Shown: positions 1 to 64,000 of the stretch, one piece after another
Numbering within the stretch: position 1 is the stretch's first letter
How the letters are laid out: the number at the start of each line of letters is the position of its first letter
Assembly: GCA_045653245.1 (NCBI GenBank)
Contig: JAZOLS010000029.1
Span: 2,190-66,189, forward strand
DNA from: Faecousia sp.
Lineage (GTDB): Bacteria > Bacillota > Clostridia > Oscillospirales > Oscillospiraceae
Reading direction: 5' to 3'
Length of the DNA: 64,000 nucleotides
Notes under the pieces: generated by a model
Told to the model about the DNA's origin: nothing
The model's database searches: none
The model's input: the letters and a program-made list of their open reading frames with translations, nothing else
Position numbers and translations under genes: made by a program

Positions 1-851
1 AATCCGTTTTTATGGAACCACGAGGTTGGTCTGCCATAACGAGGAGAGGTTGTATCGTAACATCCATCGGGGTCAGCCCAGTATTCCGTCAGAGGGAAGG
101 TTACATTATTCTCCTGTGTAGGAACAACATTAGCATAGCTTGCAGTTGGGTTGTTAGACGAACGAGCATTACTTGAGGATGTTCCCTTTATTGCAGCAGT
201 GACCATATTAGTAGCCAAAATGCTACTGACTTGGGTCGCAGTATCGGTTGAAATATCGAACAAGTAATCCTCTTCCTCGGGCGTAGTTGCAATCAGCTGT
301 GTGTCATTCAGCATAAAGACCCAATCCAAATACTCGTATGTCCATATTTCCTGTGCAACCTTGTTTGTGGTATCTAAGTATATGATGCGGGTTTGAGCTT
401 CAATAAAATACAGAGCGTCATAATAACTGCTTAACATACTAATTGTGCCCTGCGTACATTGATACAAATACTCATGATTTGTTCCCGTGTAATCAGTTTT
501 ATATACTTTCTGTTCTTCTGTTACATAATAAAGTGCAGTTTGTGTACAGGTATAATCGGACACCTCTTGTGCAATAATCTCCACAACAGAATCCGTTTCA
601 GAATGATAGACATACAATCTGTCAACAACACATTCTGATGTATCAATATCCAGATCAGCAGAAGGGGCTGATCCAAAATAATGAAACACATAGATCCCTT
701 CGGGGGCTTTGGCATACTCGTATGCATTTACCGCGGGAGGTAAAATCTCATCCTCAGCATTGGGATTACCAACAGCAAATACCACAACAAATAAACTACA
801 GAGAATTGCGAGTGTCAATAGGATAATGATTGTGTTTCTAATCTTAGTCAT
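1..851 (-). CDS. Secreted hypothetical protein (partial, runs off window start); N-terminal beta-rich/propeller-like domain paralogous to 915..1640
   Basis: Not in ORF track. Read manually: RBS AAGGAAGGAG, ATG at 851, MTKIRNTIIILLTLAILCSLFVVVFAVG (signal peptide), open to position 1; visibly AT-rich. Confidence 0.8.
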   Translation of the reverse strand, partial: MTKIRNTIIILLTLAILCSLFVVVFAVGNPNAEDEILPPAVNAYEYAKAPEGIYVFHYFGSAPSADLDIDTSECVVDRLYVYHSETDSVVEIIAQEVSDYTCTQTALYYVTEEQKVYKTDYTGTNHEYLYQCTQGTISMLSSYYDALYFIEAQTRIIYLDTTNKVAQEIWTYEYLDWVFMLNDTQLIATTPEEEDYLFDISTDTATQVSSILATNMVTAAIKGTSSSNARSSNNPTASYANVVPTQENNVTFPLTEYWADPDGCYDTTSPRYGRPTSWFHKNG

Positions 852-914
852 TGAAATACTCCTTCCTTTTATTTGGTTTTAATGTGGCTTCACCAACAAA
901 AAATTGTATGGTTG

Positions 915-1640
915 TTAGTTGGTTGTGTCAATTACAATTTCGCCTGTGAAGCGGTTATAGAAATAATATTCCATACGTTTGTCTTCTTCTGTAATTTTCC
1001 CCTCAAACCAAATCCAATCTCCTAACACACCTTCTGCTTTACCTCCCATATTCGCAAGGTTGATATAATACTGCTCCATCAGCATCATTTCTTCACCGGT
1101 ATTTAAATCAAGAACGGAAAAGTTCTTGTTATCTACGACATACTGCAGATAGTTCTTAACGCCGGGGTAAAAACACAAATAACTTACTGCACCCTGTGCT
1201 TCAAGAACCTTTTCTGATTGTGCCGGATCTGTAATGAGCATACGGTAAATTTTGATTGGTTCGGTCTCTTTTACATAGTAAATATATGAACCCTCGTGTG
1301 AATACATCGAGATTGATTCTGCTAACAGAAGTGTAACCTGATACGTTTCCTCGTCAAGCCAATAAAGATATCCTACAATACAATCTGATAAGTCGTACTC
1401 ATCCAAAGCGGAATCAATGGACTCTTTATGAATATAGGGATAACCCGTATTGGAGTTCGGAGTTTTGACAGGTGCACTGGTTGCAGGGATACTTGTGGCC
1501 GGAACGCTGCTTGACGGGGGTGTGACGGTGCCGGAAGAAGACGGGGTACTGGAAAGGGTCTTGTCCTCGTCTGTGGGTGCCGTCCGGCAGCCTGTAAGCA
1601 AGAGCAGCAACACCAATACGATCAAAATGCTTTTCTTCAT
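915..1640 (-). CDS. Lipoprotein with Ser/Thr/Pro-rich linker and beta-rich (DUF5050-like) domain
   Basis: Lipobox LLTGC after hydrophobic stretch; SSTPSSSGTVTPPSSS linker; RBS AAGGAGG. Confidence 0.75.
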   Translation of the reverse strand: MKKSILIVLVLLLLLTGCRTAPTDEDKTLSSTPSSSGTVTPPSSSVPATSIPATSAPVKTPNSNTGYPYIHKESIDSALDEYDLSDCIVGYLYWLDEETYQVTLLLAESISMYSHEGSYIYYVKETEPIKIYRMLITDPAQSEKVLEAQGAVSYLCFYPGVKNYLQYVVDNKNFSVLDLNTGEEMMLMEQYYINLANMGGKAEGVLGDWIWFEGKITEEDKRMEYYFYNRFTGEIVIDTTN

Positions 1641-1681
1641 AACACATACCTCCTTATATGTTGTAACTTCCTTTTATTACC

Positions 1682-1710
1682 ATTTTATCATTCGCTATAT
1701 TGGATGTCAA
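1682..1710 (-). promoter_or_regulatory. sigma-A promoter of the lipoprotein gene
   Basis: TTGACA-17-TAAAAT with extended TG. Confidence 0.7.
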
Positions 1711-1770
1711 CAAATATAACGAATACTATACCTAAATTTTGACAACTAAATAAAATTCTTTTAAATAATA

Positions 1771-1808
1771 AAAAATAATCGGGTCGGTTGCAATGCAACT
1801 GACCCGAT
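1771..1808 (-). terminator. Intrinsic terminator after flavoprotein operon
   Basis: Stem ATCGGGTCGGTTGC/GCAACTGACCCGAT, U-tract on minus strand. Confidence 0.75.
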
Positions 1809-1813
1809 CAAAA

Positions 1814-3382
1814 TTATAAAGATTCCAGCAGCGCTTCTGCGGCCATGATGCCGTCAATTGCGGCGGACATGATACCGCCTGCATAGCCTGCACCCTCGCC
1901 GGCCGGATAAAGGCCTTTGAGATTCGATTGGTGGTCTTCCCCACGCAGGATGCGTACAGGCGAAGAACTTCTGGTTTCCGGGGCAGTAAGCACCGCTTCC
2001 GGTACTGCAAAGCCCTTAAGATTCTGCTCCATTTGGGGCAACGCTTCTTCCAGTGCTCTTGTAATTTTTGCAGGCAGAACCTGATGCAAGTCCGTCCATA
2101 CCACACCGGGTCTGTAACTGGGATCTACTCCCTTTGCACCGGTACTGGGTTTTCCTGCAAGAAAATCGCCAACTGTTTGCGCAGGTGCTTTGTAACTGCC
2201 CGTGTGTTCGTATGCTTTCTTTTCCAATTCTTCCTGCCACAGCATACCGCCCAGCACACCCTCGTAAGGGAAATCTGTCGGATTTAAACTGACCAGCAAG
2301 GCCGCATTGGCATTTTCCCCATCCCGATCTGCATTGCTCATGCCGTTGGTCACAATCTTACCCTGCTCCGATGTGGCAGCAACCACATACCCGCCGGGGC
2401 ACATACAGAAAGTATAAACGGTTTCGTTTTCCAAATGCCGCACCAGTTTATAGTCTGCCGGGGGCAACGGAAGGTCATCCCGGCCATACTGGGCCTTATC
2501 GATCACCGATTGCAGTTGCTCGATCCGCACACCCATGGCAAAGGGTTTCGCTTCCATGGGAACGCCCAATTCGTAGAGCATACGGAATGTATCCCGGGCA
2601 CTATGGCCGATGGCAAGAATCACTTGATCACAGGCTATATCACCTTGGTTGGTGTTTAGACCTGAGATTGCACCATTTTCTGTCAAAATTCCGGTCACCT
2701 GGGTACAGAACCGCACTTCACCACCCAAGGAAATGATGCGTTTGCGAAGATTTTGAACCACAGTCAAAAGTACGTCCGTTCCCACATGAGGTTTCGCATC
2801 ATAAAGAATATCCTCTCGGGCACCAGCTTTGACAAACTGCTCCAATATCCATCCGATACGGGGATTATTCACGCCGGTGTTGAGTTTTCCATCGGAAAAA
2901 GTTCCTGCACCGCCCTCACCGAATTGCACATTGCTGATTTCGTCCAACTGCCCGGTCGCAAAGAATTTCTGCACCTTTTCATGCCGGGTTTGGGCATCCT
3001 CCCCACGCTCCAGGATGATGGGCTTCAAGCCTGCCATTGCCAAAATCAGACCTGCAAACATACCGGCAGGACCAAAACCGACCACAACGGGCCGTTTCTC
3101 TGACTGATAAACAGCCTTGGGCGGTTTGTAATATGCAACCGGCGCGATGGTTGCCTTTTTACATCCGCTGGCTTTTAAAACCTTATTTTCACTGCCGTCT
3201 ACCGACACATCGATGGTGTAAATGATGCGCACATCCGGCTTTTTCCGGGCATCAATAGAACGTCGCACCAAAGAAAGACCACGAATCTTAGAAGCAGAGA
3301 TCCGAAGCAAACGGGATGCCTCATACACCAATTGATTGGCATCATGCTCCGGGGGTAACGAAATATCACGAATCCGAATCAT
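1814..3382 (-). CDS. Uncharacterised FAD-dependent oxidoreductase (COG2509-like)
   Basis: VVGFGPAG Rossmann motif, QFGEGGAGTFSDGKL, TFCMCPGG, GEGAGYAGGI; start moved to ATG 3382, overlapping upstream stop (ATGA). Confidence 0.85.
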   Translation of the reverse strand: MIRIRDISLPPEHDANQLVYEASRLLRISASKIRGLSLVRRSIDARKKPDVRIIYTIDVSVDGSENKVLKASGCKKATIAPVAYYKPPKAVYQSEKRPVVVGFGPAGMFAGLILAMAGLKPIILERGEDAQTRHEKVQKFFATGQLDEISNVQFGEGGAGTFSDGKLNTGVNNPRIGWILEQFVKAGAREDILYDAKPHVGTDVLLTVVQNLRKRIISLGGEVRFCTQVTGILTENGAISGLNTNQGDIACDQVILAIGHSARDTFRMLYELGVPMEAKPFAMGVRIEQLQSVIDKAQYGRDDLPLPPADYKLVRHLENETVYTFCMCPGGYVVAATSEQGKIVTNGMSNADRDGENANAALLVSLNPTDFPYEGVLGGMLWQEELEKKAYEHTGSYKAPAQTVGDFLAGKPSTGAKGVDPSYRPGVVWTDLHQVLPAKITRALEEALPQMEQNLKGFAVPEAVLTAPETRSSSPVRILRGEDHQSNLKGLYPAGEGAGYAGGIMSAAIDGIMAAEALLESL

Positions 3383-4590
3383 ACACTTCTCCCTGCGCTT
3401 CTGCCTGCCAGCAGCCCGGAGCTCCAGGCCCACTGCAGATTATACCCGCCGCAATCACCGTCAATATCCAACACTTCTCCGCAGGCGTACAGCCCGGGAA
3501 CCAGTTTGCTTTCCATGGTCGCCGGATCAAACTCCGAAGTGAAAACGCCGCCTGCGGTCACCTGAGCATGCTCCATGCCCATGGGCTCTGTAAGGGTAAT
3601 CTCCAATGCCTTTGCTGTACAGACAGCCCGTTCCAATTCGTCATCCCGAAGATCGGCAATTTTCAGTCCATTTCGAATGCCTGCAGTGTGCGTCACAACA
3701 CGCCCCAGGCGGTTATGCAGAACGCCTGTAAACAATTCATCCGTGGGAATATCTGTTTTGCAGCGCTGCTTTAGGTGGTCAAACAATTGTTTTTCATCCA
3801 AATCGGGCAGCAGATCCAGCTTACAAACCCACTCCCCTTTTCCCTGGCAAACATCCCGGGAAATTTCAAAGATCACAGGGCCGGAAAGTCCGTACTCTGT
3901 AAACTGCAGTTCTCCTTTACTTTCAGCGTACAGGTCACCATCATGGTAAATAGCCGCATGGCAATTTGCACGAACACCTTTCAGCGCACCACAACCACTC
4001 CAATTGCTCTTGATCTGCACCAAAGCCGGGCGGAGTTTGGTCACCTTATGAGAGAAACTGCGCAAAAGTTGATACCCAGACATGCTGCCGCCCAATTTCG
4101 TACCAGCCAGGCCACCGCAGGCAATGATGAGTTTGTCACAAGTGTAGACTTCCCCTTTGCCCTCCACCTGGAAACCTGTATCCGTCTTGCGAACCTTGGA
4201 AACCTCAAAACCGGTCAGCAAGGTAATATTATCCTTATTCAATGCAAATCGCAGTACATCCACCACAGAATTCGCTTGGTCAGAGTAAGGATAGATCCTA
4301 CCCGAATCTTCCGCGACCATATAAAGGCCCAAATTAGCAAACCACAGCATGGTTTCCTGTACATCAAAAAGTTCCAGCGCATTTTTTACAAATTCCGGAT
4401 CTTCTCCATGATATCCCCGGTCACAGGCATAAAAGTTGGAAAGATTGCACCGGCCGTTGCCGGTAGCCTGCAATTTGCGGCCAACTCTTGCTTGCCGCTC
4501 AAACAGAAGTACCTGCACATGATCATATTTTGCCGCCGCACAAGCCGCCGCCATGCCGGATGCACCGGCACCGATAATTCCGATTTTCAT
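3379..4590 (-). CDS. HI0933/YhiN (BaiN-like) family NAD(P)/FAD-dependent oxidoreductase
   Basis: IIGAGASG, GRKLQATGNGRCN, GEVLDIDGDCGGYNLQWAWSSG; start at MKIGII (4590). Confidence 0.9.
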   Translation of the reverse strand: MKIGIIGAGASGMAAACAAAKYDHVQVLLFERQARVGRKLQATGNGRCNLSNFYACDRGYHGEDPEFVKNALELFDVQETMLWFANLGLYMVAEDSGRIYPYSDQANSVVDVLRFALNKDNITLLTGFEVSKVRKTDTGFQVEGKGEVYTCDKLIIACGGLAGTKLGGSMSGYQLLRSFSHKVTKLRPALVQIKSNWSGCGALKGVRANCHAAIYHDGDLYAESKGELQFTEYGLSGPVIFEISRDVCQGKGEWVCKLDLLPDLDEKQLFDHLKQRCKTDIPTDELFTGVLHNRLGRVVTHTAGIRNGLKIADLRDDELERAVCTAKALEITLTEPMGMEHAQVTAGGVFTSEFDPATMESKLVPGLYACGEVLDIDGDCGGYNLQWAWSSGLLAGRSAGRSV

Positions 4591-4699
4591 GGTTTTCACC
4601 TGCTTTCTTTCCCTATTGTAACAGACGAAAGGCATTCCGACAAGCAAAACTTCCCTTGCAATCGGAAAAAGGTGTGCTATAATAGGGTTTGGTGATGAA

Positions 4700-5485
4700 A
4701 TGAACCGACAAAATATTGAAAAAATCGCCCAAACAGCCGAAGACCGGATGCTCCTGGCCAAGTTGTGGGATAAGATAACCACAGGTATTAACCGCAACAT
4801 TCCTGCCCATACCTGTTTCCTGTCCCCCAGAGAGTTGGAAATGTGCCGGTTTCTGTTCGGGGATGAACCAGGGTTACATGCTTTTGGCGGTTTTGAAAAC
4901 GCAGAACGGAAAATGCTTTTCTATCTTCCGGATTATTTGGACGAATCATCCTTGATGGAAGAAGATTCCCCGGTCGTCTGTCTGCGTGCAATCTTTTATG
5001 AGGGCGATACGCCCACCCATCGGGATTTTCTTGGGTCACTGATGGGCGCAGGCATTGCCCGGGAGACCGTTGGTGATATCTGCGTTGGAAAGGGCCAGTG
5101 CGATTTTTTCGTAACAGAAGAGGTTACGCCCTATCTTTTGCAGAATTTCAACAACGCCGGTAAAACAAAATTCCAACTAACGCAAATTCCGTTGTCGCAA
5201 GCGTCCATTCCTCAGCCGGAAATTATGGTGATCAACGATACACTGGCATCCATGCGGCTGGACGGTGTGGTTTCCGCAGGATTTCGTATCAGTCGCACCC
5301 TGGCCGCACAAGCCATTACCGCAGGCAAGGTTGCCGTGGATGGTCTTCCCTGGGAAAAACCGGATAAGCCGGTTGCAGAAGGGTGTAAGATCTCCCTGCG
5401 TGGGAGCGGAAAGATCAAATTAGAAAAAGTAAACGGCCAAACCAAAAAAGGCCGAATCTCGGTGGAGTTCCACCGCTATATGTGA
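4700..5485 (+). CDS. ylmH: YlmH-like S4-domain RNA-binding protein
   Basis: THRDFLGSLMGAGI, GDI, C-terminal S4 (SMRLDGVVSAGF...ISLRGSGK). Confidence 0.85.
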   Translation: MNRQNIEKIAQTAEDRMLLAKLWDKITTGINRNIPAHTCFLSPRELEMCRFLFGDEPGLHAFGGFENAERKMLFYLPDYLDESSLMEEDSPVVCLRAIFYEGDTPTHRDFLGSLMGAGIARETVGDICVGKGQCDFFVTEEVTPYLLQNFNNAGKTKFQLTQIPLSQASIPQPEIMVINDTLASMRLDGVVSAGFRISRTLAAQAITAGKVAVDGLPWEKPDKPVAEGCKISLRGSGKIKLEKVNGQTKKGRISVEFHRYM

Positions 5486-5494
5486 GGTAAAAAC

Positions 5495-5701
5495 ATGAAA
5501 ATGGATGAAGTGATCGCACGGATCAACGAGCTTGCCCACAAGGCAAAATCCGAGTGCTTAACAGACGAGGAACTGGCAGAGCGGGACAAACTGCGGCGGA
5601 TCTACATTGATTCTGTAAAAGCAAACCTGGTTGGACAGTTGGAGAACACCTATATTGTCCGCCCCGACGGAACTAAAACAAAAGTCACAAGAAAAGATTG
5701 A
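5495..5701 (+). CDS. DUF896/UPF0291 (YnzC-like) protein
   Basis: IARINELAHKAK...LTDEELAERDKLRRIYI signature. Confidence 0.85.
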   Translation: MKMDEVIARINELAHKAKSECLTDEELAERDKLRRIYIDSVKANLVGQLENTYIVRPDGTKTKVTRKD

Positions 5702-5703
5702 AA

Positions 5704-5735
5704 AACGCCCTGCAAAAGCAGGGCGTTCTTTGTTT
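5704..5735 (+). terminator. Intrinsic terminator
   Basis: AACGCCCTGC-AAAA-GCAGGGCGTT then CTTTGTTT. Confidence 0.75.
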
Positions 5736-5760
5736 AAACATCAAGATTATGCACATACTA
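5732..5760 (+). promoter_or_regulatory. Putative sigG/sigF forespore promoter of spoVAD
   Basis: GTTTA-17-CATACTA; spoVA is sigG-dependent in Bacillus and clostridia. Confidence 0.6.
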
Positions 5761-5785
5761 CCCAAAACAGGAAAGAAGGGGTCGT

Positions 5786-6805
5786 ATGGCGCAAAATAAG
5801 CGCGGCAAGCAGAGTTTTGTATTGCCTCAGATGCCAGTAATCACCACTTGGGCAAGCATCGCCGGTAAAAAAGAAGGCGAAGGACCACTGGCATCAACCT
5901 TTGATGTGGTATCCCAGGATACCTATTTCGGGCAAAAAACCTGGGAGCAAGCAGAAAAACAAATGCAAAAAATGGCCATGGATAAAGTCATGGAGAAGGC
6001 AGGGCTCTCCGCAAATCAAGTGGGATTGGTATTTTCCGGGGACTTGCTGAACCAGTGCATTGGCTCTTCCTTTACTCTTCGCAATACCGGCATTCCGCAT
6101 TTGGGATTGTACGGGGCTTGCTCAACCATGGCAGAAAGCCTTTTGGCGGCTTCCATGGCCGTCAGCGGCGGTTTTGCGGACAGGGTGATCGCGTTGACGT
6201 CCTCGCATTTTGCTTCCTCTGAACGGCAGTACCGCTTCCCTCTCGGCTATGGCGGACAGCGCACACCCACAGCCCAATGGACAGTCACCGGCTCCGGTGC
6301 GGCACTGGTATGTTCCGCAGGCATCGGTCCGCGCATTGAGAGTTGTACTGTGGGTACTGTCACTGATCTCGGAATCAAGGATGCCAACAATATGGGTGCC
6401 GCTATGGCACCTGCCGCTTACGCAACCATCAAAGCCCACCTGGAAGATATGAAACGTGCGCCGGAAGATTTTGATTTGATCGTCACTGGCGATCTTGGAC
6501 AATTGGGCAAAGAAATACTGATGGAGTTAGCCCGTCGGGATGGTATCTACCTTGGTGGCCGCATCGCAGACTGCGGTACTATGGTATTTGATACCACTAC
6601 CCAGGATGTCCACTCCGGCGGTTCGGGATGCGGATGCAGTGCCATTACGCTTTGTGGTGAACTGCTGGGCAAACTGCAAAAAGGAAAACTGAAAAACATT
6701 CTATTCTGCGGCACAGGTGCTTTGCTCTCTCCCACATCCACCCAGCAAGGTTTGCCCATTCCCGGCGTGTGCCATGCCGTTTCCATTATGGGAGGTAACA
6801 ACTGA
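5786..6805 (+). CDS. spoVAD: Stage V sporulation protein AD
   Basis: GKKEGEGPL, GDLLNQC, GLYGACSTMAES, SERQYRFPLGYGGQR, GGSGCGCSA. Confidence 0.95.
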   Translation: MAQNKRGKQSFVLPQMPVITTWASIAGKKEGEGPLASTFDVVSQDTYFGQKTWEQAEKQMQKMAMDKVMEKAGLSANQVGLVFSGDLLNQCIGSSFTLRNTGIPHLGLYGACSTMAESLLAASMAVSGGFADRVIALTSSHFASSERQYRFPLGYGGQRTPTAQWTVTGSGAALVCSAGIGPRIESCTVGTVTDLGIKDANNMGAAMAPAAYATIKAHLEDMKRAPEDFDLIVTGDLGQLGKEILMELARRDGIYLGGRIADCGTMVFDTTTQDVHSGGSGCGCSAITLCGELLGKLQKGKLKNILFCGTGALLSPTSTQQGLPIPGVCHAVSIMGGNN

Positions 6806-6806
6806 T

Positions 6807-7163
6807 ATGGACTATGTAAAAGCATTTTTGGTTGGCGGTGCATTTTGTCTGATCGGACAGATCCTCATCGACAAAACGAAACTTACCCCTGCACGAATTT
6901 TAGTCAGTTACGTGGTTTGCGGCGTAATTTTGACAGCCCTTGGCATTTATAAACCATTGGTGGATTTTGCAGGCGCGGGCGCAACCGTCCCCTTGACAGG
7001 ATTCGGTTACTGTCTTGCCAACGGAGTCAAAGAGGCTGTGGACAGCGATGGATTGCTCGGTGTGTTTACAGGCGGACTGAAATCTACAGCAGGTGGAATC
7101 ACCGCCGCTATCGTCAGCGGTCTTGTTGTCAGTCTGATCTTTAAAGCAAAGGATAAATCCTGA
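6807..7163 (+). CDS. spoVAE: Stage V sporulation protein AE (SpoVAEb type)
   Basis: KAFLVGGAFCLIGQILIDKTKLTPARILV, FAGAGATVPLTGFG; start 6807. Confidence 0.92.
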   Translation: MDYVKAFLVGGAFCLIGQILIDKTKLTPARILVSYVVCGVILTALGIYKPLVDFAGAGATVPLTGFGYCLANGVKEAVDSDGLLGVFTGGLKSTAGGITAAIVSGLVVSLIFKAKDKS

Positions 7164-7179
7164 ATTTTGGGGCATATTA
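7151..7179 (+). promoter_or_regulatory. Putative sigG/sigF promoter of the Q/N-rich small ORF
   Basis: GGATA-17-CATATTA (GGGCATATTA -10). Confidence 0.6.
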
Positions 7180-7225
7180 ATCTTGCGGCACGTCCGCAGT
7201 ACAGATAAACTTGGAGGAAATAGTT

Positions 7226-7348
7226 ATGAATAACAAGCAGAATCAGCAGAACAATCAGAACCAGAACAGCCAGAATAACAACCAGCAGAACAACCAGAAC
7301 AACCAGAGCAATCAGAACCGCAATCAGCAGAATCAGAACAACCGCTAA
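7226..7348 (+). CDS. 40-aa Gln/Asn-rich microprotein MNNKQNQQNNQNQNSQNNNQQNNQNNQSNQNRNQQNQNNR
   Basis: Strong RBS GGAGG 8 nt before ATG, in-frame CAG/AAC/AAT codons, TAA, then terminator; below the ORF-track length cutoff. Confidence 0.8.
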   Translation: MNNKQNQQNNQNQNSQNNNQQNNQNNQSNQNRNQQNQNNR

Positions 7349-7354
7349 AGAAAC

Positions 7355-7385
7355 AATGGCCTGTTGCAAAAAGCAACAGGCCATT
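7355..7385. terminator. Bidirectional terminator between Q/N ORF and addA
   Basis: AATGGCCTGTTGC-AAAAA-GCAACAGGCCATT, perfect 13-bp stem. Confidence 0.8.
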
Positions 7386-7388
7386 CAT

Positions 7389-10300
7389 TTACACTTGCAC
7401 AAACTTACCTAACCGGAAGAAATACAGCCAGGACTGTTTTACAGGAAGTCCATAGATCCTTGCCATGGCATCTGCGTAGGCCATGACCTGCGGACGGTAG
7501 TATTCTACCTTGCCCGTCAAGGTTTCCTCTGTCACATAATCCGTCTTGAAATCGATTACCGTAATACCATCTACATCCACCATGGCGCAGTCCACAACGC
7601 CCTGTAAGAGGATCTCTTCTCCCTGCAAAGCAGGATCAAAGTGAACAGCATCATCCAATATGGAGAATTTAAACTCCCGAAGAACATTGGAATGCTCGCG
7701 TAATTGCAGTCCGATCTCTGTGGCAAAAAATGCCGCGATTTGCTCGCAGTCCACCAACTGCGCCTGCTGGGAAGATATATAGTTTTCCGCAACAAGACGT
7801 GTGATCTCTGCGCAAACAGACTCAGCGTCTTTGCATTGATCATAGCGGATATACTGCATTACAGCATGGGTGGCTGTACCAGCCTCCGCGCCACGTTTTG
7901 CCGTTCTTCTCGGCATGACCACCCGACGATCTGCAGGAGCATTTTCACCGGCTTCTGCGTCCTTCACCCGGCCTTTGCGTTGCGTAGCGGTTTGTTTGGA
8001 AGGCGCAACAGTAGCGCGCAAGTGAGAATATTGGAAACTAAGTCCCTGACGAAGTCTATCCAGCATCTGTGTGGGCATGGTTGCTGTTTCCTTGTGAATC
8101 GTACCGTCTCCACCGATAACAGGTGCTTCTTCTACTCCAATACGCCAGGCAGGTTCACCGGGGGCGCAGAATTTGGGCCTGCCTCCCAATGCAAACAATG
8201 CACCTGCTTCTGTGCGGCGCAGGGCTGTCATCAATACCCAGTCACCGCTGCAGACAGCATCCTGTGTCAGAAGATCCCGGTCACCCACATCCATACGAAG
8301 CGCGATTTCCGCAAGATCTTTTTCCAGTGTCTGTGATGCATAGGTCATGATCAGTCGGTCTCTTGCACGGGTCAGCGCAACATAAAGCACACGCATTTCC
8401 TCGGACAAGCTGTCTGCGGTGATTTTCGCTGCGATGGCGCGCTTCGCGATAGTGGGATAGCGCACGCGGTTCTTTTCATCCACCGCAGCCAGTCCAAGCC
8501 CCAATGTCTGATCACACAGGACTTGCGCTCTTGTGCTCTCCCGGTTAAAACTGCGGGACAATCCGCACACAAACACTACCGGGAATTCCAAGCCCTTGGA
8601 CTTGTGAATACTCATGACTGTAACAGACCCTGCCGCACTTTGCGTTCCCTCCGCAATCAAGCCCTTGGTTTCCATTGCGTCCAAGTGGTCTAAAAATTGT
8701 TCCAAATCCCGGCGACCCGTCTTTTCGAAATCAACAGCCAGTTGATAGAAGGTCTGAATATTATCTCTGCAGATCTCACCACCGGGCATGGATGCATAAA
8801 TGCTGTCCATCCTTGTCAGCGCAAACACAGATTCCAGCAGTTGTGCCAAACTCCGAAGCCGTGCTTCCCGACGCCAAACGCCAAGATCATGCAGGAACGT
8901 CTGGATCTTCGGATTATCGGAATCCAAAAGTGCTTCATAGATACTTCCTTTGCGCTTTTGACTGCAAATCTGTGTCAGTTCCTCAGCAGTAACGCAGAAA
9001 ACAGGATTCATCAATGCCGCAAGCAAAGGAATATCCTGCAGGGGATTGCTGATGGTCTGCAAAACAGAGCGAAGCACAGCGATTTCCGGTGTTTTCAGCA
9101 AATCATTACCACCGCCGGTAGTACAGGGTATACCGCAGGATGCCAAAGCATCCTTGTAGTATCCGCCCACCGAACCGGGAGAGCGCAACAGAATCGCCAC
9201 ATCGTCAATTCGGATCGGCCGCAGTCCATCTTGATCCCGGACAAAATGCGTGCCGTCTGTCAATTGGACAATGCGTTTTGCAACAAAGGCGGCTTCTTCC
9301 TCATAGGTGCTTTCCTGTACAGGAATGGTCCACAGTTCTACCTCGGGTTCCCCCAAAGGTGTATGTTCAAAACCCTCAACCAAGGATTCGTCGTCACCAT
9401 AGTTTAAGCCACCCACCGCCGGGGACATACAGGTGCGGAACACATCGTTCACGCCAGAAAGCACTGCACCGCCGGAACGGAAATTCCGGGACAGCATCAC
9501 TCTGCGCCCCTCGGGATTTACTGCATCTTCCGCGTTGGCATACGTATTGTACTTTTCCAGAAATATTCCGGGATCTGCCAGTCGGAACTGATAAATGGAC
9601 TGCTTCACATCGCCAACCATAAAACAGTTTTGCCGTTTTGCAGTCAATGCAGAGAAAATGGCATCCTGGACACCGTTAGAGTCCTGGTACTCGTCCACCA
9701 TGATCTCCCGAAAACGGTTTCCTATCTCGGTGGCAGCGGATGTATGTCCTGTACGGCTGTTGCCCAGGAGCAAGTCCAGCATCCTATGTTCCAGATCACC
9801 AAAATCCAAAATACGTCGCATGCGCTTTGTCTGGTCATATTCCTTGCCGAAACGCTCCACCAATTTGACTATGCCGCGCACCGCTGATGCAGATTGCTTC
9901 AAGTCTTCTAAAACAATGACACTGGGGTCCGCAAAGGCTTTCAATTTCTTCTCTACGGATGCCTTGCAAGCACTGCGCATTGCTTTAATCCGGTCGCACA
10001 ACTCCATATCGGGACATTTCTTGGAAAAAGTCAGTCGCCCGTAATCAATGGCACCGGCCATGACAATCTCATCCCAAGTTTGCGCACAACGAAGCGTATC
10101 CAACTGTCGGATTGTATCCCGCAGCAATGCCACTGGTTTTTCCATAGTGTCGGTTTGCTCTGCCCATTTGGCACATTCGGACAATGCTTGAATCTGCAAC
10201 GTTAAATGCGTTTTCAGATCGTCCATGAGGTATTTACCCCAAACAGTCTGTCCGGCATCGCAAATGCCGCTGGTATCCGCATTGCGAATGCAATTATCCA

Positions 10301-10877
10301 GCCACACTTCGGGCTGAAGATGACAACGGGCGCTGTCATAGACCTTCATAAGAATTTGCGGAACAAGGCGGTCATCCCGTCCAAGACCCTGGGAGTCAAC
10401 GAATGCACGAAAATTCGGGTCATCAGACTGTGCATATGCCTCATCCAGGCACTTTTTCATGGCATTTTCCCGAATTTGACTGCACTCATTTTCATCCGCA
10501 ACACGGAAATCCGCAGGGAGGTCTACAAGGTACGCATACTCTCGCAGAATATCTCCGCAGAAAGCATGCACGGTTGTAATCTTCGTCAGATATAGGCGTT
10601 GCATCTGACGTTGTAAGTGGCGGTTTTCGGGATTTTCCGCCATCTTTTCCGAGAGTTTCGATGCGATCTTGCCACGCAGTTCCGATGCTGCCGCCTTGGT
10701 GTAGGTAATGATCAGAAATTCGTCAAGATTCGCAGGTTCTACAGGGTCAAGCAGGTAACTCATCAGCCGGTCGACCAAAACTTTGGTCTTACCCGAACCT
10801 GCTGCTGCGGAAACGAGCAGTTTTCCGCCACGGTTGCGGACCGCCATCTCCTGTTGAGGGGTCAATTTATCAGCCAC
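7389..10877 (-). CDS. addA: ATP-dependent helicase/nuclease subunit A
   Basis: SAAAGSGKT, MVDEYQD, VGDVKQSIYQFR, SIHKSKGLEF, LYVALTRA, C-terminal nuclease QGVVD...IDFKT. Confidence 0.95.
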   Translation of the reverse strand: MADKLTPQQEMAVRNRGGKLLVSAAAGSGKTKVLVDRLMSYLLDPVEPANLDEFLIITYTKAAASELRGKIASKLSEKMAENPENRHLQRQMQRLYLTKITTVHAFCGDILREYAYLVDLPADFRVADENECSQIRENAMKKCLDEAYAQSDDPNFRAFVDSQGLGRDDRLVPQILMKVYDSARCHLQPEVWLDNCIRNADTSGICDAGQTVWGKYLMDDLKTHLTLQIQALSECAKWAEQTDTMEKPVALLRDTIRQLDTLRCAQTWDEIVMAGAIDYGRLTFSKKCPDMELCDRIKAMRSACKASVEKKLKAFADPSVIVLEDLKQSASAVRGIVKLVERFGKEYDQTKRMRRILDFGDLEHRMLDLLLGNSRTGHTSAATEIGNRFREIMVDEYQDSNGVQDAIFSALTAKRQNCFMVGDVKQSIYQFRLADPGIFLEKYNTYANAEDAVNPEGRRVMLSRNFRSGGAVLSGVNDVFRTCMSPAVGGLNYGDDESLVEGFEHTPLGEPEVELWTIPVQESTYEEEAAFVAKRIVQLTDGTHFVRDQDGLRPIRIDDVAILLRSPGSVGGYYKDALASCGIPCTTGGGNDLLKTPEIAVLRSVLQTISNPLQDIPLLAALMNPVFCVTAEELTQICSQKRKGSIYEALLDSDNPKIQTFLHDLGVWRREARLRSLAQLLESVFALTRMDSIYASMPGGEICRDNIQTFYQLAVDFEKTGRRDLEQFLDHLDAMETKGLIAEGTQSAAGSVTVMSIHKSKGLEFPVVFVCGLSRSFNRESTRAQVLCDQTLGLGLAAVDEKNRVRYPTIAKRAIAAKITADSLSEEMRVLYVALTRARDRLIMTYASQTLEKDLAEIALRMDVGDRDLLTQDAVCSGDWVLMTALRRTEAGALFALGGRPKFCAPGEPAWRIGVEEAPVIGGDGTIHKETATMPTQMLDRLRQGLSFQYSHLRATVAPSKQTATQRKGRVKDAEAGENAPADRRVVMPRRTAKRGAEAGTATHAVMQYIRYDQCKDAESVCAEITRLVAENYISSQQAQLVDCEQIAAFFATEIGLQLREHSNVLREFKFSILDDAVHFDPALQGEEILLQGVVDCAMVDVDGITVIDFKTDYVTEETLTGKVEYYRPQVMAYADAMARIYGLPVKQSWLYFFRLGKFVQV

Positions 10878-13800
10878 GGAGATCCACCTCCTTTTCCACT
10901 TCCTCCCAAAATCTTTGGGCAGTCATGGTCTTATAATTTCTTCTGCCGGATACCTGTTCGCTGTGGCAAATACTGCTATAAGGACAGTATGTGCAAGCGT
11001 TATGACCAGTACCGCGGGTGTAGGGGTTGGGATCGATATTACCGGATGCGATCTCATCTACCATATTGCCAAGCAGGCCAAAAACGTACTGCCGCAGCAG
11101 TTTCAGTTGCTCCCTGTCTGCAAGGTCACCGGACAGACTTCCATCCTTCTTGCGGACGCAACACAGCCGTCGCATCTCATCCCCGGGCTCCATAGCCTGT
11201 AAGATTTCTTCATCCGCTAATAGCAGTCCTTTACGCACCCATTCCTTTTGCCGTGCTTTCTCTGCTTCTTCTGCGCTTAAGCGACCATCCGCCGAAACGA
11301 TGGGCACTCGCGCAGGGAAATACTGCACGCCCGTAGCAATACCGCGTCCGTTCTTTTCCAAAGCGAACAAATACAAAAGCATCTGCAGTCCCACGCCATT
11401 GAACACATCGCAGTAGTCAAAATCCTTTTTGCCAGTCTTGTAGTCTACAACGCGAAAATAGTGCTGATTCCCCTTTTTCCAAAGGTCTACCCGATCTACA
11501 AAACCTCGCAAACAGGCTTGAATTGCGGCATTTTCTACTGCAATGGCAGGCATTTCTCCATCATCTCCAAACGCTAATTCAAAGGCATCCGGGCGAAATG
11601 CGGAGTCTTTCAGTTCCTGCCACAGTTCCTGCACAACCATTTCCAATTCCCGCCAATTCCGGCGGAACAAATAATCCAGCCGTTGAGAATCCAGTTGTGC
11701 AAATCGCTCCGCAGCGTAGCGGTCAGAATGCTCCTTTGCAATTTGAATGGTCCGCTCCAAAGATACCTTTTCAAATCCGCCCAGTCCCATGACATCCTTG
11801 GCAGTATGTTCCAAAACGTCATGAACATATGTACCAAATTCCGCAGGATCAACGGTATATTCCTTTCGCTCTTTGGCCCGAAGGCCGTACTTGAGGAAAT
11901 AGGACAGTCGGCACTCCGCATGGCGGTCAACCTGAGATGCTGATAGATTCAACCGGCTGCCATACAGACTGCGGATTCCATCGGGTGTAACATTTCCAAT
12001 GGAATACCCCATTCGTGCTCGTGTATCGGCGTACCAGTCCTGTACGCCAAGGGCTACGGCCACATTTTCATCCTGCCAACGGGCCAGATACATTCCGGTC
12101 TCCCGTGCATCTGCGGCCACAACGCCAGCCGAAGCATCAATAACAGTTTCGCCAACTGATTTGGTAACGCGCCGGTACAGATACGAACCTTCCGATGCGC
12201 AATGGGATATCCAAATGGTTTCCTGCGCACCGCAGAAAACGCCGTAAATCTCTGCAAATTCCGCTTGCAGACCTTCCATTGCACCACCGGTCAGCGGCAC
12301 ACCCATCTGACGAAGAATCACACGCTCCTGGTCCGTCAGCAGGCCCTTTGAACCGCCGTATCCGGGCAAAGCCCCCTCAGATGCACCCAAAACCAGCAAA
12401 TGTTTTGCCTCCTGGCATCGCTGGGCACTGACTGCGCCAACGGTAACGGCGTCCAATACAGGCGGAATCGTACCCACATCGTACTGACTCAGCAAAAGCG
12501 TCAACAAGCGCGTAAAAACTTCCGGCTCCCAAACCGTCTTAGCCAGAACATCTTGCATCTGTTCAAGAGCATTTAAAAGGATCTCCCAAAGTTGCCCTAA
12601 AATTTGTGCATCTCGGTATTCTCCTGCATCGATCATCTGCTTTTCCAGGGATTCCAAGTGGTTCTCCAGGGAAATCCTCTCAAAAAAAGAGGACAAGGCC
12701 TGCACCTGTGCATCCATATTCTGTGCAGATTTAAATTCACGACAGAGCAATTCGAGTGGGCCGACAGCCAATTCCCGAGCGGCATTCAATGCGGTAAGCT
12801 CTGCAGCATTTTCCGGTGTTAAATCCTTGCCAAAACCATCGGGATTCCGTTCCCAGGCTTTTAAGAACATATTGCCCCGGATGCCCCAGGTGATCACATA
12901 GTTTTCCACCCGGTCACAGGTATCCGAATCCAAAGGCGAAAGGACAGAGCGCAGATACCGCAATACCGTACACTGTTCAAAGCCGCCAAGGGCTGCCTCC
13001 AGGGCAGAAAGTACTGTGGAGATCACCGTTTTTTGTAAAATATCTTCCGTACCGGACTGATAGAGCGGAATATCGCATCTACGGAATACCAACCGAAGCA
13101 CATTTTCATACTGGCGCATATCGCCGCAGACAATGCTGATGTCCCGATACCGGCAACCACCCCGAACCAATTCCATCACACGTTCTGCAGCGGCCTGTAC
13201 TTCCTGCTGTACATTGTCCGCATGCACCGCACAAACCCGACCGGCAATTTTTTCTCCATAGGGAAGTTTGCCCTGAAACAGGCCCTGGCAGACCTGCAGT
13301 AAAACATCCTCACGGCCATTCAGACTTTGAATTTCCACTTCGATGCCGGCACGCTTGGCACATTGCATCAACTGAGCTGCCGTATCCGATGCTTTCTCAA
13401 AAGCAAGTGCATCGGAATTTATCCGGTCACAATTTAATCCCACAGTAACCATGGGACTGCACTTAATCAGGTGCTCCAAAATCGCCAAATGCTGACGGGT
13501 AAAATCCGGGAATCCATCTATGTAAAAAATATGCTGAGACGCAAATTCGCTATCCTCTAACTGCTCCAGACATAAGGTCATCTGATCTCTGGGGTCACGC
13601 AAACCTTGGGCACAGATAGCATCATAACTTTCCAGGATCAGCGCCAGTTCCTCTAACTTTTGCGCCAAAGTACCTTCTGCCTGGGCGGACGCTTTCTTCA
13701 AGTCCTCGGGTGTGATACAGCAACGTTTGAACTCATCCACCGCATCCACAAGTTCCTTTAAAAACTCGGGCTTGGTCTCCACCGACGCATACGCCTTCAA

Positions 13801-14109
13801 TCGGCTGTGCAGTTGCCGGGTGGCCGCAGCCATGGCCACGATCCGTCCGCCGTTGTCCAGGCATTGCCGGGCGCTGTTGCCCACCATATCCGCCACACGG
13901 GAAGCCAGTCTCGGAAAAGACAGAACCTCCGCAAAACGGCTGGCTGTGTCCCCCGCCGCTTTGCAAAGACGGCGCTCCATGTCATGGCTGATGAGTTCCG
14001 GCACCATAAGGATACGCCCCGGTTTTTGCCCAGCCACATCCTCAGCAATATGGGAAAGTATTTCATTCCGGCAAGCGACCCAGTCCTTGCTCAGCAATAT
14101 CCGCAGCAT
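10870..14109 (-). CDS. addB: ATP-dependent helicase/nuclease subunit B
   Basis: LSASQVD...CRLSYFLKYGL, RGFVDRVD, VVDYKTG, LQMLLY, ACTYCPYSSIC (Fe-S staple); overlaps addA start. Confidence 0.92.
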   Translation of the reverse strand: MLRILLSKDWVACRNEILSHIAEDVAGQKPGRILMVPELISHDMERRLCKAAGDTASRFAEVLSFPRLASRVADMVGNSARQCLDNGGRIVAMAAATRQLHSRLKAYASVETKPEFLKELVDAVDEFKRCCITPEDLKKASAQAEGTLAQKLEELALILESYDAICAQGLRDPRDQMTLCLEQLEDSEFASQHIFYIDGFPDFTRQHLAILEHLIKCSPMVTVGLNCDRINSDALAFEKASDTAAQLMQCAKRAGIEVEIQSLNGREDVLLQVCQGLFQGKLPYGEKIAGRVCAVHADNVQQEVQAAAERVMELVRGGCRYRDISIVCGDMRQYENVLRLVFRRCDIPLYQSGTEDILQKTVISTVLSALEAALGGFEQCTVLRYLRSVLSPLDSDTCDRVENYVITWGIRGNMFLKAWERNPDGFGKDLTPENAAELTALNAARELAVGPLELLCREFKSAQNMDAQVQALSSFFERISLENHLESLEKQMIDAGEYRDAQILGQLWEILLNALEQMQDVLAKTVWEPEVFTRLLTLLLSQYDVGTIPPVLDAVTVGAVSAQRCQEAKHLLVLGASEGALPGYGGSKGLLTDQERVILRQMGVPLTGGAMEGLQAEFAEIYGVFCGAQETIWISHCASEGSYLYRRVTKSVGETVIDASAGVVAADARETGMYLARWQDENVAVALGVQDWYADTRARMGYSIGNVTPDGIRSLYGSRLNLSASQVDRHAECRLSYFLKYGLRAKERKEYTVDPAEFGTYVHDVLEHTAKDVMGLGGFEKVSLERTIQIAKEHSDRYAAERFAQLDSQRLDYLFRRNWRELEMVVQELWQELKDSAFRPDAFELAFGDDGEMPAIAVENAAIQACLRGFVDRVDLWKKGNQHYFRVVDYKTGKKDFDYCDVFNGVGLQMLLYLFALEKNGRGIATGVQYFPARVPIVSADGRLSAEEAEKARQKEWVRKGLLLADEEILQAMEPGDEMRRLCCVRKKDGSLSGDLADREQLKLLRQYVFGLLGNMVDEIASGNIDPNPYTRGTGHNACTYCPYSSICHSEQVSGRRNYKTMTAQRFWEEVEKEVDLRG

Positions 14110-14174
14110 GTGGTGACCTCCTTTTTGTTTTTCTTATCATACCACAAACTATGCGACAAAAAAAGGACTTTTTT

Positions 14175-14792
14175 TCAAAAGCCCCTTTCAAAAATCCAAT
14201 TCTCTACCCAACCAAAACAGTCCAGCAGGAAGAACCGCACACGGTATTGCGGTTTACCGGATAAAGATCCTGCAAGTCGGTCTGAGAATCCGGCACTGAC
14301 TGCGGTATCTTCAAAACCGTCAGTCGTAGCACTGACACACAGACTGGGAAATACGACACACCACCAATTCTGCCCTTCCCCGGATCCGATGGTCACGCGC
14401 AGGGATTCATAGACACCTGCAGGGAGCGTAAAGGTGTCATACTGCCGGGTAGGAAATGTTTCTTTTGCAAATGTGACAACGGCCTTATACGCAGAACCTG
14501 CGGATCTCAGTACATCATTTGCAATTCCCTCCAAGACGGGCAGTTGTTCCTGCAAATAGGCTTTCGCGGACTCCATATCCGGCAGATTTTCCATTACCGA
14601 TTCCAGTTTTTCCGTAATTGCATCCCGGACCTGTAACTTGATTTTTTGATCCTCCGCAGAATCAGAATCTGCCACCACATGCAGTCTGATCAGGTTTTCC
14701 GAAAGAACCTGCTTGTCACTTACAATCGTACCAAGCCCAAATACCGCAGAAAGAAGCAACAAAGCCCCAATCCATTTTACAATTTTTTTCAT
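14175..14792 (-). CDS. spoIIR: Stage II sporulation protein R
   Basis: Signal peptide, IRLHVVADSDS..DQ.IKLQVRD, FPTRQY...LPAGVYESLRVTIGSGEGQNWWCVVFP; start 14792. Confidence 0.93.
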   Translation of the reverse strand: MKKIVKWIGALLLLSAVFGLGTIVSDKQVLSENLIRLHVVADSDSAEDQKIKLQVRDAITEKLESVMENLPDMESAKAYLQEQLPVLEGIANDVLRSAGSAYKAVVTFAKETFPTRQYDTFTLPAGVYESLRVTIGSGEGQNWWCVVFPSLCVSATTDGFEDTAVSAGFSDRLAGSLSGKPQYRVRFFLLDCFGWVENWIFERGF

Positions 14793-14851
14793 AAAAACAC
14801 CGCCCATACTGGTTTTACTTCCAGTATGGACGGGAAATGTCAAAATGATAC
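14793..14851 (-). promoter_or_regulatory. Putative sigF promoter overlapping an ispE terminator / RBS-sequestering hairpin
   Basis: GTATC-15-GTCCATACTG; 13-bp hairpin 14800..14833 followed by UGUUUUU then ATG. Confidence 0.6.
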
Positions 14852-15703
14852 AGGTTTGGCAATAAAAACTTGCGGATAATTTTCTTTCAGCATCTGGCAT
14901 ATGACTGCGGCAAACTCAAATTCCGTTACCATGCAGAAAACAGCGGAGCCTGAACCAGTCATCTGTTGACCGAGAGAGCCGTAGGAATTGAAGATGGATT
15001 TGATATAGTTCATTTCCAGGTGCTCAGCGGTCACAACGGGATCAAATACGTTGTAAAGGTTTTGCGCAATCGATCCCACATCCCCGGAAAGGATGGCCTT
15101 TTCCATTCCCGCATGATCCGGGCGCTTGCCAATAACGGTTTCATCCAATTTTGCATAGAGTTCAGGAGTAGAAACAGAAAAATCCGGCTTACAGACCACG
15201 AAAACACAGTCTGGAATATCCGACAGTTTACGCAGTTTTTCACCTCTGCCCTCTGCAACGGCTGTACCGCCCAAAACGCAGAACGGCACATCACTGCCTA
15301 CAAGGCCGCCCATTTCCGCTAGTGCGGCGACAGAAAGCGGATAATCATAATGCCGATTCAAAGCACGAAGGACAGCCGCGGCATCCGCACTTCCACCACC
15401 CATACCCGCCTGGCTGGGAATGCGCTTGGTAATGCGGATCTCCAAACCGTCGGGATCTTTACCGATGGTATCCAAATAAATCTTTGCCGCTTTCCAGGCA
15501 AGGTTGCGTTCGTCACATGGAATGTCTCCCTTATCGCAGTGCAGGCACCAGGGTTTTCCCGTACCAACATCGATCTCAATATCATCCCGGATGGAGATGG
15601 TCTGCATGACACTTTTCAGATCATGGTAGCCATCTTCCCGCTTTCCGAGAACATCCAATGTCAAATTCAGCTTGGCGAATGCGCCTTCATATAAAGTAGT
15701 CAT
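14840..15703 (-). CDS. ispE: 4-diphosphocytidyl-2C-methyl-D-erythritol kinase
   Basis: AKLNLTLDVLGKREDGYH, KRIPSQAGMGGGSADAA, GSDVPF, MTGSGS; alternative start 15709. Confidence 0.95.
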   Translation of the reverse strand: MTTLYEGAFAKLNLTLDVLGKREDGYHDLKSVMQTISIRDDIEIDVGTGKPWCLHCDKGDIPCDERNLAWKAAKIYLDTIGKDPDGLEIRITKRIPSQAGMGGGSADAAAVLRALNRHYDYPLSVAALAEMGGLVGSDVPFCVLGGTAVAEGRGEKLRKLSDIPDCVFVVCKPDFSVSTPELYAKLDETVIGKRPDHAGMEKAILSGDVGSIAQNLYNVFDPVVTAEHLEMNYIKSIFNSYGSLGQQMTGSGSAVFCMVTEFEFAAVICQMLKENYPQVFIAKPVSF

Positions 15704-15836
15704 AATCATTTTCTCCTGATGGATTTCTTTTTACACATTATAGACGACAATTCTGATTTTTGCAAGGGCATGTATATTTCTGATACCAATGGGAACGATA
15801 TGGACAGCCACAAATTTGAATGGAGGTTACACAATT

Positions 15837-16040
15837 ATGGATACCATTGCATTGATCCTTTCTATCATCGGCAGCCTGAACTGGGGCCTGGTGGGTATTT
15901 TCCAGTTTGACCTGGTGGCATGGCTGTTCGGCGGCCAGGATGCTGTTCTCAGCCGGATCGTCTATGCCCTGGTGGGCCTGGCCGGTCTTTGGTGCATTTC
16001 CCTGCTGTTCCGCAAGGGCCAGCACGCGGACATGGATTAA
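15837..16040 (+). CDS. DUF378 (YuzA-like) small membrane protein
   Basis: IIGSLNWGLVGIFQFDLVAWLFG; RBS GGAGG; sigF-like GTATA-14-GGGAACGATA upstream (15772..15800). Confidence 0.88.
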   Translation: MDTIALILSIIGSLNWGLVGIFQFDLVAWLFGGQDAVLSRIVYALVGLAGLWCISLLFRKGQHADMD

Positions 16041-16073
16041 AAAATGGCAGCACCGATCGGTGCTCCCATTTTG
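16041..16073. terminator. Bidirectional terminator
   Basis: AAAATGG-C-AGCACC-GATC-GGTGCT-C-CCATTTT between convergent genes. Confidence 0.65.
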
Positions 16074-16074
16074 C

Positions 16075-17331
16075 TTATTCTTCAGGCACTTTCACATAAA
16101 CCTTACAGGTATATTTATTACCTTCATACTCTGTGGAAATTTCCACAAGTGTCAATGTGCTCACTGTACCGCCGGTGATCTTGTTGCCATTGATCTGCAC
16201 GATACCTTCCTTGCTGGCAGTCCATTCCACACCCTGGACATTCGCACCCGTGGATTTCGACTTCAGAGACAGGTTGAAAGTCTCGCCCTTGCCGATTGTC
16301 ACGCTGACGTGGCTCAGTTCATAATCCGTCTCCGGAGCCTTATCAAAGGGGCAGCGGACAAAGCAAGTAGCCGTCTGATCGCCGATGGTTGCGGTAATAG
16401 TACAAGTACCGCGGTCAACACCAACCACCTTGCCGTTTTCAACGGTGGCAACCGCAGGATCAGAAGTGGTCCAGGTAATATCGCTGGACTTTATACCCAT
16501 GATCTCCTTGTACAGCTGATGGCTGGCGCCCTCAGCGGCAATGGTGATCTCACCGCTTCCCTTATAAGTTTCCAGCTTCAAGACAAATCCATCAGGAAGC
16601 ACAGGGCCCTGGCTCTCAGGAACAGAAGATACGGGTGCTTCGCCAACAGTAGAAATAATCTTGCACTCTTCTGTCACAGTACCGCAGGTGACGGTAATGA
16701 CCGTCTCACCCTGCTTCGTACCGGGCTTAACCATACCATTGGCATCCACAGTAGCAATTTCGGGATCGGCAGAGGAATAAGTAACCGTATCTGTAGTATT
16801 TTCCGGCTCTTTCTTAATAACAACTAACTCAATTGTCTCCTCTTTATCAAACGCAATTACTTTGCAGTTTAATTGAATAGCCGTACAAGGAATTTCTTGC
16901 CCATCCTGGTTGCCATTTCCGCCATTGTCTGGGGTGCTGCTGGTTTGCACATTACCGCCATTGTTAACAGAGCCGCCCAGGTCGCTCAGAAACACATTGA
17001 CTCCGATATAAACAACGACCATCACAATGGCAAGCAACAGCACAATAACAACCGCGATCAGGCCTTTATTGCCCTGTTGGGAATCGTTTTGACGCTTCCG
17101 GTCACCCGAGTAACGACCCTCAGATGCCCTTGCTCGGCTGTTGCGCTTTACATTGTTCTTTGAAAAACGACCGCCTCTTGAATATGTATTGACCGTAGTC
17201 GTTTCCGGATTTGCCTGTACATCCTCTGCGTTCACAGTTTGTGCTGCAGGAGACTTGGCACAGCCACAAATAGGACAGTGCGTTGCAGTTTCCGGAAAAG
17301 TGGTACCACAAACATCACAAATTACCTTCAT
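16075..17331 (-). CDS. Membrane protein: N-terminal zinc ribbon, one TM helix, extracellular Ig-like (Big_2) repeats
   Basis: CDVC..CPIC; LIAVVIVLLLAIVMVVVYIGV; TYSSADPEIATVDANG and WTTSDPAVATVENG; start 17331 with RBS GGAGG. Confidence 0.8.
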   Translation of the reverse strand: MKVICDVCGTTFPETATHCPICGCAKSPAAQTVNAEDVQANPETTTVNTYSRGGRFSKNNVKRNSRARASEGRYSGDRKRQNDSQQGNKGLIAVVIVLLLAIVMVVVYIGVNVFLSDLGGSVNNGGNVQTSSTPDNGGNGNQDGQEIPCTAIQLNCKVIAFDKEETIELVVIKKEPENTTDTVTYSSADPEIATVDANGMVKPGTKQGETVITVTCGTVTEECKIISTVGEAPVSSVPESQGPVLPDGFVLKLETYKGSGEITIAAEGASHQLYKEIMGIKSSDITWTTSDPAVATVENGKVVGVDRGTCTITATIGDQTATCFVRCPFDKAPETDYELSHVSVTIGKGETFNLSLKSKSTGANVQGVEWTASKEGIVQINGNKITGGTVSTLTLVEISTEYEGNKYTCKVYVKVPEE

Positions 17332-17553
17332 AGGATAACCTCCAATCACACGCAATACTTGCGCATATTTTTTGATATTGTAGCATAAAACAACGCTGAT
17401 TGCAAGTACGCAAAAGTTACAACATGGTCACAAGAAATCTCCTTTTGTCATAAAACCGTGGTTTCTTCCTTGAAAAAGGTGTGAAATATGGTTGCTTTTT
17501 TGGCAAAGATAAATTAAAATATAATTTAACGTAATCTTCTAAGGAAAGAGGCG

Positions 17554-20500
17554 ATGAATTTGTCAGAACCCCAACTGATCTCTCCCCTGCTGGATGGCTT
17601 TGTCATGGGCGATCCCATCAGCGGTCACGACGGCGTACGTGCCTGTCCTGCCATGCATCTGGAGACGGACAAGAAGTATATCGTAAAAATCATTTCCCTG
17701 CCGGCAAGCCAGTCCAAGCTGGATGCACTGCTTTTGGCAGGTGCCTTTTCAGACCGTCAGTCCGCGCTGGAGTATTTCAAAGAATTGGCTGACGGTGTTC
17801 TGCAAGAAGCAGAACTGTTGCAAAAATTATCCCGGCATGAAGGTTTTGTTGCTTTTGATAATTGGCAGATGGTTCCCATGGAGGAAGACGAAACCGGCTT
17901 TGATATTTACCTGCTGAGCCAGTACCGTCCCACATTGGAAAGTGTCTTGCGCGGTAACGAGATGACACACCTTCAGGCGGTCAACCTTGGGCTTGACCTC
18001 TGTGCGGCTTTGTCCGTATCTCGTCGGTTTGGATACATGTTCGGCAATTTGAAGCCTGGCAATATCTACATCTGCAATGACCGGGAATTCCGCATCGGTG
18101 ACCTGGGCTTTTTAGGTCTCGACTCTCTACAATATGCATCTCTCCCAGACAAGTATCACAGTGATTATACGCCACCGGAAATCAGCGATGCATATTCTGC
18201 CTTGAACAGCACCATGGATACCTATGCCGTGGGCTTGATCCTGTACCAAACCTATAACGACGGTCGTCTGCCTCCCGTAGGCATAACTTTGGAGGCTCCA
18301 CGACATGCAGATCCTGCACTGTCTGAAATCATCCTGAAGGCTTGCTCTGTTGATCCTGCGGAGCGTTGGCAGGATCCTGTGCAGATGGGGCAGGCATTAG
18401 CTAATTATCTGCAGAGCAACACTGTCAATGATACCCCCATTGTACCACCTGTAACCGGGAACGAAGAAACCGAACCTTCCGAAGTTTTCCCTGATGAGGA
18501 CGCGGAACCCAGCACAGAAGATATCCTTGCTGAGGTCGACATGGCAATTGAGAATGCGCCTCCCATTGTCCCTGCGCCACAGTCTGATACAGAAACGGAA
18601 AACGCGGAACAAGAGGAAACCGCAGAGGTTGCCAATACGGAAACCCCCGTTACTTTCGAAGTCGAAACCGAAGAAACACATACGGAAGAAGCATCTGTTG
18701 CAGAAACGTGTGAAGAAGACGCGGAAGTTGAAACGTTGACAGAGGAAGAACCCGCGGCTGAGGATGCCAAGGAAGTCACCAAGACGGATGAGGATCCGAT
18801 GGATGAAACTGCACAGATCCTTGCGCAGGCAGATGATCTGATTGCCCATCAATTACCCGATCCTCCTGTGGCTCCGGAACCGATTGAAGTCACCCTCCCC
18901 GATCCTCAGGAAATTGTTTTGGATATACCCGATCAGACCGAGAATTCCGAAACCGTTTCGGAAGAAGTTGCGGAAGTGGTATCCGCAACCGAAGAGCTTG
19001 CAGAGGCCCTGGAGGAGGAAAAAACAGAACAGATCCCGGTGGAAGTTGAAGAAGATGCACAAGTGCCCAAGAAAAAACGCAAAGGTCTTGTCATCGCAAC
19101 TATTGTATTGGTAGCTGTGCTTTTGCTTGCTACAGCTGTGCTGTTCTATCAGTTTTTCTATCTGCAGACCATCGATAAGATTGCCTTACACGGCAGAGAA
19201 GACCGTTTGTCCGTAATGCTGACAACCGACATTGCCTATGAAAAGTTGACCATCAAATGTGTCGACCCCCATGGCAACTCCCTCACTGCCCCTGTGGAAA
19301 ATGGCGTTGCTAACTTTGTTGGTCTGAAACCCGGCACAAAGTACACATTGGAAGTGCGCATCAACGGTTTCCACAAACTGCTGGGCGAAACCACCAAATC
19401 CTACACCACTGCCACGCAGACAATTATCAACGGTTTCTTTGCAGCTACCGGCCAGGAAGACGGCTCTGTAATCCTGAGTTTCTCCCACCAGGGCCCTGAT
19501 TCTGCACAATGGACTGTTACTTATAGTGCGGACGGAGAAGCAGAACAAACCACTACGTTCAATGGCCACATGGTTACACTCACCGGCTTGACTGTCGGCA
19601 AAGAATACACTTTTAAACTCGCTCCTGTCACGGATCTTTATATCAGCGGTAATGATGCCATTACTTACACTGTATCCAAGATCGTCTACGCAGAAGATCT
19701 TCAGGTTCTTGGTTTTACCGAAAACGGACTGGGCATCACCTGGAAGACTCCGGAAGGTGTAACGGTTCCTAAGTGGTACATACGCTGTTACAATGATGCC
19801 GGATATGATAAAACCTTATCCACAGAAGATACACTCATTTATTTTGAAAATCTTGACCCCACCGCAGGGTACAACATTGAAGTCACAGCTGACGGCATGA
19901 CCCTCGGTACACGTCATTTTATCTCTCCAAATTCCATTACAGTCAAGAATATCCGGGTAGATGCTTCCGATCGCAACAGCCTGAAGATTACCTGGGAATT
20001 TGACGGAGCAGCCCCCAACGGTGACTGGTTGCTGTTTTATACCATTGACGGCAGCACGGAACGGCAAATGGTCATGTGTAGCGAAACCTCTTGCACCATC
20101 ACCCCTCTGATTCCCGGTGCACACTACACTATTGAGATCACGACCGCCCCCGGTACTACTGTCTTTGGCGGTTTTGAGGAGTATGACGCTCCCGCAGCCA
20201 CACCTTTTAATGGCTATCTGGTAACCGCGGATAACATGGAGTTCTCCATGTGCAAAACTCCGGCAAAGTCCAACTGGAATCGGAAAGATGTTCCCAGCGG
20301 AGATTATACCACCGCATTCCAGGTTGGCGTCAGTGCTTCCTTTGTGATGCATCTTGACAGCCGCACCAGTAAAGTTGACGATTCCGTGGTCACCCTCTAT
20401 GTGATCCGGGACATCGATAAGAAAGTCGTCAGTGCGAAATACGAATCCCGGACCTGGGATGAAATGTGGAACGATCGCTACGGCAAACTGACGATCCCCG

Positions 20501-20595
20501 TCATGCCGGAAAATCCCGGCCACTACACCGTTGAGATCTATTTCAACGGCACTGCCGTAACAACCCAATCTTTTACAGTTGTTATTGAAGGATAA
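17554..20595 (+). CDS. Membrane Hanks-type kinase-like protein (probable pseudokinase) with acidic linker, TM helix and Fn3-like repeats
   Basis: YIVKII, GNLKPGN, GDLG, YTPPE, DTYAVG, DPAERW; Glu-rich region; KKKRKG plus TM; LKPGTKYTLEV/LIPGAHYTIEI Fn3-type strands. Confidence 0.8.
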   Translation: MNLSEPQLISPLLDGFVMGDPISGHDGVRACPAMHLETDKKYIVKIISLPASQSKLDALLLAGAFSDRQSALEYFKELADGVLQEAELLQKLSRHEGFVAFDNWQMVPMEEDETGFDIYLLSQYRPTLESVLRGNEMTHLQAVNLGLDLCAALSVSRRFGYMFGNLKPGNIYICNDREFRIGDLGFLGLDSLQYASLPDKYHSDYTPPEISDAYSALNSTMDTYAVGLILYQTYNDGRLPPVGITLEAPRHADPALSEIILKACSVDPAERWQDPVQMGQALANYLQSNTVNDTPIVPPVTGNEETEPSEVFPDEDAEPSTEDILAEVDMAIENAPPIVPAPQSDTETENAEQEETAEVANTETPVTFEVETEETHTEEASVAETCEEDAEVETLTEEEPAAEDAKEVTKTDEDPMDETAQILAQADDLIAHQLPDPPVAPEPIEVTLPDPQEIVLDIPDQTENSETVSEEVAEVVSATEELAEALEEEKTEQIPVEVEEDAQVPKKKRKGLVIATIVLVAVLLLATAVLFYQFFYLQTIDKIALHGREDRLSVMLTTDIAYEKLTIKCVDPHGNSLTAPVENGVANFVGLKPGTKYTLEVRINGFHKLLGETTKSYTTATQTIINGFFAATGQEDGSVILSFSHQGPDSAQWTVTYSADGEAEQTTTFNGHMVTLTGLTVGKEYTFKLAPVTDLYISGNDAITYTVSKIVYAEDLQVLGFTENGLGITWKTPEGVTVPKWYIRCYNDAGYDKTLSTEDTLIYFENLDPTAGYNIEVTADGMTLGTRHFISPNSITVKNIRVDASDRNSLKITWEFDGAAPNGDWLLFYTIDGSTERQMVMCSETSCTITPLIPGAHYTIEITTAPGTTVFGGFEEYDAPAATPFNGYLVTADNMEFSMCKTPAKSNWNRKDVPSGDYTTAFQVGVSASFVMHLDSRTSKVDDSVVTLYVIRDIDKKVVSAKYESRTWDEMWNDRYGKLTIPVMPENPGHYTVEIYFNGTAVTTQSFTVVIEG

Positions 20596-20600
20596 TAAAC

Positions 20601-20629
20601 AATCCCCGATGCCACGGCATCGGGGATTT
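20601..20629. terminator. Bidirectional terminator
   Basis: AATCCCCGATGC-CACG-GCATCGGGGATT. Confidence 0.8.
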
Positions 20630-20631
20630 GC

Positions 20632-21870
20632 TTATTCTTTCGTTTCTTCTGTTTTCACAGGTTTGGTCTTTTTCTTGCGCCGGACTTTCTGCCAGTCAAT
20701 CAAAGTGGGATGATCCTGCAGTTTGTCATCGGAAATCTGTCGGGATTCCAAACGTTTATCCGTCCATTCCCTAGCCAGCGCGTAGCAGACGGATGCCAGG
20801 GGGATCATCAGAAGCATTCCGCCCACGCCCATCAGGTCGCCGCCAACAGCCACTGCTACCAGTACCCACATACCGGGAAGACCCACAGAACTTCCCACCA
20901 CTCTGGGATAGATCAAGTTACCCTCGATCTGTTGCAGGGTCAAGAACAGCACAACAAACCAAAATGCCAACACCGGATCTACCACGAGAATGAAAAATGC
21001 GCCGATAAAACAGCCGACGAATGCACCAACGATGGGCACAAGAGCAGTTACCGCAATGACCACACTGACCAGTGCAACATAGGGCACGCCAAAGATGGGC
21101 ATTGTGATGGCGAACATCACACCAAGGATCACAGCCTCCAGACACTGACCGGAAATGAATTTCGAGAAGGTACTGTTGGTCATCCGCAGGATACGGATCA
21201 CTTCATCGCAATGTTTCTCTTTAAAAATGGAATACAGAAGCCGGCGGCCCTGACGTGCAAGAATCTCTTTTCTTGCCAGACAGTAAAGGGCAAATACCAA
21301 GCTGAGGATGCCATTGAAAATTCCCGTCCCCAGCGTGATCACGGCAGAAACAGCCTTTTCCACGATATTTCCCACGCTGTCGGTAAGGATTGTGATGGCT
21401 TCCTGTACCAGTGCGCTCCAGTCCATGGAGTGGAAATCGGTATAGTTGGATACCCATTCCAACAATTCCGGGTTATCCTCAAGATAGGATATTACCATAT
21501 CCTGTGCTTTTCCGAAGAACGCGGGCAATTGCACCGCAATGGACTCTATGGTTTCACCCAGTTGAGGGATCAGCAACGCAAAGATTCCGTAGAGCACCAA
21601 AGCGACGGCAACCAGCGTCAAAATCAAGGATAATGCTCGACGAAGACCCGGCTTGGGGATCTTTTTCAGCAAACTTTCAATGCTGCGCATGGGCACATTT
21701 AAAACAAAGGCCAATGCAGCACCCACAATAAACGGCGACAAAATTCCAGTAATTGTTTTCAGTACACCAATCAGCCGCGCGGTCTCATGAAGCAGCCAGT
21801 ACAGCACGATACATCCGGCAACACCCAGGAAGATTCTGCGTAAATTCTTTCCGTTCAGTTCCAAGGCCAT
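20632..21870 (-). CDS. AI-2E family transporter (UPF0118)
   Basis: Multiple TMs; SKFISGQCLEAVILG, LVPIVG, QQIEGNLIYPRVVGSSVGL. Confidence 0.9.
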   Translation of the reverse strand: MALELNGKNLRRIFLGVAGCIVLYWLLHETARLIGVLKTITGILSPFIVGAALAFVLNVPMRSIESLLKKIPKPGLRRALSLILTLVAVALVLYGIFALLIPQLGETIESIAVQLPAFFGKAQDMVISYLEDNPELLEWVSNYTDFHSMDWSALVQEAITILTDSVGNIVEKAVSAVITLGTGIFNGILSLVFALYCLARKEILARQGRRLLYSIFKEKHCDEVIRILRMTNSTFSKFISGQCLEAVILGVMFAITMPIFGVPYVALVSVVIAVTALVPIVGAFVGCFIGAFFILVVDPVLAFWFVVLFLTLQQIEGNLIYPRVVGSSVGLPGMWVLVAVAVGGDLMGVGGMLLMIPLASVCYALAREWTDKRLESRQISDDKLQDHPTLIDWQKVRRKKKTKPVKTEETKE

Positions 21871-21966
21871 CCCTCCCTTTTACCGTTATTATAACGGCTT
21901 CATTCGGAAAATTCTATAGATAAATCGTAAATTCTTGATTTTCCGCAAAAGTTTTTTTCCAATTTT

Positions 21967-21995
21967 GCATATCGTCGCTCTGGGGTGCATAGGTT
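21967..21995 (+). promoter_or_regulatory. sigE promoter of spoIIID
   Basis: GCATATC-14-CATAGGTT; spoIIID is sigE-dependent. Confidence 0.7.
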
Positions 21996-22029
21996 TTCTT
22001 GGCAGCACACAGCATCGGAGGGAAGTTTT

Positions 22030-22278
22030 ATGCCTGACACTATGGAGGAGCGAGCCTGCGCATTGGCTGTGTACATGATCGAAACAGGTGCCACCGTCCG
22101 CGCCGCGGCGCAGCATTTTGGCATTTCAAAATCCACCGTCCATAAGGATTTATCCCAGCGCCTGCCCCAGTATAACAAACTTCTCTATGAGCAGGTACGG
22201 AAAGTTCTGGACATAAACAAGCAGGAGCGGCATATCCGCGGCGGTATGGCCACCCAGCGTAAGTACAAAAAACCATGA
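22030..22278 (+). CDS. spoIIID: Sporulation transcription regulator SpoIIID
   Basis: ATVRAAAQHFGISKSTVHKDLSQRL...ERHIRGGMATQRKY; start 22030. Confidence 0.95.
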   Translation: MPDTMEERACALAVYMIETGATVRAAAQHFGISKSTVHKDLSQRLPQYNKLLYEQVRKVLDINKQERHIRGGMATQRKYKKP

Positions 22279-22282
22279 GAAA

Positions 22283-22315
22283 AAGCCTGCTGGAAACAGC
22301 AGGCTTCATTTTTTC
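22283..22315. terminator. Bidirectional terminator
   Basis: AAGCCTGCTG-GAAA-CAGCAGGCTT with flanking A/T tracts. Confidence 0.75.
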
Positions 22316-22472
22316 ACAGGTCATCTGCATCCTGTACCGGCTGCTCCAGAGGATCCATAGGTCGGCCCGTGTAGCTGCCCATGGGGTCAGTCAGCATCAT
22401 GCCCAGTAAATCAAATTTTTCCTTTGTAAAGGGAATATAAGGAATATCCTGATCTGCTTTTTCGCGCTTCAT
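22314..22472 (-). CDS. 52-aa hypothetical protein with C-terminal DPxGSYTG...PVQDADDL motif
   Basis: RBS AAGGAG before ATG 22472; motif recalled from small clostridial hypothetical proteins. Confidence 0.7.
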   Translation of the reverse strand: MKREKADQDIPYIPFTKEKFDLLGMMLTDPMGSYTGRPMDPLEQPVQDADDL

Positions 22473-22536
22473 AGATTTCTCTCCTTGTTGCGATTTGGTA
22501 TTTCCTATGCTATAATGCCCATAAAGGAGGGATTCT

Positions 22537-23019
22537 ATGTTTAATATCACTCTGATCACCATGGGTAAACTGAAGGAAAAGTTTTACCTCAGCGCCGCCG
22601 AGGAGTATTGCAAGCGGTTAAAGGGCTATTGCAATTTTCAAATCATTGAATTGCCGGAGCATCGTTTGCCGGAAGATCCCTCCCCTGCTGAAATTTCCGC
22701 AGGACTGGAAAAGGAGGCAGAATTGATCTTCGCAAAGATACCGAAAGGCGCATGGTTCTGCATCTTTACCCCCGAGGGAAAAATTCTATCCAGCGAAGGC
22801 TTTGCCGACAAGTTGAAAGAAGTGAAATTGTCCGGCAAAAGCAGCGCCTGCTTTTTGATCGGTTCTTCCTTTGGAATATCTCCACGGGTAAAAGAAAAAG
22901 CGGATTTCAAGCTTTCCATGGGCCCCATGACCTTCCCCCACCATTTGGCACGTGTCATGGTGCTGGAGCAGCTTTACAGGGCTGAGGCAATCCAAGCCGG
23001 AAGCAAGTACCATAAGTAA
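22537..23019 (+). CDS. rlmH: 23S rRNA pseudouridine-1915 N3-methyltransferase
   Basis: GKLKEK, FLIGSSFG, LSMGPMTFPHHLARVMVLEQLYRA, KYHK; sigma-A promoter TTGCGA-17-TATAAT at 22488..22516. Confidence 0.95.
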   Translation: MFNITLITMGKLKEKFYLSAAEEYCKRLKGYCNFQIIELPEHRLPEDPSPAEISAGLEKEAELIFAKIPKGAWFCIFTPEGKILSSEGFADKLKEVKLSGKSSACFLIGSSFGISPRVKEKADFKLSMGPMTFPHHLARVMVLEQLYRAEAIQAGSKYHK

Positions 23020-23047
23020 AAGAGCGTCGCACATAGCGACGCTCTTT
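23019..23047. terminator. Bidirectional terminator
   Basis: AAAGAGCGTCGC-ACATA-GCGACGCTCTTT. Confidence 0.8.
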
Positions 23048-23051
23048 CTCA

Positions 23052-24752
23052 TTAGCGATAGAAAGTATTTCCGCCGATGAATTCACGCACCAGGGATGTG
23101 GGTGGGATCTCGTCGTCCACATCCGCTTCCTGGACAAAGTTCAGCACCTTAACAATGGAACGAACCTCGTCATAGGCAGGATCTTCCGGCTCAACAGCCG
23201 TCAAAAGCGGGAAAATGTGTTTTTTCAGAACCGCCAGTTCGTACAAAGTGGAACTGTTGAAGATCACATCCGCGTTTTCCTGGAACGGGAAGATCCAGCG
23301 GCGCTCGCCAGCACGGACGCTGTCCCACATACCGATAGTTCTCTGTACACTGGTGCCACGGCCCTCAAAGTCGCGAACGATACGCCGCAGCAGGCGCAGA
23401 TAGCTGGTGGGGATACGGTTGTGGTCATCCAGATTCAGAGGCAGCAAGGGGCTCACATACATACGGAACACCAAATGTTTATCCAGGCCCCTGGGCAACA
23501 GTACAGGATTCAGCGCATGCAGACCCTCAATGACGAAAACAGTATCCTTATCCATCTTCATCTTATGGCCGTTCCAAACACGCTTACCCAATTTGAAGTT
23601 GAAAGTGGGGATCTCCACTTCCTCGCCCTCGAGCAATTTGGCCAAATGCTCACCGAAGAGATTAGTATCGATGGTATTGATGTGCTCCAAGTCAATCTTG
23701 CCGTCCGGGCCGGGCAAAATCATATCTCGGTCCAGGTAATAGTCGTCCAGGCTCATGAGGATGGGCTTTTTGCCGTGAACCCGGAGCTGGGTGGAAAGAC
23801 GGTTTGCAGAGGTGGTCTTGCCAGAAGAGCTGGGTCCTGCCAGCATGACTGCTTTTGCACCACGGTTGCAAACCATATCCGCAATACGGGAATAATTCTT
23901 TTCGTGCAGGGCTTCGTTGACCCGGATCAGTTCCCGAATGCGGCCTGAATCCACAAGGTCATTCAAATCCGCAACCGTCTGACAGTCCATGAGGTACCCC
24001 CACTTTTCCCCCTCGGAGAACATGGTAAAGAAATGGGGACTTTCTTTGTAATCGGCCACCTGGTCGGGATCTTGGTCATCGGGATAGATGAACATGAAGC
24101 CGCCGTCTTTTTGCTGAATATCCCAAACCTGCAGATAGCCGGTAGAGGGTGCTAGTTCGCCATAGAAATAGTCACCATAGTCTTCATGTATGTACTCGTC
24201 AAAATAGGGTTCTTTGCGCCAGGAAAGCAGTCTAGCCTTATCCTCCTGCCCGGATGCCACATAGCGGGCAATGGCTTCCTCGGTGGTCAGACGCTGACGG
24301 ATCAGTGGAATGTCCATTTCAACCAACTTTGTAATTTCTGCTTTCAGTGCGCGAACGGAGAATTCCTTGCATCCGTAAACCGCAATAAACAGGCCTGAGC
24401 CAACGGTACAATTCATCTTGGCGCGGGCCTGTGGATACAGCCGGTGCAGCGCAAGGAATGTAACGAATTGTGCGGTGCGAGTATAAACCTCTCTGCCTGT
24501 ATCGTCTCCATAGCGAAGCAGGCGCACCTGTCCGTTAGAAGCCGCCATAGCTCGGCGGATGGAGGGCCGATCAGAGTCCGCATCCTTTTGGCGGACGGGG
24601 ATGTAGTTCAGATTGAAAACTTCGCCTGCAATCTTTGCAGCCAAAGGTCGGGTGGAAAGTTTGTCTGTATCCATGCCCAATTTGCGTAACATATCCAAAA
24701 GAGATTGACCCGGACGAGGCTCAACAGTACGGCCGTCAATATTCAATGTCAT
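23052..24752 (-). CDS. Uridine-kinase-like nucleoside kinase with N-terminal TGS/ThrRS-like domains
   Basis: P-loop AGPSSSGKTT, LDDYY, IEGLHALN, RLLRRIVRD, WIFPFQENAD; N-terminal half resembles the ThrRS N-terminal region. Confidence 0.85.
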   Translation of the reverse strand: MTLNIDGRTVEPRPGQSLLDMLRKLGMDTDKLSTRPLAAKIAGEVFNLNYIPVRQKDADSDRPSIRRAMAASNGQVRLLRYGDDTGREVYTRTAQFVTFLALHRLYPQARAKMNCTVGSGLFIAVYGCKEFSVRALKAEITKLVEMDIPLIRQRLTTEEAIARYVASGQEDKARLLSWRKEPYFDEYIHEDYGDYFYGELAPSTGYLQVWDIQQKDGGFMFIYPDDQDPDQVADYKESPHFFTMFSEGEKWGYLMDCQTVADLNDLVDSGRIRELIRVNEALHEKNYSRIADMVCNRGAKAVMLAGPSSSGKTTSANRLSTQLRVHGKKPILMSLDDYYLDRDMILPGPDGKIDLEHINTIDTNLFGEHLAKLLEGEEVEIPTFNFKLGKRVWNGHKMKMDKDTVFVIEGLHALNPVLLPRGLDKHLVFRMYVSPLLPLNLDDHNRIPTSYLRLLRRIVRDFEGRGTSVQRTIGMWDSVRAGERRWIFPFQENADVIFNSSTLYELAVLKKHIFPLLTAVEPEDPAYDEVRSIVKVLNFVQEADVDDEIPPTSLVREFIGGNTFYR

Positions 24753-24756
24753 AGTC

Positions 24757-24990
24757 TTATCCTCCTTTATTTTCCTTGCGGTACAGTCTATAAAGCTGCA
24801 CCATCTGAATGATCAGAAGTCCGATGTTCAGCAAAGCAGTGGGCCATGTATTAGTAAAAATGCCGTAGATAGCGCAGATGATCGCACCACTCATATTTAC
24901 GGTCCGTAACCATTTTACCGAAGTCATCATCATGGAGATGAGAACCAAAGCCATACCTACATAGCCAAAGATTTCAAGATGTACATTCAT
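24757..24990 (-). CDS. 77-aa three-helix membrane protein (YgjV-like / SemiSWEET-sized)
   Basis: EIFGYVGMALVLISMMM / LRTVNMSGAIICAIYG / WPTALLNIGLLII; RBS AAAGGAG. Confidence 0.8.
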   Translation of the reverse strand: MNVHLEIFGYVGMALVLISMMMTSVKWLRTVNMSGAIICAIYGIFTNTWPTALLNIGLLIIQMVQLYRLYRKENKGG

Positions 24991-25032
24991 ACAGCATATG
25001 CTCCTTTCGGGGTTAAAATGCGGCGGTCAAGT

Positions 25033-25077
25033 AAAAAATATGGCTGACCGCCAGTTGAAGAACCGGTAGTCAACCAT
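25033..25077 (-). terminator. Riboswitch-controlled terminator overlapping the aptamer 3' half
   Basis: AUGGUUGACUACCGGUU-CUUC-AACUGGCGGUCAGCCAU, 16 of 17 pairs, then AUUUUUU. Confidence 0.8.
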
Positions 25078-25127
25078 TTACGGTGGTTCGTAGAAACGCT
25101 TACCCCTATTGTAAGCATATACCCAAT
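25061..25127 (-). ncRNA. Purine riboswitch aptamer, guanine-type discriminator (C74)
   Basis: GUA-UAU-GCUUAC-AAUAGGG-GUAAGC-GUUUCUAC-GAACCA-CCGUAAA-UGGUUG-ACUAC matches the purine riboswitch core (J2/3 GUUUCUAC, L3 CCGUAAA, L2 GG kissing). Confidence 0.92.
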
Positions 25128-25167
25128 ATGTAGCATTTCGCCAAAAGATTGGTTCAATGTGTTGTGG

Positions 25168-25196
25168 ATTATATCATACTTGCCCAAAAAATGCAA
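25168..25196 (-). promoter_or_regulatory. sigma-A promoter of the riboswitch operon
   Basis: TTGCAT-17-TATAAT with extended TG. Confidence 0.8.
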
Positions 25197-25207
25197 GAAC
25201 TTTTTTC

Positions 25208-25939
25208 CTAAAACTCTCCACAGGCATACATCACAGCGGAAAGGGCGCAAAGTGGCGCAGTTTCGCACCGCAGGATGCGCTTTCCAAGTGTGCAAACCTG
25301 CAAGCCCTTATCCCGGGCCATTTGCACTTCTTTCTCTTCAAGGCCGCCCTCCGGGCCGGTAAGTAAGCTGATGGTAGCAGCACTTCCCTGCTCCATAGCC
25401 ATGCGCAGCGTGGTAGCCTGTTCATTTTCATAGAACATCAGCGCCTTGTCAGCCTGGGCGGCTCTTGTAAGGGCTTCCTTGTAGCTGCCAAGCACCAACA
25501 CCTGGGGCACTCTGCCACGGCCGGACTGCTCTGCGGCGGACGCAGCAATCTTCTGCCAGCGCTCCAGTTTCTTCTGCAGGCTCTTTTCATCCGGCTTGGA
25601 AACGCAACGGGATGACGGGAACGCAACGATCTCGTATGCGCCCAGCTCCGTTGCCTTTTGGATCACATGTTCAAGTTTGTCTGCCTTGGGAAAAGCCATG
25701 TAAATGCTGACCCTAACAGGAGCCTCGGACGCGGATTCTCTGCGACTCTTTACCACCAGGCTAATCTGACCGGCGCTGACATCGCTGACGGCGCACAGGC
25801 ATTCCTGGCCCTGGCCGTCGCATACCAACACCTCTTCTCCGTTTTTCAAACGCAGCACCTTGGCGTGCTGGGCATTCTCACCGGTGAGCACCAAAAAATT
25901 GGGCTGTAATTCTTCGGGCGTTACGAAAAATCTTGTCAT
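25208..25939 (-). CDS. rsmE: 16S rRNA m3U1498 methyltransferase
   Basis: HAKVLRL, KATELG, AAEQSGR, GPEGG, LGKRILRCETA. Confidence 0.95.
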   Translation of the reverse strand: MTRFFVTPEELQPNFLVLTGENAQHAKVLRLKNGEEVLVCDGQGQECLCAVSDVSAGQISLVVKSRRESASEAPVRVSIYMAFPKADKLEHVIQKATELGAYEIVAFPSSRCVSKPDEKSLQKKLERWQKIAASAAEQSGRGRVPQVLVLGSYKEALTRAAQADKALMFYENEQATTLRMAMEQGSAATISLLTGPEGGLEEKEVQMARDKGLQVCTLGKRILRCETAPLCALSAVMYACGEF

Positions 25940-26021
25940 AGGTTATCCCTCATTTCTTTTAGCTATTCTAACATAGTAGCAACTAAGGTGCAACTGTTTT
26001 CTGCAACAACCCAATCCACGC

Positions 26022-26143
26022 GTCATTGCGAGGAGCCCTGCAAGGGGCGACGTAGCAATCTCCTGGTGTGATCCACCATAATGCACAGCAGTAACAAACA
26101 TTGTACCTGGAGATCGCCACGTCACTTCGTTCCTCGCGATGAC
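26022..26143. repeat. Inverted pair of (C/T)GTC-type REP-like elements
   Basis: GTCATTGCGAGGAGC..GCGACGTAGCAATCTCC and reverse copy GTCATCGCGAGGAACGAAGTGACGTGGCGATCTCC; same family at 46150 and 60700. Confidence 0.8.
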
Positions 26144-26161
26144 ATAAACAAAGCTGGCTAC

Positions 26162-26190
26162 TTGACATTTAATTATTGAAGTGGTATAGT
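26162..26190 (+). promoter_or_regulatory. sigma-A promoter of tRNA-Ser
   Basis: TTGACA-17-TATAGT with extended TG. Confidence 0.85.
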
Positions 26191-26200
26191 TTTCACCAAT

Positions 26201-26289
26201 GGAGAGATGTCCGAGCGGTTTAAGGAGCTAGTCTTGAAAACTAGTGATGGGGCAACCCACCGTGGGTTCGAATCCCACTCTCTCCGCCA
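26201..26289 (+). tRNA. tRNA-Ser (anticodon UGA)
   Basis: GGAGAGA/TCTCTCC acceptor stem, anticodon arm CTAGT-CTTGAAA-ACTAG, long variable arm, GGTTCGAATCC, G73, encoded CCA. Confidence 0.97.
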
Positions 26290-26327
26290 AATAAAACGCC
26301 ACCCCTTGGGGTGGCGTTTTATTTGGC
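26286..26327 (+). terminator. tRNA terminator
   Basis: GCCAAATAAAACGCCACCC-CTTG-GGGTGGCGTTTTATTTGGC. Confidence 0.8.
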
Positions 26328-26333
26328 TCAAGT

Positions 26334-26458
26334 TGGATTCGAAAGGACGGAACCAGTCCGCAGACTGGTGTAAAAAGTGTCCACTGGACACTTTTTAGGC
26401 CTTGGGAGAATCCATTGATCCCGGAACGCAGTCTGTAGGACTGTGGGTGGGGATCAAT
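26334..26458. repeat. Multi-hairpin palindromic element downstream of tRNA
   Basis: TGGATTC...GAATCCA termini enclosing ACCAGTC/GACTGGT and TAAAAAGTGTCCA-C-TGGACACTTTTTA; further stem ATTGATCCC/GGGATCAAT. Confidence 0.6.
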
Positions 26459-26480
26459 CTCGAGAATGCACCGAGGATCA

Positions 26481-28481
26481 CTATTTCTGTTCTTTTCTTC
26501 GTTTTTGAATTTTCCGCAGCATCACGCCGGTACGGCTGGGCAAATAAATTTGAAAACCGATCCGCCCGTCTGTATGGGTTTCTGCCCTATAATTCATATG
26601 CGCAATACGGCCATGACCGCCATAACAATAATCGTCCGTAGACAGGACCACCTGATACTCCCCTTCCTCTGCCATCGGCACAAAGTAACCGTCGTAGGAA
26701 CGGCAAGGATCAAAGTTAAATGCAAAAGTTGCATCGCCCTTTTGATAGACCAGCACATTATCCCCATTATGAACAAGCAACTGCTTGTCCTGTGCGGCAA
26801 TAACACGATGCTTTTTCGCTGCCGTAACCATATCCTTTTCAAAGGCGCGCAGGTATTGGTATTTCAGGTTGGGATTGTCCGCAAGACTCCACTGACGGCG
26901 GCAGTAATGGTAACTCCAGCCGTTACCTTCTCGGGGGAAGTCGATCCATTCGGGATGTCCAAATTCGTTACCCATGAAGGTCAGATATCCCTCGCCGCCC
27001 AGGGTCATGGTCAGCAATCGGAGCATTTTGTGGATGGCCATCCCACGATCAATAATCGGGCTGTTGTTCCAAGTATCCATGGCCCAATACATTTCCTGGT
27101 CGCACAGGCGGAACATGAGGGTCTTATCCCCAACCAGTGCCTGGTCATGGGATTCGCAATAACCGATGACCTTCTCTCTCGGCCAGCGGTTAGTCAGTTC
27201 ATAATAGATATGCCCAAAGTCCCAGTCTTCGTCCTTGCGCTCTTTCAGTAAGCGGATCCACATATCCGGCACGCCCATGGCAAGGCGGTAATCAAAGCCG
27301 ATGCCACCATCTTTGATGGGCAGGCACATGCCGGGCATAGCAGACATATCCTCCGCGATCAGAATCGCATTGGGATTGACTTCTTTTACCAGATCGGCAG
27401 CCAGTTGCAGGTAGGTCACCGCTTCGGTATCGGTATTCATGGAAAAATACAGTTCCGGACCTGTAAAGGCCGTGCCCAAACCGTGATCGTGGTACAGCAT
27501 GGACGTGACACCGTCGAAACGGAAGCCGTCAAAGTGGTACTCTTCCATCCAGAATTTCAAATTGGAAAGCAGGAAGTGGATGACCTCGTGTTTTCCGTAG
27601 TTAAAACACTTGGTATCCCATGCGCTGTGATCACCCCGAGGGCCGTCATGGAAGAACTGATAGGAAGTGCCGTCAAATTTATTGATACCCTCCCGGGTAT
27701 TCTTGGATGCATGGGAATGGACAACGTCTAAAAGCACCGCAATGCCCATTTCATGGGCGCTATTGACCAACGCTTTCAAATCTTCCGGCATGCCAAACCG
27801 GGAAGATGCGGCAAAGAAATTGGTTACTTGGTAGCCAAAAGATGCATAGTAGGGATGCTCCATAATGGCCATGATCTGAATGGTATTATACCCCAGGTCT
27901 TTGATCCGCGGCAATACATTTTCCCGAAACTCGGCATACGTGCCCACCTTGCCCTCTTCCTGGGCCATACCGATGTGGCATTCGTAGATCAGCAGTTTCT
28001 TTTCGGGCTTGAATTCTGCATCCGTCCAGGGGAAATCCGCCATTTTGTGCACTACTGCATTCCAGCCATAGGTATAGGGATCCTGAACCACCCGGGTAGC
28101 GTACAGAGGGATGCGTTCCAGTTCCTGTCCGTTACGAACCACGATGGTCATCACACGCTGATCGTTTTGCAGGGCATCCACACCGGGCAGGAACAGCTCA
28201 TAAACACCACCACCCAAATTGGTCATGGGATGGGCATAGCGATTCCAACCGCAAAAATCACCGGTCAGATACAGCGCATCCGCACCGGGTGCCCATTCAC
28301 GATAGTACCAGCCATTCTGCGCAGGATGGATACCAAAGTAACGATGTCCGTTGGCAAAATCCGATAGTGTTCCGCCAGCAAGCAAATTTGCTTTGGTTTT
28401 CTTATAGTTGCGCATACGCAAGTCCAGATCCTCCGCAAAAGGCGCAAGGCAAGGATTCATTTTGATGATCTTCAGTGCCAT
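26481..28481 (-). CDS. glgB: 1,4-alpha-glucan branching enzyme (GH13, eukaryote-like subtype)
   Basis: YREWAPGA, HPYYASFGYQVTNFFAASSRFG, DVVHSHAS, FDGFRFDGVTSMLY, IAED, ESHDQALVGDKT, GNEFGHPEWIDFPR. Confidence 0.92.
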   Translation of the reverse strand: MALKIIKMNPCLAPFAEDLDLRMRNYKKTKANLLAGGTLSDFANGHRYFGIHPAQNGWYYREWAPGADALYLTGDFCGWNRYAHPMTNLGGGVYELFLPGVDALQNDQRVMTIVVRNGQELERIPLYATRVVQDPYTYGWNAVVHKMADFPWTDAEFKPEKKLLIYECHIGMAQEEGKVGTYAEFRENVLPRIKDLGYNTIQIMAIMEHPYYASFGYQVTNFFAASSRFGMPEDLKALVNSAHEMGIAVLLDVVHSHASKNTREGINKFDGTSYQFFHDGPRGDHSAWDTKCFNYGKHEVIHFLLSNLKFWMEEYHFDGFRFDGVTSMLYHDHGLGTAFTGPELYFSMNTDTEAVTYLQLAADLVKEVNPNAILIAEDMSAMPGMCLPIKDGGIGFDYRLAMGVPDMWIRLLKERKDEDWDFGHIYYELTNRWPREKVIGYCESHDQALVGDKTLMFRLCDQEMYWAMDTWNNSPIIDRGMAIHKMLRLLTMTLGGEGYLTFMGNEFGHPEWIDFPREGNGWSYHYCRRQWSLADNPNLKYQYLRAFEKDMVTAAKKHRVIAAQDKQLLVHNGDNVLVYQKGDATFAFNFDPCRSYDGYFVPMAEEGEYQVVLSTDDYCYGGHGRIAHMNYRAETHTDGRIGFQIYLPSRTGVMLRKIQKRRKEQK

Positions 28482-28498
28482 GGTATACCTCCTTTGTA

Positions 28499-29155
28499 CT
28501 AACCCAACTGTTGTTCATTAATGATCAGTTTGAACTGCAGACCCAGTTTTTCTGCAGCCGCACGGCACAGCAGCATGCGGTTTGTAAAAATTGTAAAATA
28601 GTCAAGTACCGGGCTGAAATGGGTATCCACATTGAGTTTCAGTTTTACATTCGTCTTTGCTTCGTTGATCTTCAGTTCAGACTTGGTAACGGAATAGTTC
28701 ACCCGGTCATGAATATCGAAATCCGCGATCTCCTTGGTGCGCACACGGCTGCGGCGCACATCGGACTTGTCCGCCAGGATCAGTGCCGCTGCCAGGTCAT
28801 TGACAGGCACACCGGTTCCCTCATCGTGGTTGCCGATGGCAGTCACGATCATAGAGATCTCCTCCGGTGGGAAATCCAGACGATCCAACAGACGAAATGC
28901 CATAATCGCACCACTTTGGCTGTGATCCACCCGGTTGACCAGGTTGCCGATATCATGCAGATATCCTGCGATTTTACCCAATTCCACCATTCGCGGATCA
29001 TGACCCATAATCTGTAAGATATATCCGGTCATTTCCGCCACGCGACCAACATGGGCAAAACTGTGCTCTGTGTAACCCAGCGCCGCCAAAGAGGCATCCG
29101 CCTGGGAAATATATGTCCGCACGGCATCGATCTTTTTGATTTCTTCGTAAGTCAT
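28499..29155 (-). CDS. HD-domain phosphohydrolase
   Basis: GYTEHSFAH, YLHDIGN, GNHDE, LILADKSD. Confidence 0.85.
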   Translation of the reverse strand: MTYEEIKKIDAVRTYISQADASLAALGYTEHSFAHVGRVAEMTGYILQIMGHDPRMVELGKIAGYLHDIGNLVNRVDHSQSGAIMAFRLLDRLDFPPEEISMIVTAIGNHDEGTGVPVNDLAAALILADKSDVRRSRVRTKEIADFDIHDRVNYSVTKSELKINEAKTNVKLKLNVDTHFSPVLDYFTIFTNRMLLCRAAAEKLGLQFKLIINEQQLG

Positions 29156-29245
29156 AATTTCTCCTTCACCGCAAACGCAATTGCTTGGCTTTCATACACC
29201 ATTACTATACACCATTTTCGCAGAAATGAAAAGGGATATTTGCGC

Positions 29246-29274
29246 AAAAGGCACAGCAAATCGCTGTGCCTTTT
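29246..29274 (-). terminator. Intrinsic terminator after asparagine synthetase
   Basis: AAAAGGCACAGC-AAATC-GCTGTGCCTTTT. Confidence 0.75.
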
Positions 29275-29277
29275 CTG

Positions 29278-31095
29278 TCAGAATATAAGATCGATATTGT
29301 AATACTCCAGCCAGGTATTGATTTGCAACAGATAAGCAATGGTCTGTGGTCTGCGCATGAGTTGCCCGTACCAGGGCCATGTGGGCTCTTCGTCCAGCAC
29401 CCGTCGCACGGCATCCCGGGAAACCAGTTGGAAGAGTGGAGCGCTTTTCTGCTCAAGCAACTGCTCCATTTTTGCCGTAACCAGTGAAAGGTATTTGGGA
29501 TCCATAGTTTTGGGGTAGGGACTCTTTTTTCGCCACAGCACTTCTTCAGGCAGAATGCCTGCCATGGCAGTACGAAGCAATCCTTTTTCCTTACCTTTAT
29601 GATCTTTGAATGCCCATGGCACGCCATACAGATACTCTGCAATGCGATAATCGCAGAACGGCACACGCACTTCTAAACCTGAATACATGCTCATACGGTC
29701 TTTTCTATCCAGAAGCGTCTGCATAAACCACCGCAAATTGAGATTAACCATTTGCTTCATCCGTACCTCAGTAAGCTCCGTTCCGGGAAGAATGTCGCTT
29801 TCCCGGCAGGTTTTTTCATACTGGTCCTGGACATAGGCATCTGCGTCCAGTTTCTCTCTAAGGCCAGGAACCATAAGCCCTATGCGATAGGTGGTATTTT
29901 GCGCCCAGGGGAATCCTTCCCGGTTACGCACTTCCGGATCCCGATACCAGGGATATCCACCAAATATCTCATCCGCACATTCCCCAGACAAAGCAACCGT
30001 CACATGGGGCTTAATTTGCCGGCAAAAGGCCAGCAAAGAAAAATCCACATCCGCCATCCCCGGCAGATCTCTTGCAAGCGTTGCGTTTTCTAATTCCGCC
30101 ACCAGGTCATCCGGTGACAGAATACACCAATGATGATCCGTGTGAAATGCCTTTTGCATCATGCGGATATATGCTCCGTCGGAATTCGGTTGAAATTTGT
30201 TGGGAACAAAATACTTTTCACTGTCCACATAGTCTACAGAGAAAGTTGGTAATCTTTTGTTACCCAGCTTTTTGGCGCAGATGGCCGTGATCAGGCTGGA
30301 ATCCAGGCCACCGGAAAGAAAAGTACCTATAGGAACATCGGATACTGTCTGCCGAAGTACGGCATCCAGCACCAATTCCCGTACCCGGGCCGCTGTGTCT
30401 TCAAAATTCTCTGTGTGCTCCCGGTCAAGGAGTTTCCAGTATCGCCATATGTGCAAACGCCCATTCTCAAAATAGGCGCACGCACCCGGTTCCAGTTCCC
30501 GGATTTCATGAAGCACACCACTTCCAGGCACTCTCCCAGGGCCAAGTAAAAGGACCTGCGATGCACCCTCTGCATCCAGTTCTGCCCTCATAGATGGATA
30601 TGCCAGGATGGTTTTGATCTCCGATGCAAAAATCAATTCACCATTTTTCTGTGCAAAAAACAGTGGTTTTACGCCCATCCGATCCCGGGCAAGAAACAGT
30701 CTTTTCCGATTCTTCTCCCATACAGCAAAGGCATAAATGCCATTAAGTTTCGTAAGACAGTCTGCACCCCATTGGGCATAGCAATGTAGCAATACTTCCG
30801 TATCGGAGTGTCCCTCGAAAGTATGGCCCAGTTGTTCCAATTCTCTGCGCAGTTCCGGCACATTGTAAAGTTCTCCGTTGTAAACGATGGTATATGTTTT
30901 GCCGTTTTTGCAATAAGTCATTGGTTGGTGTCCGCCCTCCGGGTCAATCACAGCAAGCCGTGCGTGCAACAGAACCCCGTCTTCTATTGCGCATATCCCC
31001 GTCGCATCCGGACCTCTCCGGGTCATGGTGCTAAGCATTTTCATGCGTATTCCATCCGAGTCCTGCATTCCGATAAATCCCGCGATCGCGCACAT
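29278..31095 (-). CDS. asnB: Asparagine synthetase, glutamine-hydrolysing (AsnO-like)
   Basis: N-terminal MC (Ntn), RRGPD, YNGELYN, FLSGGLDSS, LSGECADEIFGGY, EVRVPF; mother-cell-type -10 CATAGGAT upstream. Confidence 0.92.
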   Translation of the reverse strand: MCAIAGFIGMQDSDGIRMKMLSTMTRRGPDATGICAIEDGVLLHARLAVIDPEGGHQPMTYCKNGKTYTIVYNGELYNVPELRRELEQLGHTFEGHSDTEVLLHCYAQWGADCLTKLNGIYAFAVWEKNRKRLFLARDRMGVKPLFFAQKNGELIFASEIKTILAYPSMRAELDAEGASQVLLLGPGRVPGSGVLHEIRELEPGACAYFENGRLHIWRYWKLLDREHTENFEDTAARVRELVLDAVLRQTVSDVPIGTFLSGGLDSSLITAICAKKLGNKRLPTFSVDYVDSEKYFVPNKFQPNSDGAYIRMMQKAFHTDHHWCILSPDDLVAELENATLARDLPGMADVDFSLLAFCRQIKPHVTVALSGECADEIFGGYPWYRDPEVRNREGFPWAQNTTYRIGLMVPGLREKLDADAYVQDQYEKTCRESDILPGTELTEVRMKQMVNLNLRWFMQTLLDRKDRMSMYSGLEVRVPFCDYRIAEYLYGVPWAFKDHKGKEKGLLRTAMAGILPEEVLWRKKSPYPKTMDPKYLSLVTAKMEQLLEQKSAPLFQLVSRDAVRRVLDEEPTWPWYGQLMRRPQTIAYLLQINTWLEYYNIDLIF

Positions 31096-31148
31096 AGTAC
31101 CCCCTCCTTTTATCGCATTATCCTATGCAGATTTCTAAATTTTGGCAC

Positions 31149-31177
31149 GAATGATTTGAGAGGTACACCGCATAATA
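31149..31177 (+). promoter_or_regulatory. sigG promoter
   Basis: GAATG-17-CATAATA fits GHATR-17/18-CATWHTA. Confidence 0.7.
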
Positions 31178-31193
31178 AGCCCAGGTGATGAAA

Positions 31194-31622
31194 ATGAAAG
31201 ACAGCAAAGATATTCTCTCTTCCCTGCTGAAAACCACCCAAATGGGTCAGGTAGGGATCCGCAGTGTAGAAAAAGCCGCCAACGGCACACAGTTGAAAAG
31301 AGCTTTAAAATCCCAACTGGATGAGTATAATACCATCGAACAGGAAGCCTATGCATTGGCCGCAGAGAGAGGCTGGAAACTTAGCGAACTGAATCCTATG
31401 GCCCGGACTATGGCGGACATGGCCAGCCGCAGCAAACTGATGTATAATAAAAACGATTCCCGTATTGCAGAGATGATGGTCCAGGGCAACACTCGGGGTG
31501 TCATCAAAAGTCTGAAAAATCTGCACCGGTATCATCAGAATGACGGGCAGGTAACAGCCATGGCGCAAAGACTTCTGGACTGTGAAAACAACAATATCAA
31601 GCAAATGGAAGGCTTCCTGTAA
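31194..31622 (+). CDS. All-alpha (ferritin-like) hypothetical protein, probably forespore-expressed
   Basis: KTTQMG...QLDEY...SRIAEMMVQGNTRG...ENNNIKQM four-helix pattern; RBS AGGTG; terminator 31609..31635. Confidence 0.7.
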   Translation: MKDSKDILSSLLKTTQMGQVGIRSVEKAANGTQLKRALKSQLDEYNTIEQEAYALAAERGWKLSELNPMARTMADMASRSKLMYNKNDSRIAEMMVQGNTRGVIKSLKNLHRYHQNDGQVTAMAQRLLDCENNNIKQMEGFL

Positions 31623-31636
31623 GGAGGCCTTTTTTG

Positions 31637-31664
31637 CACACTTGCATGAACACAGACATATAAT
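31637..31664 (+). promoter_or_regulatory. sigK promoter of the sleC locus
   Basis: CACA-16-CATATAAT. Confidence 0.7.
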
Positions 31665-31693
31665 AGTGCGAAGTATGAAAGGAGTTGATCATT

Positions 31694-32074
31694 CTGCCAG
31701 CAACCGGGTACTTACAGGTGCATGCCTATGCAAGTTACGCGCAGATACCCCTGCAGGATGTGACGGTCACCATTACCGCAACCGACGGGACCGCCATTGC
31801 CATGCGGCTGACGGACCGAAGTGGCCGTATTGTTCCCGTTCCCATCGTTGTACCGGATCGTTCGGAAAGTCTGTCGCCTGATCCTGCGGAACGCCCATAC
31901 GCAGTCGTCAATCTCATAGCCAGACTGAAAGATTATGAGCAGATCTTCGTAGACGACGTGCAAATTTTCGCAGATGTTACAACGGAGCAGGAACTTCCCA
32001 TGATCCCGCTATCTGAACTTCCAGACAGCAGGAATAAGTCAGAAACGTTCCAAACCTCCACTCAAAACTTATAA
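31694..32074 (+). CDS. Stand-alone homolog of the SleC N-terminal pre/pro region (beta-sandwich)
   Basis: GYLQVHAY..IPLQDVTVTI..TDRSG..PY..V..DY..VQIF..Q; no ATG near RBS AAAGGAG, CTG at 31694 most likely start (TTG 31685 abuts the RBS). Confidence 0.7.
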   Translation: MPATGYLQVHAYASYAQIPLQDVTVTITATDGTAIAMRLTDRSGRIVPVPIVVPDRSESLSPDPAERPYAVVNLIARLKDYEQIFVDDVQIFADVTTEQELPMIPLSELPDSRNKSETFQTSTQNL

Positions 32075-32086
32075 AGGGGGATCAAA

Positions 32087-33346
32087 ATGCCACCTGTTGT
32101 TCTTCCTGCCATACCCCAACAGATCACGGTGCATTTGGGCGCGCCGTCGTCGTATGCGGCCAATGTGACCGTACCTTTTATTGACTATGTAAAAAATGTC
32201 GCCTCCAGCGAAATCTATCCTACTTGGGATGACAGTGCTCTGCAAGCCAATATTTTGGCCATCGTATCCTTTGCGCTGAATCGGGTATATACTGAATTTT
32301 ACCGAAGCCGGGGTTATGATTTCGACATCACAAACAATACCGCCTTTGACCAAGCCTTCGTCAATGGCCGCAGTTATTTTGACCGCATTTCCCGTCAGGT
32401 AGACACATTCTTTAACGATTATTTGCGCCGACCGGGTTTTGTTGAGCCACTCGCCGCAAAGTTCTGCAACGGCACGACTGTTACCTGCGAGGGTCTGAGC
32501 CAATGGGGCAGCCAAAATCTAGCGGAGCGCGGCCTTGACTATGTTCAGATCCTCCGAAATTATTACGGAAACGTGGAGATCGTTAGCAATGCGCCCATCC
32601 GTGGGATTACATCTTCGTATCCCGGCACACCTTTGCGCCGGGGCAGTTCCGGCCCGGCAGTCGTAGTGATACAGGTTGAATTAAACCGCATTGCGCAAAA
32701 CTATCCTGCCATCCCGAAACTCGCCACAGTTGATGGGATATACGGCAGTCGCACAGAAGCTTCCGTCCGCAGATTCCAGGAGATTTTCGACCTGACGCCC
32801 GATGGGGTCGTGGGCAAAGCCACATGGTACGCTCTGGTACGCATTTACACAGCCGTCACGAGGCTGTCGGAACTGCGCAGTCAAGGCCAGCAGTTCTATT
32901 CCATAAGTTGGGAATATCCCGACCCCATCCAAGAGGGCGACACCGGCGACAAGGTTCGGCATTTGCAATATATGCTGTCAGTACTGTCTGCCTACATCAA
33001 AAACATTCCCTCTGTGGCAGTTGACGGCATATTTGGCCCAGCAACCCGGGATGCGGTGGTTGCCGCGCAGCGTTGGTTGGGCCTGCCGGAAACCGGCCAG
33101 GTGGATGATCGAACCTGGGATGAGATCTACGACCAATTTGCAGGAATTGAAAATACCAGCCTGCGCGACGGCGAAGTTTTCCCTGCTATCCGTCCCATCA
33201 ACGGACAAAGGCAGGGAGCTGTACAGGCATTTGCACCTAATAATAACCGCACCCGTTACGCCCAGTCCACCACATTGACACAATTCCCAGGGGAAGATCT
33301 GCGCGCAGGCAGACAGGACCCGGTATCCCAGGAGGTGATCCGATGA
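32087..33346 (+). CDS. sleC: SleC-type spore cortex-lytic enzyme: catalytic domain plus peptidoglycan-binding domains
   Basis: ITVHLGAP, FIDYVKNVASSEIYPTW, LNRVYTEFYRSRGYDFDIT, LSQWGS, ILRNYYG; PG-binding VDGIYG..FQEIF..DGVVGKATW. Confidence 0.85.
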   Translation: MPPVVLPAIPQQITVHLGAPSSYAANVTVPFIDYVKNVASSEIYPTWDDSALQANILAIVSFALNRVYTEFYRSRGYDFDITNNTAFDQAFVNGRSYFDRISRQVDTFFNDYLRRPGFVEPLAAKFCNGTTVTCEGLSQWGSQNLAERGLDYVQILRNYYGNVEIVSNAPIRGITSSYPGTPLRRGSSGPAVVVIQVELNRIAQNYPAIPKLATVDGIYGSRTEASVRRFQEIFDLTPDGVVGKATWYALVRIYTAVTRLSELRSQGQQFYSISWEYPDPIQEGDTGDKVRHLQYMLSVLSAYIKNIPSVAVDGIFGPATRDAVVAAQRWLGLPETGQVDDRTWDEIYDQFAGIENTSLRDGEVFPAIRPINGQRQGAVQAFAPNNNRTRYAQSTTLTQFPGEDLRAGRQDPVSQEVIR

Positions 33347-33879
33347 GACCAAATGAATCTTTCGTAGGTCAGCCGGTGCGCAGTCTGCAAACTATGCTCC
33401 GGGTAATTGCGGAAAATGACGATCTGCAACCAAGTGTGATCCCCGATGGTATTTACGGCCCAAATACTGTAACTGCTGTTTCCACATTTCAGCGTCGGAA
33501 TGGATTGCCCGTAACAGGGGTTACAGATCAAGATACATGGGATCGGATCGTTGCGGTTTATGAGCCTGCTCTGGTAGCCGTTGGACCTGTTGAGCCTTTG
33601 GAGATCATTTTGGAACCTAGGCAAGTGATTCGTCAGGGAGAATCCAATCCGAATATTTACCTGGTTCAGGCCATGCTCATTGTCCTCTCTGAAGCATATA
33701 GCAGCATTACAGCTCCGGCTGTTACCGGTGTTTTGGATATTCCAACCGCCAATGCACTCACAGAGTTTCAAATATTGACGCTTTTGCCTGCCACCGGAGA
33801 ATTGGACCGGGAAACATGGAAGAATCTTGCCTTGCATTATCCCATGGCAACGATTCCAAAAAGAGAAGAAAATTCGTAA
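33343..33879 (+). CDS. Peptidoglycan-binding domain protein
   Basis: VRSLQTML..DGIYGPNT..FQRRNGLPVTG..TW, repeated twice; ATGA overlap with sleC stop. Confidence 0.85.
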   Translation: MRPNESFVGQPVRSLQTMLRVIAENDDLQPSVIPDGIYGPNTVTAVSTFQRRNGLPVTGVTDQDTWDRIVAVYEPALVAVGPVEPLEIILEPRQVIRQGESNPNIYLVQAMLIVLSEAYSSITAPAVTGVLDIPTANALTEFQILTLLPATGELDRETWKNLALHYPMATIPKREENS

Positions 33880-33981
33880 ACTTTCTATTAAATTCCTTTT
33901 TCCCACTTGATTATCCTGACAGCATTTACTATAATATACTGTACTGTACAGATCGCCTAGCGATCATCGGAGGAAATGGGA

Positions 33982-34581
33982 ATGTTTATCAAAGACTGGA
34001 AGAAAGATTTCTTTACAATTCCAAATATGCTTAGTCTGTTTCGTCTGCTGTTGATCCCGGTTTATATCGTGATCTATCTCAACGCTGAAAACGATGTAGA
34101 CTACTACATTGCCGGCGGAATTTTGGCAGTTTCCTGTCTGACGGACATGATCGACGGGCAAATCGCGCGGCACTTCAACATGATCTCTACCATTGGCAAG
34201 ATCCTGGACCCCCTGGCTGATAAGGTTACCCAGTTTTCTCTGATCGTTTGTCTTGCCATTGAGTATCCTGTACTCATACCGCTGATGGTGCTGTTTTTCA
34301 TCAAGGAAGTATTCCAGTTGATTGCCGGACTGCTTACCCTGCGCAAGGGACAGATGCTTGCAGGCGCCCTGATCACTGGCAAGATCTCCACTGCTGTTCT
34401 GTTTGTCAGTTTGATCGTACTGGTCATGTTTCCGAAAATGAATCCTGTGGCTGTGAATATCATTATGGTCGTAGACGGTATTTTGCTTCTGATCGCATTT
34501 TTGCATTATGCTATCACCTATTTCACCCACGGCGCCATGATCCAAAAGTTGGACCAGAGCGAAACGGAAGAGAATGCATAA
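33982..34581 (+). CDS. pgsA: CDP-alcohol phosphatidyltransferase (PgsA-like)
   Basis: TIPNMLSLFR, DMIDGQIAR...GKILDPLADK; start 33982 by RBS spacing. Confidence 0.85.
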   Translation: MFIKDWKKDFFTIPNMLSLFRLLLIPVYIVIYLNAENDVDYYIAGGILAVSCLTDMIDGQIARHFNMISTIGKILDPLADKVTQFSLIVCLAIEYPVLIPLMVLFFIKEVFQLIAGLLTLRKGQMLAGALITGKISTAVLFVSLIVLVMFPKMNPVAVNIIMVVDGILLLIAFLHYAITYFTHGAMIQKLDQSETEENA

Positions 34582-34585
34582 AACT

Positions 34586-34615
34586 AACCCCCAACCTTGC
34601 GTTGGGGGTTTCTTT
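34586..34615. terminator. Terminator after pgsA (possibly bidirectional)
   Basis: AACCCCCAAC-CTTGC-GTTGGGGGTT-TCTTT. Confidence 0.75.
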
Positions 34616-34760
34616 GGATATTGACCGCTTGGAAAAGTGTCACAGACGCACCGTCGCCATATCCGCAGATCTTTCCGCGGCATCGGATTGCCCCATTTCC
34701 CGTTCTCCGATCGCAGTATACCATATTGCGGTTGAGAAGACTCGGGAAATCTGTTGGCAG

Positions 34761-34796
34761 AAAAACACCGGCGCATTTTGAACTGCGCCGATGTTT
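34761..34796 (-). terminator. metA terminator
   Basis: Minus strand AAACATCGGCGCA...TGCGCCGGTGTTTTT. Confidence 0.75.
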
Positions 34797-34798
34797 AT

Positions 34799-35728
34799 TT
34801 ACGGGTTTTCATTACCGATGGTCATGATGTCGTAAGGTGTGGTCTGATATACGAAATAGTTCAGCCAGTTGGAGAACAGCAAATTTGCATGACCGCGCCA
34901 ACGGACAAGGGGTTCGCAAGTATCATCATCATTTGGGAAATAATTTTCCGGCACTGCAATGGGCAGGCCCTGGTTCTTATCCCGCAGATACTCTGTTTTT
35001 AATGTTTCGGGATCGTACTCAGAATGTCCGGTGACAAAAATCTGACGACCACCTTTGTTGGCAACTGCATAAACACCTGCTTTTTCAGAGGATGCCAAAA
35101 TTTTCAGTTCCGGGATGGCTTCAATGTCCGCACGGGAAACGGTGGTATGCCTGGAATGGGGCACCCAAAACTTATCGTCAAAACCACGAAGCAGAATGGA
35201 TCGTTTATATTCCACCCGATGAGAAAACACGCCAAAGAGTTTTTCGGGCAGTCGTTGCTTACCGATGCCGTAGTGATAGTAAAGGCCAGCCTGCGCACCC
35301 CAGCAAATGTGGAAGGTAGAATGCACATGGGTCTTGCTCCACTCCATGATTTTACAAAGTTCTTGCCAGTAGTCCACATCTTCAAAATCCATCAGTTCCA
35401 CCGGCGCGCCGGTGATCACCATGCCGTCAAACTTCCGGTCTTTCAGTTCATCGAAACTCTTGTAAAAAGACAGCAGATGCTCCTGAGACACATTCTTGGA
35501 CTTGTGGGAACTGGTGTGCATCAATTCCAGATTGACTTGCAAAGGGGTATTGCCCAAAAGACGGCTGAGTTGTGTTTCGGTTTCGATCTTTGTGGGCATC
35601 AAATTCAATAGTACGATCTCGAGAGGGCGAATATCCTGGGTAATTGCCCGGTTTTGGGGCATGACAAAGATATTCTCCTGCTGCAGCGTTCCGGCTGCCG
35701 GAAGATCATTGGGGATACGAATGGGCAA
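34799..35728 (-). CDS. metA: Homoserine O-acyltransferase, MetA family, predicted acetyl-CoA specific
   Basis: [32 protein letters not shown]; TTG start 35728; promoter TTGACA-17-TAAAAT at 35758..35786. Confidence 0.95.
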
Positions 35729-35760
35729 AGAAATCACTCCTAAGAGATTTTGGAAGTATT

Positions 35761-36720
35761 TTACCCCACATCTTCCATTTTGTCAATTCTTGTCCCCGGA
35801 TAATAATGGGCAAGGATCTCCTGCCAGGTAGCACCGTTCAGAGCCATTGCCTGAGCCCCTGTTTGGCTCAAGCCAACCCGATGCCCTTTTCCCAACACGG
35901 TAAACCACAACCCGTCCGATTCTACCTGAATCGTAAACGCGGTGGAATTCAATTTTAACAAACTGCGCAGTTCAATGCCTGTGTATTGGATGCCTGCAAG
36001 CATCATGGTCTCAACCCCACCACCTGGGGTATAGGTTGTCCACCCAAGCCAGCTGCTGGGTGAACCGGGCAGACTTCGGTCCAGAAGACGCTCAAGATCG
36101 CTATGGGTGTAAAATGTTCGATTGGAGTAATCCTCAAGGTCCTCTTCACCCGGGCTTTCCACCACCTGCAGATACGGCAGATCCACGCCCCATACCGCCA
36201 CGGCATCCTCCGTTCGCCCTCCGGAACTGTGAAAATAGGTGGCTTCGATCAGTTTCTCCCCGTAGGTCACCACCATCCCAGCGGTATGTGTGACCGCATT
36301 TTGGGCCGCAGATACATCCTGTTCATACCCAAGCCCATCCAGAAATTCCGATATCCCCACATAGGCCTGGCAACAAGCGTAGTCTGTACACACAGCCCCC
36401 TTGGGATGCCTTGCATCTTCTTTGCGTTTGAATGCATACGTCCTTGCCGCCACTGCCTGAGCACATAGGGCATCGTGGTCATATGTAGTTGGCATTTCCG
36501 CAAGGATCACCCCGGTCAAATACTCGTCCAGTGCCATCCACTGAACCGTTTCGCCGTCAAGTACCCAAATCCCTTGTACGCTAGTCTCCCCTTGATAAGC
36601 GGACGCGCCCGCTTCCGGTGTTTCTGTTTCCATTTTCGGAACAAGCAGCCGTATGATGATTCCGGGAATCACCAATCCCAGGAAAATTGCCATCGCCACA
36701 TGAAAGTATTTTTCCTTCAT
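35761..36720 (-). CDS. spoIID: Stage II sporulation protein D (SpoIID/LytB)
   Basis: TM anchor, [47 protein letters not shown]; start 36720. Confidence 0.88.
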
Positions 36721-36808
36721 AAATATCCCCCCTGTTGCTATTTTACCAAAATGAAATGTTGTTTTTTGGCGCAACAGAATGAAAAAATTTCCATTTATTC
36801 GGCAGTTC

Positions 36809-36837
36809 TTGACAGGCTTTGCCACAGCGGTTATAAT
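36809..36837 (+). promoter_or_regulatory. Perfect consensus sigma-A promoter
   Basis: TTGACA-17-TATAAT. Confidence 0.85.
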
Positions 36838-36869
36838 TTATAAGAGAAAACCTCGAAACGGAGCAACTT

Positions 36870-38585
36870 ATGAAGCGAGTAATGAAACGATTTCTGCCAA
36901 TCCTTTTGAGTTTGGTTGTTATATGCAGTATTTTTTGGTATCTGTTTGTCTATGACCGGGGCTTTATGCAGGATATCCTCTTGGGCAGCGCCCGGTATTT
37001 TGAACAACAGGGCAATCACAGCGTTGCTACATGGCTCTACAATCAAGCATACCTCCATTCCGGCAACGATGACGATGTGATCATCGAATTGTCTGAACGT
37101 TTTAAGAAGATCGGCAATTATACCCAAGCTGAGGTGGTTCTTTCCAGTGCCATCGCTGAAAATGCATCGGTGGATCTCTATGTCGCCCTCTCCCGGACTT
37201 ATGTGGAGCAGGACAAACTGATGGACGCTGTAAAGATGCTGGAAAACATCACAAACCCGGAAATTAAAGCCGAACTGGATGCTCTGCGTCCTGCTGTGCC
37301 CGTTGCTGCCCCTGCTCCTGGCTACTATACCCAGTATTTAAGTGTAACCATTGAGGCGTCCGGGAGCGATCGGCTGTTTGTGGCAACGGATGGTGACTTT
37401 CCTTCCATCCAAAATCGCTACAGCACCGGCATTACCCTGGTCGGCGGTGAGAACAAGATCAACGTAGTCGCTGTTGATGAAAACGGATTGGTCAGCAAAC
37501 CTTGCTATTTCAGCTATATTGTTGGCGGTGTGATCGAAGAGGTCACCATTTCCGATCCTATACTGGATAAGCTGTTCCGGGAAATGCTGAATATCAGTCA
37601 GGACCAAAAACTGTTTTCCGACGACCTGTGGTCCATCACTTCTCTGACTGTTCCAAAGGATGTGCAGGATCTGCGTGATCTGAGTCGACTTTCCTTTTTG
37701 GAAACACTGGTAATGGAAGATCTCAAGATCAGCGGCTTGCAGACGCTCTCGTCGCTGACCCAATTAAAAGATCTGACGATTCGGGGTTGCCCTCTCTCTG
37801 CCACAGATCTGAGCATTATTGGCAGTTTACCTAATCTGGAAAATCTTACCCTCAATGATTGCAGTCTGAGCAATATTTCCGGACTTTCCAATGCCACCCG
37901 GCTTGTTACGTTGGATCTGAGTAATAATGCTATTAAGGACCTGTCCACACTATCCTTTTTGAAAAAACTTTCCACGCTGAATGTCAGCCGTAATGCGCTG
38001 ACCAATCTCAGCGCCCTCAGCGCCATGGAAGGGCTGACAGTTTTGGATGTTTCCTACAATTCTCTGACTTCCATTGCACCATTGGCCACCTGTACAAAAT
38101 TAAGCGCTCTTACGGCAACGAATAATCAACTTACCGGCATTCCTGTCTTCAACGATCCCACTGTTCTGACTTCGTTGATCGTGTCCAGCAATAACCTGGC
38201 AAATCTGGATTCCTTGGCCAGTTATACCTCACTGACTACACTGGATCTGTCTCACAATCAGATCACCGATGCCAGACACCTTGCCGGACTGAATAAGTTG
38301 ACCTCCGTCAATCTCTCCCACAACAGCATCACCACACTTCCCGAATGGAGTAAAGATTGTGCCCTTGTGGAGTTGGACGCTTCTTATAATAAGATCACGT
38401 CTGTAACACCTTTGAGAGGTCTGATGCAGCTTAACTATGTCACCCTGAACTATAATAAACTTACCAATATCAATCCTCTTGCAGACTGCCGTATGCTGGT
38501 ACGCGTTAGTATCTACGGCAACTCTGTCAAAGACGTTTCCAAACTCACCGCAATGAGCGTGATTGTAGATTATTCTACAACATAA
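36870..38585 (+). CDS. Membrane-anchored surface protein: TPR-like helices, Fn3-associated domain, internalin-like LRRs
   Basis: N-terminal TM; PAPGYY; about 13 22-residue LxxLxLSxNxIxxLxxL repeats. Confidence 0.85.
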   Translation: MKRVMKRFLPILLSLVVICSIFWYLFVYDRGFMQDILLGSARYFEQQGNHSVATWLYNQAYLHSGNDDDVIIELSERFKKIGNYTQAEVVLSSAIAENASVDLYVALSRTYVEQDKLMDAVKMLENITNPEIKAELDALRPAVPVAAPAPGYYTQYLSVTIEASGSDRLFVATDGDFPSIQNRYSTGITLVGGENKINVVAVDENGLVSKPCYFSYIVGGVIEEVTISDPILDKLFREMLNISQDQKLFSDDLWSITSLTVPKDVQDLRDLSRLSFLETLVMEDLKISGLQTLSSLTQLKDLTIRGCPLSATDLSIIGSLPNLENLTLNDCSLSNISGLSNATRLVTLDLSNNAIKDLSTLSFLKKLSTLNVSRNALTNLSALSAMEGLTVLDVSYNSLTSIAPLATCTKLSALTATNNQLTGIPVFNDPTVLTSLIVSSNNLANLDSLASYTSLTTLDLSHNQITDARHLAGLNKLTSVNLSHNSITTLPEWSKDCALVELDASYNKITSVTPLRGLMQLNYVTLNYNKLTNINPLADCRMLVRVSIYGNSVKDVSKLTAMSVIVDYSTT

Positions 38586-38587
38586 GC

Positions 38588-38615
38588 AAAACCCCGCCGT
38601 TTGGCGGGGTTTTTT
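38588..38615. terminator. Bidirectional terminator
   Basis: AAAACCCCGCC-GTTT-GGCGGGGTTTT. Confidence 0.85.
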
Positions 38616-38620
38616 CATAA

Positions 38621-39082
38621 TTAATTATATTCCAGTATCAGTTGCAGTGCTGCGTCGATGGCTTGCGCCCGGACAGACACCCGGTCACCTTCAAAAACAA
38701 AGTGCCGGGAAATGCAAATGCTTTTATCCGCATAGCCAATATAAACTGTACCCACCGGGTTTTCAAATTCATCCCCGGAAGGGCCGGCAAGTCCTGTAAC
38801 AGATACGGCAATATCCGTATTTAAAGCACTTCTTGCTCCCTGCGCCATTGCTTCCGCAACCGGTGCAGAAACTGCGCCGAATTGATCAAGCATCTCCTGG
38901 GGAACATTCAGCAAATTTTGCTTGACTTCGTTGCAGTAGCTGATGATGCCGCCCTTGTAGACATTGGACGCACCGGGAACTGCTGTCAGTGCATTCCCGA
39001 TGCCGCCACCTGTACAACTCTCCGCCGTTGCAAGGGTCTTGCGCTGCAATCTGGCAATTACATCAAATACGGGGTTCGTCAT
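38621..39082 (-). CDS. cinA: CinA C-terminal domain / NMN deamidase (PncC)
   Basis: ATAESCTGG, GAS, GAVS, SVTGLAGP, PVGTVYIG. Confidence 0.9.
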   Translation of the reverse strand: MTNPVFDVIARLQRKTLATAESCTGGGIGNALTAVPGASNVYKGGIISYCNEVKQNLLNVPQEMLDQFGAVSAPVAEAMAQGARSALNTDIAVSVTGLAGPSGDEFENPVGTVYIGYADKSICISRHFVFEGDRVSVRAQAIDAALQLILEYN

Positions 39083-40253
39083 GGTATTTTACCTGAATCC
39101 GTTCGACGGTTTCCACAGCCTTTTCGATCATGGCCTGACGATCCAATTTAGCCTCGGCATGCAACAGCTGTCCAATGGTGGGCTTGGTCTTGGGATGCTT
39201 GGGGGTAAAGACGGTGCAGCAGTCCTCATAAGGCAGAATGGAGGTTTCCATGGTGCCGATCTTCCGGGCAATGGTCACGATCTCTTCTTTATCCATACCC
39301 ACCAAAGGCATGAATATGGGAATATCCACCACTGCGCCGGTGACAGTCATGGCTTCCATGGTCTGACTGGCCACCTGACCCAGATTCTCACCGGTGATCA
39401 GCGCACTGCAACCGTCATTCTTCGCCAGTTTCTGGGCGATCTCCATCATAAACCGGCGCATGATGAGGGTGAAATACTCTTCCGGGCAATTGTCACGGAT
39501 GGCTTCCTGGATCGCGGTAAAGGAAACGATGTTCACCGTCATCCGTCCGGAATACCGGGTCACCAAACGGGCCAGTTCCAGCACCTTATCCTTGGCAAGC
39601 TGAGAGGTATAAGGATAGGAGAAGAAGTGAACACACTCAATCTCCACGCCGCGCTTTGCAATCATGTAAGCCGCAACAGGAGAGTCGATACCGCCGCTGA
39701 GCAAACACATTGCCCGTCCACCCACACCGGTGGGCAAACCGCCTGCGCCGGGCTCGGCAGGGCCATGGACATAGGCCGCCAGGTCACGGACTTCCACATA
39801 CACTGTATATTCCGGATTGTGAACATCCACTTCCACAGTAGGATGGGCCTCTGCCAGTCTGCCGCCGATTTCCTGGGAAATAGCGATGGAAGTCATGGGG
39901 AACTGTTTGTCGGAGCGCTTGGACTCCACCTTGAAGCTTTTAGCGCAATCCAAATCCTCCCCCAAATATTCCTCAATGGCATTGAAGATGGCGTCCAGAT
40001 TTTTTTCACAGGGACGGCAGCGACACAGGCTGACCACGCCGAAAATGGAGTGGCAAGCATCCCATGCCCCGTCCACATCTGCCATATCATCCTCGGGAAC
40101 AACATAGACCGTAGACTGCATGATGTACACATCAAAATTACCGTAAGGTTTCATCCTGCGGCGGACATTCTGCCGCAGTTTGTTCTCAAACTGACGCTTG
40201 TTTGCGCCTTTCAGGACGATTTCGCCCAGCTTCATCAAAAAAATCTCGTTCAT
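39063..40253 (-). CDS. thiI: tRNA 4-thiouridine synthase
   Basis: GEIVLKGAN, THUMP domain, GGLP.G, LLSGGIDSPVA, TGENLGQVASQT, YEDCC. Confidence 0.95.
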   Translation of the reverse strand: MNEIFLMKLGEIVLKGANKRQFENKLRQNVRRRMKPYGNFDVYIMQSTVYVVPEDDMADVDGAWDACHSIFGVVSLCRCRPCEKNLDAIFNAIEEYLGEDLDCAKSFKVESKRSDKQFPMTSIAISQEIGGRLAEAHPTVEVDVHNPEYTVYVEVRDLAAYVHGPAEPGAGGLPTGVGGRAMCLLSGGIDSPVAAYMIAKRGVEIECVHFFSYPYTSQLAKDKVLELARLVTRYSGRMTVNIVSFTAIQEAIRDNCPEEYFTLIMRRFMMEIAQKLAKNDGCSALITGENLGQVASQTMEAMTVTGAVVDIPIFMPLVGMDKEEIVTIARKIGTMETSILPYEDCCTVFTPKHPKTKPTIGQLLHAEAKLDRQAMIEKAVETVERIQVKYHDEPRI

Positions 40254-40268
40254 TCCAATATCCTCACA

Positions 40269-41786
40269 TTATCGATTTCCCAAATTCACAGCCCGGTACT
40301 GGATGGCTTCCGCGATATGTTGTGGCTGAATTTCCTCGCTTCCATCCAAATCCGCAACCGTACGTGCAACTTTCAAAATTCTGTCGTAACTCCGGGCGGT
40401 CAGACCCATGGCATCAAATGCCTGCTTCATGAGGGTCTCCCCTGCCTCGTCCAAGGTACAGTATGCGCGCATCTCGTCCGGGCCCATCCGGGCATTGCAC
40501 ATGGTAGTCTTGTCCCCAAAGCGTTCATGCTGACGCTGACGGGCGGCATCCACGCGCTTTTTGATCTCCGAAGAGGGCTCTGCTTCTGCGCGGGTACGCA
40601 GATCTTCAAAATGTACCGAGGGAACTTCCACCACAATATCGATGCGATCAAGAAGCGGCCCGGAAATCCGTCCGCGATAGTTCTGCACCGCCATTTCCGA
40701 GCAGGTGCATCGATTGGATGCATCCCCATACCAACCGCATTTGCAGGGATTCATGGCGCATACCAACATAAATTCCGCAGGATAGGACACCGCGCCTGCC
40801 ACCCGGGAAATGGTCACTTGGCCGTCTTCCAAAGGCTGACGCATCATGTCCAAAGTATCTTTGCGGAATTCCGGTAATTCATCCAAAAACAGCACGCCCT
40901 TGTGGGCCATGGATATTTCCCCCGGCTTGGGATTTGAGCCGCCGCCGGCAAGTCCGGCATTGGAGATTGTGTGATGGGGCGAGCGGAAAGGCCGACGGGA
41001 CACCAAAGGCTCTTTTGCCGTCAGCATACCCATGACGGAATAGATTTGACTGACTTCCAACGCTTCATCCCAGGTCATATCCGGCAAAATAGAAGGAAGT
41101 CTCTTGGAAAGCATACTTTTTCCCGAACCGGGAGGGCCGATCAACAAAACATTGTGAGAGCCTGCGGCCGCCACTTCCAAGGCACGTTTCACATTCTCCT
41201 GTCCCAACACGTCCTTAAAATCCAGTCCGCCAACTGTGCCCTGAGTGGGCTTCCACAGGGGTTCAGGTTGTAGCATCGTTTCCCCATTCAGGCCAGCGGC
41301 CAGTTCCCGTAAATTGCGGATACCATAAACTTCCGGGCCACGGGCCAATGTGGCTTCGGCGGCATTCTCAGCCGGCACGAACAGCGCCTTAACACCCTCA
41401 CGTTTGGCAGCCAACGCCATGGGAAGTACGCCGGAAATAGGTCGCAGTTGCCCATCCAGGCTCACCTCTCCCAAAAATGCACTTGTGGAACGGGGCTTGC
41501 GAATACCGCCTGCGGCGCAAAGAATACTCAAAAGAATGGGCAGGTCGTAGTGCGTGCCCGCTTTTTTCAGATTGGCCGGAGCAAGGTTCACAGTAATGCG
41601 GCTGGCCGGGAAAGTCATGCCGGAATTCTTCGCCGCGGCGCGGACGCGCTCCCGGGCCTCTTTCACAGCGGCATCGGGAAGACCCACAATATCAAAACCG
41701 GGCAAGCCGTTGGAAATATAACATTCCGCTGTAACGCCGGTGCCACGAATGCCGGTGATGCCTAAAGTGCGGATACTGCAGATCAT
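40269..41786 (-). CDS. comM: YifB/ComM Mg-chelatase-like AAA+ ATPase
   Basis: IVGLPDAAVKEARERV, NLAPA, GPPGSGKS, FRSPHH, LFLDELPEF, AMNPCKCG, SGPLLDRID; intact; start 41786. Confidence 0.92.
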   Translation of the reverse strand: MICSIRTLGITGIRGTGVTAECYISNGLPGFDIVGLPDAAVKEARERVRAAAKNSGMTFPASRITVNLAPANLKKAGTHYDLPILLSILCAAGGIRKPRSTSAFLGEVSLDGQLRPISGVLPMALAAKREGVKALFVPAENAAEATLARGPEVYGIRNLRELAAGLNGETMLQPEPLWKPTQGTVGGLDFKDVLGQENVKRALEVAAAGSHNVLLIGPPGSGKSMLSKRLPSILPDMTWDEALEVSQIYSVMGMLTAKEPLVSRRPFRSPHHTISNAGLAGGGSNPKPGEISMAHKGVLFLDELPEFRKDTLDMMRQPLEDGQVTISRVAGAVSYPAEFMLVCAMNPCKCGWYGDASNRCTCSEMAVQNYRGRISGPLLDRIDIVVEVPSVHFEDLRTRAEAEPSSEIKKRVDAARQRQHERFGDKTTMCNARMGPDEMRAYCTLDEAGETLMKQAFDAMGLTARSYDRILKVARTVADLDGSEEIQPQHIAEAIQYRAVNLGNR

Positions 41787-42045
41787 AGCATGATCCCCTT
41801 TTCTCTTTTTACAGTATTGTAACGCATCTTGCAGAAAAAGACAAGTAAAATTCACTTCATAAAATGTCTGTTCTTTGTCGTCCCAGCCTTGTCGAAATTT
41901 TCATTTCATGGTATAGTTAACATAGTAAGTTATCAACTACACCAAATCGATGCAATCCGTCAAGATTATCCCGATACATACAATTTTTTGCGCAGTCTTC
42001 AAGATGAAATATCCGATATGGGTGATTATTGAAAGGAAAGATGAA

Positions 42046-42369
42046 ATGGAAACAAAAACAAGCAAACGCATATACACCGTCGTCTTTGTCATCTTATCCA
42101 TAGCCGCATGGGTTTTCTTTGCATGGAGCGTTGCTCGTTCTTATGCAAAGCCAACGAAAGACGATATTTTCGGACATAGTATGGATTGGATATTCCATGC
42201 CTTTTTTGCGATAGAATTACTCGCAGGACAGCTGGGGCTATATTACAGCGCAACCCATCTGTTGTTTGAATCTGACGACGGAATGGAGCCAGGCTTTGGG
42301 AAGGTAATCATACTGATTGGCTCAGTTTTGCTTTTACTATTTTGGCTTTTGAATGTGCTCCAATACTAA
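42046..42369 (+). CDS. Small three-TM hypothetical membrane protein
   Basis: RBS GAAAGGA, three hydrophobic segments, terminator-like stem 42431..42466. Confidence 0.6.
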   Translation: METKTSKRIYTVVFVILSIAAWVFFAWSVARSYAKPTKDDIFGHSMDWIFHAFFAIELLAGQLGLYYSATHLLFESDDGMEPGFGKVIILIGSVLLLLFWLLNVLQY

Positions 42370-42499
42370 TAACCGCGACATTTCCTGCAAATGCACTTAT
42401 GGCCAAAAAGGTAAGAAATAATTTCATGCGATTCCGCGTCCGGATTTCCGGGCACGGAATTTTTTGTCAATTTTTCCGCGAAAGTCCGCTTAATTTGAC

Positions 42500-42528
42500 T
42501 TTACAAATCGACATGAAAGTGCTATGAT
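42500..42528 (+). promoter_or_regulatory. sigma-A promoter of nifJ
   Basis: TTTACA-17-TATGAT with extended TG. Confidence 0.7.
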
Positions 42529-42569
42529 ATACGCGACAAAATTTGAATACGCATAGGAGGTACTTCATT

Positions 42570-45500
42570 TTGGCAAGAAAATTCAAAACAATGGACGGCA
42601 ATACTGCTGCTGCCCACGTTAGCTACGCCTTTACAGAAGTAGCTGGCATCTACCCCATTACCCCGTCCAGCCCCATGGCTGACAACGTAGACCAGTGGTC
42701 CGCTGCTGGTCGCAAAAACATCTTCGGCGACACCGTTAAGGTCGTGGAGATGCAGTCTGAGGCCGGTGCTGCCGGTACTGTGCACGGCTCTCTGGCCGCC
42801 GGTGCCCTGACCACCACCTACACAGCATCCCAGGGTCTGCTGCTGATGATCCCCAACATGTACAAGATCGCCGGCGAGCTGCTGCCCTCCGTGTTCCATG
42901 TGTCCGCCCGTACTGTGGCTGCTCAGGCTCTGAACATCTTCGGTGACCACTCCGACGTTTACGCCTGCCGTCAGACCGGCTTTGCTATGCTGGCTGAGAC
43001 TAATGTTCAGGAAGTTATGGACCTGGGTGCTGTTGCACACCTGGCTTCCATTGAAGGCCGTGTTCCTTTCATCAACTTCTTCGACGGTTTCCGTACTTCC
43101 CACGAGATCCAGAAGATCGCCATCTGGGATTACGAGGATCTGAAGGAAATGTGCAACATGGAGGCTGTGGAAGAATTCCGCAAGCACTCTCTTAATCCCG
43201 AGCGTCCCGCAATGCGCGGCTCTCACGAGAACGACGATATCTTCTTCCAGCACCGTGAGGCCTGCAACAAGTACTACAATGCTCTGCCCGCAGTGGTGGA
43301 GAAGTACATGGCTAAGGTCAACGAAAAGCTGGGCACCAACTATCAGCTGTTCAACTACTACGGTGCCGAGGATGCTGACCGCATCATCATCTGCATGGGC
43401 TCTTTCTGCGACGTTGCTGAGGAAGTCATCGACTACCTGAACGCCAACGGTGAGAAGGTCGGTCTGGTAAAGGTCCGTCTGTTCCGTCCCTGGAGCAGCA
43501 AGCACCTGCTGGATGCGATCCCTGCTTCTGTTAAGAAGATCGCTGTTCTGGACCGTACCAAGGAGCCTGGCTCCCAGGGTGAGCCTCTGTACCAGGATGT
43601 TGTCATGGCTCTGGCTAAGGCCGGCAAGGCAGACATCACTGTCGTTGGCGGCCGTTACGGTCTGGGTTCCAAGGATACCCACCCCGCTTCCGTCTTTGCT
43701 GTGTTCGAAGAACTGGCTAAGGACGCACCCAAGAACGAGTTCACTCTGGGTATCGTGGACGATGTGACCAACCTGTCCCTCCCTGAGAAGGTTTCCCCCA
43801 ACACCGCAGCAGCTGGCACCATCGAATGCAAGTTCTGGGGTCTGGGCGGCGACGGCACTGTTGGCGCTAACAAGAACTCCATCAAGATCATCGGCGACCA
43901 CACCGGCAAGTACGTACAGGCTTACTTCCAGTACGACTCCAAGAAGACCGGCGGTGTTACCGTTTCCCACCTGCGTTTCGGTGACAATGCCATCAAGTCC
44001 CCCTACTACATCAACAAGGCTGACTTCGTGGCTTGCCACAACCCCTCCTACATCACCAAGGGCTTTAAGATCGTTCAGGATGTCAAGCCCGGCGGTGTGT
44101 TCCTGATCAACTGCCAGTGGTCTCTGGAGGAGCTGGAGCATCACCTGGATGCCGCTTCCAAGCGCTATATTGCCGAAAACAACATTCAGTTGTACACCAT
44201 CAATGCTATCGACCTGGCTATCAAGGTTGGCATGGGCAAGCGCACCAACACCATTCTGCAGTCCGCATTCTTCTCCCTGGCTAAGGTCATGCCCGCTGAG
44301 GATGCTGTCAAGTACATGAAGGATGCTGCTGAGAAGTCCTATGCTAAGAAGGGTATGGACGTGGTTGAGAAGAACTGGAACGCCATCGACGCAGGCGCTA
44401 CCGCTTACGTGAAGATCGATGTTCCCGCTGCTTGGGCCAACGCTGAGGATGTTAAGGTCGAGTTGGATCTGGAAGGTCCTGCTGATACCGTCAAGGTCGT
44501 CAAGACCATTCTGAATCCTGTTGGCAAGATGGACGGCTATTCCCTTCCCGTTTCCGCATTTGACGGTCTGGCTGACGGCCAGTTCCCCCTGGGTGCTGCT
44601 GCTTATGAGAAGCGCGGTGTTGCCGTTACTGTGCCCGAGTGGGATGCTACCAAGTGTATCCAGTGTAACAACTGTGCATACGTATGCCCCCACGCTACCA
44701 TCCGTCCCTACGCTCTGACTGAGGCTGAGGTTGCTGCTGCTCCTGCTGCTGCAAAGATCGTACCCGTCAAGGCTGGCAAGGGTAAGGGTGTCTACTCCTA
44801 TACCATGGCCGTTTCTCCCCTGGACTGCATGGGCTGCGGTGTCTGTGTCGGCGTATGTCCCACCAATGCCATCACCATGGTTCCCCAGGAAACTCAGCTG
44901 GATCAGCAGGAAGTCTTCAACTACATGGTTTCCAAGGTTGCTGCCAAGGAAGATATGCAGGACAACACTGTTAAGGGCTCCCAGTTCAAGAAGCCTCTGC
45001 TGGAGTTCTCCGGCTCCTGCGCAGGTTGTGCTGAGACCTCTTATGCACGTCTGGTGACTCAGTTGTTCGGCGATCGGATGTACATCTCCAACGCCACCGG
45101 CTGTTCCTCCATTTGGGGCGGCCCTGCTGCTACTTCTCCCTACTGTGTCAACGAGAACGGCCACGGCCCCGCTTGGGCCAACTCCCTGTTCGAGGACAAC
45201 GCAGAGCACGGCCTGGGTATGTACACCGCACAGGCTGTGATCCGTGAGTCCCTGGCCAACAAGGTCCGTTCCGTCATGGAGACCACCGTATGCGACGAAC
45301 GCAAGGCTGCTTGCCAGGCATGGCTGGATACCTTCAACGACGGCGAGGCCAACAAGGCTGCTACCAAGGCTCTGATCGCCAACCTGGAAGCTAAGGTTTG
45401 CTGCGACACCGTTAAGGATATCCTGAGCAAGAAGGAATACCTGTCCAAGAAGTCCGTTTGGATCTTCGGCGGCGACGGCTGGGCATACGACATCGGCTTC

Positions 45501-46097
45501 GGCGGTGTTGACCATGTTCTGGCTTCCAACAAGGACGTCAACATCTTCGTCTTCGACACCGAGGTTTACTCCAACACCGGCGGTCAGGCTTCCAAGGCTT
45601 CCAACATCGGTCAGGTTGCGCAGTTCGCAGCTTCCGGTAAGGAAACCAAGAAGAAGTCCCTGGCTGAGATCGCCATGAGCTACGGCTATGTTTACGTTGC
45701 TCAGATCGCTATGGGTGCTAACCAAGCTCAGACCATCAAGGCTATCTGCGAGGCTGAAGCTTACAACGGTCCTTCTCTGATCATCGGCTACGCTCCCTGT
45801 GAGATGCACTCCATCAAGGGCGGCATGATGAACTGCCAGGCTGAGATGAAGAAGGCTGTTGACTGCGGTTACTGGAATCTGTTCCGCTTCGACCCCTCCA
45901 AGGAGACCGGTAAGTTCACTCTGGACAGCAAGGCTCCCAAGGATGGCTATCAGGAATTCCTGATGAACGAAGCCCGTTACAGCCGTCTGACCCGTGAGTT
46001 CCCCGAGCGTGCAACCGAACTGTTCGCTAAAAACGAGGCTGCTGCTAAGGAGCGTTACGAGCACCTGCTGAAACTGGTTGAGATGTATAAAGACTAA
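42570..46097 (+). CDS. nifJ: Pyruvate:ferredoxin (flavodoxin) oxidoreductase
   Basis: MDGNTAAAH, YPITPSS, EMQSEAGAAG, GLGGDGTVGANK, two CxxCxxCxxxCP motifs, EFSGSCAGC, GGDGWAYDIG; TTG start after AGGAGG; strong codon bias. Confidence 0.97.
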   Translation: MARKFKTMDGNTAAAHVSYAFTEVAGIYPITPSSPMADNVDQWSAAGRKNIFGDTVKVVEMQSEAGAAGTVHGSLAAGALTTTYTASQGLLLMIPNMYKIAGELLPSVFHVSARTVAAQALNIFGDHSDVYACRQTGFAMLAETNVQEVMDLGAVAHLASIEGRVPFINFFDGFRTSHEIQKIAIWDYEDLKEMCNMEAVEEFRKHSLNPERPAMRGSHENDDIFFQHREACNKYYNALPAVVEKYMAKVNEKLGTNYQLFNYYGAEDADRIIICMGSFCDVAEEVIDYLNANGEKVGLVKVRLFRPWSSKHLLDAIPASVKKIAVLDRTKEPGSQGEPLYQDVVMALAKAGKADITVVGGRYGLGSKDTHPASVFAVFEELAKDAPKNEFTLGIVDDVTNLSLPEKVSPNTAAAGTIECKFWGLGGDGTVGANKNSIKIIGDHTGKYVQAYFQYDSKKTGGVTVSHLRFGDNAIKSPYYINKADFVACHNPSYITKGFKIVQDVKPGGVFLINCQWSLEELEHHLDAASKRYIAENNIQLYTINAIDLAIKVGMGKRTNTILQSAFFSLAKVMPAEDAVKYMKDAAEKSYAKKGMDVVEKNWNAIDAGATAYVKIDVPAAWANAEDVKVELDLEGPADTVKVVKTILNPVGKMDGYSLPVSAFDGLADGQFPLGAAAYEKRGVAVTVPEWDATKCIQCNNCAYVCPHATIRPYALTEAEVAAAPAAAKIVPVKAGKGKGVYSYTMAVSPLDCMGCGVCVGVCPTNAITMVPQETQLDQQEVFNYMVSKVAAKEDMQDNTVKGSQFKKPLLEFSGSCAGCAETSYARLVTQLFGDRMYISNATGCSSIWGGPAATSPYCVNENGHGPAWANSLFEDNAEHGLGMYTAQAVIRESLANKVRSVMETTVCDERKAACQAWLDTFNDGEANKAATKALIANLEAKVCCDTVKDILSKKEYLSKKSVWIFGGDGWAYDIGFGGVDHVLASNKDVNIFVFDTEVYSNTGGQASKASNIGQVAQFAASGKETKKKSLAEIAMSYGYVYVAQIAMGANQAQTIKAICEAEAYNGPSLIIGYAPCEMHSIKGGMMNCQAEMKKAVDCGYWNLFRFDPSKETGKFTLDSKAPKDGYQEFLMNEARYSRLTREFPERATELFAKNEAAAKERYEHLLKLVEMYKD

Positions 46098-46110
46098 GTC
46101 TTAACAACTG

Positions 46111-46140
46111 TCCGCCCCTGGCTGCCCAGGGGCGGATTTT
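46111..46140 (+). terminator. nifJ terminator
   Basis: TCCGCCCCTGG-CTGC-CCAGGGGCGGA-TTTT. Confidence 0.85.
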
Positions 46141-46149
46141 AAAACACGC

Positions 46150-46244
46150 TGTCATTCCGAGCCAGTGAGCACACTGGCGTGGGAATCCCCATCTTAAGAG
46201 GAGATTGCCACACCAGTGACCTCTGTCACTGGTTCGCAATGACA
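46150..46244. repeat. Inverted pair of (C/T)GTC-type REP-like elements
   Basis: TGTCATTCCGAGCCAGTG..CACTGGCGTGGGAATCCC ... GAGATTGCCACACCAGTGAC..GTCACTGGTTCGCAATGACA. Confidence 0.8.
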
Positions 46245-46263
46245 TATTATATGAGGAAATACT

Positions 46264-46419
46264 ATGTACTGTACAATCATTGACAGCCGTGGCGATTATG
46301 CCTTTGTAAAATATGATGACACCGGCGTGGTGTCCGAAGTAGCCATTGCGCTGCTTCCCTTTGGCGTGGATGTGGGTGATCGGCTGATATTCCAAAATTT
46401 CTCATACGAAATTGTTTAA
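46264..46419 (+). CDS. 51-aa small beta-barrel-like protein MYCTIIDSRGDYAFVKYDDTGVVSEVAIALLPFGVDVGDRLIFQNFSYEIV
   Basis: RBS GAGGA, ATG..TAA; GDYA...LLP.GV.VGD pattern reminiscent of DUF3006/HypC-like small domains; not in ORF track. Confidence 0.7.
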   Translation: MYCTIIDSRGDYAFVKYDDTGVVSEVAIALLPFGVDVGDRLIFQNFSYEIV

Positions 46420-46435
46420 AATATCAAAATAGCAC

Positions 46436-46464
46436 TTGCAATCCTAATTGGATGGTGCTATAAT
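46436..46464 (+). promoter_or_regulatory. sigma-A promoter of aro operon
   Basis: TTGCAA-17-TATAAT with extended TG. Confidence 0.85.
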
Positions 46465-46497
46465 GGGTAAAAATCCACCGTGGGAGGCCATTTGTAC

Positions 46498-46563
46498 ATG
46501 GTTATCGCAAGCTTTGCTGCACAGTTTTATTTTAACTATTACTTTTTTGTCGACAGAAAGTAA
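46498..46563 (+). CDS. Phe/Tyr-rich attenuator leader peptide MVIASFAAQFYFNYYFFVDRK
   Basis: RBS GGGAGG; 5 Phe and 3 Tyr codons, 7 of 8 consecutive; lies between promoter and terminator. Confidence 0.85.
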   Translation: MVIASFAAQFYFNYYFFVDRK

Positions 46564-46613
46564 TAGCGTTTTGTGCTGCAAGGATTTTTTCAAAGATAAA
46601 ATCGTATTTACCA

Positions 46614-46655
46614 GGCGCCGCACGAATCGCAGTTCGTGCGGTGTCTTTTGTTGTT
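46614..46655 (+). terminator. Attenuator terminator (3:4 hairpin)
   Basis: GGCGCCGCACGAA-TCGCAG-TTCGTGCGGTGTC-TTTTGTTGTT; 5' arm can instead pair with 46566..46579. Confidence 0.85.
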
Positions 46656-46670
46656 AGGAGATGTTTTATT

Positions 46671-47672
46671 ATGATCGCAGTTCTCAAACATGGCACAACC
46701 GAGGCGCAAACTCAGCATCTGATTGAATGGCTGAAAAATATGAATCTTGATGTGCATATCTCTCAAGGCAAGGAGGTCACCATTCTCGGTCTGATCGGTG
46801 ACACCAGCCGGGTGGATATGGAGCTTTTGGGTTCACTGGACATCGTGGAAAGCGTGAAACGGGTATCCGAGCCTTTCAAACAAGTCAATCGCAAATTCCA
46901 TCCCCTGGATACGGTTGTTTGTGTTGGTGATGCGAAAGTGGGCGGTGGCAATTTTGCTATGATCGCCGGCCCTTGCAGTGTGGAATCCGAGGAACAGATC
47001 ATTGACGTTGCCATTGCTGTCAAGGCAGGCGGTGCAAACATTTTGCGTGGCGGCGCATTCAAACCCCGCACCTCACCCTACGCTTTCCAGGGGATGAAGG
47101 GCGCAGGCATTGAATTGCTTGTAAAAGCAAAGGCCGCAACCGGGCTTCCCATTATTACGGAGATCATGAACATCAGTACGCTGGATCTGTTTAATGATGT
47201 GGACATCATCCAGGTTGGCGCGCGAAATATGCAGAATTTTGATCTGCTGAAAGAACTGGGCAAGACCAATAAGCCCATTTTGCTGAAGCGAGGACTGGCA
47301 AACACCTTGCAGGAATTGCTCATGAGTGCGGAATACATCATGAGCGAGGGCAACGAAAATGTCATTCTATGCGAACGTGGCATCCGCACATTTGAAACTT
47401 ATACAAGAAACACCCTGGATCTGTCCGCTGTTTCCGTTTTGCAGGAGCTGAGCCATCTGCCAGTCATTGTTGACCCCAGTCATGCAACCGGCAAAGCCAA
47501 ACTTGTACCCCCTATGGCCTTTGCTGCTGCAGCCGCCGGTGCAGACGGACTCATGATTGAAGTCCACAACAATCCAGCTTGCGCATTGTGCGACGGTGCA
47601 CAGTCCCTTACCCCTGTCCAGTTTGAGCATCTGAACAAACGTGTTCAGCAAATTCGTGAGGTCATAAAATGA
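46671..47672 (+). CDS. aroF: DAHP synthase type I-beta with N-terminal regulatory domain
   Basis: IAGPCSVES, RGGAFKPRTSPYAFQG, QVGARNMQN, LKRG, CERGIRTF, DPSH. Confidence 0.93.
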   Translation: MIAVLKHGTTEAQTQHLIEWLKNMNLDVHISQGKEVTILGLIGDTSRVDMELLGSLDIVESVKRVSEPFKQVNRKFHPLDTVVCVGDAKVGGGNFAMIAGPCSVESEEQIIDVAIAVKAGGANILRGGAFKPRTSPYAFQGMKGAGIELLVKAKAATGLPIITEIMNISTLDLFNDVDIIQVGARNMQNFDLLKELGKTNKPILLKRGLANTLQELLMSAEYIMSEGNENVILCERGIRTFETYTRNTLDLSAVSVLQELSHLPVIVDPSHATGKAKLVPPMAFAAAAAGADGLMIEVHNNPACALCDGAQSLTPVQFEHLNKRVQQIREVIK

Positions 47673-48499
47673 ATATCGGTATTTTAGGACTTGGGCTCAT
47701 TGGAGGCTCCATGGCAAGAGCATATTCGAAAGCCGGCCATGCGGTTTTTGCTTTTGACAATGATGAAAACATCTTGACTTTTGCAGAACTTGCCGGTGCA
47801 GTTCACGGAAAATTGCATGAAGAAACGATCCGCACGTGCGATCTGATCCTGCTTGCCATTTATCCCGGCGGATGCATCCAATGGGTGGAAGAAAACGCCC
47901 ACATCATTGCAAAAAGTGCCCTGGTAATGGATCTGTGCGGTGTGAAAGAAGACATTTGCAACCGGTGCTTTGCCCTTGCTGCGGAATACGGGTTTACTTT
48001 TGTAGGCGGTCACCCAATGGCCGGTTCGCACCATTCCGGTTTCAAGGCCAGTCGCTCCAACCTGTTCCAGGGGGCACCTATGGTGCTTGTTCCCCCCAGA
48101 TTTGACGAAATGCAGTTGCTGCAAAGGGTAAAAGACGCCCTTGCACCTTGTAATTTCGGGTCTTTTTCCGTATGCACCGCTCAGGAGCATGATCGGCTCA
48201 TTGCCTTTACCTCACAAATGCCCCACGTGCTGAGCAATGCGTACATCAAATCCCCCACTGCTCTGTCCCATAAGGGTTTTTCTGCAGGCAGTTATAAAGA
48301 TCTGACCCGTGTTGCCTGGCTGAATCCCCAAATGTGGGCGGAACTTTGCATGGAAAACCGGGAAAATATGCTGTTTGAACTGGATACCTATATTTCCAGT
48401 CTGCAATCGTATCGGACTGCTCTTGAAAATCAAGACACCGGCGCTTTGATCGCCCTGCTGGACGAGGGAAAGCGTCGCAAGGAGGAAGTAGACGGATGA
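47669..48499 (+). CDS. tyrA: Prephenate/arogenate dehydrogenase
   Basis: GLGLIGGS, GGHPMAG, HD...TSQMPH, AGSYKDLTRVA. Confidence 0.92.
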   Translation: MNIGILGLGLIGGSMARAYSKAGHAVFAFDNDENILTFAELAGAVHGKLHEETIRTCDLILLAIYPGGCIQWVEENAHIIAKSALVMDLCGVKEDICNRCFALAAEYGFTFVGGHPMAGSHHSGFKASRSNLFQGAPMVLVPPRFDEMQLLQRVKDALAPCNFGSFSVCTAQEHDRLIAFTSQMPHVLSNAYIKSPTALSHKGFSAGSYKDLTRVAWLNPQMWAELCMENRENMLFELDTYISSLQSYRTALENQDTGALIALLDEGKRRKEEVDG

Positions 48500-49548
48500 A
48501 TGTCGTCAAAGTTAATACCTCAACTGCATATGAAGTAAAAATCGGCTCCGGATTGCTTTCTGCCCTAGGGACAGAAGTGTCGGCTGTTACCAAAGCCGGT
48601 ATTGTGGCCATCGTAAGCGATTCCAATGTATGGCCTCTCTACGGGAAAACCGTGCAGAAAAGTTTGGTAAACTCCGGTCTTTCTGTAATTTCCTATGTAT
48701 TTCCTGCAGGAGAAAGCAGTAAAAACGGCAGCACTTATTTATCTCTTTTGAATTTCCTTGCAGAAAATCATATGACCCGGAGTGATTGTCTCATTGCCCT
48801 TGGTGGCGGCGTTGTGGGAGATCTGACAGGTTTTGCGGCCGCAACCTATCTCCGGGGTATCCCCTACATTCAAGTTCCCACAACCCTATTGGCGGCTGTG
48901 GATTCCTCTGTTGGTGGCAAGACAGCCATCGACCTGGAATGGGGGAAGAATCTTGCAGGTGCTTTCTATCAGCCCAGATTGGTGCTGTGTGACACAGATA
49001 CTCTGAACAGTCTACCGGTCGAGATCTTCCGGGATGGCTGTGCGGAAGTCATCAAGTACGGAATTTTGTACGACCCCAACCTGTTTGCACATCTGCAGGA
49101 ACATGGTCTTGCCTTTGATCGGGAAACTGTTATCACCCGTTGTGTGGAATGGAAACGGGATATCGTTGGCGAGGATGAATTCGACACAGGAAACCGTATG
49201 AAACTAAATCTTGGTCACACCATTGGTCACGCCGTAGAATCCAATAGCAATTATACCATCTCTCACGGCAATGCTGTTGCCATTGGCATGGGCATTGTCG
49301 CCCGTTCTGCAGGCAAATTCGGAATTTGCTCTTATCAAACTACAAAAAATGTAGAACTTACTCTAAAGCAATTCAGTTTGCCCTCCAAAACAGGGTATAC
49401 TGCTCAGCAATTATTTGACTCTGCACTGTCGGACAAAAAACGCAGCGGTGGTACGGTCAATCTTATCGTGCCGGAAGAAATCGGACGCTGCTGTATCCGC
49501 CCCACTCCCGTCAATGAACTGAAAGCCTTTATTGAAGCAGGTCTTTAA
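48496..49548 (+). CDS. aroB: 3-dehydroquinate synthase
   Basis: ALGGGVVGDLTGF, PTTLLAAVDSSVGGKT, LNLGHTIGHA. Confidence 0.95.
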   Translation: MNVVKVNTSTAYEVKIGSGLLSALGTEVSAVTKAGIVAIVSDSNVWPLYGKTVQKSLVNSGLSVISYVFPAGESSKNGSTYLSLLNFLAENHMTRSDCLIALGGGVVGDLTGFAAATYLRGIPYIQVPTTLLAAVDSSVGGKTAIDLEWGKNLAGAFYQPRLVLCDTDTLNSLPVEIFRDGCAEVIKYGILYDPNLFAHLQEHGLAFDRETVITRCVEWKRDIVGEDEFDTGNRMKLNLGHTIGHAVESNSNYTISHGNAVAIGMGIVARSAGKFGICSYQTTKNVELTLKQFSLPSKTGYTAQQLFDSALSDKKRSGGTVNLIVPEEIGRCCIRPTPVNELKAFIEAGL

Positions 49549-49549
49549 T

Positions 49550-50728
49550 ATGGATATTACCATCTACCCCCAAAAACTTTGTGGCACGATAGCCGCCATC
49601 CCATCCAAATCCCAGGCACACCGACTTTTGATCTGCGCCGCATTCGCTGACAAGCCTACTACACTCATTTGCCCGGAAACCAACCGGGATATGGATGCAA
49701 CAGCCGACTGTCTGCGTGCTTTAGGAGCTCAAATTGAATATGATAACCTGGGTTATCACGTAACCCCCTCCAAAGAGTTACCTGCAAAGGCGATACTACC
49801 CTGCTGTGAAAGCGGCTCCACTTTGCGTTTTCTGATGCCTGTGGTGGGTGCATTGGGTGTAGATACAACACTTACCATGGAGGGAAGACTTCCTCAGCGT
49901 CCCCTATCCCCCCTATGGGAAGAAATGGAACGCATGGGCTGTTCCTTATCCCGTCCCACAGAAAACACGATCCGCTGCGAAGGAAAACTCCAATGCGGTG
50001 TGTACCGCATTGACGGTGGGGTTTCCAGTCAGTTTATCACCGGATTGATGTTAGCCCTTTCCCTGTTGGAGGGAGAAAGCACATTGCACATCACAGGAAC
50101 GCTGCAATCGGCCCCTTATGTGGAACTGACGCGTGATACCATGGCGCTCTTTGGCGTCACAGGTAGCACCTTTGGCGGAAAGAAATTTATTTCTCCGGGG
50201 CAATTGACCGTGGAGGGTGACTGGAGCAACGGTGCATTCTTTCTGGCAGCAAAAGCATTAGGGAGTAATTTGTCTGTTACCAACTTGAAGGAAGATTCCC
50301 GTCAAGGAGACCTGGCGGTTGCTCATTGGCTTTCTGAATTAGAAAACATCTGCCCTACTATTTCGGCAGCAGATATCCCCGATTTGGTTCCGATTCTGTC
50401 AGTGGTTGCTGCCGACAATCACGGCGCAGTCTTTACAGATATTCAGCGTCTGCGACTGAAAGAATCCGACCGTGTGGCCTCCGTCATTGCCATGCTGGAG
50501 GCACTGGGAGGCTCCGCTACGGCTACGGAAGACACCTTGACTGTTTACCCTGGCACACTTTCCGGCGGAACTGTAGACAGTTGCAATGACCATCGCATCG
50601 CCATGTCTGCAGCCATTGCTGCCACAGTCTGTACCAGCCCGGTGATCATCTTGGGTGCGGATGCCGTACAGAAGTCCTACCCCCAATTTTGGGCGGAATA
50701 CCGCCGGTTAGGAGGAGATTATGAGTAG
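49550..50728 (+). CDS. aroA: EPSP synthase
   Basis: PSKSQAHR, ESGSTLRF, SSQFITG, EGDWS, LRLKESDR, NDHRIAM, KSYP; start 49550. Confidence 0.93.
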   Translation: MDITIYPQKLCGTIAAIPSKSQAHRLLICAAFADKPTTLICPETNRDMDATADCLRALGAQIEYDNLGYHVTPSKELPAKAILPCCESGSTLRFLMPVVGALGVDTTLTMEGRLPQRPLSPLWEEMERMGCSLSRPTENTIRCEGKLQCGVYRIDGGVSSQFITGLMLALSLLEGESTLHITGTLQSAPYVELTRDTMALFGVTGSTFGGKKFISPGQLTVEGDWSNGAFFLAAKALGSNLSVTNLKEDSRQGDLAVAHWLSELENICPTISAADIPDLVPILSVVAADNHGAVFTDIQRLRLKESDRVASVIAMLEALGGSATATEDTLTVYPGTLSGGTVDSCNDHRIAMSAAIAATVCTSPVIILGADAVQKSYPQFWAEYRRLGGDYE

Positions 50729-51809
50729 TACCTACGGTAAAAATTTGAAATTAACCATTTTCGGCCAGTCCCACGGTCCTGCTATTGGCATGACTTTGGA
50801 CGGCATTCCAGCAGGCCTTTGTGTAGATTTTGAGGAACTGCAATCCTTTTTGAATCGCAGAGCGCCGGGTCACAATGACTGGTCAACACCCCGAAAAGAG
50901 GAAGATGAACCGGAATTTCTTGCCGGCATCGTGGATGGCTACACCTGCGGTGCTCCCATCGCTGCGATGATCCGCAATACCAATACCCGTTCCGGTGACT
51001 ATGACAATCTGAAAGATTGCCCCCGGCCCGGTCATGCGGATTATACAGCACAGATCAAGTACGGCGGATTTCAGGATGTTGCCGGCGGAGGTCATTTTTC
51101 CGGCAGACTGACCGCCCCCCTATGCATCGCCGGCGGTATGTGCAAGCAATGGCTGGAAGATATGGGTATTTGCATTGGCGCGCACATCATTCAGATTGGC
51201 CCGGAAAAGGCAGAACGCTTTCATCCGCTTACTCCGCAACTGGATCAGGTTGGACAGATTTTCCCCACACTCACTGCAGAAACTTCAGAATGTTTCCAGT
51301 CTGTCATCAGCGAATCCCGTTCTCAAGGCGATAGTGTTGGTGGCAGAATCGAATGTGCCATTGTCGGCCTGCCGGCCGGCATTGGAGAGCCGATGTTTGG
51401 CGGAGTGGAGGGGCGTATCGCACAGATTCTATACGGTATTCCAGCCGTCAAGAATGTCGGTTTTGGTATGAGTGAATCCTTTGCTGAAATGCATGGCAGC
51501 GAAAGCAACGATGCCTTTACCTTTGAAAGCGGTCAAATCAGAACCGTTACCAATCACTGTGGCGGCATTTTAGGCGGCATTACCAACGGCATGCCAGTGA
51601 TTTTTGATGTCACCATTAAGCCCACACCATCTATTGCAAAGGCTCAAAAAACAGTCAATTTGAAGACAGGCGAAGTCACGACCATTGCGGTCAAGGGCCG
51701 GCATGATCCCTGTATCGTGCCTCGGGCTGTACCCGTAGTCGAGGCCGCTGCAGCCATTGCAATCTTTGATATGATTTTGGGCAACACCCAGTCAATGAAA
51801 AGAGGATAA
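50721..51809 (+). CDS. aroC: Chorismate synthase
   Basis: FGQSHG, RPGHAD, GGGHFSGRLTA, GGILGGI, KPTPSI, GRHDPC. Confidence 0.95.
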   Translation: MSSTYGKNLKLTIFGQSHGPAIGMTLDGIPAGLCVDFEELQSFLNRRAPGHNDWSTPRKEEDEPEFLAGIVDGYTCGAPIAAMIRNTNTRSGDYDNLKDCPRPGHADYTAQIKYGGFQDVAGGGHFSGRLTAPLCIAGGMCKQWLEDMGICIGAHIIQIGPEKAERFHPLTPQLDQVGQIFPTLTAETSECFQSVISESRSQGDSVGGRIECAIVGLPAGIGEPMFGGVEGRIAQILYGIPAVKNVGFGMSESFAEMHGSESNDAFTFESGQIRTVTNHCGGILGGITNGMPVIFDVTIKPTPSIAKAQKTVNLKTGEVTTIAVKGRHDPCIVPRAVPVVEAAAAIAIFDMILGNTQSMKRG

Positions 51810-51811
51810 TT

Positions 51812-52954
51812 ATGGATTTGAAAGAACTGAGAAGTCAAATCGACGAGATCGATGATCAATTGGTTGAATTATTCGGAAAACGCATGGAAGTCGCCGCCGC
51901 AATCGGTGACTACAAAAAGGCAAATAACCTGCCGGTATTCGTTCCTGCCCGGGAACGGGAGAAACTGAAGGATGTAGCGGAAAAGGCCGGCCCGGAGATG
52001 GCAAACTACACCCGTGTACTGTATTCCATGCTGTTTGAACTAAGCAGAAGTTATCAGAGCAAGCGCAATGATGTGCTTTCTCCCCTGTACCACCAGATCT
52101 ACAACGCAATCGAAAATACACCGAAACTATTCCCCACTGCACCCATGGTCGCCTGCCAGGGTGTGGAGGGCGCATACGCCCAAATCGCTTGCGAAAAGAT
52201 CTTCCAAAATCCTTTCATTATGTATTTCAAGAATTTTGACAGCGTGTTTACTGCCATTGATCAGGGTCTGTGCCAATATGGCATTCTCCCCATCGAGAAT
52301 TCCACCGCAGGGTCTGTAAAAAAGGTCTACGATCTGATGATCCGACACAAATTTTCCATTGTTCGTACTTTCCGTCTGAAAATTGACCACAATCTGCTGG
52401 CAAATACCGGTGCAGATCTTTCTGGCATAAAAGAAATTTATTCTCACGAGCAGGCAATCAATCAGTGCAGTGCATTCCTGGCAAAAATACCCGGTGTCAA
52501 GATCATTCCCGTTGAAAATACTGCCGTTGCCGCTGAAATGGTGGCCTCCTCCGGACGCAAGGATGTGGCGGCCATCTCCAGCCGAAGTTGCATAGAACTG
52601 TACGGACTTGTCAGCCTGGCAACATCCATCCAGGACGAGGGCAACAATCGCACCCGGTTTATCTGCATCAGTAAAAATCTGGAAGTTTATCCCGGATCTG
52701 ACAAAACCAGTATTATGATGATCTTGAATCACCGGCCCGGCGCACTTTATCGGGTGCTTGCACGGTTTTACGCCCTGGGCATCAATGTGACGAAACTGGA
52801 ATCCCGTCCAATCCCCGACCGGGATTTTGAGTTCATGTTCTACTTTGATTTGGAAACTTCCATCTATTCCGAGGAATTTGTACAACTTATCTGCGAATTG
52901 GATGAACTCAGCGAAGAATTTACGTATCTCGGCAGTTACAGTGAGGTCGTGTGA
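51812..52954 (+). CDS. pheA: Chorismate mutase / prephenate dehydratase
   Basis: LRSQIDEID, QGVEGAY, PIENSTAG, TRF, ESRP (ACT domain). Confidence 0.93.
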   Translation: MDLKELRSQIDEIDDQLVELFGKRMEVAAAIGDYKKANNLPVFVPAREREKLKDVAEKAGPEMANYTRVLYSMLFELSRSYQSKRNDVLSPLYHQIYNAIENTPKLFPTAPMVACQGVEGAYAQIACEKIFQNPFIMYFKNFDSVFTAIDQGLCQYGILPIENSTAGSVKKVYDLMIRHKFSIVRTFRLKIDHNLLANTGADLSGIKEIYSHEQAINQCSAFLAKIPGVKIIPVENTAVAAEMVASSGRKDVAAISSRSCIELYGLVSLATSIQDEGNNRTRFICISKNLEVYPGSDKTSIMMILNHRPGALYRVLARFYALGINVTKLESRPIPDRDFEFMFYFDLETSIYSEEFVQLICELDELSEEFTYLGSYSEVV

Positions 52955-54180
52955 TGAAGTGCGGACTGTTGGGTGCCAAATTGGAGCACAGTTATTCTCC
53001 GCAGATCCATACTCACCTGGGCGATTACACCTATGAATTGCTCGAGAAAAATACAGAAAACCTTGAAGAATTCATTAAGAAATCCAATTTTTCAGGTTTT
53101 AATGTTACCATACCGTATAAAAGCACCGTAATTCCCTATTGCGACGAGTTGACACCCGTTGCCGCGCGATTGGGTGCGGTAAATACCATCGTTCGGCAGA
53201 CAAACGGGAAGATCATCGGCCATAATACCGACTATTTCGGGTTTGATACCATGCTCCGCAGAAGTGGTTTGCGTGTATCCGGACAAAAGGTACTGGTTTT
53301 AGGTACGGGCGGTGCATCCAAAACCGCCGTTGCGGTTTTGCAGGATCACGGTGCACAGGTGGTAACCATTTCCCGGTCCGGTGAGAACAATTACACAAAT
53401 CTGCATCTTCATACAGATGCTTCTGTAATCGTCAATACCACACCTGTGGGAATGTACCCGAACACCGGCGTTTCTCCGGTTTGTTTGGGTATTTTCCCCA
53501 ACCTTGAGGGTGTATTGGACGTGATCTATAATCCTGCCCGCACCCAGTTGCTAATGGATGCAGAGAAACGTGGCATTGTAGCAATGAACGGTCTTTTGAT
53601 GCTGGTTGCACAGGCCAAAGAATCCGCTGAGTGGTTTACCGGTAAAAAGATCCATGATGGCAAGATTGACGAAATCTATAGACTGCTGCAGAAACAGATG
53701 GAAAATGTCATTCTGATCGGTATGCCCGGGTCGGGTAAATCCACCGTTGGGCACATGATTGCGGAGCGTCTTGGCAAAGAATTTATCGATGCGGATGCAT
53801 TGATCGGTGAAAAAGCAGGATGCACCATCCCGGAAATTTTTTCTGCGCAAGGCGAAGTAGGTTTTCGGGCTATAGAAACAGAAGTTCTTGAGAAAATCGG
53901 CAAATTATCCGGGAAAGTCATTGCAACCGGTGGCGGTTGTGTTACGAGACAGGAGAACTACCCCCTACTCCATCAAAATGGCACATTATTTTGGCTGGAA
54001 CGGGAGATTTCGGTGCTTCCGACAGATGGCCGTCCGCTATCCCAGGCAACGGCATTGGAAGAAATGTACCGCATTCGCAAACCGCTTTACACTTTTTTTG
54101 CCGATCATTGCATTGGCAACAATGACAAACCTTCAGATGCAGTGGAAAAGATTCTGAGAATTTGGGAGGAATACAAATGA
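52954..54180 (+). CDS. aroE: Shikimate dehydrogenase - shikimate kinase fusion
   Basis: HSYSP, NVTIPYK, GAVNT, NTD, DVIYNP; then LIGMPGSGKS, FR..E, ATGGG, RPL. Confidence 0.92.
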   Translation: MKCGLLGAKLEHSYSPQIHTHLGDYTYELLEKNTENLEEFIKKSNFSGFNVTIPYKSTVIPYCDELTPVAARLGAVNTIVRQTNGKIIGHNTDYFGFDTMLRRSGLRVSGQKVLVLGTGGASKTAVAVLQDHGAQVVTISRSGENNYTNLHLHTDASVIVNTTPVGMYPNTGVSPVCLGIFPNLEGVLDVIYNPARTQLLMDAEKRGIVAMNGLLMLVAQAKESAEWFTGKKIHDGKIDEIYRLLQKQMENVILIGMPGSGKSTVGHMIAERLGKEFIDADALIGEKAGCTIPEIFSAQGEVGFRAIETEVLEKIGKLSGKVIATGGGCVTRQENYPLLHQNGTLFWLEREISVLPTDGRPLSQATALEEMYRIRKPLYTFFADHCIGNNDKPSDAVEKILRIWEEYK

Positions 54181-54608
54181 AACTGCTTGTAATCAACGGC
54201 CCGAATATCAATATGCTGGGCATTCGCGAACCGGGTATTTACGGCAAGAATACCTATGCCGATCTGCTTGCACTATTGGAACGGACTTCACAGGATACCG
54301 GCATGCAGATCGATCATTTCCAATCCAATCACGAAGGCGCGATCGTGGACACCATCCAAGCGGCCTACAGTGTATACGATGGCATCGTCATCAATCCTGC
54401 TGCTTACACCCACACCTCTGTGGCGATTCTGGATGCGCTGAAGGCGGTTTCCATTCCGGCGGTGGAAGTGCACATTTCCGATGTGGATTCCCGGGAGGCT
54501 TTCCGGCAGATCTCCTACCCCGGTCTATATTGTGAAAAAGCCATCAAGGGCCAGGGCATCGACGGATACCGTCAAGCGATTCTATATTTACAAGAAAAAT
54601 ACGGATAA
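54177..54608 (+). CDS. aroQ: Type II 3-dehydroquinate dehydratase
   Basis: INGPNINMLGIREP..YG, QSNHEG, INPAAYTHTS, EVHIS; start 54177. Confidence 0.95.
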   Translation: MKLLVINGPNINMLGIREPGIYGKNTYADLLALLERTSQDTGMQIDHFQSNHEGAIVDTIQAAYSVYDGIVINPAAYTHTSVAILDALKAVSIPAVEVHISDVDSREAFRQISYPGLYCEKAIKGQGIDGYRQAILYLQEKYG

Positions 54609-54609
54609 G

Positions 54610-54638
54610 AAAAAGGCTGTCTTTCGACAGCCTTTTCG
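54610..54638. terminator. Bidirectional terminator
   Basis: AAAAGGCTGTC-TTTC-GACAGCCTTTT. Confidence 0.8.
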
Positions 54639-55046
54639 TTACTTTTTATCCTTAAAAACCAGGAATTTACTACCGATGTAGTTCAAAACAATCACCAAAA
54701 CAGCAGTAATGAGTTTCCATACATTTCCATTCCATTTAAGCCAGTCCACTGTCACAAGCAGAATTGCCGTTTCCAGCACACCAGAACCGATACGGCAACC
54801 GACAAATTTCGTCAGTTCCGGCCAAACCACTTTCCATGACCAGTCGCGGCTCTTGAACACAAAGGGCTTGTTGGTCACAAATGCAAAGGCAACTGCCACG
54901 ATCCACGCCAGCACATTGCTAAGCCCGGCGCTCCAATGAAGCAGATTGTAGCACGGCAAATAGATGAGATAATTGAGGGCTGTTGTCAGCACGCCGAAAA
55001 AGAGATAAATCACTACATCCCAGTATTTTTCAAGCCCTTTTCTCAT
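54639..55046 (-). CDS. GtrA-family membrane protein
   Basis: YLFFGVLTT.LN, FAFVTNK.FVF, LNYIGSKFLVF. Confidence 0.88.
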   Translation of the reverse strand: MRKGLEKYWDVVIYLFFGVLTTALNYLIYLPCYNLLHWSAGLSNVLAWIVAVAFAFVTNKPFVFKSRDWSWKVVWPELTKFVGCRIGSGVLETAILLVTVDWLKWNGNVWKLITAVLVIVLNYIGSKFLVFKDKK

Positions 55047-56329
55047 ACCAGTTTCTCATCCAGATACTTTTCCAATGCGGCGATCTTCAGGCAAACGCAG
55101 AACACTTCCATAGCAGCTTCCAGTTCCTCAATAGGAGGATAACTGGGCGCAAGACGGATCATGGAATCTTCCGGGTCAATGCCGTAGGGATGGGTCGCAC
55201 CGGCGGCGGTAAGGGTCACACCCAACTGCTTGCACAGTTCCCAAGTGCGCTTGGCCGTGCCGGGCATAGCAGCCACGCACACAAAGTAGCCACCCAAGGG
55301 ATGGTGCCAATGGGCAATGCCCTTGTTGGTCAGTTCCGCACGGAGCATTTTCAGAACCATACGGAATTTGGGGCGCAGGATCTCTGCATGTTGTTTTGCA
55401 AGTTCCAGGGTGTTGGCTTTATCCTTCAGAAACAATACATGGCGCAGTTGATTGATCTTGTCGTAAGAGATATTCTGTACACCTGCCAGTTTGCTCCAAT
55501 AGGCAATGTTTTCTTCCGAAGATGCAATCACAGAAATGCCTGCACCGGGGAAAGTCAATTTAGAGGTAGACGCGAATTCATAGACCATATTGGGCCGACC
55601 TGCCTGTGCGCACAGGGAGATAATATCCTGGAAAGGCGCGAAGTCACCTTCAAACTCGTGGATGCAGTAGGCATTGTCCCACATGATCACGAAGTCCGGA
55701 GCCGCAGGCTTCAAATTTGCGAAACGCCGAACCGTAAAATCAGAGTAAATATAGCCCTGAGGATTGGAATACTTAGGAACGCACCAAATACCCTTAACAG
55801 AAGGATCCCGGATCAGTTCCTCGATCATGTCCATATCCGGGCCGTCCGGAGTCATGGGAACAGAAATCATCTCAAAACCGAAGGTTTCTGTGATGCGGAA
55901 ATGTCTGTCATAACCGGGCACCGGGCACAGAAATTTCAATTTCTCTTCCTTGCACCAAGGCCGGGGAGAATCCACTAAGCCATGGGTATAGGCACGGGCG
56001 ATCAGATCGTGCATCAGACTCAGGCTGGCATTACCGCCCACAAAAGTCTGTGAGGGCTTACAACCCAAAACATCCGCCCAGTATTTCCGCGCACACTGCA
56101 AACCGGACAGATCACCGTAATTCCGGCAATCATTGCCGTCGATAATACACGCTTGCTTATTATCCAACACAGTCAACAGACCGTTGACCAGATCCAACTG
56201 CGTCTCGCTGGGCTTACCGCGGGACATATCCAACTTCAGATTTTTCTTTTGCAAATCGGCAAATCGTACAAGCATTTTTTGCGCTTCATTTTGCAACTCT
56301 TCCCGATTTCTGCAAGCATAAGCACTCAT
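55043..56329 (-). CDS. PLP-dependent aminotransferase (actinobacterial AspB/Rv3722c-like aspartate aminotransferase type)
   Basis: LDMSRGKP, CPVPGYDRHF, VPKYSNP, WDNAY, STSKLTFPGAG, IRLAPS. Confidence 0.85.
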   Translation of the reverse strand: MSAYACRNREELQNEAQKMLVRFADLQKKNLKLDMSRGKPSETQLDLVNGLLTVLDNKQACIIDGNDCRNYGDLSGLQCARKYWADVLGCKPSQTFVGGNASLSLMHDLIARAYTHGLVDSPRPWCKEEKLKFLCPVPGYDRHFRITETFGFEMISVPMTPDGPDMDMIEELIRDPSVKGIWCVPKYSNPQGYIYSDFTVRRFANLKPAAPDFVIMWDNAYCIHEFEGDFAPFQDIISLCAQAGRPNMVYEFASTSKLTFPGAGISVIASSEENIAYWSKLAGVQNISYDKINQLRHVLFLKDKANTLELAKQHAEILRPKFRMVLKMLRAELTNKGIAHWHHPLGGYFVCVAAMPGTAKRTWELCKQLGVTLTAAGATHPYGIDPEDSMIRLAPSYPPIEELEAAMEVFCVCLKIAALEKYLDEKLV

Positions 56330-56565
56330 TTCCATCATTCCTTCCCAAGAAAATCCATATTTGCTTGGCCTATTATATGTTATCCGCGCAAAAAATGCAA
56401 TATGTAACCGCGAAAATTTCAAAATCTTTTTTATAAATTGGAATTGTATACACATTTTCCCAAGCACTGAAAGACAATCTAGCAACAATACACAAATAAT
56501 CCTTGCTTTTTTCGGGAATATGCCCTAAAATTAAGGCATCATTTTGTTTGAAAGGATGCGTTCAT

Positions 56566-58650
56566 ATGAGTCATATCATCAATGTACCCGAAATATTCGG
56601 CAACGATGTATTTAATGAGGCCACCATGCGTGAACGTTTGGAGCCCGAGACCTATAACGCATGGAAACAGTGCATTTGCACCGGTTCTCCCCTGCCCCTG
56701 GAAGTTGCCAATAAGATCGCAGAGGCGATGAAGACCTGGGCAACGGAAAAGGGTGCCACGCATTATACACACTGGTTCCAGCCCATGACCGGCATCACCG
56801 CCGAAAAGCACGATTCTTTTATTGCGCCCACTGGTGATGGCAGAGTGATTATGGAATTTTCCGGCAGCGAATTGGTTCGTGGCGAACCCGATGCCAGTTC
56901 CTTCCCCTCCGGCGGCCTGCGTGCAACGTTTGAGGCCCGTGGTTACACCGCATGGGACCCCACCGCTTTTGCATTTGTCAAAGACGGCAGTCTGTACATC
57001 CCCACCTGTTTCTTCTCCTATACAGGAGAAGCATTGGATAAAAAGACACCTTTGCTCCGTTCTCTGGACGAGATCTCCAGGGAGGCTGTCCGCATTCTGC
57101 GTCTGTTCGGTGATACCGAGACTCAGCGTGTAAAGGTCTCTGTAGGTCCGGAACAAGAGTATTTTCTCATTCCCAAGTCCCTATATGCTCAGCGGCTTGA
57201 CCTGCGTCTGACCGGCCGTACCCTCTTTGGTGCACCGGCCCCCAAGGGTCAAGAACTTGATGATCACTATTTCGGCACCATCCGCACCCGGGTTTCCAGT
57301 TTTATGAAAGACCTGGATGAACAGTTGTGGCGTCTAGGCATTTTGTCCAAAACCAAACACAACGAAGGTGCCCCCTGCCAACACGAACTGGCACCCATTT
57401 ATTCTGATGCCGGTAACGCCTGTGACTCCAACCAGTTGGTTATGGAGATCATGAAAAAATGTGCCGCCAAGCACGACCTGGTCTGCCTGCTTCACGAAAA
57501 GCCTTTTGCAGGCGTGGCCGGTTCCGGTAAGCACAACAACTGGTCTCTTTGCACAGATTCCGGCAAGAACCTCTTCAAGCCCGGCAGAACGCCGCGGCAG
57601 AATGCCCAGTTCTTAGTATTTCTTGCTGCTTTTATCAAAGGTGTGGATGAATATCAGGACTTCCTGCGGTCCACCGTTGCCTATGCGGGCAACGACCATC
57701 GTCTGGGCATGACGGAAGCCCCCCCGGCGATCATTTCCATCTTCCTGGGCGATGAATTGACCAACGTGGTCAATTCCATCATCAACGGCACCAATTATAC
57801 AGATCCCAAGAAGAGTCTGATGCGCATCGGTGTGGATGTTCTGCCCTCTATCCCCAAGGACACCACTGACCGCAACCGCACCTCTCCCCTGGCATTCACG
57901 GGTAACAAGTTTGAGTTCCGTATGCTGGGCTCCTCCCAGTCCATCGCCGGCCCTAATATTGCGCTGAATACCATCATGGCAGAAGAACTGGGCAAATTCG
58001 CAGATATTTTGGAAAATGCCGAAAACTTTGATACCGCACTACAAAAACTGGTTTGCGATACCTTCACTGCCCATCAGCGGATCATCTTCAACGGCAACGG
58101 CTACTCCGAAGAATGGAAAGCAGAAGCGATGCGTCGGGGTCTAAGCAATCACAGTAATACCGCCCAGTCACTTCCTACTTATGTTTCCCAAAAGAACATA
58201 GATCTTGTTACCAAGCGTGGAATTTTTACAGAAAACGAATTCCGTGCCCGGTATGAGATCCATATGCAGTCCTACACCAAGGTCACTGCCATCGAGGGCC
58301 GCACCTGTGTGGATATGGCCCTGCATCAGATCCTGCCGGCAGCGTTGCGCTACACCCGTGATCTAACCAAGTCCATTCTCGACAAAAAAGCCATCGGCGT
58401 ATCCTGCAAAGCAGAGCAATCCCTTGTGGAACGGCTGAGCACCGCCTGCGACAGCCTGTACGAAAAGGCACGGGATCTATCTGCAAAATTGGCAGTAATC
58501 CCCACGCAGACCGAAGCCGCGGCGGACTATATGAGCAATACCATTCTGCCTGCCATGGCAAGCCTGCGGACAGATGCAGACACTTTGGAGCAACTGACGG
58601 ATAAGTCCTACTGGCCTTATCCCACCTACTCCGATCTGCTGTTCTACTGA
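56566..58650 (+). CDS. glnA: Glutamine synthetase type III
   Basis: THYTHWFQP, AEKHD, EPDASSFPSGGLR.TFEARGY, GPEQEYF, LHEKPF, DRNRTSP.AFTGNKFEFR; start 56566. Confidence 0.93.
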   Translation: MSHIINVPEIFGNDVFNEATMRERLEPETYNAWKQCICTGSPLPLEVANKIAEAMKTWATEKGATHYTHWFQPMTGITAEKHDSFIAPTGDGRVIMEFSGSELVRGEPDASSFPSGGLRATFEARGYTAWDPTAFAFVKDGSLYIPTCFFSYTGEALDKKTPLLRSLDEISREAVRILRLFGDTETQRVKVSVGPEQEYFLIPKSLYAQRLDLRLTGRTLFGAPAPKGQELDDHYFGTIRTRVSSFMKDLDEQLWRLGILSKTKHNEGAPCQHELAPIYSDAGNACDSNQLVMEIMKKCAAKHDLVCLLHEKPFAGVAGSGKHNNWSLCTDSGKNLFKPGRTPRQNAQFLVFLAAFIKGVDEYQDFLRSTVAYAGNDHRLGMTEAPPAIISIFLGDELTNVVNSIINGTNYTDPKKSLMRIGVDVLPSIPKDTTDRNRTSPLAFTGNKFEFRMLGSSQSIAGPNIALNTIMAEELGKFADILENAENFDTALQKLVCDTFTAHQRIIFNGNGYSEEWKAEAMRRGLSNHSNTAQSLPTYVSQKNIDLVTKRGIFTENEFRARYEIHMQSYTKVTAIEGRTCVDMALHQILPAALRYTRDLTKSILDKKAIGVSCKAEQSLVERLSTACDSLYEKARDLSAKLAVIPTQTEAAADYMSNTILPAMASLRTDADTLEQLTDKSYWPYPTYSDLLFY

Positions 58651-58655
58651 TATAA

Positions 58656-58683
58656 AAATCCGGGTCAAACGACCCGGATTTCT
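58656..58683. terminator. Bidirectional terminator
   Basis: AAATCCGGGTC-AAAC-GACCCGGATTT. Confidence 0.8.
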
Positions 58684-59120
58684 TATTTTCCCGTTGAACC
58701 GAAGCCGCCTGTGCCGCGGCTGGTGTCCGTAAGTTCTTCCATCTCTTCATAAGCAGGTGTCAGCACCGGCGTGATCACAAGTTGTGCAATACGCTCACCG
58801 GGGGCAACCGTCTGATCCACTTTACCGTGGTTATGCAGGACAACAGAGATTTCACCCCGATAGTCGCTGTCGATCACACCAACCTTGTTGGCTGGAGCAA
58901 GGCCGCGCTTTGCTCCCAAACTGCTCCGGGCATACACAAGTCCTGCACAGCCTTTGGGAACTTCCATGGCGATGCCTGTGGGGATAAACACAGTCTCCCC
59001 TGCACCGATGGTCACGGGTGCATCCAGACAGGCATACAGATCCGCACCTGCCGCTTCCGCAGAACCGTAGGTGGGCAAAATAGCATTCGGTCTGACTCTT
59101 TTTACTGCAATGGAACTCAT
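58683..59120 (-). CDS. dut: dUTP diphosphatase (trimeric)
   Basis: AAGADL, RSS, GVIDSDYRG, RIAQL, RGTGGFGSTG. Confidence 0.95.
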   Translation of the reverse strand: MSSIAVKRVRPNAILPTYGSAEAAGADLYACLDAPVTIGAGETVFIPTGIAMEVPKGCAGLVYARSSLGAKRGLAPANKVGVIDSDYRGEISVVLHNHGKVDQTVAPGERIAQLVITPVLTPAYEEMEELTDTSRGTGGFGSTGK

Positions 59121-59650
59121 ATGTGCATCCCCTTATCTTCCCAAAGTATCACATTTCCTGCCCGTAACGATGCAGGAACATCGATCAATCGCTGATTTTC
59201 TGATCCGCGAAACCGCAGATTCAAATTCTTCTTTTCTTCCATAAACGGCCCATCCACCAGAACATCCAGGTAACTGAGATACTCTTTAGTGATTTGCCAA
59301 TCACCAAGCGTGCCGGATATGATCTTCTCAAACTGATAACCGGAAAAAGCCCAAATGTTTTTATTTGGCATTTCCGCTTTAATCCTGTAAAGCAGCTGTA
59401 CAATCGCCTCTTGGTTTTGCGGCTCAAAGGGCTCACCGCCCAAAAGGGTCAAGCCTTTGATATAATCCGGGCGAAGCATATCCAAAATGGATTGGATGGT
59501 TTCCTCTGTAAAGGGTGTGCCGTATTCAAAATCCCAGGCCACCTCATTGAAACAGCCTTTGCAACGGTGGGTACAGCCGGATACGAACAAACTTACACGC
59601 ACACCGGGCCCGTTGGCAATATCGCAATTTTTGATGGTCGCGTAATGCAC
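59117..59650 (-). CDS. nrdG: Anaerobic ribonucleotide reductase activating enzyme
   Basis: DIANGPGVRVSLFVSGCTHRCKGCFN, LLGGEP, LVDGPF, RGSENQR; GTG start; promoter TTGCGT-17-TATAAT at 59680..59708. Confidence 0.93.
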   Translation of the reverse strand: MHYATIKNCDIANGPGVRVSLFVSGCTHRCKGCFNEVAWDFEYGTPFTEETIQSILDMLRPDYIKGLTLLGGEPFEPQNQEAIVQLLYRIKAEMPNKNIWAFSGYQFEKIISGTLGDWQITKEYLSYLDVLVDGPFMEEKKNLNLRFRGSENQRLIDVPASLRAGNVILWEDKGMHI

Positions 59651-59700
59651 AGCCTCACCCTCTTCCAAAAAGTGATGTCATTATATCACAGAAACCGACA

Positions 59701-60627
59701 TTACGCAACGGCTACTGCCAGATATTCTTCGATTTCGTGGGCAGCAACCGCGCCATCTGCCGTTGCCGTAACGATTTGCCGAACAGCCTTGGTGCGAACA
59801 TCCCCAACAGCATACACACCGGGAAGATTCGTTGCGGTAGACTCCCCTGCTACGATGTAGCCGGCTTCATCCAGCTGCAACTGCCCTTCAAATAGTGTCG
59901 TTGCCGGGGTCCTGCCAATACTGATGAACACTGCGTCACAGGAGATATTTTCGCTTTCCCCCGTAACGTTGTTACGGACTATAACGCCCTCTACACGATC
60001 GCCGTGCACCAGGGAGGTCACTTCACTGTTCCAGCGAAATTCCAGGTTTTCAGCCTGTTGGAGTGGCTCATGATAGATTTTGGATGCCCGGAGGGTATCT
60101 CTACGGTGAACTAGGATCACCTTTTTGGCAACCCGGGACAACACCAGCGCATCCGCTACTGCAGAATTGCCTCCACCAACCAAAACCACTGTCTTGCCCC
60201 GATAGAACATCCCATCGCAGGCAGCGCAGTAATGCACACCCCGTCCGGTCAGCTCCTGTTCCATGGGAAACCCCAGTTTCCGGGGATTTGCGCCGGTGGC
60301 GACGATGACGGTGCGTCCGAAAAATATGCCCTGATCCGTATGCAATTCTTTAATTTCCTTATTCAATTTTACGGATTGCACATCCGCATACACGGTTTCT
60401 GCACCGAAGCGCTCCGCGCCCTTTTGCATCCGAATGCCAAGGTCAAAGCCATCCACACCCTCATCAAAGCCGGGATAATTATCCACCTGATGAGTCAAAG
60501 CCATCTGACCGCCTGCGGCCAATCGCTCCAAAACCGCCACCTGCAAACCTGCGCGGGCTGCGTACATTGCCGCTGTGTAACCAGCCGGGCCTCCGCCCAG
60601 CACCAAAACATCATATACCTTTTCCAT
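59701..60627 (-). CDS. trxB: Thioredoxin reductase
   Basis: GGGPAG, NYPG, YCAACDG, GGGNSA, HRRD, AVGD; start 60627. Confidence 0.95.
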   Translation of the reverse strand: MEKVYDVLVLGGGPAGYTAAMYAARAGLQVAVLERLAAGGQMALTHQVDNYPGFDEGVDGFDLGIRMQKGAERFGAETVYADVQSVKLNKEIKELHTDQGIFFGRTVIVATGANPRKLGFPMEQELTGRGVHYCAACDGMFYRGKTVVLVGGGNSAVADALVLSRVAKKVILVHRRDTLRASKIYHEPLQQAENLEFRWNSEVTSLVHGDRVEGVIVRNNVTGESENISCDAVFISIGRTPATTLFEGQLQLDEAGYIVAGESTATNLPGVYAVGDVRTKAVRQIVTATADGAVAAHEIEEYLAVAVA

Positions 60628-60651
60628 ATCCTTACCTCCTGTTTTTTCTTC

Positions 60652-60693
60652 AGTATACCCGAAAAATAAGGAGTTTACTGTGATATTGTCACC
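60652..60693 (-). promoter_or_regulatory. trxB promoter with palindromic activator site
   Basis: GGTGACAATATCACA-21-TATACT; no good -35. Confidence 0.65.
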
Positions 60694-60699
60694 TTCTTG

Positions 60700-60785
60700 T
60701 GTCATTGCGAACCAGTGCGAACACTGGTGTGGCAATCCCCATCGTACCAGGAGATTGCCACGTCGCTTCGCTCCTCGCAATGACA
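60700..60785. repeat. Inverted pair of (C/T)GTC-type REP-like elements
   Basis: TGTCATTGCGAACCAGTG..CACTGGTGTGGCAATCCC ... GAGATTGCCACGTCGCTTCGCTCCTCGCAATGACA. Confidence 0.85.
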
Positions 60786-60800
60786 TTATAATAACGAAAC

Positions 60801-60825
60801 AGCCCACTGCCGCAGCAGTGGGCTT
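60801..60825 (-). terminator. trxA terminator
   Basis: AGCCCACTGC-CGCA-GCAGTGGGCT followed by GUUU on the minus strand. Confidence 0.7.
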
Positions 60826-60833
60826 TACGGTAT

Positions 60834-61142
60834 TTACGGAAGCATCGCAAGGATCTGTGCCTTGGATTTTGCGCCGGTGGACTGGGTTACCACCTTGCCA
60901 TCTTTCAGCACCACCAGGGTCGGAATGCTGTAAACCTGGAATTTCGTTGCAAGTTCCGTCTGGGCATCCACATCCACCTTTCCGACGACGATGTGCTCAT
61001 TTTCCTCAGCGATCTCATCGATGATCGGGCCTACCATCCGGCAAGGTCCGCACCAAGAGGCGAAGAAGTCCAGCAGAACGACCTTTTCGCTTTTCGTAAC
61101 TTCCTTTTCGAAATTTTCCTTCGTGATATTCAGAACTGACAT
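60834..61142 (-). CDS. trxA: Thioredoxin
   Basis: DFFASWCGPC, SIPT. Confidence 0.96.
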   Translation of the reverse strand: MSVLNITKENFEKEVTKSEKVVLLDFFASWCGPCRMVGPIIDEIAEENEHIVVGKVDVDAQTELATKFQVYSIPTLVVLKDGKVVTQSTGAKSKAQILAMLP

Positions 61143-61175
61143 CTTTTTGTCCTCCTTGTTTTGTGTTGTGTCCTT

Positions 61176-61217
61176 ATCTTACCCCAAAAAATGGAGGACT
61201 TCTGTGACAATATCACA
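61176..61217 (-). promoter_or_regulatory. trxA promoter with palindromic activator site
   Basis: TGTGATATTGTCACA-21-TAAGAT; no good -35. Confidence 0.65.
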
Positions 61218-61218
61218 T

Positions 61219-63063
61219 TTATCCGATTTTCTGAACTTTGAAATAATCCGGGCCGAGGACATACAGACACTTATCAATAACTACACCACGGAAATCATCC
61301 AACTCACTGATTGAATACCCACTTGTCGTTTCGGCATATGCCAGCAGGTTCAGCTGATAACCGTCGAATTGCAGCAGAATATAGCCATTGCCTGTTGGAA
61401 TGCCGAATAGGTTATTCTCCCGGTCGATATAATAGGCCTTGTAGTCAATGGCAAATCTGTCCACCTTGATATACTCACAAACCGATGCTACTCCGTTTTC
61501 TGTTTCTTCGTAAATTTCTACTTTCAGATTCCGTTTGTCATTATAGCCAATGCCCATGAGGAATCCGTCTTTCAGTTGAATCAGCGAACTGGAATAGCCA
61601 TCGATGATGCCGGTATCCTTTACAATGATATTGTTAATATCGGTCATGTCAAAGAAGAACACCGGATCAGTCAGTGTCACTACAACTGCAGTACAGACAT
61701 AGGCATAATCTCCGTCAAAGCGGACAGATTCCACGGTTTCTCCCTCCGGAGCAAACTGTTCTACCTGTGCCACCTGCTCCCATGTACCAACTTTGAAACA
61801 GGTCAGGTTTGCATTGCGCTCTTCCACTTTAACGGTGGTGTATCCGGTTTCGTGGGTAAGCATTTGCCTGCGAGTGGTAGCGGTTACCACTCGGAACACG
61901 TCATTATGCTCATCCATGCTGTACTGATTTTTAACAGTACCTTCCACGCCGAAAGTACCTGCCAGTGCCAGACCGTTTTCGCCATATCCCATACAAGAAA
62001 TCTCAGTCATAGCCTTAATAACGGTATTGGTATCGTCGACCTTTACCTCATTTGTATAACTGCGGGTGGCATAGATGCGCTCTTGAGATACATAGAGTTC
62101 TGTGGAATAGGACATGAATGCACCGCTGTCTAAAATTGTCATATCCTTGCCATCCAGCAAAGTCACAACGGTATATGTTCTATCAGACAGCTTCCCGGGA
62201 ACAACAATATTTTCAGCAGGAACTGTTTGTATATCCTCGGGCACACCGTACTGAGGCAGGAATGTGGATTCGTCCTCAAAATCGACATTGTTATCCATGC
62301 GGTACTGCGCCATCAAAAGCATCTGATCCCCAACCATCCGGGTAGACAGCAGGCTGCCGGTAACATACAGACAATTTGCTTCTTTTATGTTAGCAGGGTC
62401 CGTCACATCCAGAGAAATGACTTGGACAAATGCGGACTTCTTGTCCTTTGCAAACACATCACCAAAACCGGAAATCACCAGATTGATCCGGGTAGCATCT
62501 GCGGACAAATACATTTCTGTGCTGTAATAGTATACACTCTGATCCGTATTCAAGCACCAGGTATTCAGCAGCTGGGTATCCAGCCCTGCAATAGGGTAAA
62601 CCTCAAGTGTATTGTTCTTCAGATAAAAGATATGAGTCTGACTGCGTTTGATAATGTCCGCTTCCAAGACACCTGCCACTTGATGGTCTGTGATCTCAAC
62701 AGAGCCGTTAGTATTCTCATCCAAATCTACATCCGGCGTTACACCAGGTGCCATGGACTCAACATTTTGCGGTGGCATCATTTCCGCTTTGTCACTGCCA
62801 ACTAACATATCCTCCTCCATAATCCACCAATAATCTTCCTCATCGCGATTGGGGAAATCTCGGTTGATTGCTTCAATGACTTTGATATATTCACTGTCGG
62901 CGTACATGCTGATATCGTTTTTGTCCGTAAAATACGGAAGTACCAGTCCCACAATAACGCAAATGCAAAGCGCACCGGCTGTTGCCATCAGAGACTTGCG
63001 CTGGATTTGTTTTTTCTTGAGCTTACCCTGGACGGCCTGCATCCTTTCTTCATATGTCTTCAT
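61219..63063 (-). CDS. Membrane-anchored beta-propeller protein (Beta_propel-like), probable anti-sigma factor
   Basis: Short basic N-terminus, one TM, TDHQVAGVLEADIIK, NQYSMDEH, ESVRF, DPVFFFD, GYSS.L; overlaps ECF stop. Confidence 0.8.
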   Translation of the reverse strand: MKTYEERMQAVQGKLKKKQIQRKSLMATAGALCICVIVGLVLPYFTDKNDISMYADSEYIKVIEAINRDFPNRDEEDYWWIMEEDMLVGSDKAEMMPPQNVESMAPGVTPDVDLDENTNGSVEITDHQVAGVLEADIIKRSQTHIFYLKNNTLEVYPIAGLDTQLLNTWCLNTDQSVYYYSTEMYLSADATRINLVISGFGDVFAKDKKSAFVQVISLDVTDPANIKEANCLYVTGSLLSTRMVGDQMLLMAQYRMDNNVDFEDESTFLPQYGVPEDIQTVPAENIVVPGKLSDRTYTVVTLLDGKDMTILDSGAFMSYSTELYVSQERIYATRSYTNEVKVDDTNTVIKAMTEISCMGYGENGLALAGTFGVEGTVKNQYSMDEHNDVFRVVTATTRRQMLTHETGYTTVKVEERNANLTCFKVGTWEQVAQVEQFAPEGETVESVRFDGDYAYVCTAVVVTLTDPVFFFDMTDINNIIVKDTGIIDGYSSSLIQLKDGFLMGIGYNDKRNLKVEIYEETENGVASVCEYIKVDRFAIDYKAYYIDRENNLFGIPTGNGYILLQFDGYQLNLLAYAETTSGYSISELDDFRGVVIDKCLYVLGPDYFKVQKIG

Positions 63064-63595
63064 AAGTGATTCCCACCTTTTCAAGCAAAGATTTCAGAGA
63101 TTGCTTCGCCCGGGCAAGCAGATTATACACCTGTTTTTTCGACCGGGACATGATGGCGCAAACTTCCTCGGGAGAAAAGCCGTCAAAATAGGTAAGCGTC
63201 AACACCTGGCGGTACTGCAACGGCAGTTCCTGCAAGCAGGCAAACACCGCCCGGTCGCGCTCCTTTTTGATAGCGTCCCCCTCCAGATCCCCTGCCGAGA
63301 GCACACCCTCCACATCCTCCAGTGGAACAGTCTTCCGATGGAAGCGCAGATAATTCAGGCACCGATGGCGAACGGCCTTGCAAAGATATGCTTTGAAATG
63401 GGCCTCATCATTAAACCTTCTGTCCCTGATCAGCACATCTGCCAGCGCATCTTCCATCAGTTCCTCAGCTACCGATGCACTCCCCACAAAACTGCATGCA
63501 AAGCGCACCAAAGGGTCTGAATATGTACGGATAATCGTTTCCAGAGAAACAGCTTCCGTTTCTCCGAAACCAATTTTTATACCGAATTGGGCCAT
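63050..63595 (-). CDS. ECF RNA polymerase sigma factor
   Basis: Region 2 (AEELMED...FKAYL..VRHRCLNYLR) and region 4 (LP..YR.V..L.YF.GFS.EE..V...L.RAK); ATG after GAGGTG. Confidence 0.9.
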   Translation of the reverse strand: MAQFGIKIGFGETEAVSLETIIRTYSDPLVRFACSFVGSASVAEELMEDALADVLIRDRRFNDEAHFKAYLCKAVRHRCLNYLRFHRKTVPLEDVEGVLSAGDLEGDAIKKERDRAVFACLQELPLQYRQVLTLTYFDGFSPEEVCAIMSRSKKQVYNLLARAKQSLKSLLEKVGITYEDI

Positions 63596-63731
63596 CACGA
63601 TCACCTCTTCACCCTTATAACAACCGAAGGGCAGAAATTACTCACTAAAATTTTCAAAAAATTCATGAGATTGGATTCATTTTAAGTATAATATAGACAC
63701 AAAATAATTTCAACCATTCTTAAATGTCCCA

Positions 63732-63795
63732 GCGGACGTGCAATGCACGCCCCTACATATTGCCTTAAATGGTAGGGGCGACCATTGGTCGTCCG
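63732..63795. repeat. Inverted pair of GTAG-type REP elements
   Basis: Minus GTAGGGGCGTGCATTGCACGTCCGC and plus GTAGGGGCGACCATTGGTCGTCCG, 15 nt apart. Confidence 0.75.
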
Positions 63796-63866
63796 AAATA
63801 TTCCGCTGACTTGCATTTTCGTTAGAATTGGGTATAATAAATTCAGAAATTAGAAAGGAATTTTTT

Positions 63867-64000
63867 ATGTTCGGATATTATTACGGTTTTGATCTGACAT
63901 ACCTCGTGCTGGTGCTTCCCTGCGTCATTTTGGCCATGATCGCCAGTGCCAGAGTAAACTCTACCTTTAAGCGCTATTCCCAGGAACATTCGTACCGCCG
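63867..64000 (+). CDS. YugP-like membrane zinc metallopeptidase (N-terminus only)
   Basis: RBS GAAAGGA; MFGYYYGFDLTYLVLVLPCVILAMIASARVNSTFKRYS; promoter TTGCAT-16-TATAAT at 63811..63838; HExxH lies beyond the window. Confidence 0.7.
   Translation, partial: MFGYYYGFDLTYLVLVLPCVILAMIASARVNSTFKRYSQEHSYR

Follow-up and report, generated by a model that had tools for sequence, protein, structure and literature searches.

Gamma-type SASPs have been hypothesised to act as a reservoir of amino acids for outgrowth and, according to passages of PMC8452069 and PMC10730256, have not been found in clostridia; portions of PMC3533761 and PMC8452069 state more broadly that clostridia have no SASP of this type. 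The alpha/beta SASPs of Clostridioides difficile are described in part of PMC3789822 as being under sigma-G control, and Table S7 of that study lists GerG under sigma-E promoters. In line with the reported absence, which the initial annotation of the DNA studied here had noted for SspE, the SspE profile PF04259 matched none of 120 genomes of the class (with a positive B. subtilis control); phylum-wide, it matched 2 of 151 genomes. The Q/N-rich prion domains of yeast combine a very high Asn/Gln content with low complexity and no stable fold.

The window, a 64,000-nucleotide stretch of Faecousia sp. DNA, harbors on its plus strand a 40-residue ORF (7226..7348) made of 20 Asn, 14 Gln, 2 Ser, 2 Arg, one Lys and one Met. 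The encoded microprotein is thus 85% Asn plus Gln, carries a net charge of +3 and is devoid of hydrophobic residues past the initial Met; in the 1.64-Mb genome, this ORF is the sole Met-started one of 20-150 residues to exceed 40% Asn plus Gln. It begins after a 62-nt gap from the end of spoVAE (6807..7163, plus strand; TIGR02839 above cut-off), which follows spoVAD (5786..6805, plus strand; PF07451 and TIGR02845, both above cut-off). The putative forespore-type promoter of the small gene (sigma-F/sigma-G; 7151..7179, plus strand), delineated with a motif from unlinked copies and matching entries of Table S6 in PMC3789822, is composed of a -35 box at 7151-7155, a 17-nt spacer with a run of G at its end, and a -10 box at 7173-7179. 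A short, GC-rich and likely stabilising hairpin, recognised by comparing its folding with that of shuffled sequences, lies where the mRNA is predicted to begin (7184..7198, plus strand), and a Shine-Dalgarno site (7213..7217, plus strand), found in 18 of 18 genus units, has the start codon 8 nt on. Past the stop codon, a perfect 13-bp inverted repeat (7355..7385) likely acts as a two-way terminator common to the small gene and to the next gene, which is convergent and encodes an AddA-like helicase/nuclease.

The ORF composition, the 17-nt-spaced promoter boxes and the ribosome site were exactly as the initial annotation had them. Its self-contained unit behind spoVAE stands as a small gene with a ribosome site, a hairpin and a probable forespore-type promoter of its own, with the correction that the final codons of spoVAE contain the -35 box. 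As a 13-bp repeat, the terminator is perfect, as that annotation had stated; the terminator scan called it on the minus strand alone, the plus-strand U-tract being weak. A further forespore-type promoter was assigned to spoVAD-spoVAE (5732..5760, plus strand; -35 at 5732-5736, 17 nt, -10 at 5754-5760), ranking 38 of 3413 starts in the genome with the motif from unlinked copies. In the interval from spoVAE to the ORF, the terminator scan detected no strong site, and the spoVAD-spoVAE promoter may also read through into the microprotein gene. The spoVAD-spoVAE pair (5786..7163) was without an adjoining spoVAC, a spoVAC-like paralogue being located on another contig of the same genome.

The microprotein gene is almost certainly real. 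Eighteen same-genus genomes were drawn. spoVAE was assembled in 17 of them and was followed every time by the unit, made up of a forespore-type promoter, a 5′ hairpin, a ribosome site, an Asn/Gln ORF and a terminator hairpin; 0 of 12 genomes from other families had it at that place. Three extra same-genus genomes all had it (3/3), and the reading frame and ribosome site, on whose conservation the initial annotation had staked its proposal, were kept in 20 of the 20 loci with an assembled spoVAE. Among named spoVAE loci, the unit was present in 45 of 80, including 23 of the 24 titled Faecousia; the miss has just 235 nt of downstream sequence. Although the same-genus loci were located by synteny, an Asn/Gln frame opened in them at the start codon that follows the ribosome site. 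The peptides of 61 distinct units were 25-56 residues long, and in 61/61 cases the terminator hairpin (median, -24 kcal/mol) began 0-9 nt past the stop codon. The stem of the 5′ hairpin began a median of 4 nt past the -10 box, and per-sequence folding returned a median z of -2.4 relative to mononucleotide shuffles, with 48 of 61 units below -1. Covariation on alignment A2, gappy in that stretch and read in an offset bracket register, did not support this hairpin, as 340 of 500 shuffles scored at least as high, and the per-sequence folding is what speaks for it.

Within coding sequence, the DNA alignment had gaps only in multiples of three. The window ORF contains tandem periods of 9-42 nt and uses mixed Asn codons (13 AAC, 7 AAT), as the initial annotation had noted, together with CAG for all 14 Gln residues, to which its remark on mixed codons does not extend. 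Its opposition of protein-level selection to slippage turned out to be a false choice: repeats are gained and lost in frame, and these length changes, together with the kept frame and composition, indicate that slippage acts on length and that selection preserves frame and composition. Codon preferences (AAC 0.70, CAG 0.94) were close to those of the most biased genes of the genome (AAC/CAG of 0.65/0.85 in the top reference set versus 0.36/0.57 in the bottom set), bearing in mind that repeats inflate these counts and that kin are not independent.

The gene has largely escaped databases. As the initial annotation had anticipated of gene callers, the protein collection entry for this contig is the hydrophobic 125-residue ORF on the opposite strand (7007..7384, minus strand), a cluster with one member from one contig, and 9 of 9 sense peptides looked up in that collection were absent. 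This antisense ORF is spurious and not conserved: in 43 of 63 related units, a stop codon interrupts its frame in the leader or promoter, and only 18 of the 63 have a Met in the 70-nt zone where it would start. A search of 5.8 billion proteins returned two unnamed family proteins, so gene callers sometimes do call the family, and the ESM Atlas yielded just clusters of hypothetical proteins of 33-37 residues, of low value for recognition. When used as a protein query against 30 relatives, the peptide had no match (0/30) even though 17 of them have the gene, because low complexity defeats the search. It matched no Pfam or NCBIfam family at E≤1; likewise, 0 of 28 family members matched NCBIfam and 0 of 10 further members matched Pfam.

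Loci were collected at three taxonomic levels. At the family level, a pattern carrying no promoter information matched 31 of 251 genomes; the 30 loci fetched comprised 12 other small Asn/Gln genes, the window's own and 17 unrelated sequences, and 11 of the 12 were unlinked to spoVAE. When a sequence model of the unit was then applied to the order, 23 of its top 29 other loci, spread over 11 families and one of them a training member, had a small Asn/Gln gene, four had long membrane proteins and two had nothing; in the class, such genes occurred at 23 of 29 loci, adding 12 families. Since this model contains the promoter, promoter scores in the order and class sets are partly circular. In all, independent promoters, ribosome sites and terminators accompanied the gene at unrelated loci in 23 families. 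The four long membrane proteins, with Asn/Gln-rich starts, were devoid of the promoter, with motif scores of -1.4 to -4.6. Membrane proteins of 119-166 residues with long Asn/Gln/Pro/Tyr-rich N-termini and devoid of a forespore promoter were seen at five loci (L103, L107, L120, L126 and L225). The family is patchy rather than universal among sporulators, as no copy was detected in five sigG-bearing genomes searched in depth. Because these five controls were negative, the lack of a copy in four asporogenous genomes devoid of sigG and spoIVA proves nothing. sigG was found in 128 of 141 order genomes; the three carriers or candidates without a sigG match all had spoIVA, and the genome of the window retains both genes.

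The promoter motif was learnt from the 11 copies unlinked to spoVAE, which had been found without promoter information, and consists of two boxes 17-18 nt apart. The window site scored 8.6 bits, compared to 6.9 bits for the 95th percentile of 500 control upstream regions; 11 of 18 genus units exceeded this percentile and 17 of 18 had a 17-nt spacing. By eye, the motif resembles the sigma-F as well as the sigma-G promoters of C. difficile mapped in Table S6 of PMC3789822, a passage of which describes a G preceding the -10 box as a mark of sigma-F; the G-run before the -10 box is conserved in Faecousia units. The promoter of the small gene is thus likely of the forespore type proposed initially, sigma-F and sigma-G not being separable from the motif. 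At three loci where the -35 box within spoVAE was changed or displaced (L053, L093 and L094), a new -35-like pentamer was found 17 nt before the -10 box. The second-best match of the unit model in the window's genome was the region upstream of an alpha/beta SASP gene (E 6e-4; G000:C32:20923-21023), whose -10 box and 5′ hairpin are of the kind seen at the small gene; ahead of the alpha/beta SASP gene of several relatives, the 5′ hairpin is longer. Only 3 of 26 alpha/beta SASP upstream regions exceeded the 95th percentile of the promoter model, two sspE upstream regions scored 5.7-6.1, and the genome-wide top list also includes housekeeping genes. Other high-ranking starts were those of a DUF378 gene of the window (15837..16040, plus strand; rank 18 of 3413), a candidate member of the forespore regulon, and of two Cys-rich small proteins elsewhere in the genome (G000:C52:22346-22624, plus strand, rank 1; C18:14585-14749, minus strand, rank 12). 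In one public RNA run, summed contig depth reached 955 over the ORF core compared to 0-22 in the other 29 bins; we give this depth almost no weight as evidence of expression, for 105 of 110 contigs were less than 95% alike, the leader was uncovered, and the run pools many organisms and repeats and cannot rank expression.

When pooled, 95 distinct peptides were 47% Asn, 30% Gln, 6% Lys, 5.5% Ser and 5% Arg, with nearly no hydrophobic residues. They contain 1.98 nitrogen atoms per residue, compared to 1.34 in long ORFs and 1.33 in two SspE proteins. Sequence and length drift freely across the family while composition is retained. AlphaFold proposed no fold (pLDDT 59, pTM 0.15) and the peptide is predicted to be disordered. 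With fewer than 100 residues and a basic, hydrophilic character, it falls within the size and charge range of gamma-type SASPs, and acid solubility is predicted; as it has no signal peptide, a forespore-made product would remain in the core. The Gln share rose with the G+C content of the locus (rho 0.41; kin are not independent). The C-terminal residue was Arg in 65 of 95 peptides, often preceded by Cys, Ser or Asn.

The genus further appears to differ in its SASP-degrading machinery. None of 19 genus genomes had a detectable gpr gene (PF03418), in contrast to 11 of 12 from other families; yyaC went undetected in all 5 genus genomes searched for it. At the alpha/beta SASP position which visual alignment places at the EIA site, described in part of PMC8452069 as the target of GPR cleavage, Gln was present in 16 of 16 genus loci (L062, L072-L084, L086 and L088) and Glu in 13 of 13 others. 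SASP breakdown in the genus may thus use another route than GPR and, with gpr found in none of the 19 genomes, GPR cleavage of the microprotein in the genus is unlikely.

Our preferred reading, to which we assign a probability of about one half, is that the microprotein is a disordered, basic spore-core peptide serving as a depot of amide nitrogen and amino acids, expressed through forespore sigma-F and/or sigma-G. Either or both sigma factors would read the promoter in the forespore, where the hairpin-capped and hairpin-terminated mRNA would support strong expression. The Asn/Gln peptide would accumulate in the spore core and its breakdown after germination, proceeding in Faecousia without GPR, would free Gln and Asn, both of which feed nucleotide and amino-sugar synthesis. 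This is the job proposed for gamma-type SASPs in Bacillus, here without membership in their family. A composition held constant while the sequence drifts is what a depot predicts. With so one-sided a make-up, the peptide could not serve as a reserve of amino acids in general and could store only nitrogen, Asn and Gln. A Glu with Ile, Leu, Phe, Met or Val as the next residue occurs in none of the 95 peptides; for want of such a step, and with neither gpr nor yyaC detected, no degrading enzyme can be named for the depot. The C-terminal Arg is not explained by storage.

That the forespore-made peptide would rather act physically, as a polar-zipper amyloid, gel, glass or hydrophilin-like filler guarding the dehydrated core, appears unlikely to us. 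A median Asn plus Gln content of 78%, an uninterrupted Asn/Gln run whose median length is 12 residues and, in Faecousia, the lack of a known SASP protease, which fits a product uncut by GPR, are consistent with such a role, as is the gelling in vitro of the Asn-rich repeats of C. difficile GerG reported in part of PMC5241399. Some syntenic orthologues are nonetheless poor candidates, 16 of 95 peptides having less than 60% Asn plus Gln (lowest, 26%) and 7 of 95 being charged at 25% or more of their residues; moreover, 12 of 118 are without a run of six, no aromatic residue is conserved in the family, and GerG itself does not need its repeats to function according to the same portion of PMC5241399.

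The remaining explanations rank lower than both the depot and the gel or amyloid. Weak binding to nucleic acid or ribosomes through spaced Lys/Arg and the Arg at the C-terminus, in a secondary role beside alpha/beta SASPs, would agree with the positive net charge of 115 of 118 peptides (none is negative), the frequent terminal Arg and the kind of upstream region common to the small gene and the SASP gene; with a charge as low as +3 in 40 residues (median), no fold and no conserved interior motif, and given that SspE, basic too, is reported in part of PMC6279783 not to bind spore DNA, we consider this improbable. We find it just as improbable that the RNA is what matters, the peptide being incidental to an abundant hairpin-capped spore mRNA that stores nucleotides or acts as a sink for ribosomes. 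The conserved 5′ hairpin and strong 3′ hairpin would suit it, and dormant B. subtilis spores retain abundant small-SASP transcripts according to part of 10.1101/682872, but ribosome site, start codon and Asn/Gln frame are retained everywhere, coding gaps are multiples of three, changes are confined to hydrophilic residues, and no Rfam family reached threshold in the microprotein region. Least probable of all is a gene unrelated to spores, a functionless microsatellite or a regulatory leader: tandem periodicity, patchiness among sporulators and the overlap of the -35 box with coding DNA in the genus speak for such a reading, against which stands the gene's occurrence in 23 families, at unrelated loci, with a promoter, ribosome site and terminator of its own. 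An attenuator leader peptide was rejected, the next gene being convergent, with no co-oriented gene downstream, and no Rfam leader reaching threshold.

Returning to the depot, the family described here is a real and undescribed one of small spore-type proteins; no description of it was found in the open literature, subscription papers and small-protein catalogues, which may list it, lying outside the scope of that search. For the way in which clostridial spores lay up amino acids and nitrogen for outgrowth, this family provides a concrete candidate in abundant gut commensals, and a portion of PMC12056005 documents a cultured type strain of the genus. The locus also exposes a blind spot, in that databases carry the hydrophobic antisense ORF and profile searches overlook even syntenic orthologues, and, as gpr and yyaC seem to have been lost from a genus that sporulates, another route of SASP breakdown is suggested.

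Of the known systems, SspE (PF04259) from Bacillales bears the closest comparison. Like the microprotein, it is small, hydrophilic, slightly basic (+2 and +3 in two proteins, versus +3) and Gln/Asn-containing, and its gene has a forespore-type promoter and a terminator of its own. In contrast to the 40 residues and 85% Asn plus Gln of the microprotein, SspE has 93 residues and 20-22% Asn plus Gln, and the Ala, Gly, Val and Tyr of SspE are missing from the microprotein. An acidic-Phe core, which we take to be the GPR cut site, occurs twice in both SspE proteins and is absent from the window peptide and from all 95 pooled peptides. Membership in the SspE family was rejected on account of this missing duplicated core and of the lack of a PF04259 match, which a real SspE gives at 107 bits. 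At four other loci (L227:389-568, L239:1395-1568, L250:1564-1731 and L264), Asn/Gln/Lys-rich small genes under the same type of promoter encode a single acidic-Phe core similar to that of SspE. All four genomes have gpr, and the last three represent 3 of 3 genomes of one family. The L227 protein was not significantly similar to SspE by BLAST (E 0.88), and searches with the core-bearing members returned no matches, with family-level follow-ups covering three genomes each; their kinship with SspE is an unproven lead. A wider scheme, which we hold to be doubtful, is that Clostridia have a class-wide counterpart of gamma-type SASPs which its size and composition conceal from gene callers and homology searches. 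It would be a near-pure Asn/Gln nitrogen depot, possibly remotely related to SspE, in which a lone protease-site-like core survives in certain gpr-bearing lineages and only amide residues are left elsewhere, including Faecousia, where GPR would have been lost and the cut site of alpha/beta SASPs altered, the product perhaps being packed as a reversible amyloid or gel.

Alpha/beta SASPs (PF00269) resemble the microprotein in the promoter and 5′ hairpin of their gene in the window's genome; identity with them was rejected because of the lack of a PF00269 match, of a helical DNA-binding core and of a GPR site, and the genome has a separate alpha/beta SASP gene elsewhere. Unlike yeast prion domains, the microprotein has no attached domain and no aromatic spacers, and some of its orthologues are charged or low in Asn/Gln. 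GerG (CD0311), as described in part of PMC5241399, is likewise clostridial, with gel-forming Asn-rich repeats in variable number; it is much larger and about 30% Asn, with Met and Pro, whereas the microprotein consists of its repeat and nothing else.

Follow-up and report, generated by a model that had tools for sequence, protein, structure and literature searches.

What does a two-gene operon behind a purine riboswitch do when its first gene encodes a membrane protein of 77 residues and its second a kinase of a family routinely annotated as uridine kinase? The window analyzed here is a stretch of 64,000 nucleotides from Faecousia sp. (GCA_045653245.1, JAZOLS010000029.1:2190-66189). The initial annotation had described a purine-induced uptake-and-trap module, with a 77-aa three-helix protein followed after a 4-nt gap by a 566-aa nucleoside kinase, an aptamer ahead of the pair and a terminator closing it, and all of these parts are present in the layout below. 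The riboswitch itself lies just beyond the span 23052..24990 originally given for the module.

25168..25196, minus strand: predicted promoter-like site, read from the sequence (TTGCAT, 17-nt spacer, extended -10 of TG-n-TATAAT)
25047-25144, minus strand: RF00167 purine aptamer match (Rfam)
25065..25123, minus strand: guanine-type aptamer core with U22, U47, U51 and C74 (alignment)
25069, minus strand: C74, the ligand-pairing residue
25033..25077, minus strand: intrinsic terminator of the leader, with the hairpin at 25040-25077 and a U-tract of six U's at 25033-25038 (fold)
25021..25053, minus strand: alternative hairpin, predicted by constrained folding
25001..25007, minus strand: small-gene ribosome-binding site, 10 nt upstream of the ATG at 24990
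24757-24990, minus strand: 77-aa open reading frame, the small membrane protein gene (ORF call)
24753-24756, minus strand: intergenic gap of 4 nt between the small gene and the kinase gene
23052-24752, minus strand: 566-aa open reading frame, the kinase fusion gene (ORF call)
23020..23046 (about): hairpin where the stop codons of the kinase gene and rlmH converge (fold)

The two genes encode half of a YgjV-type protein and then a fusion of a ThrRS-like N-terminal region to a uridine-kinase fold. The promoter-like site is missing from a consensus scan because its -35 element matches at just three of six positions. The hairpin 3' of the kinase gene (-23.8 kcal/mol, z -6.6) has only a short U-tail and was not called at 23020-23046 by the consensus terminator scan; it is probably a bidirectional terminator common to the kinase gene and rlmH. 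Besides RF00167, the single further Rfam match over the window is a tRNA.

The aptamer scores 47.7 bits against a gathering threshold of 37 (E 6.8e-5, Rfam covariance model), and contains U22, U47, U51 and C74 without junction insertions, as guanine-I aptamers do; its P1 is short, and a G-G replaces the C54-G72 pair. Xanthine-II and guanine-II were ruled out, as neither J2/3 nor J3/1 carries the insertions by which PMC9295807 defines these classes. The 8-oxoG class was also ruled out, as U47, which that class has lost (PMC10556655), is retained. The terminator hairpin at 25040-25077 (-22.1 kcal/mol, z -6.0, none of 200 shuffles being as stable) overlaps the aptamer directly, its 5' arm being composed of the 3' strand of P3, J3/1 including C74, and the 3' strand of P1. 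Because the terminator uses up the ligand-pairing C74, the leader appears to be wired ON, and the switch is predicted to be guanine-type and ON when guanine is plentiful, departing from the usual guanine-I OFF wiring. Once the aptamer has formed, the alternative hairpin at 25021-25053 is predicted by constrained folding to capture the 3' arm of the terminator. At nine genus loci the terminator is conserved, with arm sequences that differ and complementarity maintained by matching changes. Folded as far as the U-tract, the leader reaches -33.5 kcal/mol in the terminator state and -17.9 kcal/mol when constrained to the aptamer; as the terminator state is the more stable, control would have to be kinetic, as for pbuE, where the terminator forms at the cost of P1, J3/1 and P3 and is likewise the more stable state (PMC7707468).

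A scan with an exact pattern over one genome per species returned 54 switches of this subtype, which are close relatives and no unbiased sample because the pattern was derived from our own hits; their records are titled mainly Faecousia or Oscillospiraceae, with a few from elsewhere in the Clostridia, Lachnospiraceae and Acutalibacteraceae among them. Position 54 is G or A at 48 of the 54 loci, and the resulting break of C54-G72 at the base of P3 may ease strand invasion. A simple ON test asked for a hairpin that takes in C74 and runs into a U-rich tail; 50 of 52 testable subtype loci pass it (the other two of the 54 being truncated), as do two of the 17 switches of the other (xpt/BMP) subtype in the genus and 56 of 1,040 shuffles. 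The purine ON switch proposed at the outset is thus upheld as a prediction, both by the overlap of terminator and aptamer and by these 50 related switches. One locus with a differing leader (L040) gave no convincing Rfam family match for that leader.

The genes behind these switches are several. Small gene and kinase gene together are led by 18 of the 54, directly in 16 and with a rubredoxin gene before the small gene in two, and among the best 80 of 106 small-protein metagenome loci 21 bear the ON aptamer, of which 12 run into the kinase gene, five do not and four are truncated; the recurrence of the pair with its switch (18/54 and 12/21) is therefore real. At seven of the 54 the switch leads a kinase gene with no small gene, and at three a small gene with no kinase gene. 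Rubredoxin without either follows 11 switches, and an FAD-dependent oxidoreductase of ~456 aa comes first behind nine, with rubredoxin next in five of these nine, so that rubredoxin or oxidoreductase targets total 20 of 54; an MgtC-family gene follows two, and four lead other or truncated genes. At one locus, a fusion of an NT5C-type nucleotidase to guanylate kinase lies downstream. The oxidoreductase is presumably COG2509. A RegPrecise survey placed COG2509 under a purine switch in two clostridia, and its eight supplementary files contain no udk, uridine kinase, COG0572 or rubredoxin (PMC3766115). The rubredoxin and oxidoreductase targets are left unexplained by a guanine facilitator and kinase, and no single story covers them yet.

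For the 77-aa protein, AlphaFold2 places helices at residues 3-19, 25-45 and 49-76 (pLDDT 91.9), in keeping with the three transmembrane helices and about 80-100 aa of SemiSWEETs. It matches the Imp-YgjV family PF10688 at 20.7 bits, under the cut-off of 23.5, over model positions 91-158 only, which is the C-terminal half of the model; Atlas agrees with this assignment, and 143 of 150 homologues match PF10688 at E up to 0.05. Its homology to the YgjV repeat is clear from these alignments, and the protein is half of a YgjV-type protein, with one repeat. Imp-YgjV proteins are also deposited as "uroporphyrinogen decarboxylase"; this label on one homologue was discarded, given that the protein is a bundle of membrane helices, 77 aa long.

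Searched against 177,635 PDB sequences, a profile built from 38 short members ranked SemiSWEETs in the top five places (E 0.006, 0.0098, 0.016, 0.2 and 0.36). In the profile alignment, the GY...S of TM1 is matched, and Y42-G43, P50 and N55 fall on the YG...P...N motif of SemiSWEET TM2-TM3. A PQ motif in TM1 and a conserved Trp in TM2 are functional residues of SemiSWEETs; in the small protein the PQ motif is absent, the Trp is replaced by Ser or Cys, and 12 residues are deleted after TM1. MtN3, PQ-loop and SemiSWEET family HMMs did not match it at E up to 0.1. A set of twelve two-repeat YgjV-like proteins, not fully independent because it was found with the same 38-member profile, aligns to the small-protein family with an hhalign probability of 97.7 and likewise ranks SemiSWEETs first (E 0.036-0.054). 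With Foldseek, SemiSWEETs appeared at ranks 4-6 without significance (E 2.0, TM 0.53-0.59, rmsd 7-8.5); VIA structural searches of the monomer returned generic helical bundles only, with no SWEET in the top 50, which does not exclude the family. A homodimer prediction scored 0.08 against a mark of 0.42 and weighs neither way. The initially suggested SemiSWEET relation thus stands as a distant one by sequence, with modest E-values and without the PQ motif or Trp. The small protein likely dimerizes into a SemiSWEET-like facilitator, probably acting as a SemiSWEET protomer, and the family motifs exclude it from membership. Alignment A2 shows G9, S19, R29, N32, G35 and N55 as invariant, and of these S19, R29, N32 and N55 would line a polar pore that fits a nucleobase, nucleoside or anion, not a sugar.

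Other forms of the family were also recovered. In relatives of ~200 aa a GNAT-like domain is added at the C-terminus, and the gene between switch and kinase gene can also encode a form of 157-199 aa. The top 150 of 783 representatives are all of 259 aa or less; longer fused forms (351-2000 aa) were not found, which is weak evidence. True SemiSWEETs, sought for a second profile, occur in 2 of 101 and 1 of 201 genomes. PnuC (PF04973) did not match the 77-aa protein and is touched, weakly, by seven of 150 homologues.

The kinase fusion comprises a ThrRS N1/N2-like region (residues ~1-220), a helical linker and a uridine-cytidine kinase fold (~300-566). The TGS/ThrRS-like N-terminus noted earlier is confirmed by ThrRS N1/N2 profile matches (E 1e-25 to 5e-23), and the C-terminus matches uridine-cytidine kinases by profile (E 2.5e-19 to 2e-13) and has them as its closest solved structures (Foldseek E 1e-10, TM ~0.7 over the target). 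The His, His, Cys and His of the ThrRS editing site are replaced by R92, F96, F196 and L200. Of the Udk/UCK features, the P-loop (Walker A), the catalytic Asp and the acidic and Arg residues that bind ribose are all present, with K312, D336, E356, R456, R460 and R465 found in 62 of 62 family members, and W476 is invariant across the same 62 aligned kinases. As the catalytic and ribose residues are invariant, the protein is probably an active ribose 5'-kinase.

The residues that read the base are changed. Position 389 (Tyr93 of ttCK, His117 of UCK2) is Gly in 59 of 62 members and never His or Gln, and position 467 (Arg152 of ttCK) is T467 here, the five commonest states (T, A, S, C and N) covering 61 of 62 rows. 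In ttCK, exhaustive mutagenesis gave uridine phosphorylation with His or Gln only at position 93, Y93G retained cytidine activity, which R152L lowers, and Arg152 contacts the base (PMC5614712). Both NCBIfam udk equivalog cut-offs are missed (81.7 vs 180 and 77.7 vs 220.3 bits), and a separate canonical Udk of 208 aa, its base-reading residues intact, is encoded in the same genome. Gly389, the lack of an Arg152 equivalent and the separate Udk make uridine an unlikely substrate. Between the two branches that the initial annotation had left, purine nucleosides as substrate or pyrimidine salvage raised when purines are abundant, the same three features favor the purine branch; loss of pyrimidine contacts is no proof of purine specificity. 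At 20 hand-picked loci of short-form kinases (~310 aa), the ThrRS region is wholly absent and no riboswitch was found. Three of the 20 have an inosine/guanosine PNP gene and a purine-deaminase-like gene downstream, and several are placed after a relA-dtd-hemZ cluster, hemZ being verified in four of four tested. Gln occupies position 389 in five of the 20, including two of the three adjoining PNP, which counts against a family-wide purine assignment.

The kinase is far more widespread than the pair. It is present in 152 of 250 class (Clostridia) genomes, and at 25 of the 30 best genus kinase loci it stands without switch or small gene, the other five having both. The small protein was matched in 21 of 151 genus genomes; with three weak rows and one partial duplicate removed, 18 solid genus hits remain, of which ten lie upstream of the kinase gene, four directly after upp, one behind a switch without the kinase gene, one upstream of lyxose isomerase and two beside other neighbors. 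Outside the genus, neither switch nor kinase gene accompanies the small protein at its nine strong loci in the class, distant homologues have mixed neighborhoods, and two metagenome loci (one annotated) place the family after a ribonucleoside hydrolase gene. In a FastTree of 59 kinases, all switch-led members but one fall in a 30-row clade (support 85), which contains 21 with switch and small gene, six with the switch only and three with neither. The exception, L124 (34% identical, on a long branch), had no relatives in 80 related genomes at E up to 1e-60, so that a second origin of a switch-led kinase stands on one locus. Four genomes with switch and kinase gene have no small-gene match anywhere in assemblies of unstated completeness. 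The gene in front of the kinase gene in the genus is metA, either adjoining it or separated from it by the switch and small gene. The pairing is real but not obligatory, and its restriction to one clade suggests one lineage's operon with repeated losses and not a pan-clostridial module. The conserved, obligatory PnuC/NadR-like module first envisaged across Clostridia is not what is seen: the pair is limited to one kinase clade, 7/54 and 3/54 switch-led loci are unpaired, and the co-occurrence check found no ON aptamer or small gene at any of the 29 best non-genus kinase loci (Rfam run on 20).

Besides Udk, the genome carries hpt, upp and three phosphorylases of the PNP/UDP family, and neither an NCS2 permease nor a typical BMP lipoprotein was found in the 78%-complete source assembly. 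A BMP nucleoside-binding lipoprotein of ~400 aa is present in one of five genomes with the small gene vs four of five without it, these being related genomes of which the first set is less complete; the lipoprotein is thus rarer where the small gene is present, as a weak trend. Replacement of an NCS2 permease by the small protein was not seen (3/5 vs 4/5 genomes). Purine-importer genes of the genus (xpt, BMP) stand behind the other switch subtype, where 15 of the 17 switches are followed by a gene for xpt or a BMP lipoprotein and most do not pass the ON test, and the four guanine switches of C. difficile are all OFF (PMC11477304). An ON importer would therefore run contrary to the usual logic. 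A guanine-II ON switch before salvage phosphoribosyltransferase (PRT) genes provides a precedent for guanine-induced salvage (PMC9295807).

We tentatively favor, at somewhat less than even confidence, a guanine-induced operon of a purine-nucleoside facilitator and a purine ribonucleoside kinase, for guanosine or inosine and not uridine. The absence of uridine-reading residues together with the guanine-ON switch suggests that the pair moves and phosphorylates purine nucleosides, and, for an enzyme induced by guanine and having an enlarged pocket of non-pyrimidine type, the simplest role would be that of a guanosine/inosine kinase, by analogy with the salvage PRT genes behind guanine-II. With no ligand, the terminator would invade P1 and J3/1 and transcription would end near 25033; guanine or hypoxanthine bound co-transcriptionally would delay the invasion, and the polymerase would read through, kinetically, as for pbuE. 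The facilitator, if SWEET-like, would let a purine base or nucleoside equilibrate between the two sides of the membrane and so feed the adjacent kinase; the kinase would convert the nucleoside to GMP or IMP and thereby trap it, with no PRPP spent. Small gene and kinase gene would be separately recruited members of a small guanine-induced set, with no obligatory complex. This reading draws on the switch standing directly on the kinase gene at seven of 54 loci, one of them L124 outside the main clade, on the short-form kinases beside PNP and purine-deaminase-like genes (3/20), and on the small gene being switch-led in its own right (3/54 genome loci and 5/21 metagenome loci without the kinase gene). 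It is opposed by the cytidine activity of Y93G, the Gln389 short forms, the modest SemiSWEET E-values, upp (a pyrimidine gene) upstream in four of 18 genus hits, the 25 of 30 genus kinase loci without switch or small gene, the mixed neighborhoods of distant homologues, and the hpt and three phosphorylases already in the genome. The broader claim, that the ThrRS-N/Udk-fold family is an unrecognized purine ribonucleoside (guanosine/inosine) kinase and half-YgjV a nucleobase/nucleoside facilitator, both induced through a guanine-I ON switch, we consider rather unlikely.

Another explanation, which we regard as unlikely, would instead tie the switch to purine excess. The small protein would mainly export surplus purine base, in the manner of PbuE, and the gene set of the switch, with small protein, kinase, rubredoxin, COG2509-type oxidoreductase and nucleotidase-guanylate-kinase fusion, would dispose of or rebalance excess guanine nucleotides; the kinase would be co-induced without trapping the cargo of the small protein. 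That pbuE, with the same ON architecture, encodes a purine efflux pump (PMC7707468) agrees with such a role, as do the genus importers behind the other subtype, the occurrence of the genes separately under the switch, and the NT5C-guanylate kinase fusion downstream at one locus. A facilitator with no energy source, however, exports down a gradient only, small gene and kinase gene are adjacent in 21 of the 30 clade rows, and the BMP importer tends, weakly, to be missing where the small gene is present.

More doubtful still is pyrimidine rebalancing, in which abundant guanine would induce the uptake of uracil, uridine or cytidine, and a kinase whose pocket has been remodeled would phosphorylate them. 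The closest kinase structures are indeed uridine-cytidine kinases, the small-protein family follows upp (4/18 genus hits) and ribonucleoside hydrolase (two metagenome loci, one annotated), Y93G retains cytidine activity (PMC5614712), and Gln389 occurs in 5/20 short forms. Against this, Gly389 is found in 59/62 members, the Arg152 equivalent is lost, canonical Udk and upp are already in the genome, and the kinase lies far under both udk cut-offs.

Least probable is a housekeeping kinase outside salvage, acting for example on a tRNA or RNA-end substrate through its ThrRS-like region, with the switch and small gene inserted upstream as a unit: its spread over 152/250 class genomes, the 29 best non-genus loci without switch or small gene, the metA-kinase order with or without the insertion, the short forms often placed after relA-dtd-hemZ and the mapping of the pair to one clade would all fit, but the switch is retained directly on the kinase gene without the small gene at 7/54 loci, the divergent L124 is also switch-led (though a singleton among 80 relatives), the ~310-aa forms have no ThrRS region, and the ribose-binding residues are invariant.

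In the literature searched, confined to non-subscription papers, neither this operon nor guanine-ON control of the kinase family was found described, and no YgjV substrate was found. Within that literature, the kinase and the YgjV-type proteins are two widespread families with no function found, and the switch provides a substrate clue for both. Were the purine reading true, the annotation of a large family as uridine kinase would be corrected, a PRPP-independent purine salvage route would be added in gut anaerobes, the SWEET superfamily would be extended to purines through a minimal protomer even smaller than SemiSWEET, the YgjV family would gain its first substrate class, and a natural guanine ON switch could be set beside pbuE.

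Compared with known systems, the leader resembles the B. subtilis pbuE adenine riboswitch in forming its terminator at the expense of P1, J3/1 and P3 and in placing a membrane protein first (PMC7707468), and differs from it in having the guanine-type C74 and not U74, a 77-aa half-YgjV protein and not PbuE, and a kinase gene next. It shares the canonical U22, U47, U51 and C74 core of guanine-I xpt-pbuX (RF00167), unlike which it is predicted to be ON, not OFF, with G or A at position 54 in 48/54 loci; it shares the ON wiring of guanine-II but none of the guanine-II junction insertions (PMC9295807). The small protein has the three helices, similar size, and GY...S and YG...P...N motifs of SemiSWEETs (L. 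biflexa 4qnc, E. coli 4x5m, and 4rng), which do not show its invariant Arg29 and Asn32 and whose PQ and Trp it lacks; unlike Imp-YgjV (PF10688) it has one repeat and not two, and scores under the cut-off. The kinase shares with ttCK (3asz) and human UCK2 the UCK fold along with Walker A, the catalytic Asp and the Arg residues at the ribose, and differs in its replaced base-reading residues and added ThrRS-like N-terminal region. PnuC-NadR couples a facilitator to a trapping kinase, and the likeness here is one of logic only; PnuC is by far the larger membrane protein, and small gene and kinase gene can occur apart. The RF00167 aptamer, the UCK fold and the SWEET-like helices are all parts of known kinds, and their pairing is lineage-restricted.

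The ON switch, a guanine-type purine riboswitch (RF00167), precedes a ~456-aa FAD-dependent oxidoreductase and/or a rubredoxin at 20 of its 54 loci, marking a candidate purine-induced redox step. A Cys cluster is present in the oxidoreductase led by the switch, and at 2 further loci of the 54 a rubredoxin lies upstream of the small gene (a three-helix membrane protein) and the kinase under the same switch. Such an oxidoreductase is also encoded in the genome of the window (G000:C25:6472-7836), where the sole match to RF00167 is the one inside the window. The switch also leads short open reading frames followed by a membrane gene, as listed here with the redox loci.

L084, L092-L094, L102, L111, L115, L120, L132 and rubredoxin-first loci among L083-L136: FAD-dependent oxidoreductase / rubredoxin
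L096:2076-2951(-): 46-53 aa ORF, then a DUF6198 membrane gene
L114:1570-2442(+): 46-53 aa ORF, then an MgtC-like membrane gene
L103:989-2948(-): 46-53 aa ORF, then a membrane ORF lacking annotation and a fusion of NT5C with guanylate kinase

In the window, the operon of riboswitch, small gene and kinase apparently has no relation to the features flanking it.

22030-22278(+): spoIIID
22537-23019(+): rlmH-type SPOUT methyltransferase
25208-25939(-): RsmE-type methyltransferase
26201-26286(+): tRNA

Unusual leaders of the small gene were found at two loci. At L040 (~1720-1900(-)), the small gene and kinase stand behind a structured leader of another type, which ends in a terminator-like element of its own; comparison with Rfam gave no convincing family match, and this leader is possibly an unrecognised regulatory RNA. 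The leader at L032:1-230 has no aptamer and contains a partial duplication of the small gene's start, while an ON aptamer lies at the end of another contig of this genome (L074); the arrangement is possibly an assembly artefact.

Kinase homologues of ~310 aa without the ThrRS region (L325-L344) often lie downstream of a relA-dtd-hemZ cluster; after three of these kinases, PNP and a deaminase-like gene come next. Group II intron domains were observed 3' of another homologue (L212:254-548(-)).

The small-protein family occurs in other neighbourhoods as well. Family members of ~200 aa (three) and 74 aa (one) directly follow upp at L043, L044, L047 and L048, while upp in the window's own genome has no neighbour from this family. 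At L146:1181-1707(+), two half-YgjV genes, each with one YgjV-type repeat, stand in tandem and divergent from prs, an arrangement which suggests that their products may form a heterodimer.

Follow-up and report, generated by a model that had tools for sequence, protein, structure and literature searches.

How would an RNA with a guanine-type purine aptamer control the genes behind it when the 3' half of the aptamer also forms one arm of an intrinsic terminator, and does an unusual aptamer core mean that it senses something other than guanine? These questions are raised by an interval on the minus strand of a 64,000-nucleotide stretch of DNA from Faecousia sp. (contig JAZOLS010000029.1, positions 2,190 to 66,189). 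We refer to this whole stretch as the window and number positions from its first letter. An earlier reading, made from the sequence alone, had proposed an ON switch, possibly with altered specificity. We followed it up with covariance-model searches, folding, and comparison to related loci.

A purine aptamer upstream of a two-gene unit

The sequence-only reading had placed a purine aptamer with C74 on the minus strand and had suggested an Infernal search with the Rfam model RF00167. That search bore it out. The model matched 25047-25144(-) with 47.7 bits (gathering cut-off 37), and this was its only match in the 78%-complete genome. The aptamer proper, with a guanine-I pocket, spans 25065-25123(-). 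We assigned it a P1 of 4 bp (25123-25120 with 25068-25065), a P2 of 6 bp (25116-25111 with 25103-25098), and a P3 of 5 bp (25088-25084 with 25076-25072). In the numbering of the xpt aptamer, U22 is at 25119, G54 at 25089, G72 at 25071, and C74 at 25069, with a U at position 24. G54 faces G72, leaving no Watson-Crick pair on top of P3.

Upstream of the switch, and outside it, is an rsmE-family methyltransferase gene (25939-25208(-); Pfam and NCBIfam). Downstream, on the same strand, is a two-gene unit whose small first ORF has a Shine-Dalgarno-like AAAGGAG at 25001-25007(-). Between rsmE and a glycogen-branching-enzyme-like gene, the window also contains a tRNA gene with a long variable arm at 26201-26286(+) (RF00005, 59.7 bits). 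From the sequence, we predict a sigma-A-type promoter at 25168-25196(-), consisting of a -35 element TTGCAT (25196-25191), a 17-nt spacer, and an extended -10 element TGnTATAAT (25176-25168). This promoter was not listed by a simple consensus scan; its -35 element matches at only 3 of 6 positions. The pattern TTG-N(19-21)-TAYAAT was found upstream of 27 of 51 related aptamers, compared to 0 of 51 on the reverse strand.

The terminator overlaps the aptamer

An intrinsic terminator hairpin at 25040-25077(-), supported by folding, conservation, and covariation, takes its 5' arm from the aptamer (the 3' strand of P3, J3/1, and the 3' strand of P1), as the sequence-only reading had described. The two arms (25077-25061 and 25056-25040) pair at 16 of 17 positions and are followed by AUUUUUU (25039-25033), with the U6 tract at 25033-25038(-). 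The hairpin takes up aptamer positions 67-78. Its folding energy is -22.1 kcal/mol (z -6.3), and none of 200 shuffled sequences was as stable; a simple terminator scan listed none at this site. The predicted toehold is the inner GGUU/AACU stem, which is not part of the aptamer. In stepwise folding, this inner stem appeared when the transcript end reached about 25050, after which the 3' arm captured P1 and P3. By the U-tract, the best secondary structure containing the aptamer was 13.3 kcal/mol less stable than the terminator state, in energies that cover secondary structure only and omit tertiary and ligand terms.

We compared the locus to two sets of relatives. A search of genomes with the kinase encoded downstream gave 581 relatives, of which the best 80 were kept; 34 of these had the aptamer upstream (30 found by pattern and 4 more by nhmmer). 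A pattern scan of metagenome DNA gave 32 loci, 27 of which were parsed. The pattern left the terminator and positions 24, 54, and 73 free and fixed C74 by construction. It was derived from kinase-linked examples and checked on the collected loci, and the sample is not unbiased.

In all 35 kinase-linked aptamers (window included; from the best 80 of 581 relatives), the first terminator after the aptamer paired C74 and at least four aptamer bases. The same overlap, with C74 paired, was present in all 27 parsed metagenome aptamers. Among other RF00167 aptamers of the family, an overlap including the C74-G pair was found in 1 of 17, in a control that was partial (30 loci of 47 matches; 17 aptamers parsed from 16 loci, with a terminator found for 14) and may include ON switches of another geometry. 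The terminator also tracks the aptamer where the aptamer varies. Across 57 distinct hairpins, position 71 and its terminator partner were U-A in 36, C-G in 8, and U-G in 5; position 73 and its partner were A-U in 39, U-A in 3, G-C in 3, and U-G in 3, with 6 unpaired; and the C74-G pair was present in all 57.

Conservation of the overlap in homologous leaders was one of the tests that the sequence-only reading had set for its ON wiring, and the overlap is conserved, with compensatory changes at positions 71 and 73. At this locus we did not find the separate terminator that goes with the OFF wiring of textbook guanine-I riboswitches. We found a terminator that is exclusive with P1 and the junction and has its nucleating stem outside the aptamer, the arrangement of a pbuE-type ON switch. 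Five RNA runs shared 5-6% of words; four of them consisted of contigs of diverged relatives with no molecule ends and bear on neither expression nor termination. Sequence and comparison together show the aptamer, the terminator that excludes it, the conservation of both as a unit, and the link to the genes. We consider it likely, on the same grounds, that binding of guanine (or hypoxanthine) blocks the terminator and turns on the membrane-protein/kinase-like operon.

Conservation of the switch and its gene context

The closest of the best 80 of 581 kinase relatives came from Oscillospiraceae MAGs, many labelled Faecousia. Among the same 80, no aptamer was found in 40 relatives with long flanks or in 6 with less than 500 nt of flank. 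That 40 of the 74 long-flank kinase loci have no aptamer counts against the ON-switch reading. In the metagenome set, the kinase or the small ORF was downstream in 29 of 32 loci, and homologues of the small ORF followed the aptamer in 20 of 32. All six P2 pairs varied on both strands among 33 aligned members, and none of 500 shuffles reached its covariation score; P1 and three P3 pairs were invariant across the same 33 sequences. These conservation counts were taken over kin and overstate independence.

On a FastTree phylogeny of 75 kinases (from the best 80 of 581), presence of the aptamer required 7 changes, compared to about 25 for shuffles; two of the rows scored as having none have truncated flanks. 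This patchy presence, along with the 4-bp P1, the open 54.72 position, the energy gap of 13 kcal/mol, and the modest Rfam score, could indicate that the aptamer is too weak to compete and that the element is a near-constitutive terminator or attenuator, or is decaying. We think this very unlikely: across loci whose proteins are 62-95% identical, the pocket bases and P1 do not vary and P2 covaries, and the terminator has been kept matched to the aptamer.

A stricter pattern, applied across the order, found no matches in 400 other genomes, 26 of them from the same family; locus L025 shows that this pattern can miss cases. The subfamily looks narrow, or the pattern is strict.

Several loci collected during this work differ from the window in ways that we note here. 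L025 (G038) and L129 have the compact ON platform before a different gene, whose product (~455 aa) carries GxGxxG in its N-terminal part and seems FAD-dependent oxidoreductase-like; L025 keeps C54-G72. In L121 and L136, the first gene after the switch is a short CxxC-containing ORF, presumably rubredoxin-like, and in L136 a YgjV-like ORF is next. L105 (839-960) and L107 (682-800) have a 19-nt hairpin inserted in L3 and keep the pocket and the terminator overlap. In other RF00167 aptamers of the family, namely L013, L015, L017, and L031, the stretch immediately before a U-tract can pair with the 5' strand of P3 and with L3 (positions ~55-69; -11.9 to -18.1 kcal/mol), and similar complementarity was seen by eye in L018, L023, and L024. 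These aptamers may represent another type of guanine ON switch, one with a long loop. Several of them are upstream of ORFs that we take to be guanine-deaminase-like or NCS2-permease-like, and L017, L018, and L023 have tandem aptamers. L013 also has, at 1517, a U74 (adenine-type) aptamer with similarly short P2 and P3, upstream of a secreted-looking 455-aa ORF.

Pairing downstream of the U-tract

The sequence-only reading had proposed that a downstream element, UGACCGCC (25022-25029(-)), acts as an antiterminator by pairing with the terminator 3' arm and looping out the U-tract. The pairing itself exists: folding gave a second hairpin between GGCGGUCA (25052-25045) and UGACCGCC (25029-25022) with an energy of -14.7 kcal/mol (z -4.6). 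A downstream duplex of -8 kcal/mol or better was found in 24 of 56 relatives, and it beat shuffles at p≤0.05 in 14 of 56, where about 3 would be expected. The proposed role is a different matter. Intrinsic termination is decided before RNA 3' of the U-tract is made. Because UGACCGCC is transcribed after this decision, and because about half of the relatives do without it, many of them having the ribosome site directly after the U-tract, we consider it almost certainly not an antiterminator. It can pair only in read-through transcripts, and since shuffles were beaten in 14 of 56 relatives, the hairpin may be a selected accessory fold of that RNA.

We also considered a translational second layer, in which the 5' strand of the aptamer pairs with the ribosome-site region, and rejected it: the pairing is strong in the window (-14.7; 0 of 200 shuffles) and reached p≤0.05 in only 5 of 56 relatives. 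In the window, it consists of about 10 bp between ~25122-25113 and ~25003-24994(-), the latter region lying between the Shine-Dalgarno sequence and the start codon. By eye, it is kept by wobble-compatible changes in L032 and L033. Accessibility of the Shine-Dalgarno sequence, as estimated by folding, showed no clear difference between the ON and OFF states.

The ligand pocket is that of a guanine-I riboswitch

The ligand-contacting bases are all those of guanine-I. U22, C74, and the J2/3 sequence U47-x-U49-C50-U51 were each present in 35 of 35 kinase-linked aptamers (window included; best 80 of 581). In these 35, position 48 was U in 32, C in 2, and G in 1, and position 73 was A in 29, U in 5, and G in 1. 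The one member with G48, a change reported as harmful, counts against the ON-switch reading. There were no insertions in J2/3 or J3/1, and junction lengths were those of canonical guanine-I. The aptamer thus has the features of guanine-I (U22, U47, U51, C74, and canonical junction lengths), and the altered specificity entertained by the sequence-only reading finds no counterpart in its ligand-contacting bases.

The marks of the other purine classes, as far as the sources describe them, were absent. Position 74 is C and not the U of adenine riboswitches. We did not find the one-base J2/3 and 3-4-base J3/1 insertions of guanine-II (PMC12445698), or the U51G change and junction insertions of xanthine-II (PMC9295807), U51 being present in 35 of 35 (best 80 of 581). 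The C51 of 2'-dG-I and 2'-dG-II (PMC12282948) is U51 here, and a local scan gave no matches to the 2'-dG Rfam family. The adenines at the two positions before U51 and the nucleoside-hydrolase gene of 2'-dG-III (PMC12282948, PMC9295807) are replaced by U49-C50 and a different gene. Finally, U47, which is lost from the 8-oxoG variant associated with an 8-oxoG deaminase gene (PMC10556655), is present.

The sequence-only reading had called the core non-canonical on four counts, of which two are ordinary. U24 is within the published guanine consensus, which has A or U at position 24 and a P1 of 2 to 9 bp (PMC2018637), and a P2 of the same 6 bp occurs in other family aptamers (L013, L015, L017, L025). 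The short P1 and the open 54.72 position are genuine subfamily traits. P1 has a median of 4 bp in the subfamily and 7 bp in other family aptamers. P3 is not closed by the Watson-Crick 54-72 pair that is usual for guanine-I, a pair not shown to define the class; the window has G.G, and the 35 kinase-linked aptamers (best 80 of 581) have A.G in 19, G.G in 9, U.G in 4, C-G in 2, and U.U in 1. The trait is subfamily-wide but not fixed in sequence: among 52 members, position 54 was A in 23, G in 20, U in 6, and C in 3.

Could the open 54.72 position and U24 reshape the top of the junction, within the same ON wiring, to accommodate a guanine nucleoside or another purine derivative, making this a new specificity class? 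C54-G72 was present in only 2 of the 35 kinase-linked aptamers (best 80 of 581) and in 13 of 16 other family aptamers. There is a precedent in 2'-dG-III, where binding depends on a U.A Hoogsteen tier made by the bases equivalent to 24 and 54 (PMC12282948); the U24/A54 combination occurs in 13 of 52 members. In addition, the regulated gene has a nucleoside-kinase fold, which is atypical for a guanine riboswitch. However, the published specificity variants, so far as the sources describe them, change bases or lengths in J2/3 or J3/1, and no such change is seen here. Positions 24 and 54 occurred in ten different combinations with no covariation, the near-identical leaders L143 and L033 differ at position 54 (U and G), and A54.G72 is also found in the unrelated family aptamer L017. 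We regard a new specificity as unlikely. Because each of the four bases occurs at position 54, with no link to the base at position 24, we read the open 54.72 position of this guanine-type aptamer as relaxed pairing or tuning, and not as a new determinant. Affinity may be weak, by analogy to xpt, since A24U abolished 2-aminopurine binding in that context; the natural yxjA aptamer tolerates U24 (PMC2018637).

The regulated genes

The first gene of the unit (24757-24990(-)) encodes a hydrophobic 77-aa protein similar to YgjV/Imp-like small membrane proteins. Its match to PF10688 was below the cut-off (E 4e-4; 20.7 bits, cut-off 23.5), and in the ESM Atlas it scored 0.91-0.92 to YgjV clusters. 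The small membrane ORF is longer (~160-220 aa), with an extra C-terminal region, in L059, L074, L081, L086, L089, L091, L094, L101, L105, L107, L114, L124, L127, and L138.

The second gene (23052-24752(-)) encodes a 566-aa fusion of a ThrRS N-terminal (editing-domain-like) region (residues ~73-216) and a uridine-kinase-fold P-loop domain (~302-517), as judged by PF00485 (E 1e-13), PDB sequence matches, an AlphaFold model (pLDDT 84.7), and Foldseek, which gave UCKs and ThrRS as top matches. Its relatives carry no label more specific than 'uridine kinase' or 'nucleoside kinase'. We mapped residues by alignment to the Thermus thermophilus UCK (ttCK), counting positions by hand: Asp40 (catalytic) corresponds to D336, Tyr88 to F384, Tyr93 to G389, and Arg152 to T467. 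The Walker A K312 and the catalytic D336 were invariant in 74 of 74 homologues (from the best 80 of 581), and the UCK fold was recognized by Foldseek. Uridine activity requires His or Gln at ttCK position 93, and the base is contacted by Arg152 (PMC5614712). We found neither residue in the fusion, which has G389 and T467; in the same 74 homologues, position 389 was Gly in 67 and never His, and position 467 was A, S, or T in all 74 and never Arg. These pocket changes were equally present in homologues with and without the riboswitch.

The regulated fusion is probably not a uridine kinase, as far as its sequence indicates. Another gene of the same genome encodes an ordinary uridine kinase (149 bits), in which the base-recognition Tyr, His, and Arg are kept. 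The genome also has an hpt gene and three nucleoside-phosphorylase-family genes. For de novo purine synthesis, no purF reached the cut-off in this 78%-complete genome (best match 153.6 against 350 bits). Because a guanine-ON switch is combined with an emptied pyrimidine pocket, a purine nucleoside is our leading guess for the substrate. The protein may instead salvage cytidine to balance pools, or act as a regulatory ATPase. In the literature, ttCK Y93G still phosphorylated cytidine, with a higher KM (PMC5614712), and TmUK of Thermotoga maritima made no UMP from uridine and had ATP phosphatase activity with uridine (PMC10248530).

More tentatively, and with less likelihood than otherwise, these elements may belong together. 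In that case an undescribed guanine-family ON subclass, with an invariant 4-bp GGUA/UACC P1, an open 54.72 position, and a compact self-overlapping terminator, would mark a purine-salvage module of gut Clostridia in which the ThrRS-N/uridine-kinase fusion phosphorylates purine nucleosides (guanosine/inosine) delivered by a three-helix YgjV-type carrier. Taken to its boldest, this proposal would have the RNA sense the nucleoside itself by means of the loosened junction.

Proposed mechanism

Transcription would start near 25161, and P2, P3, and the weak 4-bp P1 would fold first. The inner stem outside the aptamer would then nucleate the terminator. Without ligand, the 3' arm would invade P1, C74, and P3, and RNA polymerase would stop at the U6 tract; ligand would cap C74 and P1 for long enough to let polymerase pass. 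As for the short P1 and the missing 54.72 pair, tuning is the best interpretation: both would leave a ligand-free aptamer easily invaded, with G72 presumably fixed by its terminator partner while position 54 drifts. In RNA that has been read through, the downstream hairpin would be an accessory fold. We infer that control is kinetic, and pbuE-like, because the terminator fold is favored by about 13 kcal/mol, a gap that equilibrium binding could hardly repay. Toehold-mediated strand invasion under kinetic control has been described for pbuE (PMC7707468), and in the 8-oxoG variant the terminator excludes both P1 and P3 (PMC10556655).

Comparison to known systems

ON wiring on the purine scaffold has been published for adenine riboswitches and, whether predicted or assayed, for guanine-II, xanthine-II, 2'-dG-III, and 8-oxoG variants, so our surprise is moderate. 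We found no published description of this subfamily or of a link between a guanine riboswitch and a uridine kinase; subscription papers, Weinberg 2017, or the supplement of PMC9295807 could list it. Dozens of gut Clostridia share this arrangement, a hint that purines may be what the enzyme acts on. The riboswitch serves as a substrate clue for the ThrRS-N/uridine-kinase fusion and for YgjV-like small membrane proteins, and makes the purine-substrate hypothesis directly testable. More than 50 distinct natural sequences are available for studying kinetic strand-invasion switching, along with a compact guanine-ON part.

TmUK, a three-domain protein, has a ThrRS domain and an NK domain and is likened to the fusion by domain make-up, not sequence; the main text of PMC10248530 reports no assay with purine nucleosides, and its passages on this protein mention no riboswitch link. 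The guanine-II, xanthine-II, 2'-dG-III, and 8-oxoG variants share the Firmicutes purine scaffold and ON-type overlapping terminators (PMC9295807, PMC10556655), and guanine-II is predicted to follow the same logic, turning on salvage PRTases at high guanine. Their distinguishing changes (J2/3 +1 and J3/1 +3-4, U51G, an A-rich shortened J2/3, and loss of U47, respectively) are all absent here.

The aptamer shares with guanine-I (RF00167; B. subtilis xpt-pbuX and yxjA) the three-way junction, U22/U47/U51/C74, the J2/3 and J3/1 lengths, and the L2-L3 kissing bases, and with yxjA also U24 (PMC2018637). The guanine-I members characterised in the sources have their terminator apart from the aptamer and work as OFF switches (PMC2018637, PMC5393184), whereas here the 3' strand of the aptamer goes into the terminator, P1 has 4 bp, 54.72 is open, and the linked genes are different. 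As in the B. subtilis pbuE adenine ON switch, the terminator would invade P1 and the junction from a hairpin toehold (PMC7707468). It differs from pbuE in having C74 instead of U74, a much shorter nucleator with a 4-nt loop, and a membrane-protein/kinase-like pair in place of a purine efflux pump. In this subfamily, an adenine-type ON platform carries a canonical guanine pocket, and the combination is conserved in nature.

Follow-up and report, generated by a model that had tools for sequence, protein, structure and literature searches.

Introduction

Among the systems closest to the one described here are the enterobacterial leaders of the pheL, trpL, hisL and thrL class, of which thrL and ilvL are known to serve two amino acids each. 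Two further leaders have been placed upstream of aroF. One is aroR of C. glutamicum (Neshat 2014, as relayed by the review PMC11802643), and the other is uORFC-13-1, a motif represented in its published account by 24 sequences, all from Acholeplasma and environmental DNA, with "at least one" Phe codon in the upstream ORF (uORF) (Brewer 2021, PMC8632094). Within the Firmicutes, a study whose cases were confined to 17 genomes predicted His leaders for C. difficile and for members of the B. cereus group (PMC9413887), and a Leu attenuator of ilvD has been shown in S. aureus (PMC5794164). As far as these two accounts go, they qualify a preliminary description of the present locus, which had set it against a Firmicute rule of T-box or TRAP control of aromatic genes; amino-acid leader attenuators are less exceptional in this phylum than was stated there. 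In B. subtilis, attenuation at tlrB and vmlR involves polymerase pausing, the paused 3' end lying 11-12 nt beyond a hairpin, according to the accounts in PMC9226507 and PMC12288461. Our literature search, beyond which lay older subscription surveys of attenuation, found no account of a Phe/Tyr leader upstream of aroF in Clostridia. The main text of Narunsky 2024 contains no mention of aroF, and its supplement or the alignments of Brewer 2021 could list the motif.

The aroF leader and its operon

We analysed a 64,000-nucleotide stretch of DNA from a Faecousia sp. contig (JAZOLS010000029.1; the window, whose numbering is used throughout, with features on the plus strand unless noted). The genome assembly comprises 1.64 Mb and is 78% complete, and the nearest named relatives of its aroF belong to Faecousia and other Oscillospiraceae, at no more than 83% identity. 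A box scan located a sigma-A type promoter with an extended -10 element (TG) at 46436..46464 (TTGCAA-17-TATAAT), which is the sole 10/12 plus-strand site within 45800..47000 and resembles boxes before homologous leaders; transcription is predicted to start near 46471. The ribosome-binding site GGGAGG (46482..46487) precedes a leader ORF of 21 codons (46498..46563) that begins with ATG at 46498, ends with TAA at 46563, has an additional TAG stop right behind it, and contains five Phe, three Tyr and no Trp codons. Promoter, ribosome-binding site and leader composition thus bear out the preliminary description. The putative control codons, F-Y-F-N-Y-Y-F-F, occupy 46525..46548, and at the codon frequency of this genome the probability of at least seven Phe/Tyr codons in eight is about 1e-7. 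Genome-wide, four short ATG-initiated ORFs contain at least six Phe/Tyr codons in eight, and the aro leader has the best Shine-Dalgarno (SD) match among them. Pfam holds no family that matches the leader peptide.

These translation signals are shared by homologous aroF leaders, of which 105/118 have an SD match of at least 4/6 and 116/118 start with ATG. A few leaders (L089, L096, L098, L107, L111 and L354) are without an SD and, by eye, start about 6-7 nt after the -10 box, which suggests that their peptides are translated leaderless.

Eight genes follow the leader in the order aroF-tyrA-aroB-aroA-aroC-pheA-aroEK-aroQ, as confirmed by NCBIfam. The first regulated gene, aroF, encodes DAHP synthase (46671..47672) and is followed by tyrA (47669..48499; prephenate dehydrogenase family, scoring below curated cut-offs), by aroB, aroA and aroC (48496..51809), by pheA for chorismate mutase / prephenate dehydratase (51812..52954), and by an aroE-aroK fusion together with aroQ (52951..54608), after which a predicted terminator (54611..54636) closes the operon. 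In agreement with the earlier reading of the operon, NCBIfam identified tyrA and pheA and no trp genes between aroF and aroQ. An Rfam search likewise upheld the absence of a T-box, and returned no other family, at the leader locus. The same search found 12 T-box matches (RF00230) elsewhere in this genome, including matches upstream of pheS and of a stand-alone trpB. Therefore, T-boxes appear to govern both the supply of Trp and the charging of Phe-tRNA in this organism, with the Phe/Tyr pathway under the aro leader. A covariance model of the leader (see below) found a single copy in the genome, and a scan of terminator-bearing upstream regions revealed no further convincing leader-peptide attenuators; a Phe/Tyr-rich match before the PFOR gene was rejected, as it lies out of frame within a coding sequence.

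Several other features were seen in the window. Just 5' of the aro promoter lies a 51-codon ORF (46264..46419) with a weak match to DUF3006 (E 0.02, below cut-off). A palindromic repeat (46145..46250), located 3' of the PFOR terminator and 5' of the aro promoter, is matched 59 times in the genome and is probably a mobile repeat of REP-like type. A purine riboswitch and a tRNA gene are found at 25047..25144 (minus strand) and 26201..26286 (plus strand), respectively.

Alternative helices and the position of the ribosome

Folding of the leader, which is more stable than expected by chance (z = -4.5; 0/200 shuffles as good), predicts a set of competing helices. Segment 1a (46514..46524), which consists of the Phe-Ala-Ala-Gln codons, is the outer arm of a predicted anti-antiterminator and pairs with 46571..46581. 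An inner hairpin covers the control codons (46536..46566; 46536..46547 pairs with 46555..46566). The switching arm, segment 2b (46566..46581), may pair with either 1a or segment 3 (46617..46630), and the latter doubles as terminator 5' arm plus loop and as antiterminator partner. An intrinsic terminator with a U-rich tail is predicted at 46613..46655; its 3:4 stem (46613..46646; 15 pairs as counted by the tool, -24.6 kcal/mol) ends 24 nt 5' of aroF and leads into an interrupted U tract (46646..46655). Both the terminator just before aroF and the 2:3 antiterminator of 12 pairs in 14 were part of the preliminary description, and both were recovered, the antiterminator (46566..46579 with 46617..46630) having 11 Watson-Crick pairs and one G-U pair. 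The 1:2 hairpin proposed over the control codons is also present. Its supposed role in blocking the antiterminator did not hold up, since it shares no more than about one base with the antiterminator arm and the two coexist in folds; in our folding model it is the outer arm at 46514..46524, rather than the inner hairpin, that sequesters the arm.

Very probably, then, this sequence is a ribosome-mediated attenuator that turns on the eight-gene shikimate/Tyr/Phe operon upon a shortage of charged tRNA-Phe or tRNA-Tyr. With no ribosome on the leader, 1a is predicted to hold 2b and the terminator to form. When a ribosome stalls at the control codons, it would cover 1a, so that 2b can pair with segment 3 and readthrough is permitted. 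A ribosome that has reached the stop codon would instead cover 2b, so that the terminator forms, and in about half of the homologs the ribosome would run on into the arm and cover 2b in the same way. When the window sequence was folded as a transcript ending just past segment 3, the calculated probability of the antiterminator was 0.00 without a ribosome, about 0.8 (0.81) when any of codons 4-18 occupied the A site, and, with a ribosome at the stop codon and an assumed footprint of 9, 12 or 15 nt, 0.58, 0.35 or 0.11, respectively. Among 140 homologs the corresponding medians were 0.28 with no ribosome, about 0.8 on the control codons and 0.00-0.06 at the stop. For the full-length leader at equilibrium the terminator wins in every case that was folded; within this model, therefore, the attenuator decision must be kinetic.

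The spacing of stall and stop sites is maintained among the 140 distinct leaders, which include loci selected by the model and are not independent where they are kin. In 137/140 the ORF either extends into or past the arm or has its stop codon no more than 12 nt ahead of it, and in none does the stop codon lie more than 17 nt before it. In 130/140 the last control codon precedes the arm by 13 nt or more, a spacing of which only the lower bound was built in, because the arm was sought 3' of that codon. Moreover, the 5' part of the leader pairs with the arm better than shuffled sequences do in 131/140, and the arm pairs better with its own segment 3 than with that of other species in 132/140 (-16.9 versus -12.1 kcal/mol).

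The aromatic-rich peptide, with its recurrent Ala or Phe-Ala stretch ahead of the run, might bring to mind an arrest peptide of the TnaC/SpeFL kind, in which the nascent chain in the tunnel senses a free aromatic amino acid or other ligand and tRNA shortage plays no part. We regard this as highly improbable. The Ala codons are accounted for by the 1a:2b helix, the leaders vary from 14 to 46 codons with no fixed order of Phe and Tyr, and, as a stall opens the operon here, stalling induced by the product would amount to positive feedback on biosynthesis.

Conservation and distribution

The preliminary description had proposed aligning related aroF leaders in search of conserved Phe/Tyr runs and covarying stems, and this comparison supports both, the second in part. 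An aroF gene was found in 124/151 genomes of the family, and among the best 30 of those loci, the window's own included, all 30 have an upstream Phe/Tyr-rich ORF and a terminator. Of 80 named aroF loci, 78 have enough upstream DNA, and 60 of these (58 plus two duplicates of family loci) passed a leader-plus-terminator filter, with 14 failing for want of a leader and four for want of a terminator. Carriers include Lachnospiraceae, Acutalibacteraceae and Christensenellaceae, as well as records from Kiritimatiellae, Lentisphaerae and Treponema; the cultured Hominicoprocola fusiformis (L065) is also among them. In records named Lentisphaerae, Kiritimatiellae, Treponema and Alloprevotella (L087, L101, L114, L118 and L069) the leader accompanies a Clostridia-like aroF, reflecting either horizontal transfer or contamination of bins. 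Some aroF promoters that do not have the element (L077, L108, L112, L113 and L121) carry repeated short boxes, TAAAAGC / GCTTTAAA, which are candidate operators of a DNA-binding regulator that replaces the attenuator.

A covariance model built from the 30 family leaders matched 72/150 family genomes (the training set among them), 32/150 genomes of the class, in 16 further families, and 4/150 genomes of the phylum. Of these last, one is a genuine leader of aroF from a different class, and another (G382) looks spurious. In the 30-sequence alignment the terminator and inner hairpin together have 93% of cells paired with 92 two-sided changes, a level reached by 0/500 shuffles. Most of this covariation signal comes from the terminator, where two-sided changes occur in 11/13 pairs; the inner hairpin (94% of cells paired) shows them in 2/8 pairs and is conserved more than covarying. 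Covariation of the antiterminator is modest, with 75% of cells paired and 16 two-sided changes (1/500 shuffles), which fall in only five pairs, a number matched by 168/500 shuffles.

A few bases 3' of the hairpin are invariant beyond what pairing needs, for example a U whose partner is G in 27/30 antiterminators, and such conservation could be read as the mark of an RNA switch bound by a protein or metabolite (TRAP-like or a riboswitch) in which the ORF is incidental. The start codon, ribosome-binding site, frame and stop position are nevertheless all kept, codon identity follows the product of the operon, and Rfam contains no match; we give this reading very little credence, and ribosome-mediated attenuation remains the preferred one.

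Control codons and operon content

If the leader serves as a dual sensor, its codon mix might be expected to follow the genes that it controls. Indeed, the share of Phe among control codons, measured in the best 12-codon window of each leader, is 0.34 where the operon has tyrA only (n=20), 0.51 where it has both tyrA and pheA (n=94) and 0.68 where it has pheA only (n=5), in 119 rows kept after 13 were dropped (duplicate peptides, a mis-picked leader or no full aroF). In the named set the share is 0.28 for tyrA without prephenate dehydratase (n=10) as compared to 0.52 for both (n=39), with 8/58 rows unclassified at contig ends. Similarly, a replication set gave 0.39 for tyrA only (n=12), 0.50 for both (n=60) and 0.68 for the dehydratase without tyrA (n=5; p 0.001); this set consisted of 79 further regions plus four, of which one had no match, four were incomplete and one had neither gene. 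On an aroF tree (FastTree), of nine independent pairs a mean of 6.8 went in the same direction and 0.0 in the opposite one (median p 0.016, range 0.004-0.22), under a threshold of two more Tyr than Phe that was set after the data were seen. Two Phe-rich leaders of tyrA-only operons (L315 and L335) count against such tracking, and the classes overlap. Three genomes (G117, G133 and G211) each combine a Tyr-rich aroF-tyrA leader with a separate Phe-rich pheA leader, and a further two genomes of the tyrA-only kind have pheA in a different operon, placed after aroC.

Tracking of operon content by the codon mix is the best evidence for dual Phe and Tyr sensing, which was already suggested in the preliminary description and which we regard, from sequence comparisons of conservation, geometry and codon mix, as well supported. 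It might still be argued that only Phe is sensed in practice and that the Tyr codons are kept as the conserved stem of the inner hairpin. One TAC does sit in nearly invariant stem columns, and the Phe-Tyr-Phe leader aroR of C. glutamicum answers to Phe and not to Tyr, as its review has it (PMC11802643), which counts against dual sensing. Where pheA has left the operon, however, leaders are Tyr-rich, down to 0 Phe in one of them (L107), and the Tyr codons of aroF leaders vary synonymously (244 TAC, 208 TAT). Sensing of Phe alone therefore seems very unlikely to us, and dual sensing is preferred.

The element is also found away from aroF. Among 21 family model matches outside the listed aroF genes, five precede TrpX-like binding proteins (below cut-off), four lie before sodium/solute symporters, two of which are then followed by a paaK-like ligase, and the others are before pheA (2), paaK-like ligases (2), trpB2 (2), aroB (2), tyrA (1) and an aroF fragment (1), with one having no gene in reach and the weakest preceding a SanA-like gene. 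Trp codons occur in the leaders of 4/4 trpB2-containing units, which are few and may be related, versus 6/118 aroF leaders. As regular targets, trp genes were rejected: the element is present at just 1/60 trpB2/trpE loci (1.5 kb flanks), and most of the trpB2/trpE upstream regions listed carry T-box sequences. Another mini-ORF, some 13-20 codons long, which has an SD and, around codon 8, a Trp-Arg pair but no terminator of its own, was seen at L193:3041-3075 (minus strand) and also just 5' of trpB2 in L200, L208, L210 and L216, and is possibly a translational Trp sensor. Finally, a pathway that makes Phe, Tyr and Trp from arylacetates is known, and the element precedes paaK-like acyl-CoA ligases, often together with a sodium/solute symporter, in L187, L190, L193, L194 and L199, hinting that synthesis from arylacetates is placed under the same switch.

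Coupling, Rho and polymerase pausing

Ribosome-mediated attenuation of this type had been taken in the preliminary description to imply coupling of transcription to translation, for which we obtained no support. A short distance from stop codon to terminator has served as an indirect sign of runaway transcription, as set out in a review (PMC7858274), and predicted terminators crowd the stop codons of this genome, 222/389 (57%) starting within 12 nt of a stop (median 10), as compared to 17/54 (31%; median 23; p 4e-4) in 250 kb of E. coli. These distances come from one crude pipeline with E. coli as the only control, and compact genomes may shorten them anyway. Furthermore, no Rho was found at cut-off in this genome or in five relatives that are 96-100% complete. 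Taken together, the short distances and the lack of a detectable Rho suggest that the attenuator probably operates in an uncoupled cell.

Given this apparent lack of coupling, a pause of RNA polymerase is the more likely way of timing the switch. The polymerase would be held near 46577, some 11 nt beyond the inner hairpin, and released once an arriving ribosome melts that hairpin. By analogy with tlrB and vmlR, we put the odds of such a pause at about even. The inner hairpin is kept in 135/140 leaders, though it is unneeded for the helix competition, and the window has a conserved U-G step (46577-46578) 11 nt after it. A conserved NusG pause was not established: TTNTTT is uncommon in the spacer (21/140 leaders), TTT at the expected offset is found in 49/138 and the downstream motif is noisy, the window has only the last TTT of TTNTTT after the inner hairpin, and the host NusG, matched by eye, has N-I at the motif-reading place and thereby one of the two reading residues (N81/T82). 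Spacer length correlates weakly with the path of the ribosome (rho 0.18).

Implications

On these genomic comparisons, this probable leader-peptide attenuator is a real, widespread and apparently uncatalogued element. Its mechanism is textbook; what rises above the routine is that its control codons have been retuned in evolution and that it likely operates in the absence of coupling. A broader proposal, to which we lean somewhat less than halfway, is that one uncatalogued scaffold acts as a general aromatic sensor of gut-type Clostridia, recoded for Phe, Tyr or Trp and shared by operons for biosynthesis, transport and arylacetate salvage, and that, where cells lack Rho and transcription runs away, RNA polymerase is kept waiting for the ribosome by a dedicated hairpin that spans the control codons. 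The attenuator itself would be an amino-acid leader of very common occurrence within a phylum in which control of this sort has been thought rare, a rarity ascribed to RNA polymerase outrunning the ribosome, and the leader would provide a natural test of attenuation without coupling. The codon mix would likewise be a readable label for the aromatic amino acid served by an operon, transporter or paaK-like ligase, and could aid annotation of aromatic metabolism in uncultured Clostridia.

Comparison with known systems

The leader very likely works like pheL and trpL and yet belongs to no Rfam family. It shares with the pheL-pheA and trpL/hisL/thrL class a short ORF with tandem product codons, 1:2, 2:3 and 3:4 helices and an intrinsic terminator. 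Of the classical attenuator features, those found here are a short ORF with a ribosome-binding site, clustered product codons, a predicted and covarying intrinsic terminator, mutually exclusive antiterminator and anti-antiterminator helices (from folding, with modest covariation) and the stall/stop geometry. The Rfam Phe leader covariance model gave no match to the Clostridia leader, at gathering or at E values up to 10, and our own model gave a weak score to pheL of E. coli (26.4 bits; search of 0.93 Mb, E 0.0087). The Clostridia leader differs from the pheL class in mixing Phe with Tyr, in controlling a whole shikimate operon, in having a segment 1 divided between an anti-antiterminator on the outside and a hairpin on the inside, and in its host, which has short stop-to-terminator distances and no Rho found.

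Like the Clostridia leader, C. glutamicum aroR combines Phe/Tyr codons, a DAHP synthase operon and ribosome-mediated attenuation, whereas, compared by description as given in the review, it is actinobacterial, has three codons and responds to Phe only, in contrast to about 7-9 mixed codons in Clostridia (PMC11802643). The Acholeplasma motif uORFC-13-1 is alike in its Phe uORF, ribosome-binding site, promoter, extra stem and terminator before aroF, with attenuation predicted, and its trait of a Phe-coding uORF plus terminator 5' of aroF is present in the Clostridia leader; set side by side by description, they differ in that no Tyr sensing is proposed for uORFC-13-1 in its published account (PMC8632094). 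The two may or may not constitute one family, a question on which the match of our model to one aroF leader in another class bears. The His and Leu attenuators share leader-peptide attenuation within the Firmicutes (PMC9413887, PMC5794164), and concern other amino acids, with the His cases, as reported, confined to 17 genomes (PMC9413887) as compared to about half of one large family for the Clostridia leader. Finally, tlrB and vmlR of B. subtilis, as described, resemble it in uORF-controlled attenuation in an uncoupled Firmicute with timing by a polymerase pause, and differ from it in sensing antibiotics and in using a NusG pause at TTNTTT, a motif not clearly present in the Clostridia leader (PMC9226507, PMC12288461).
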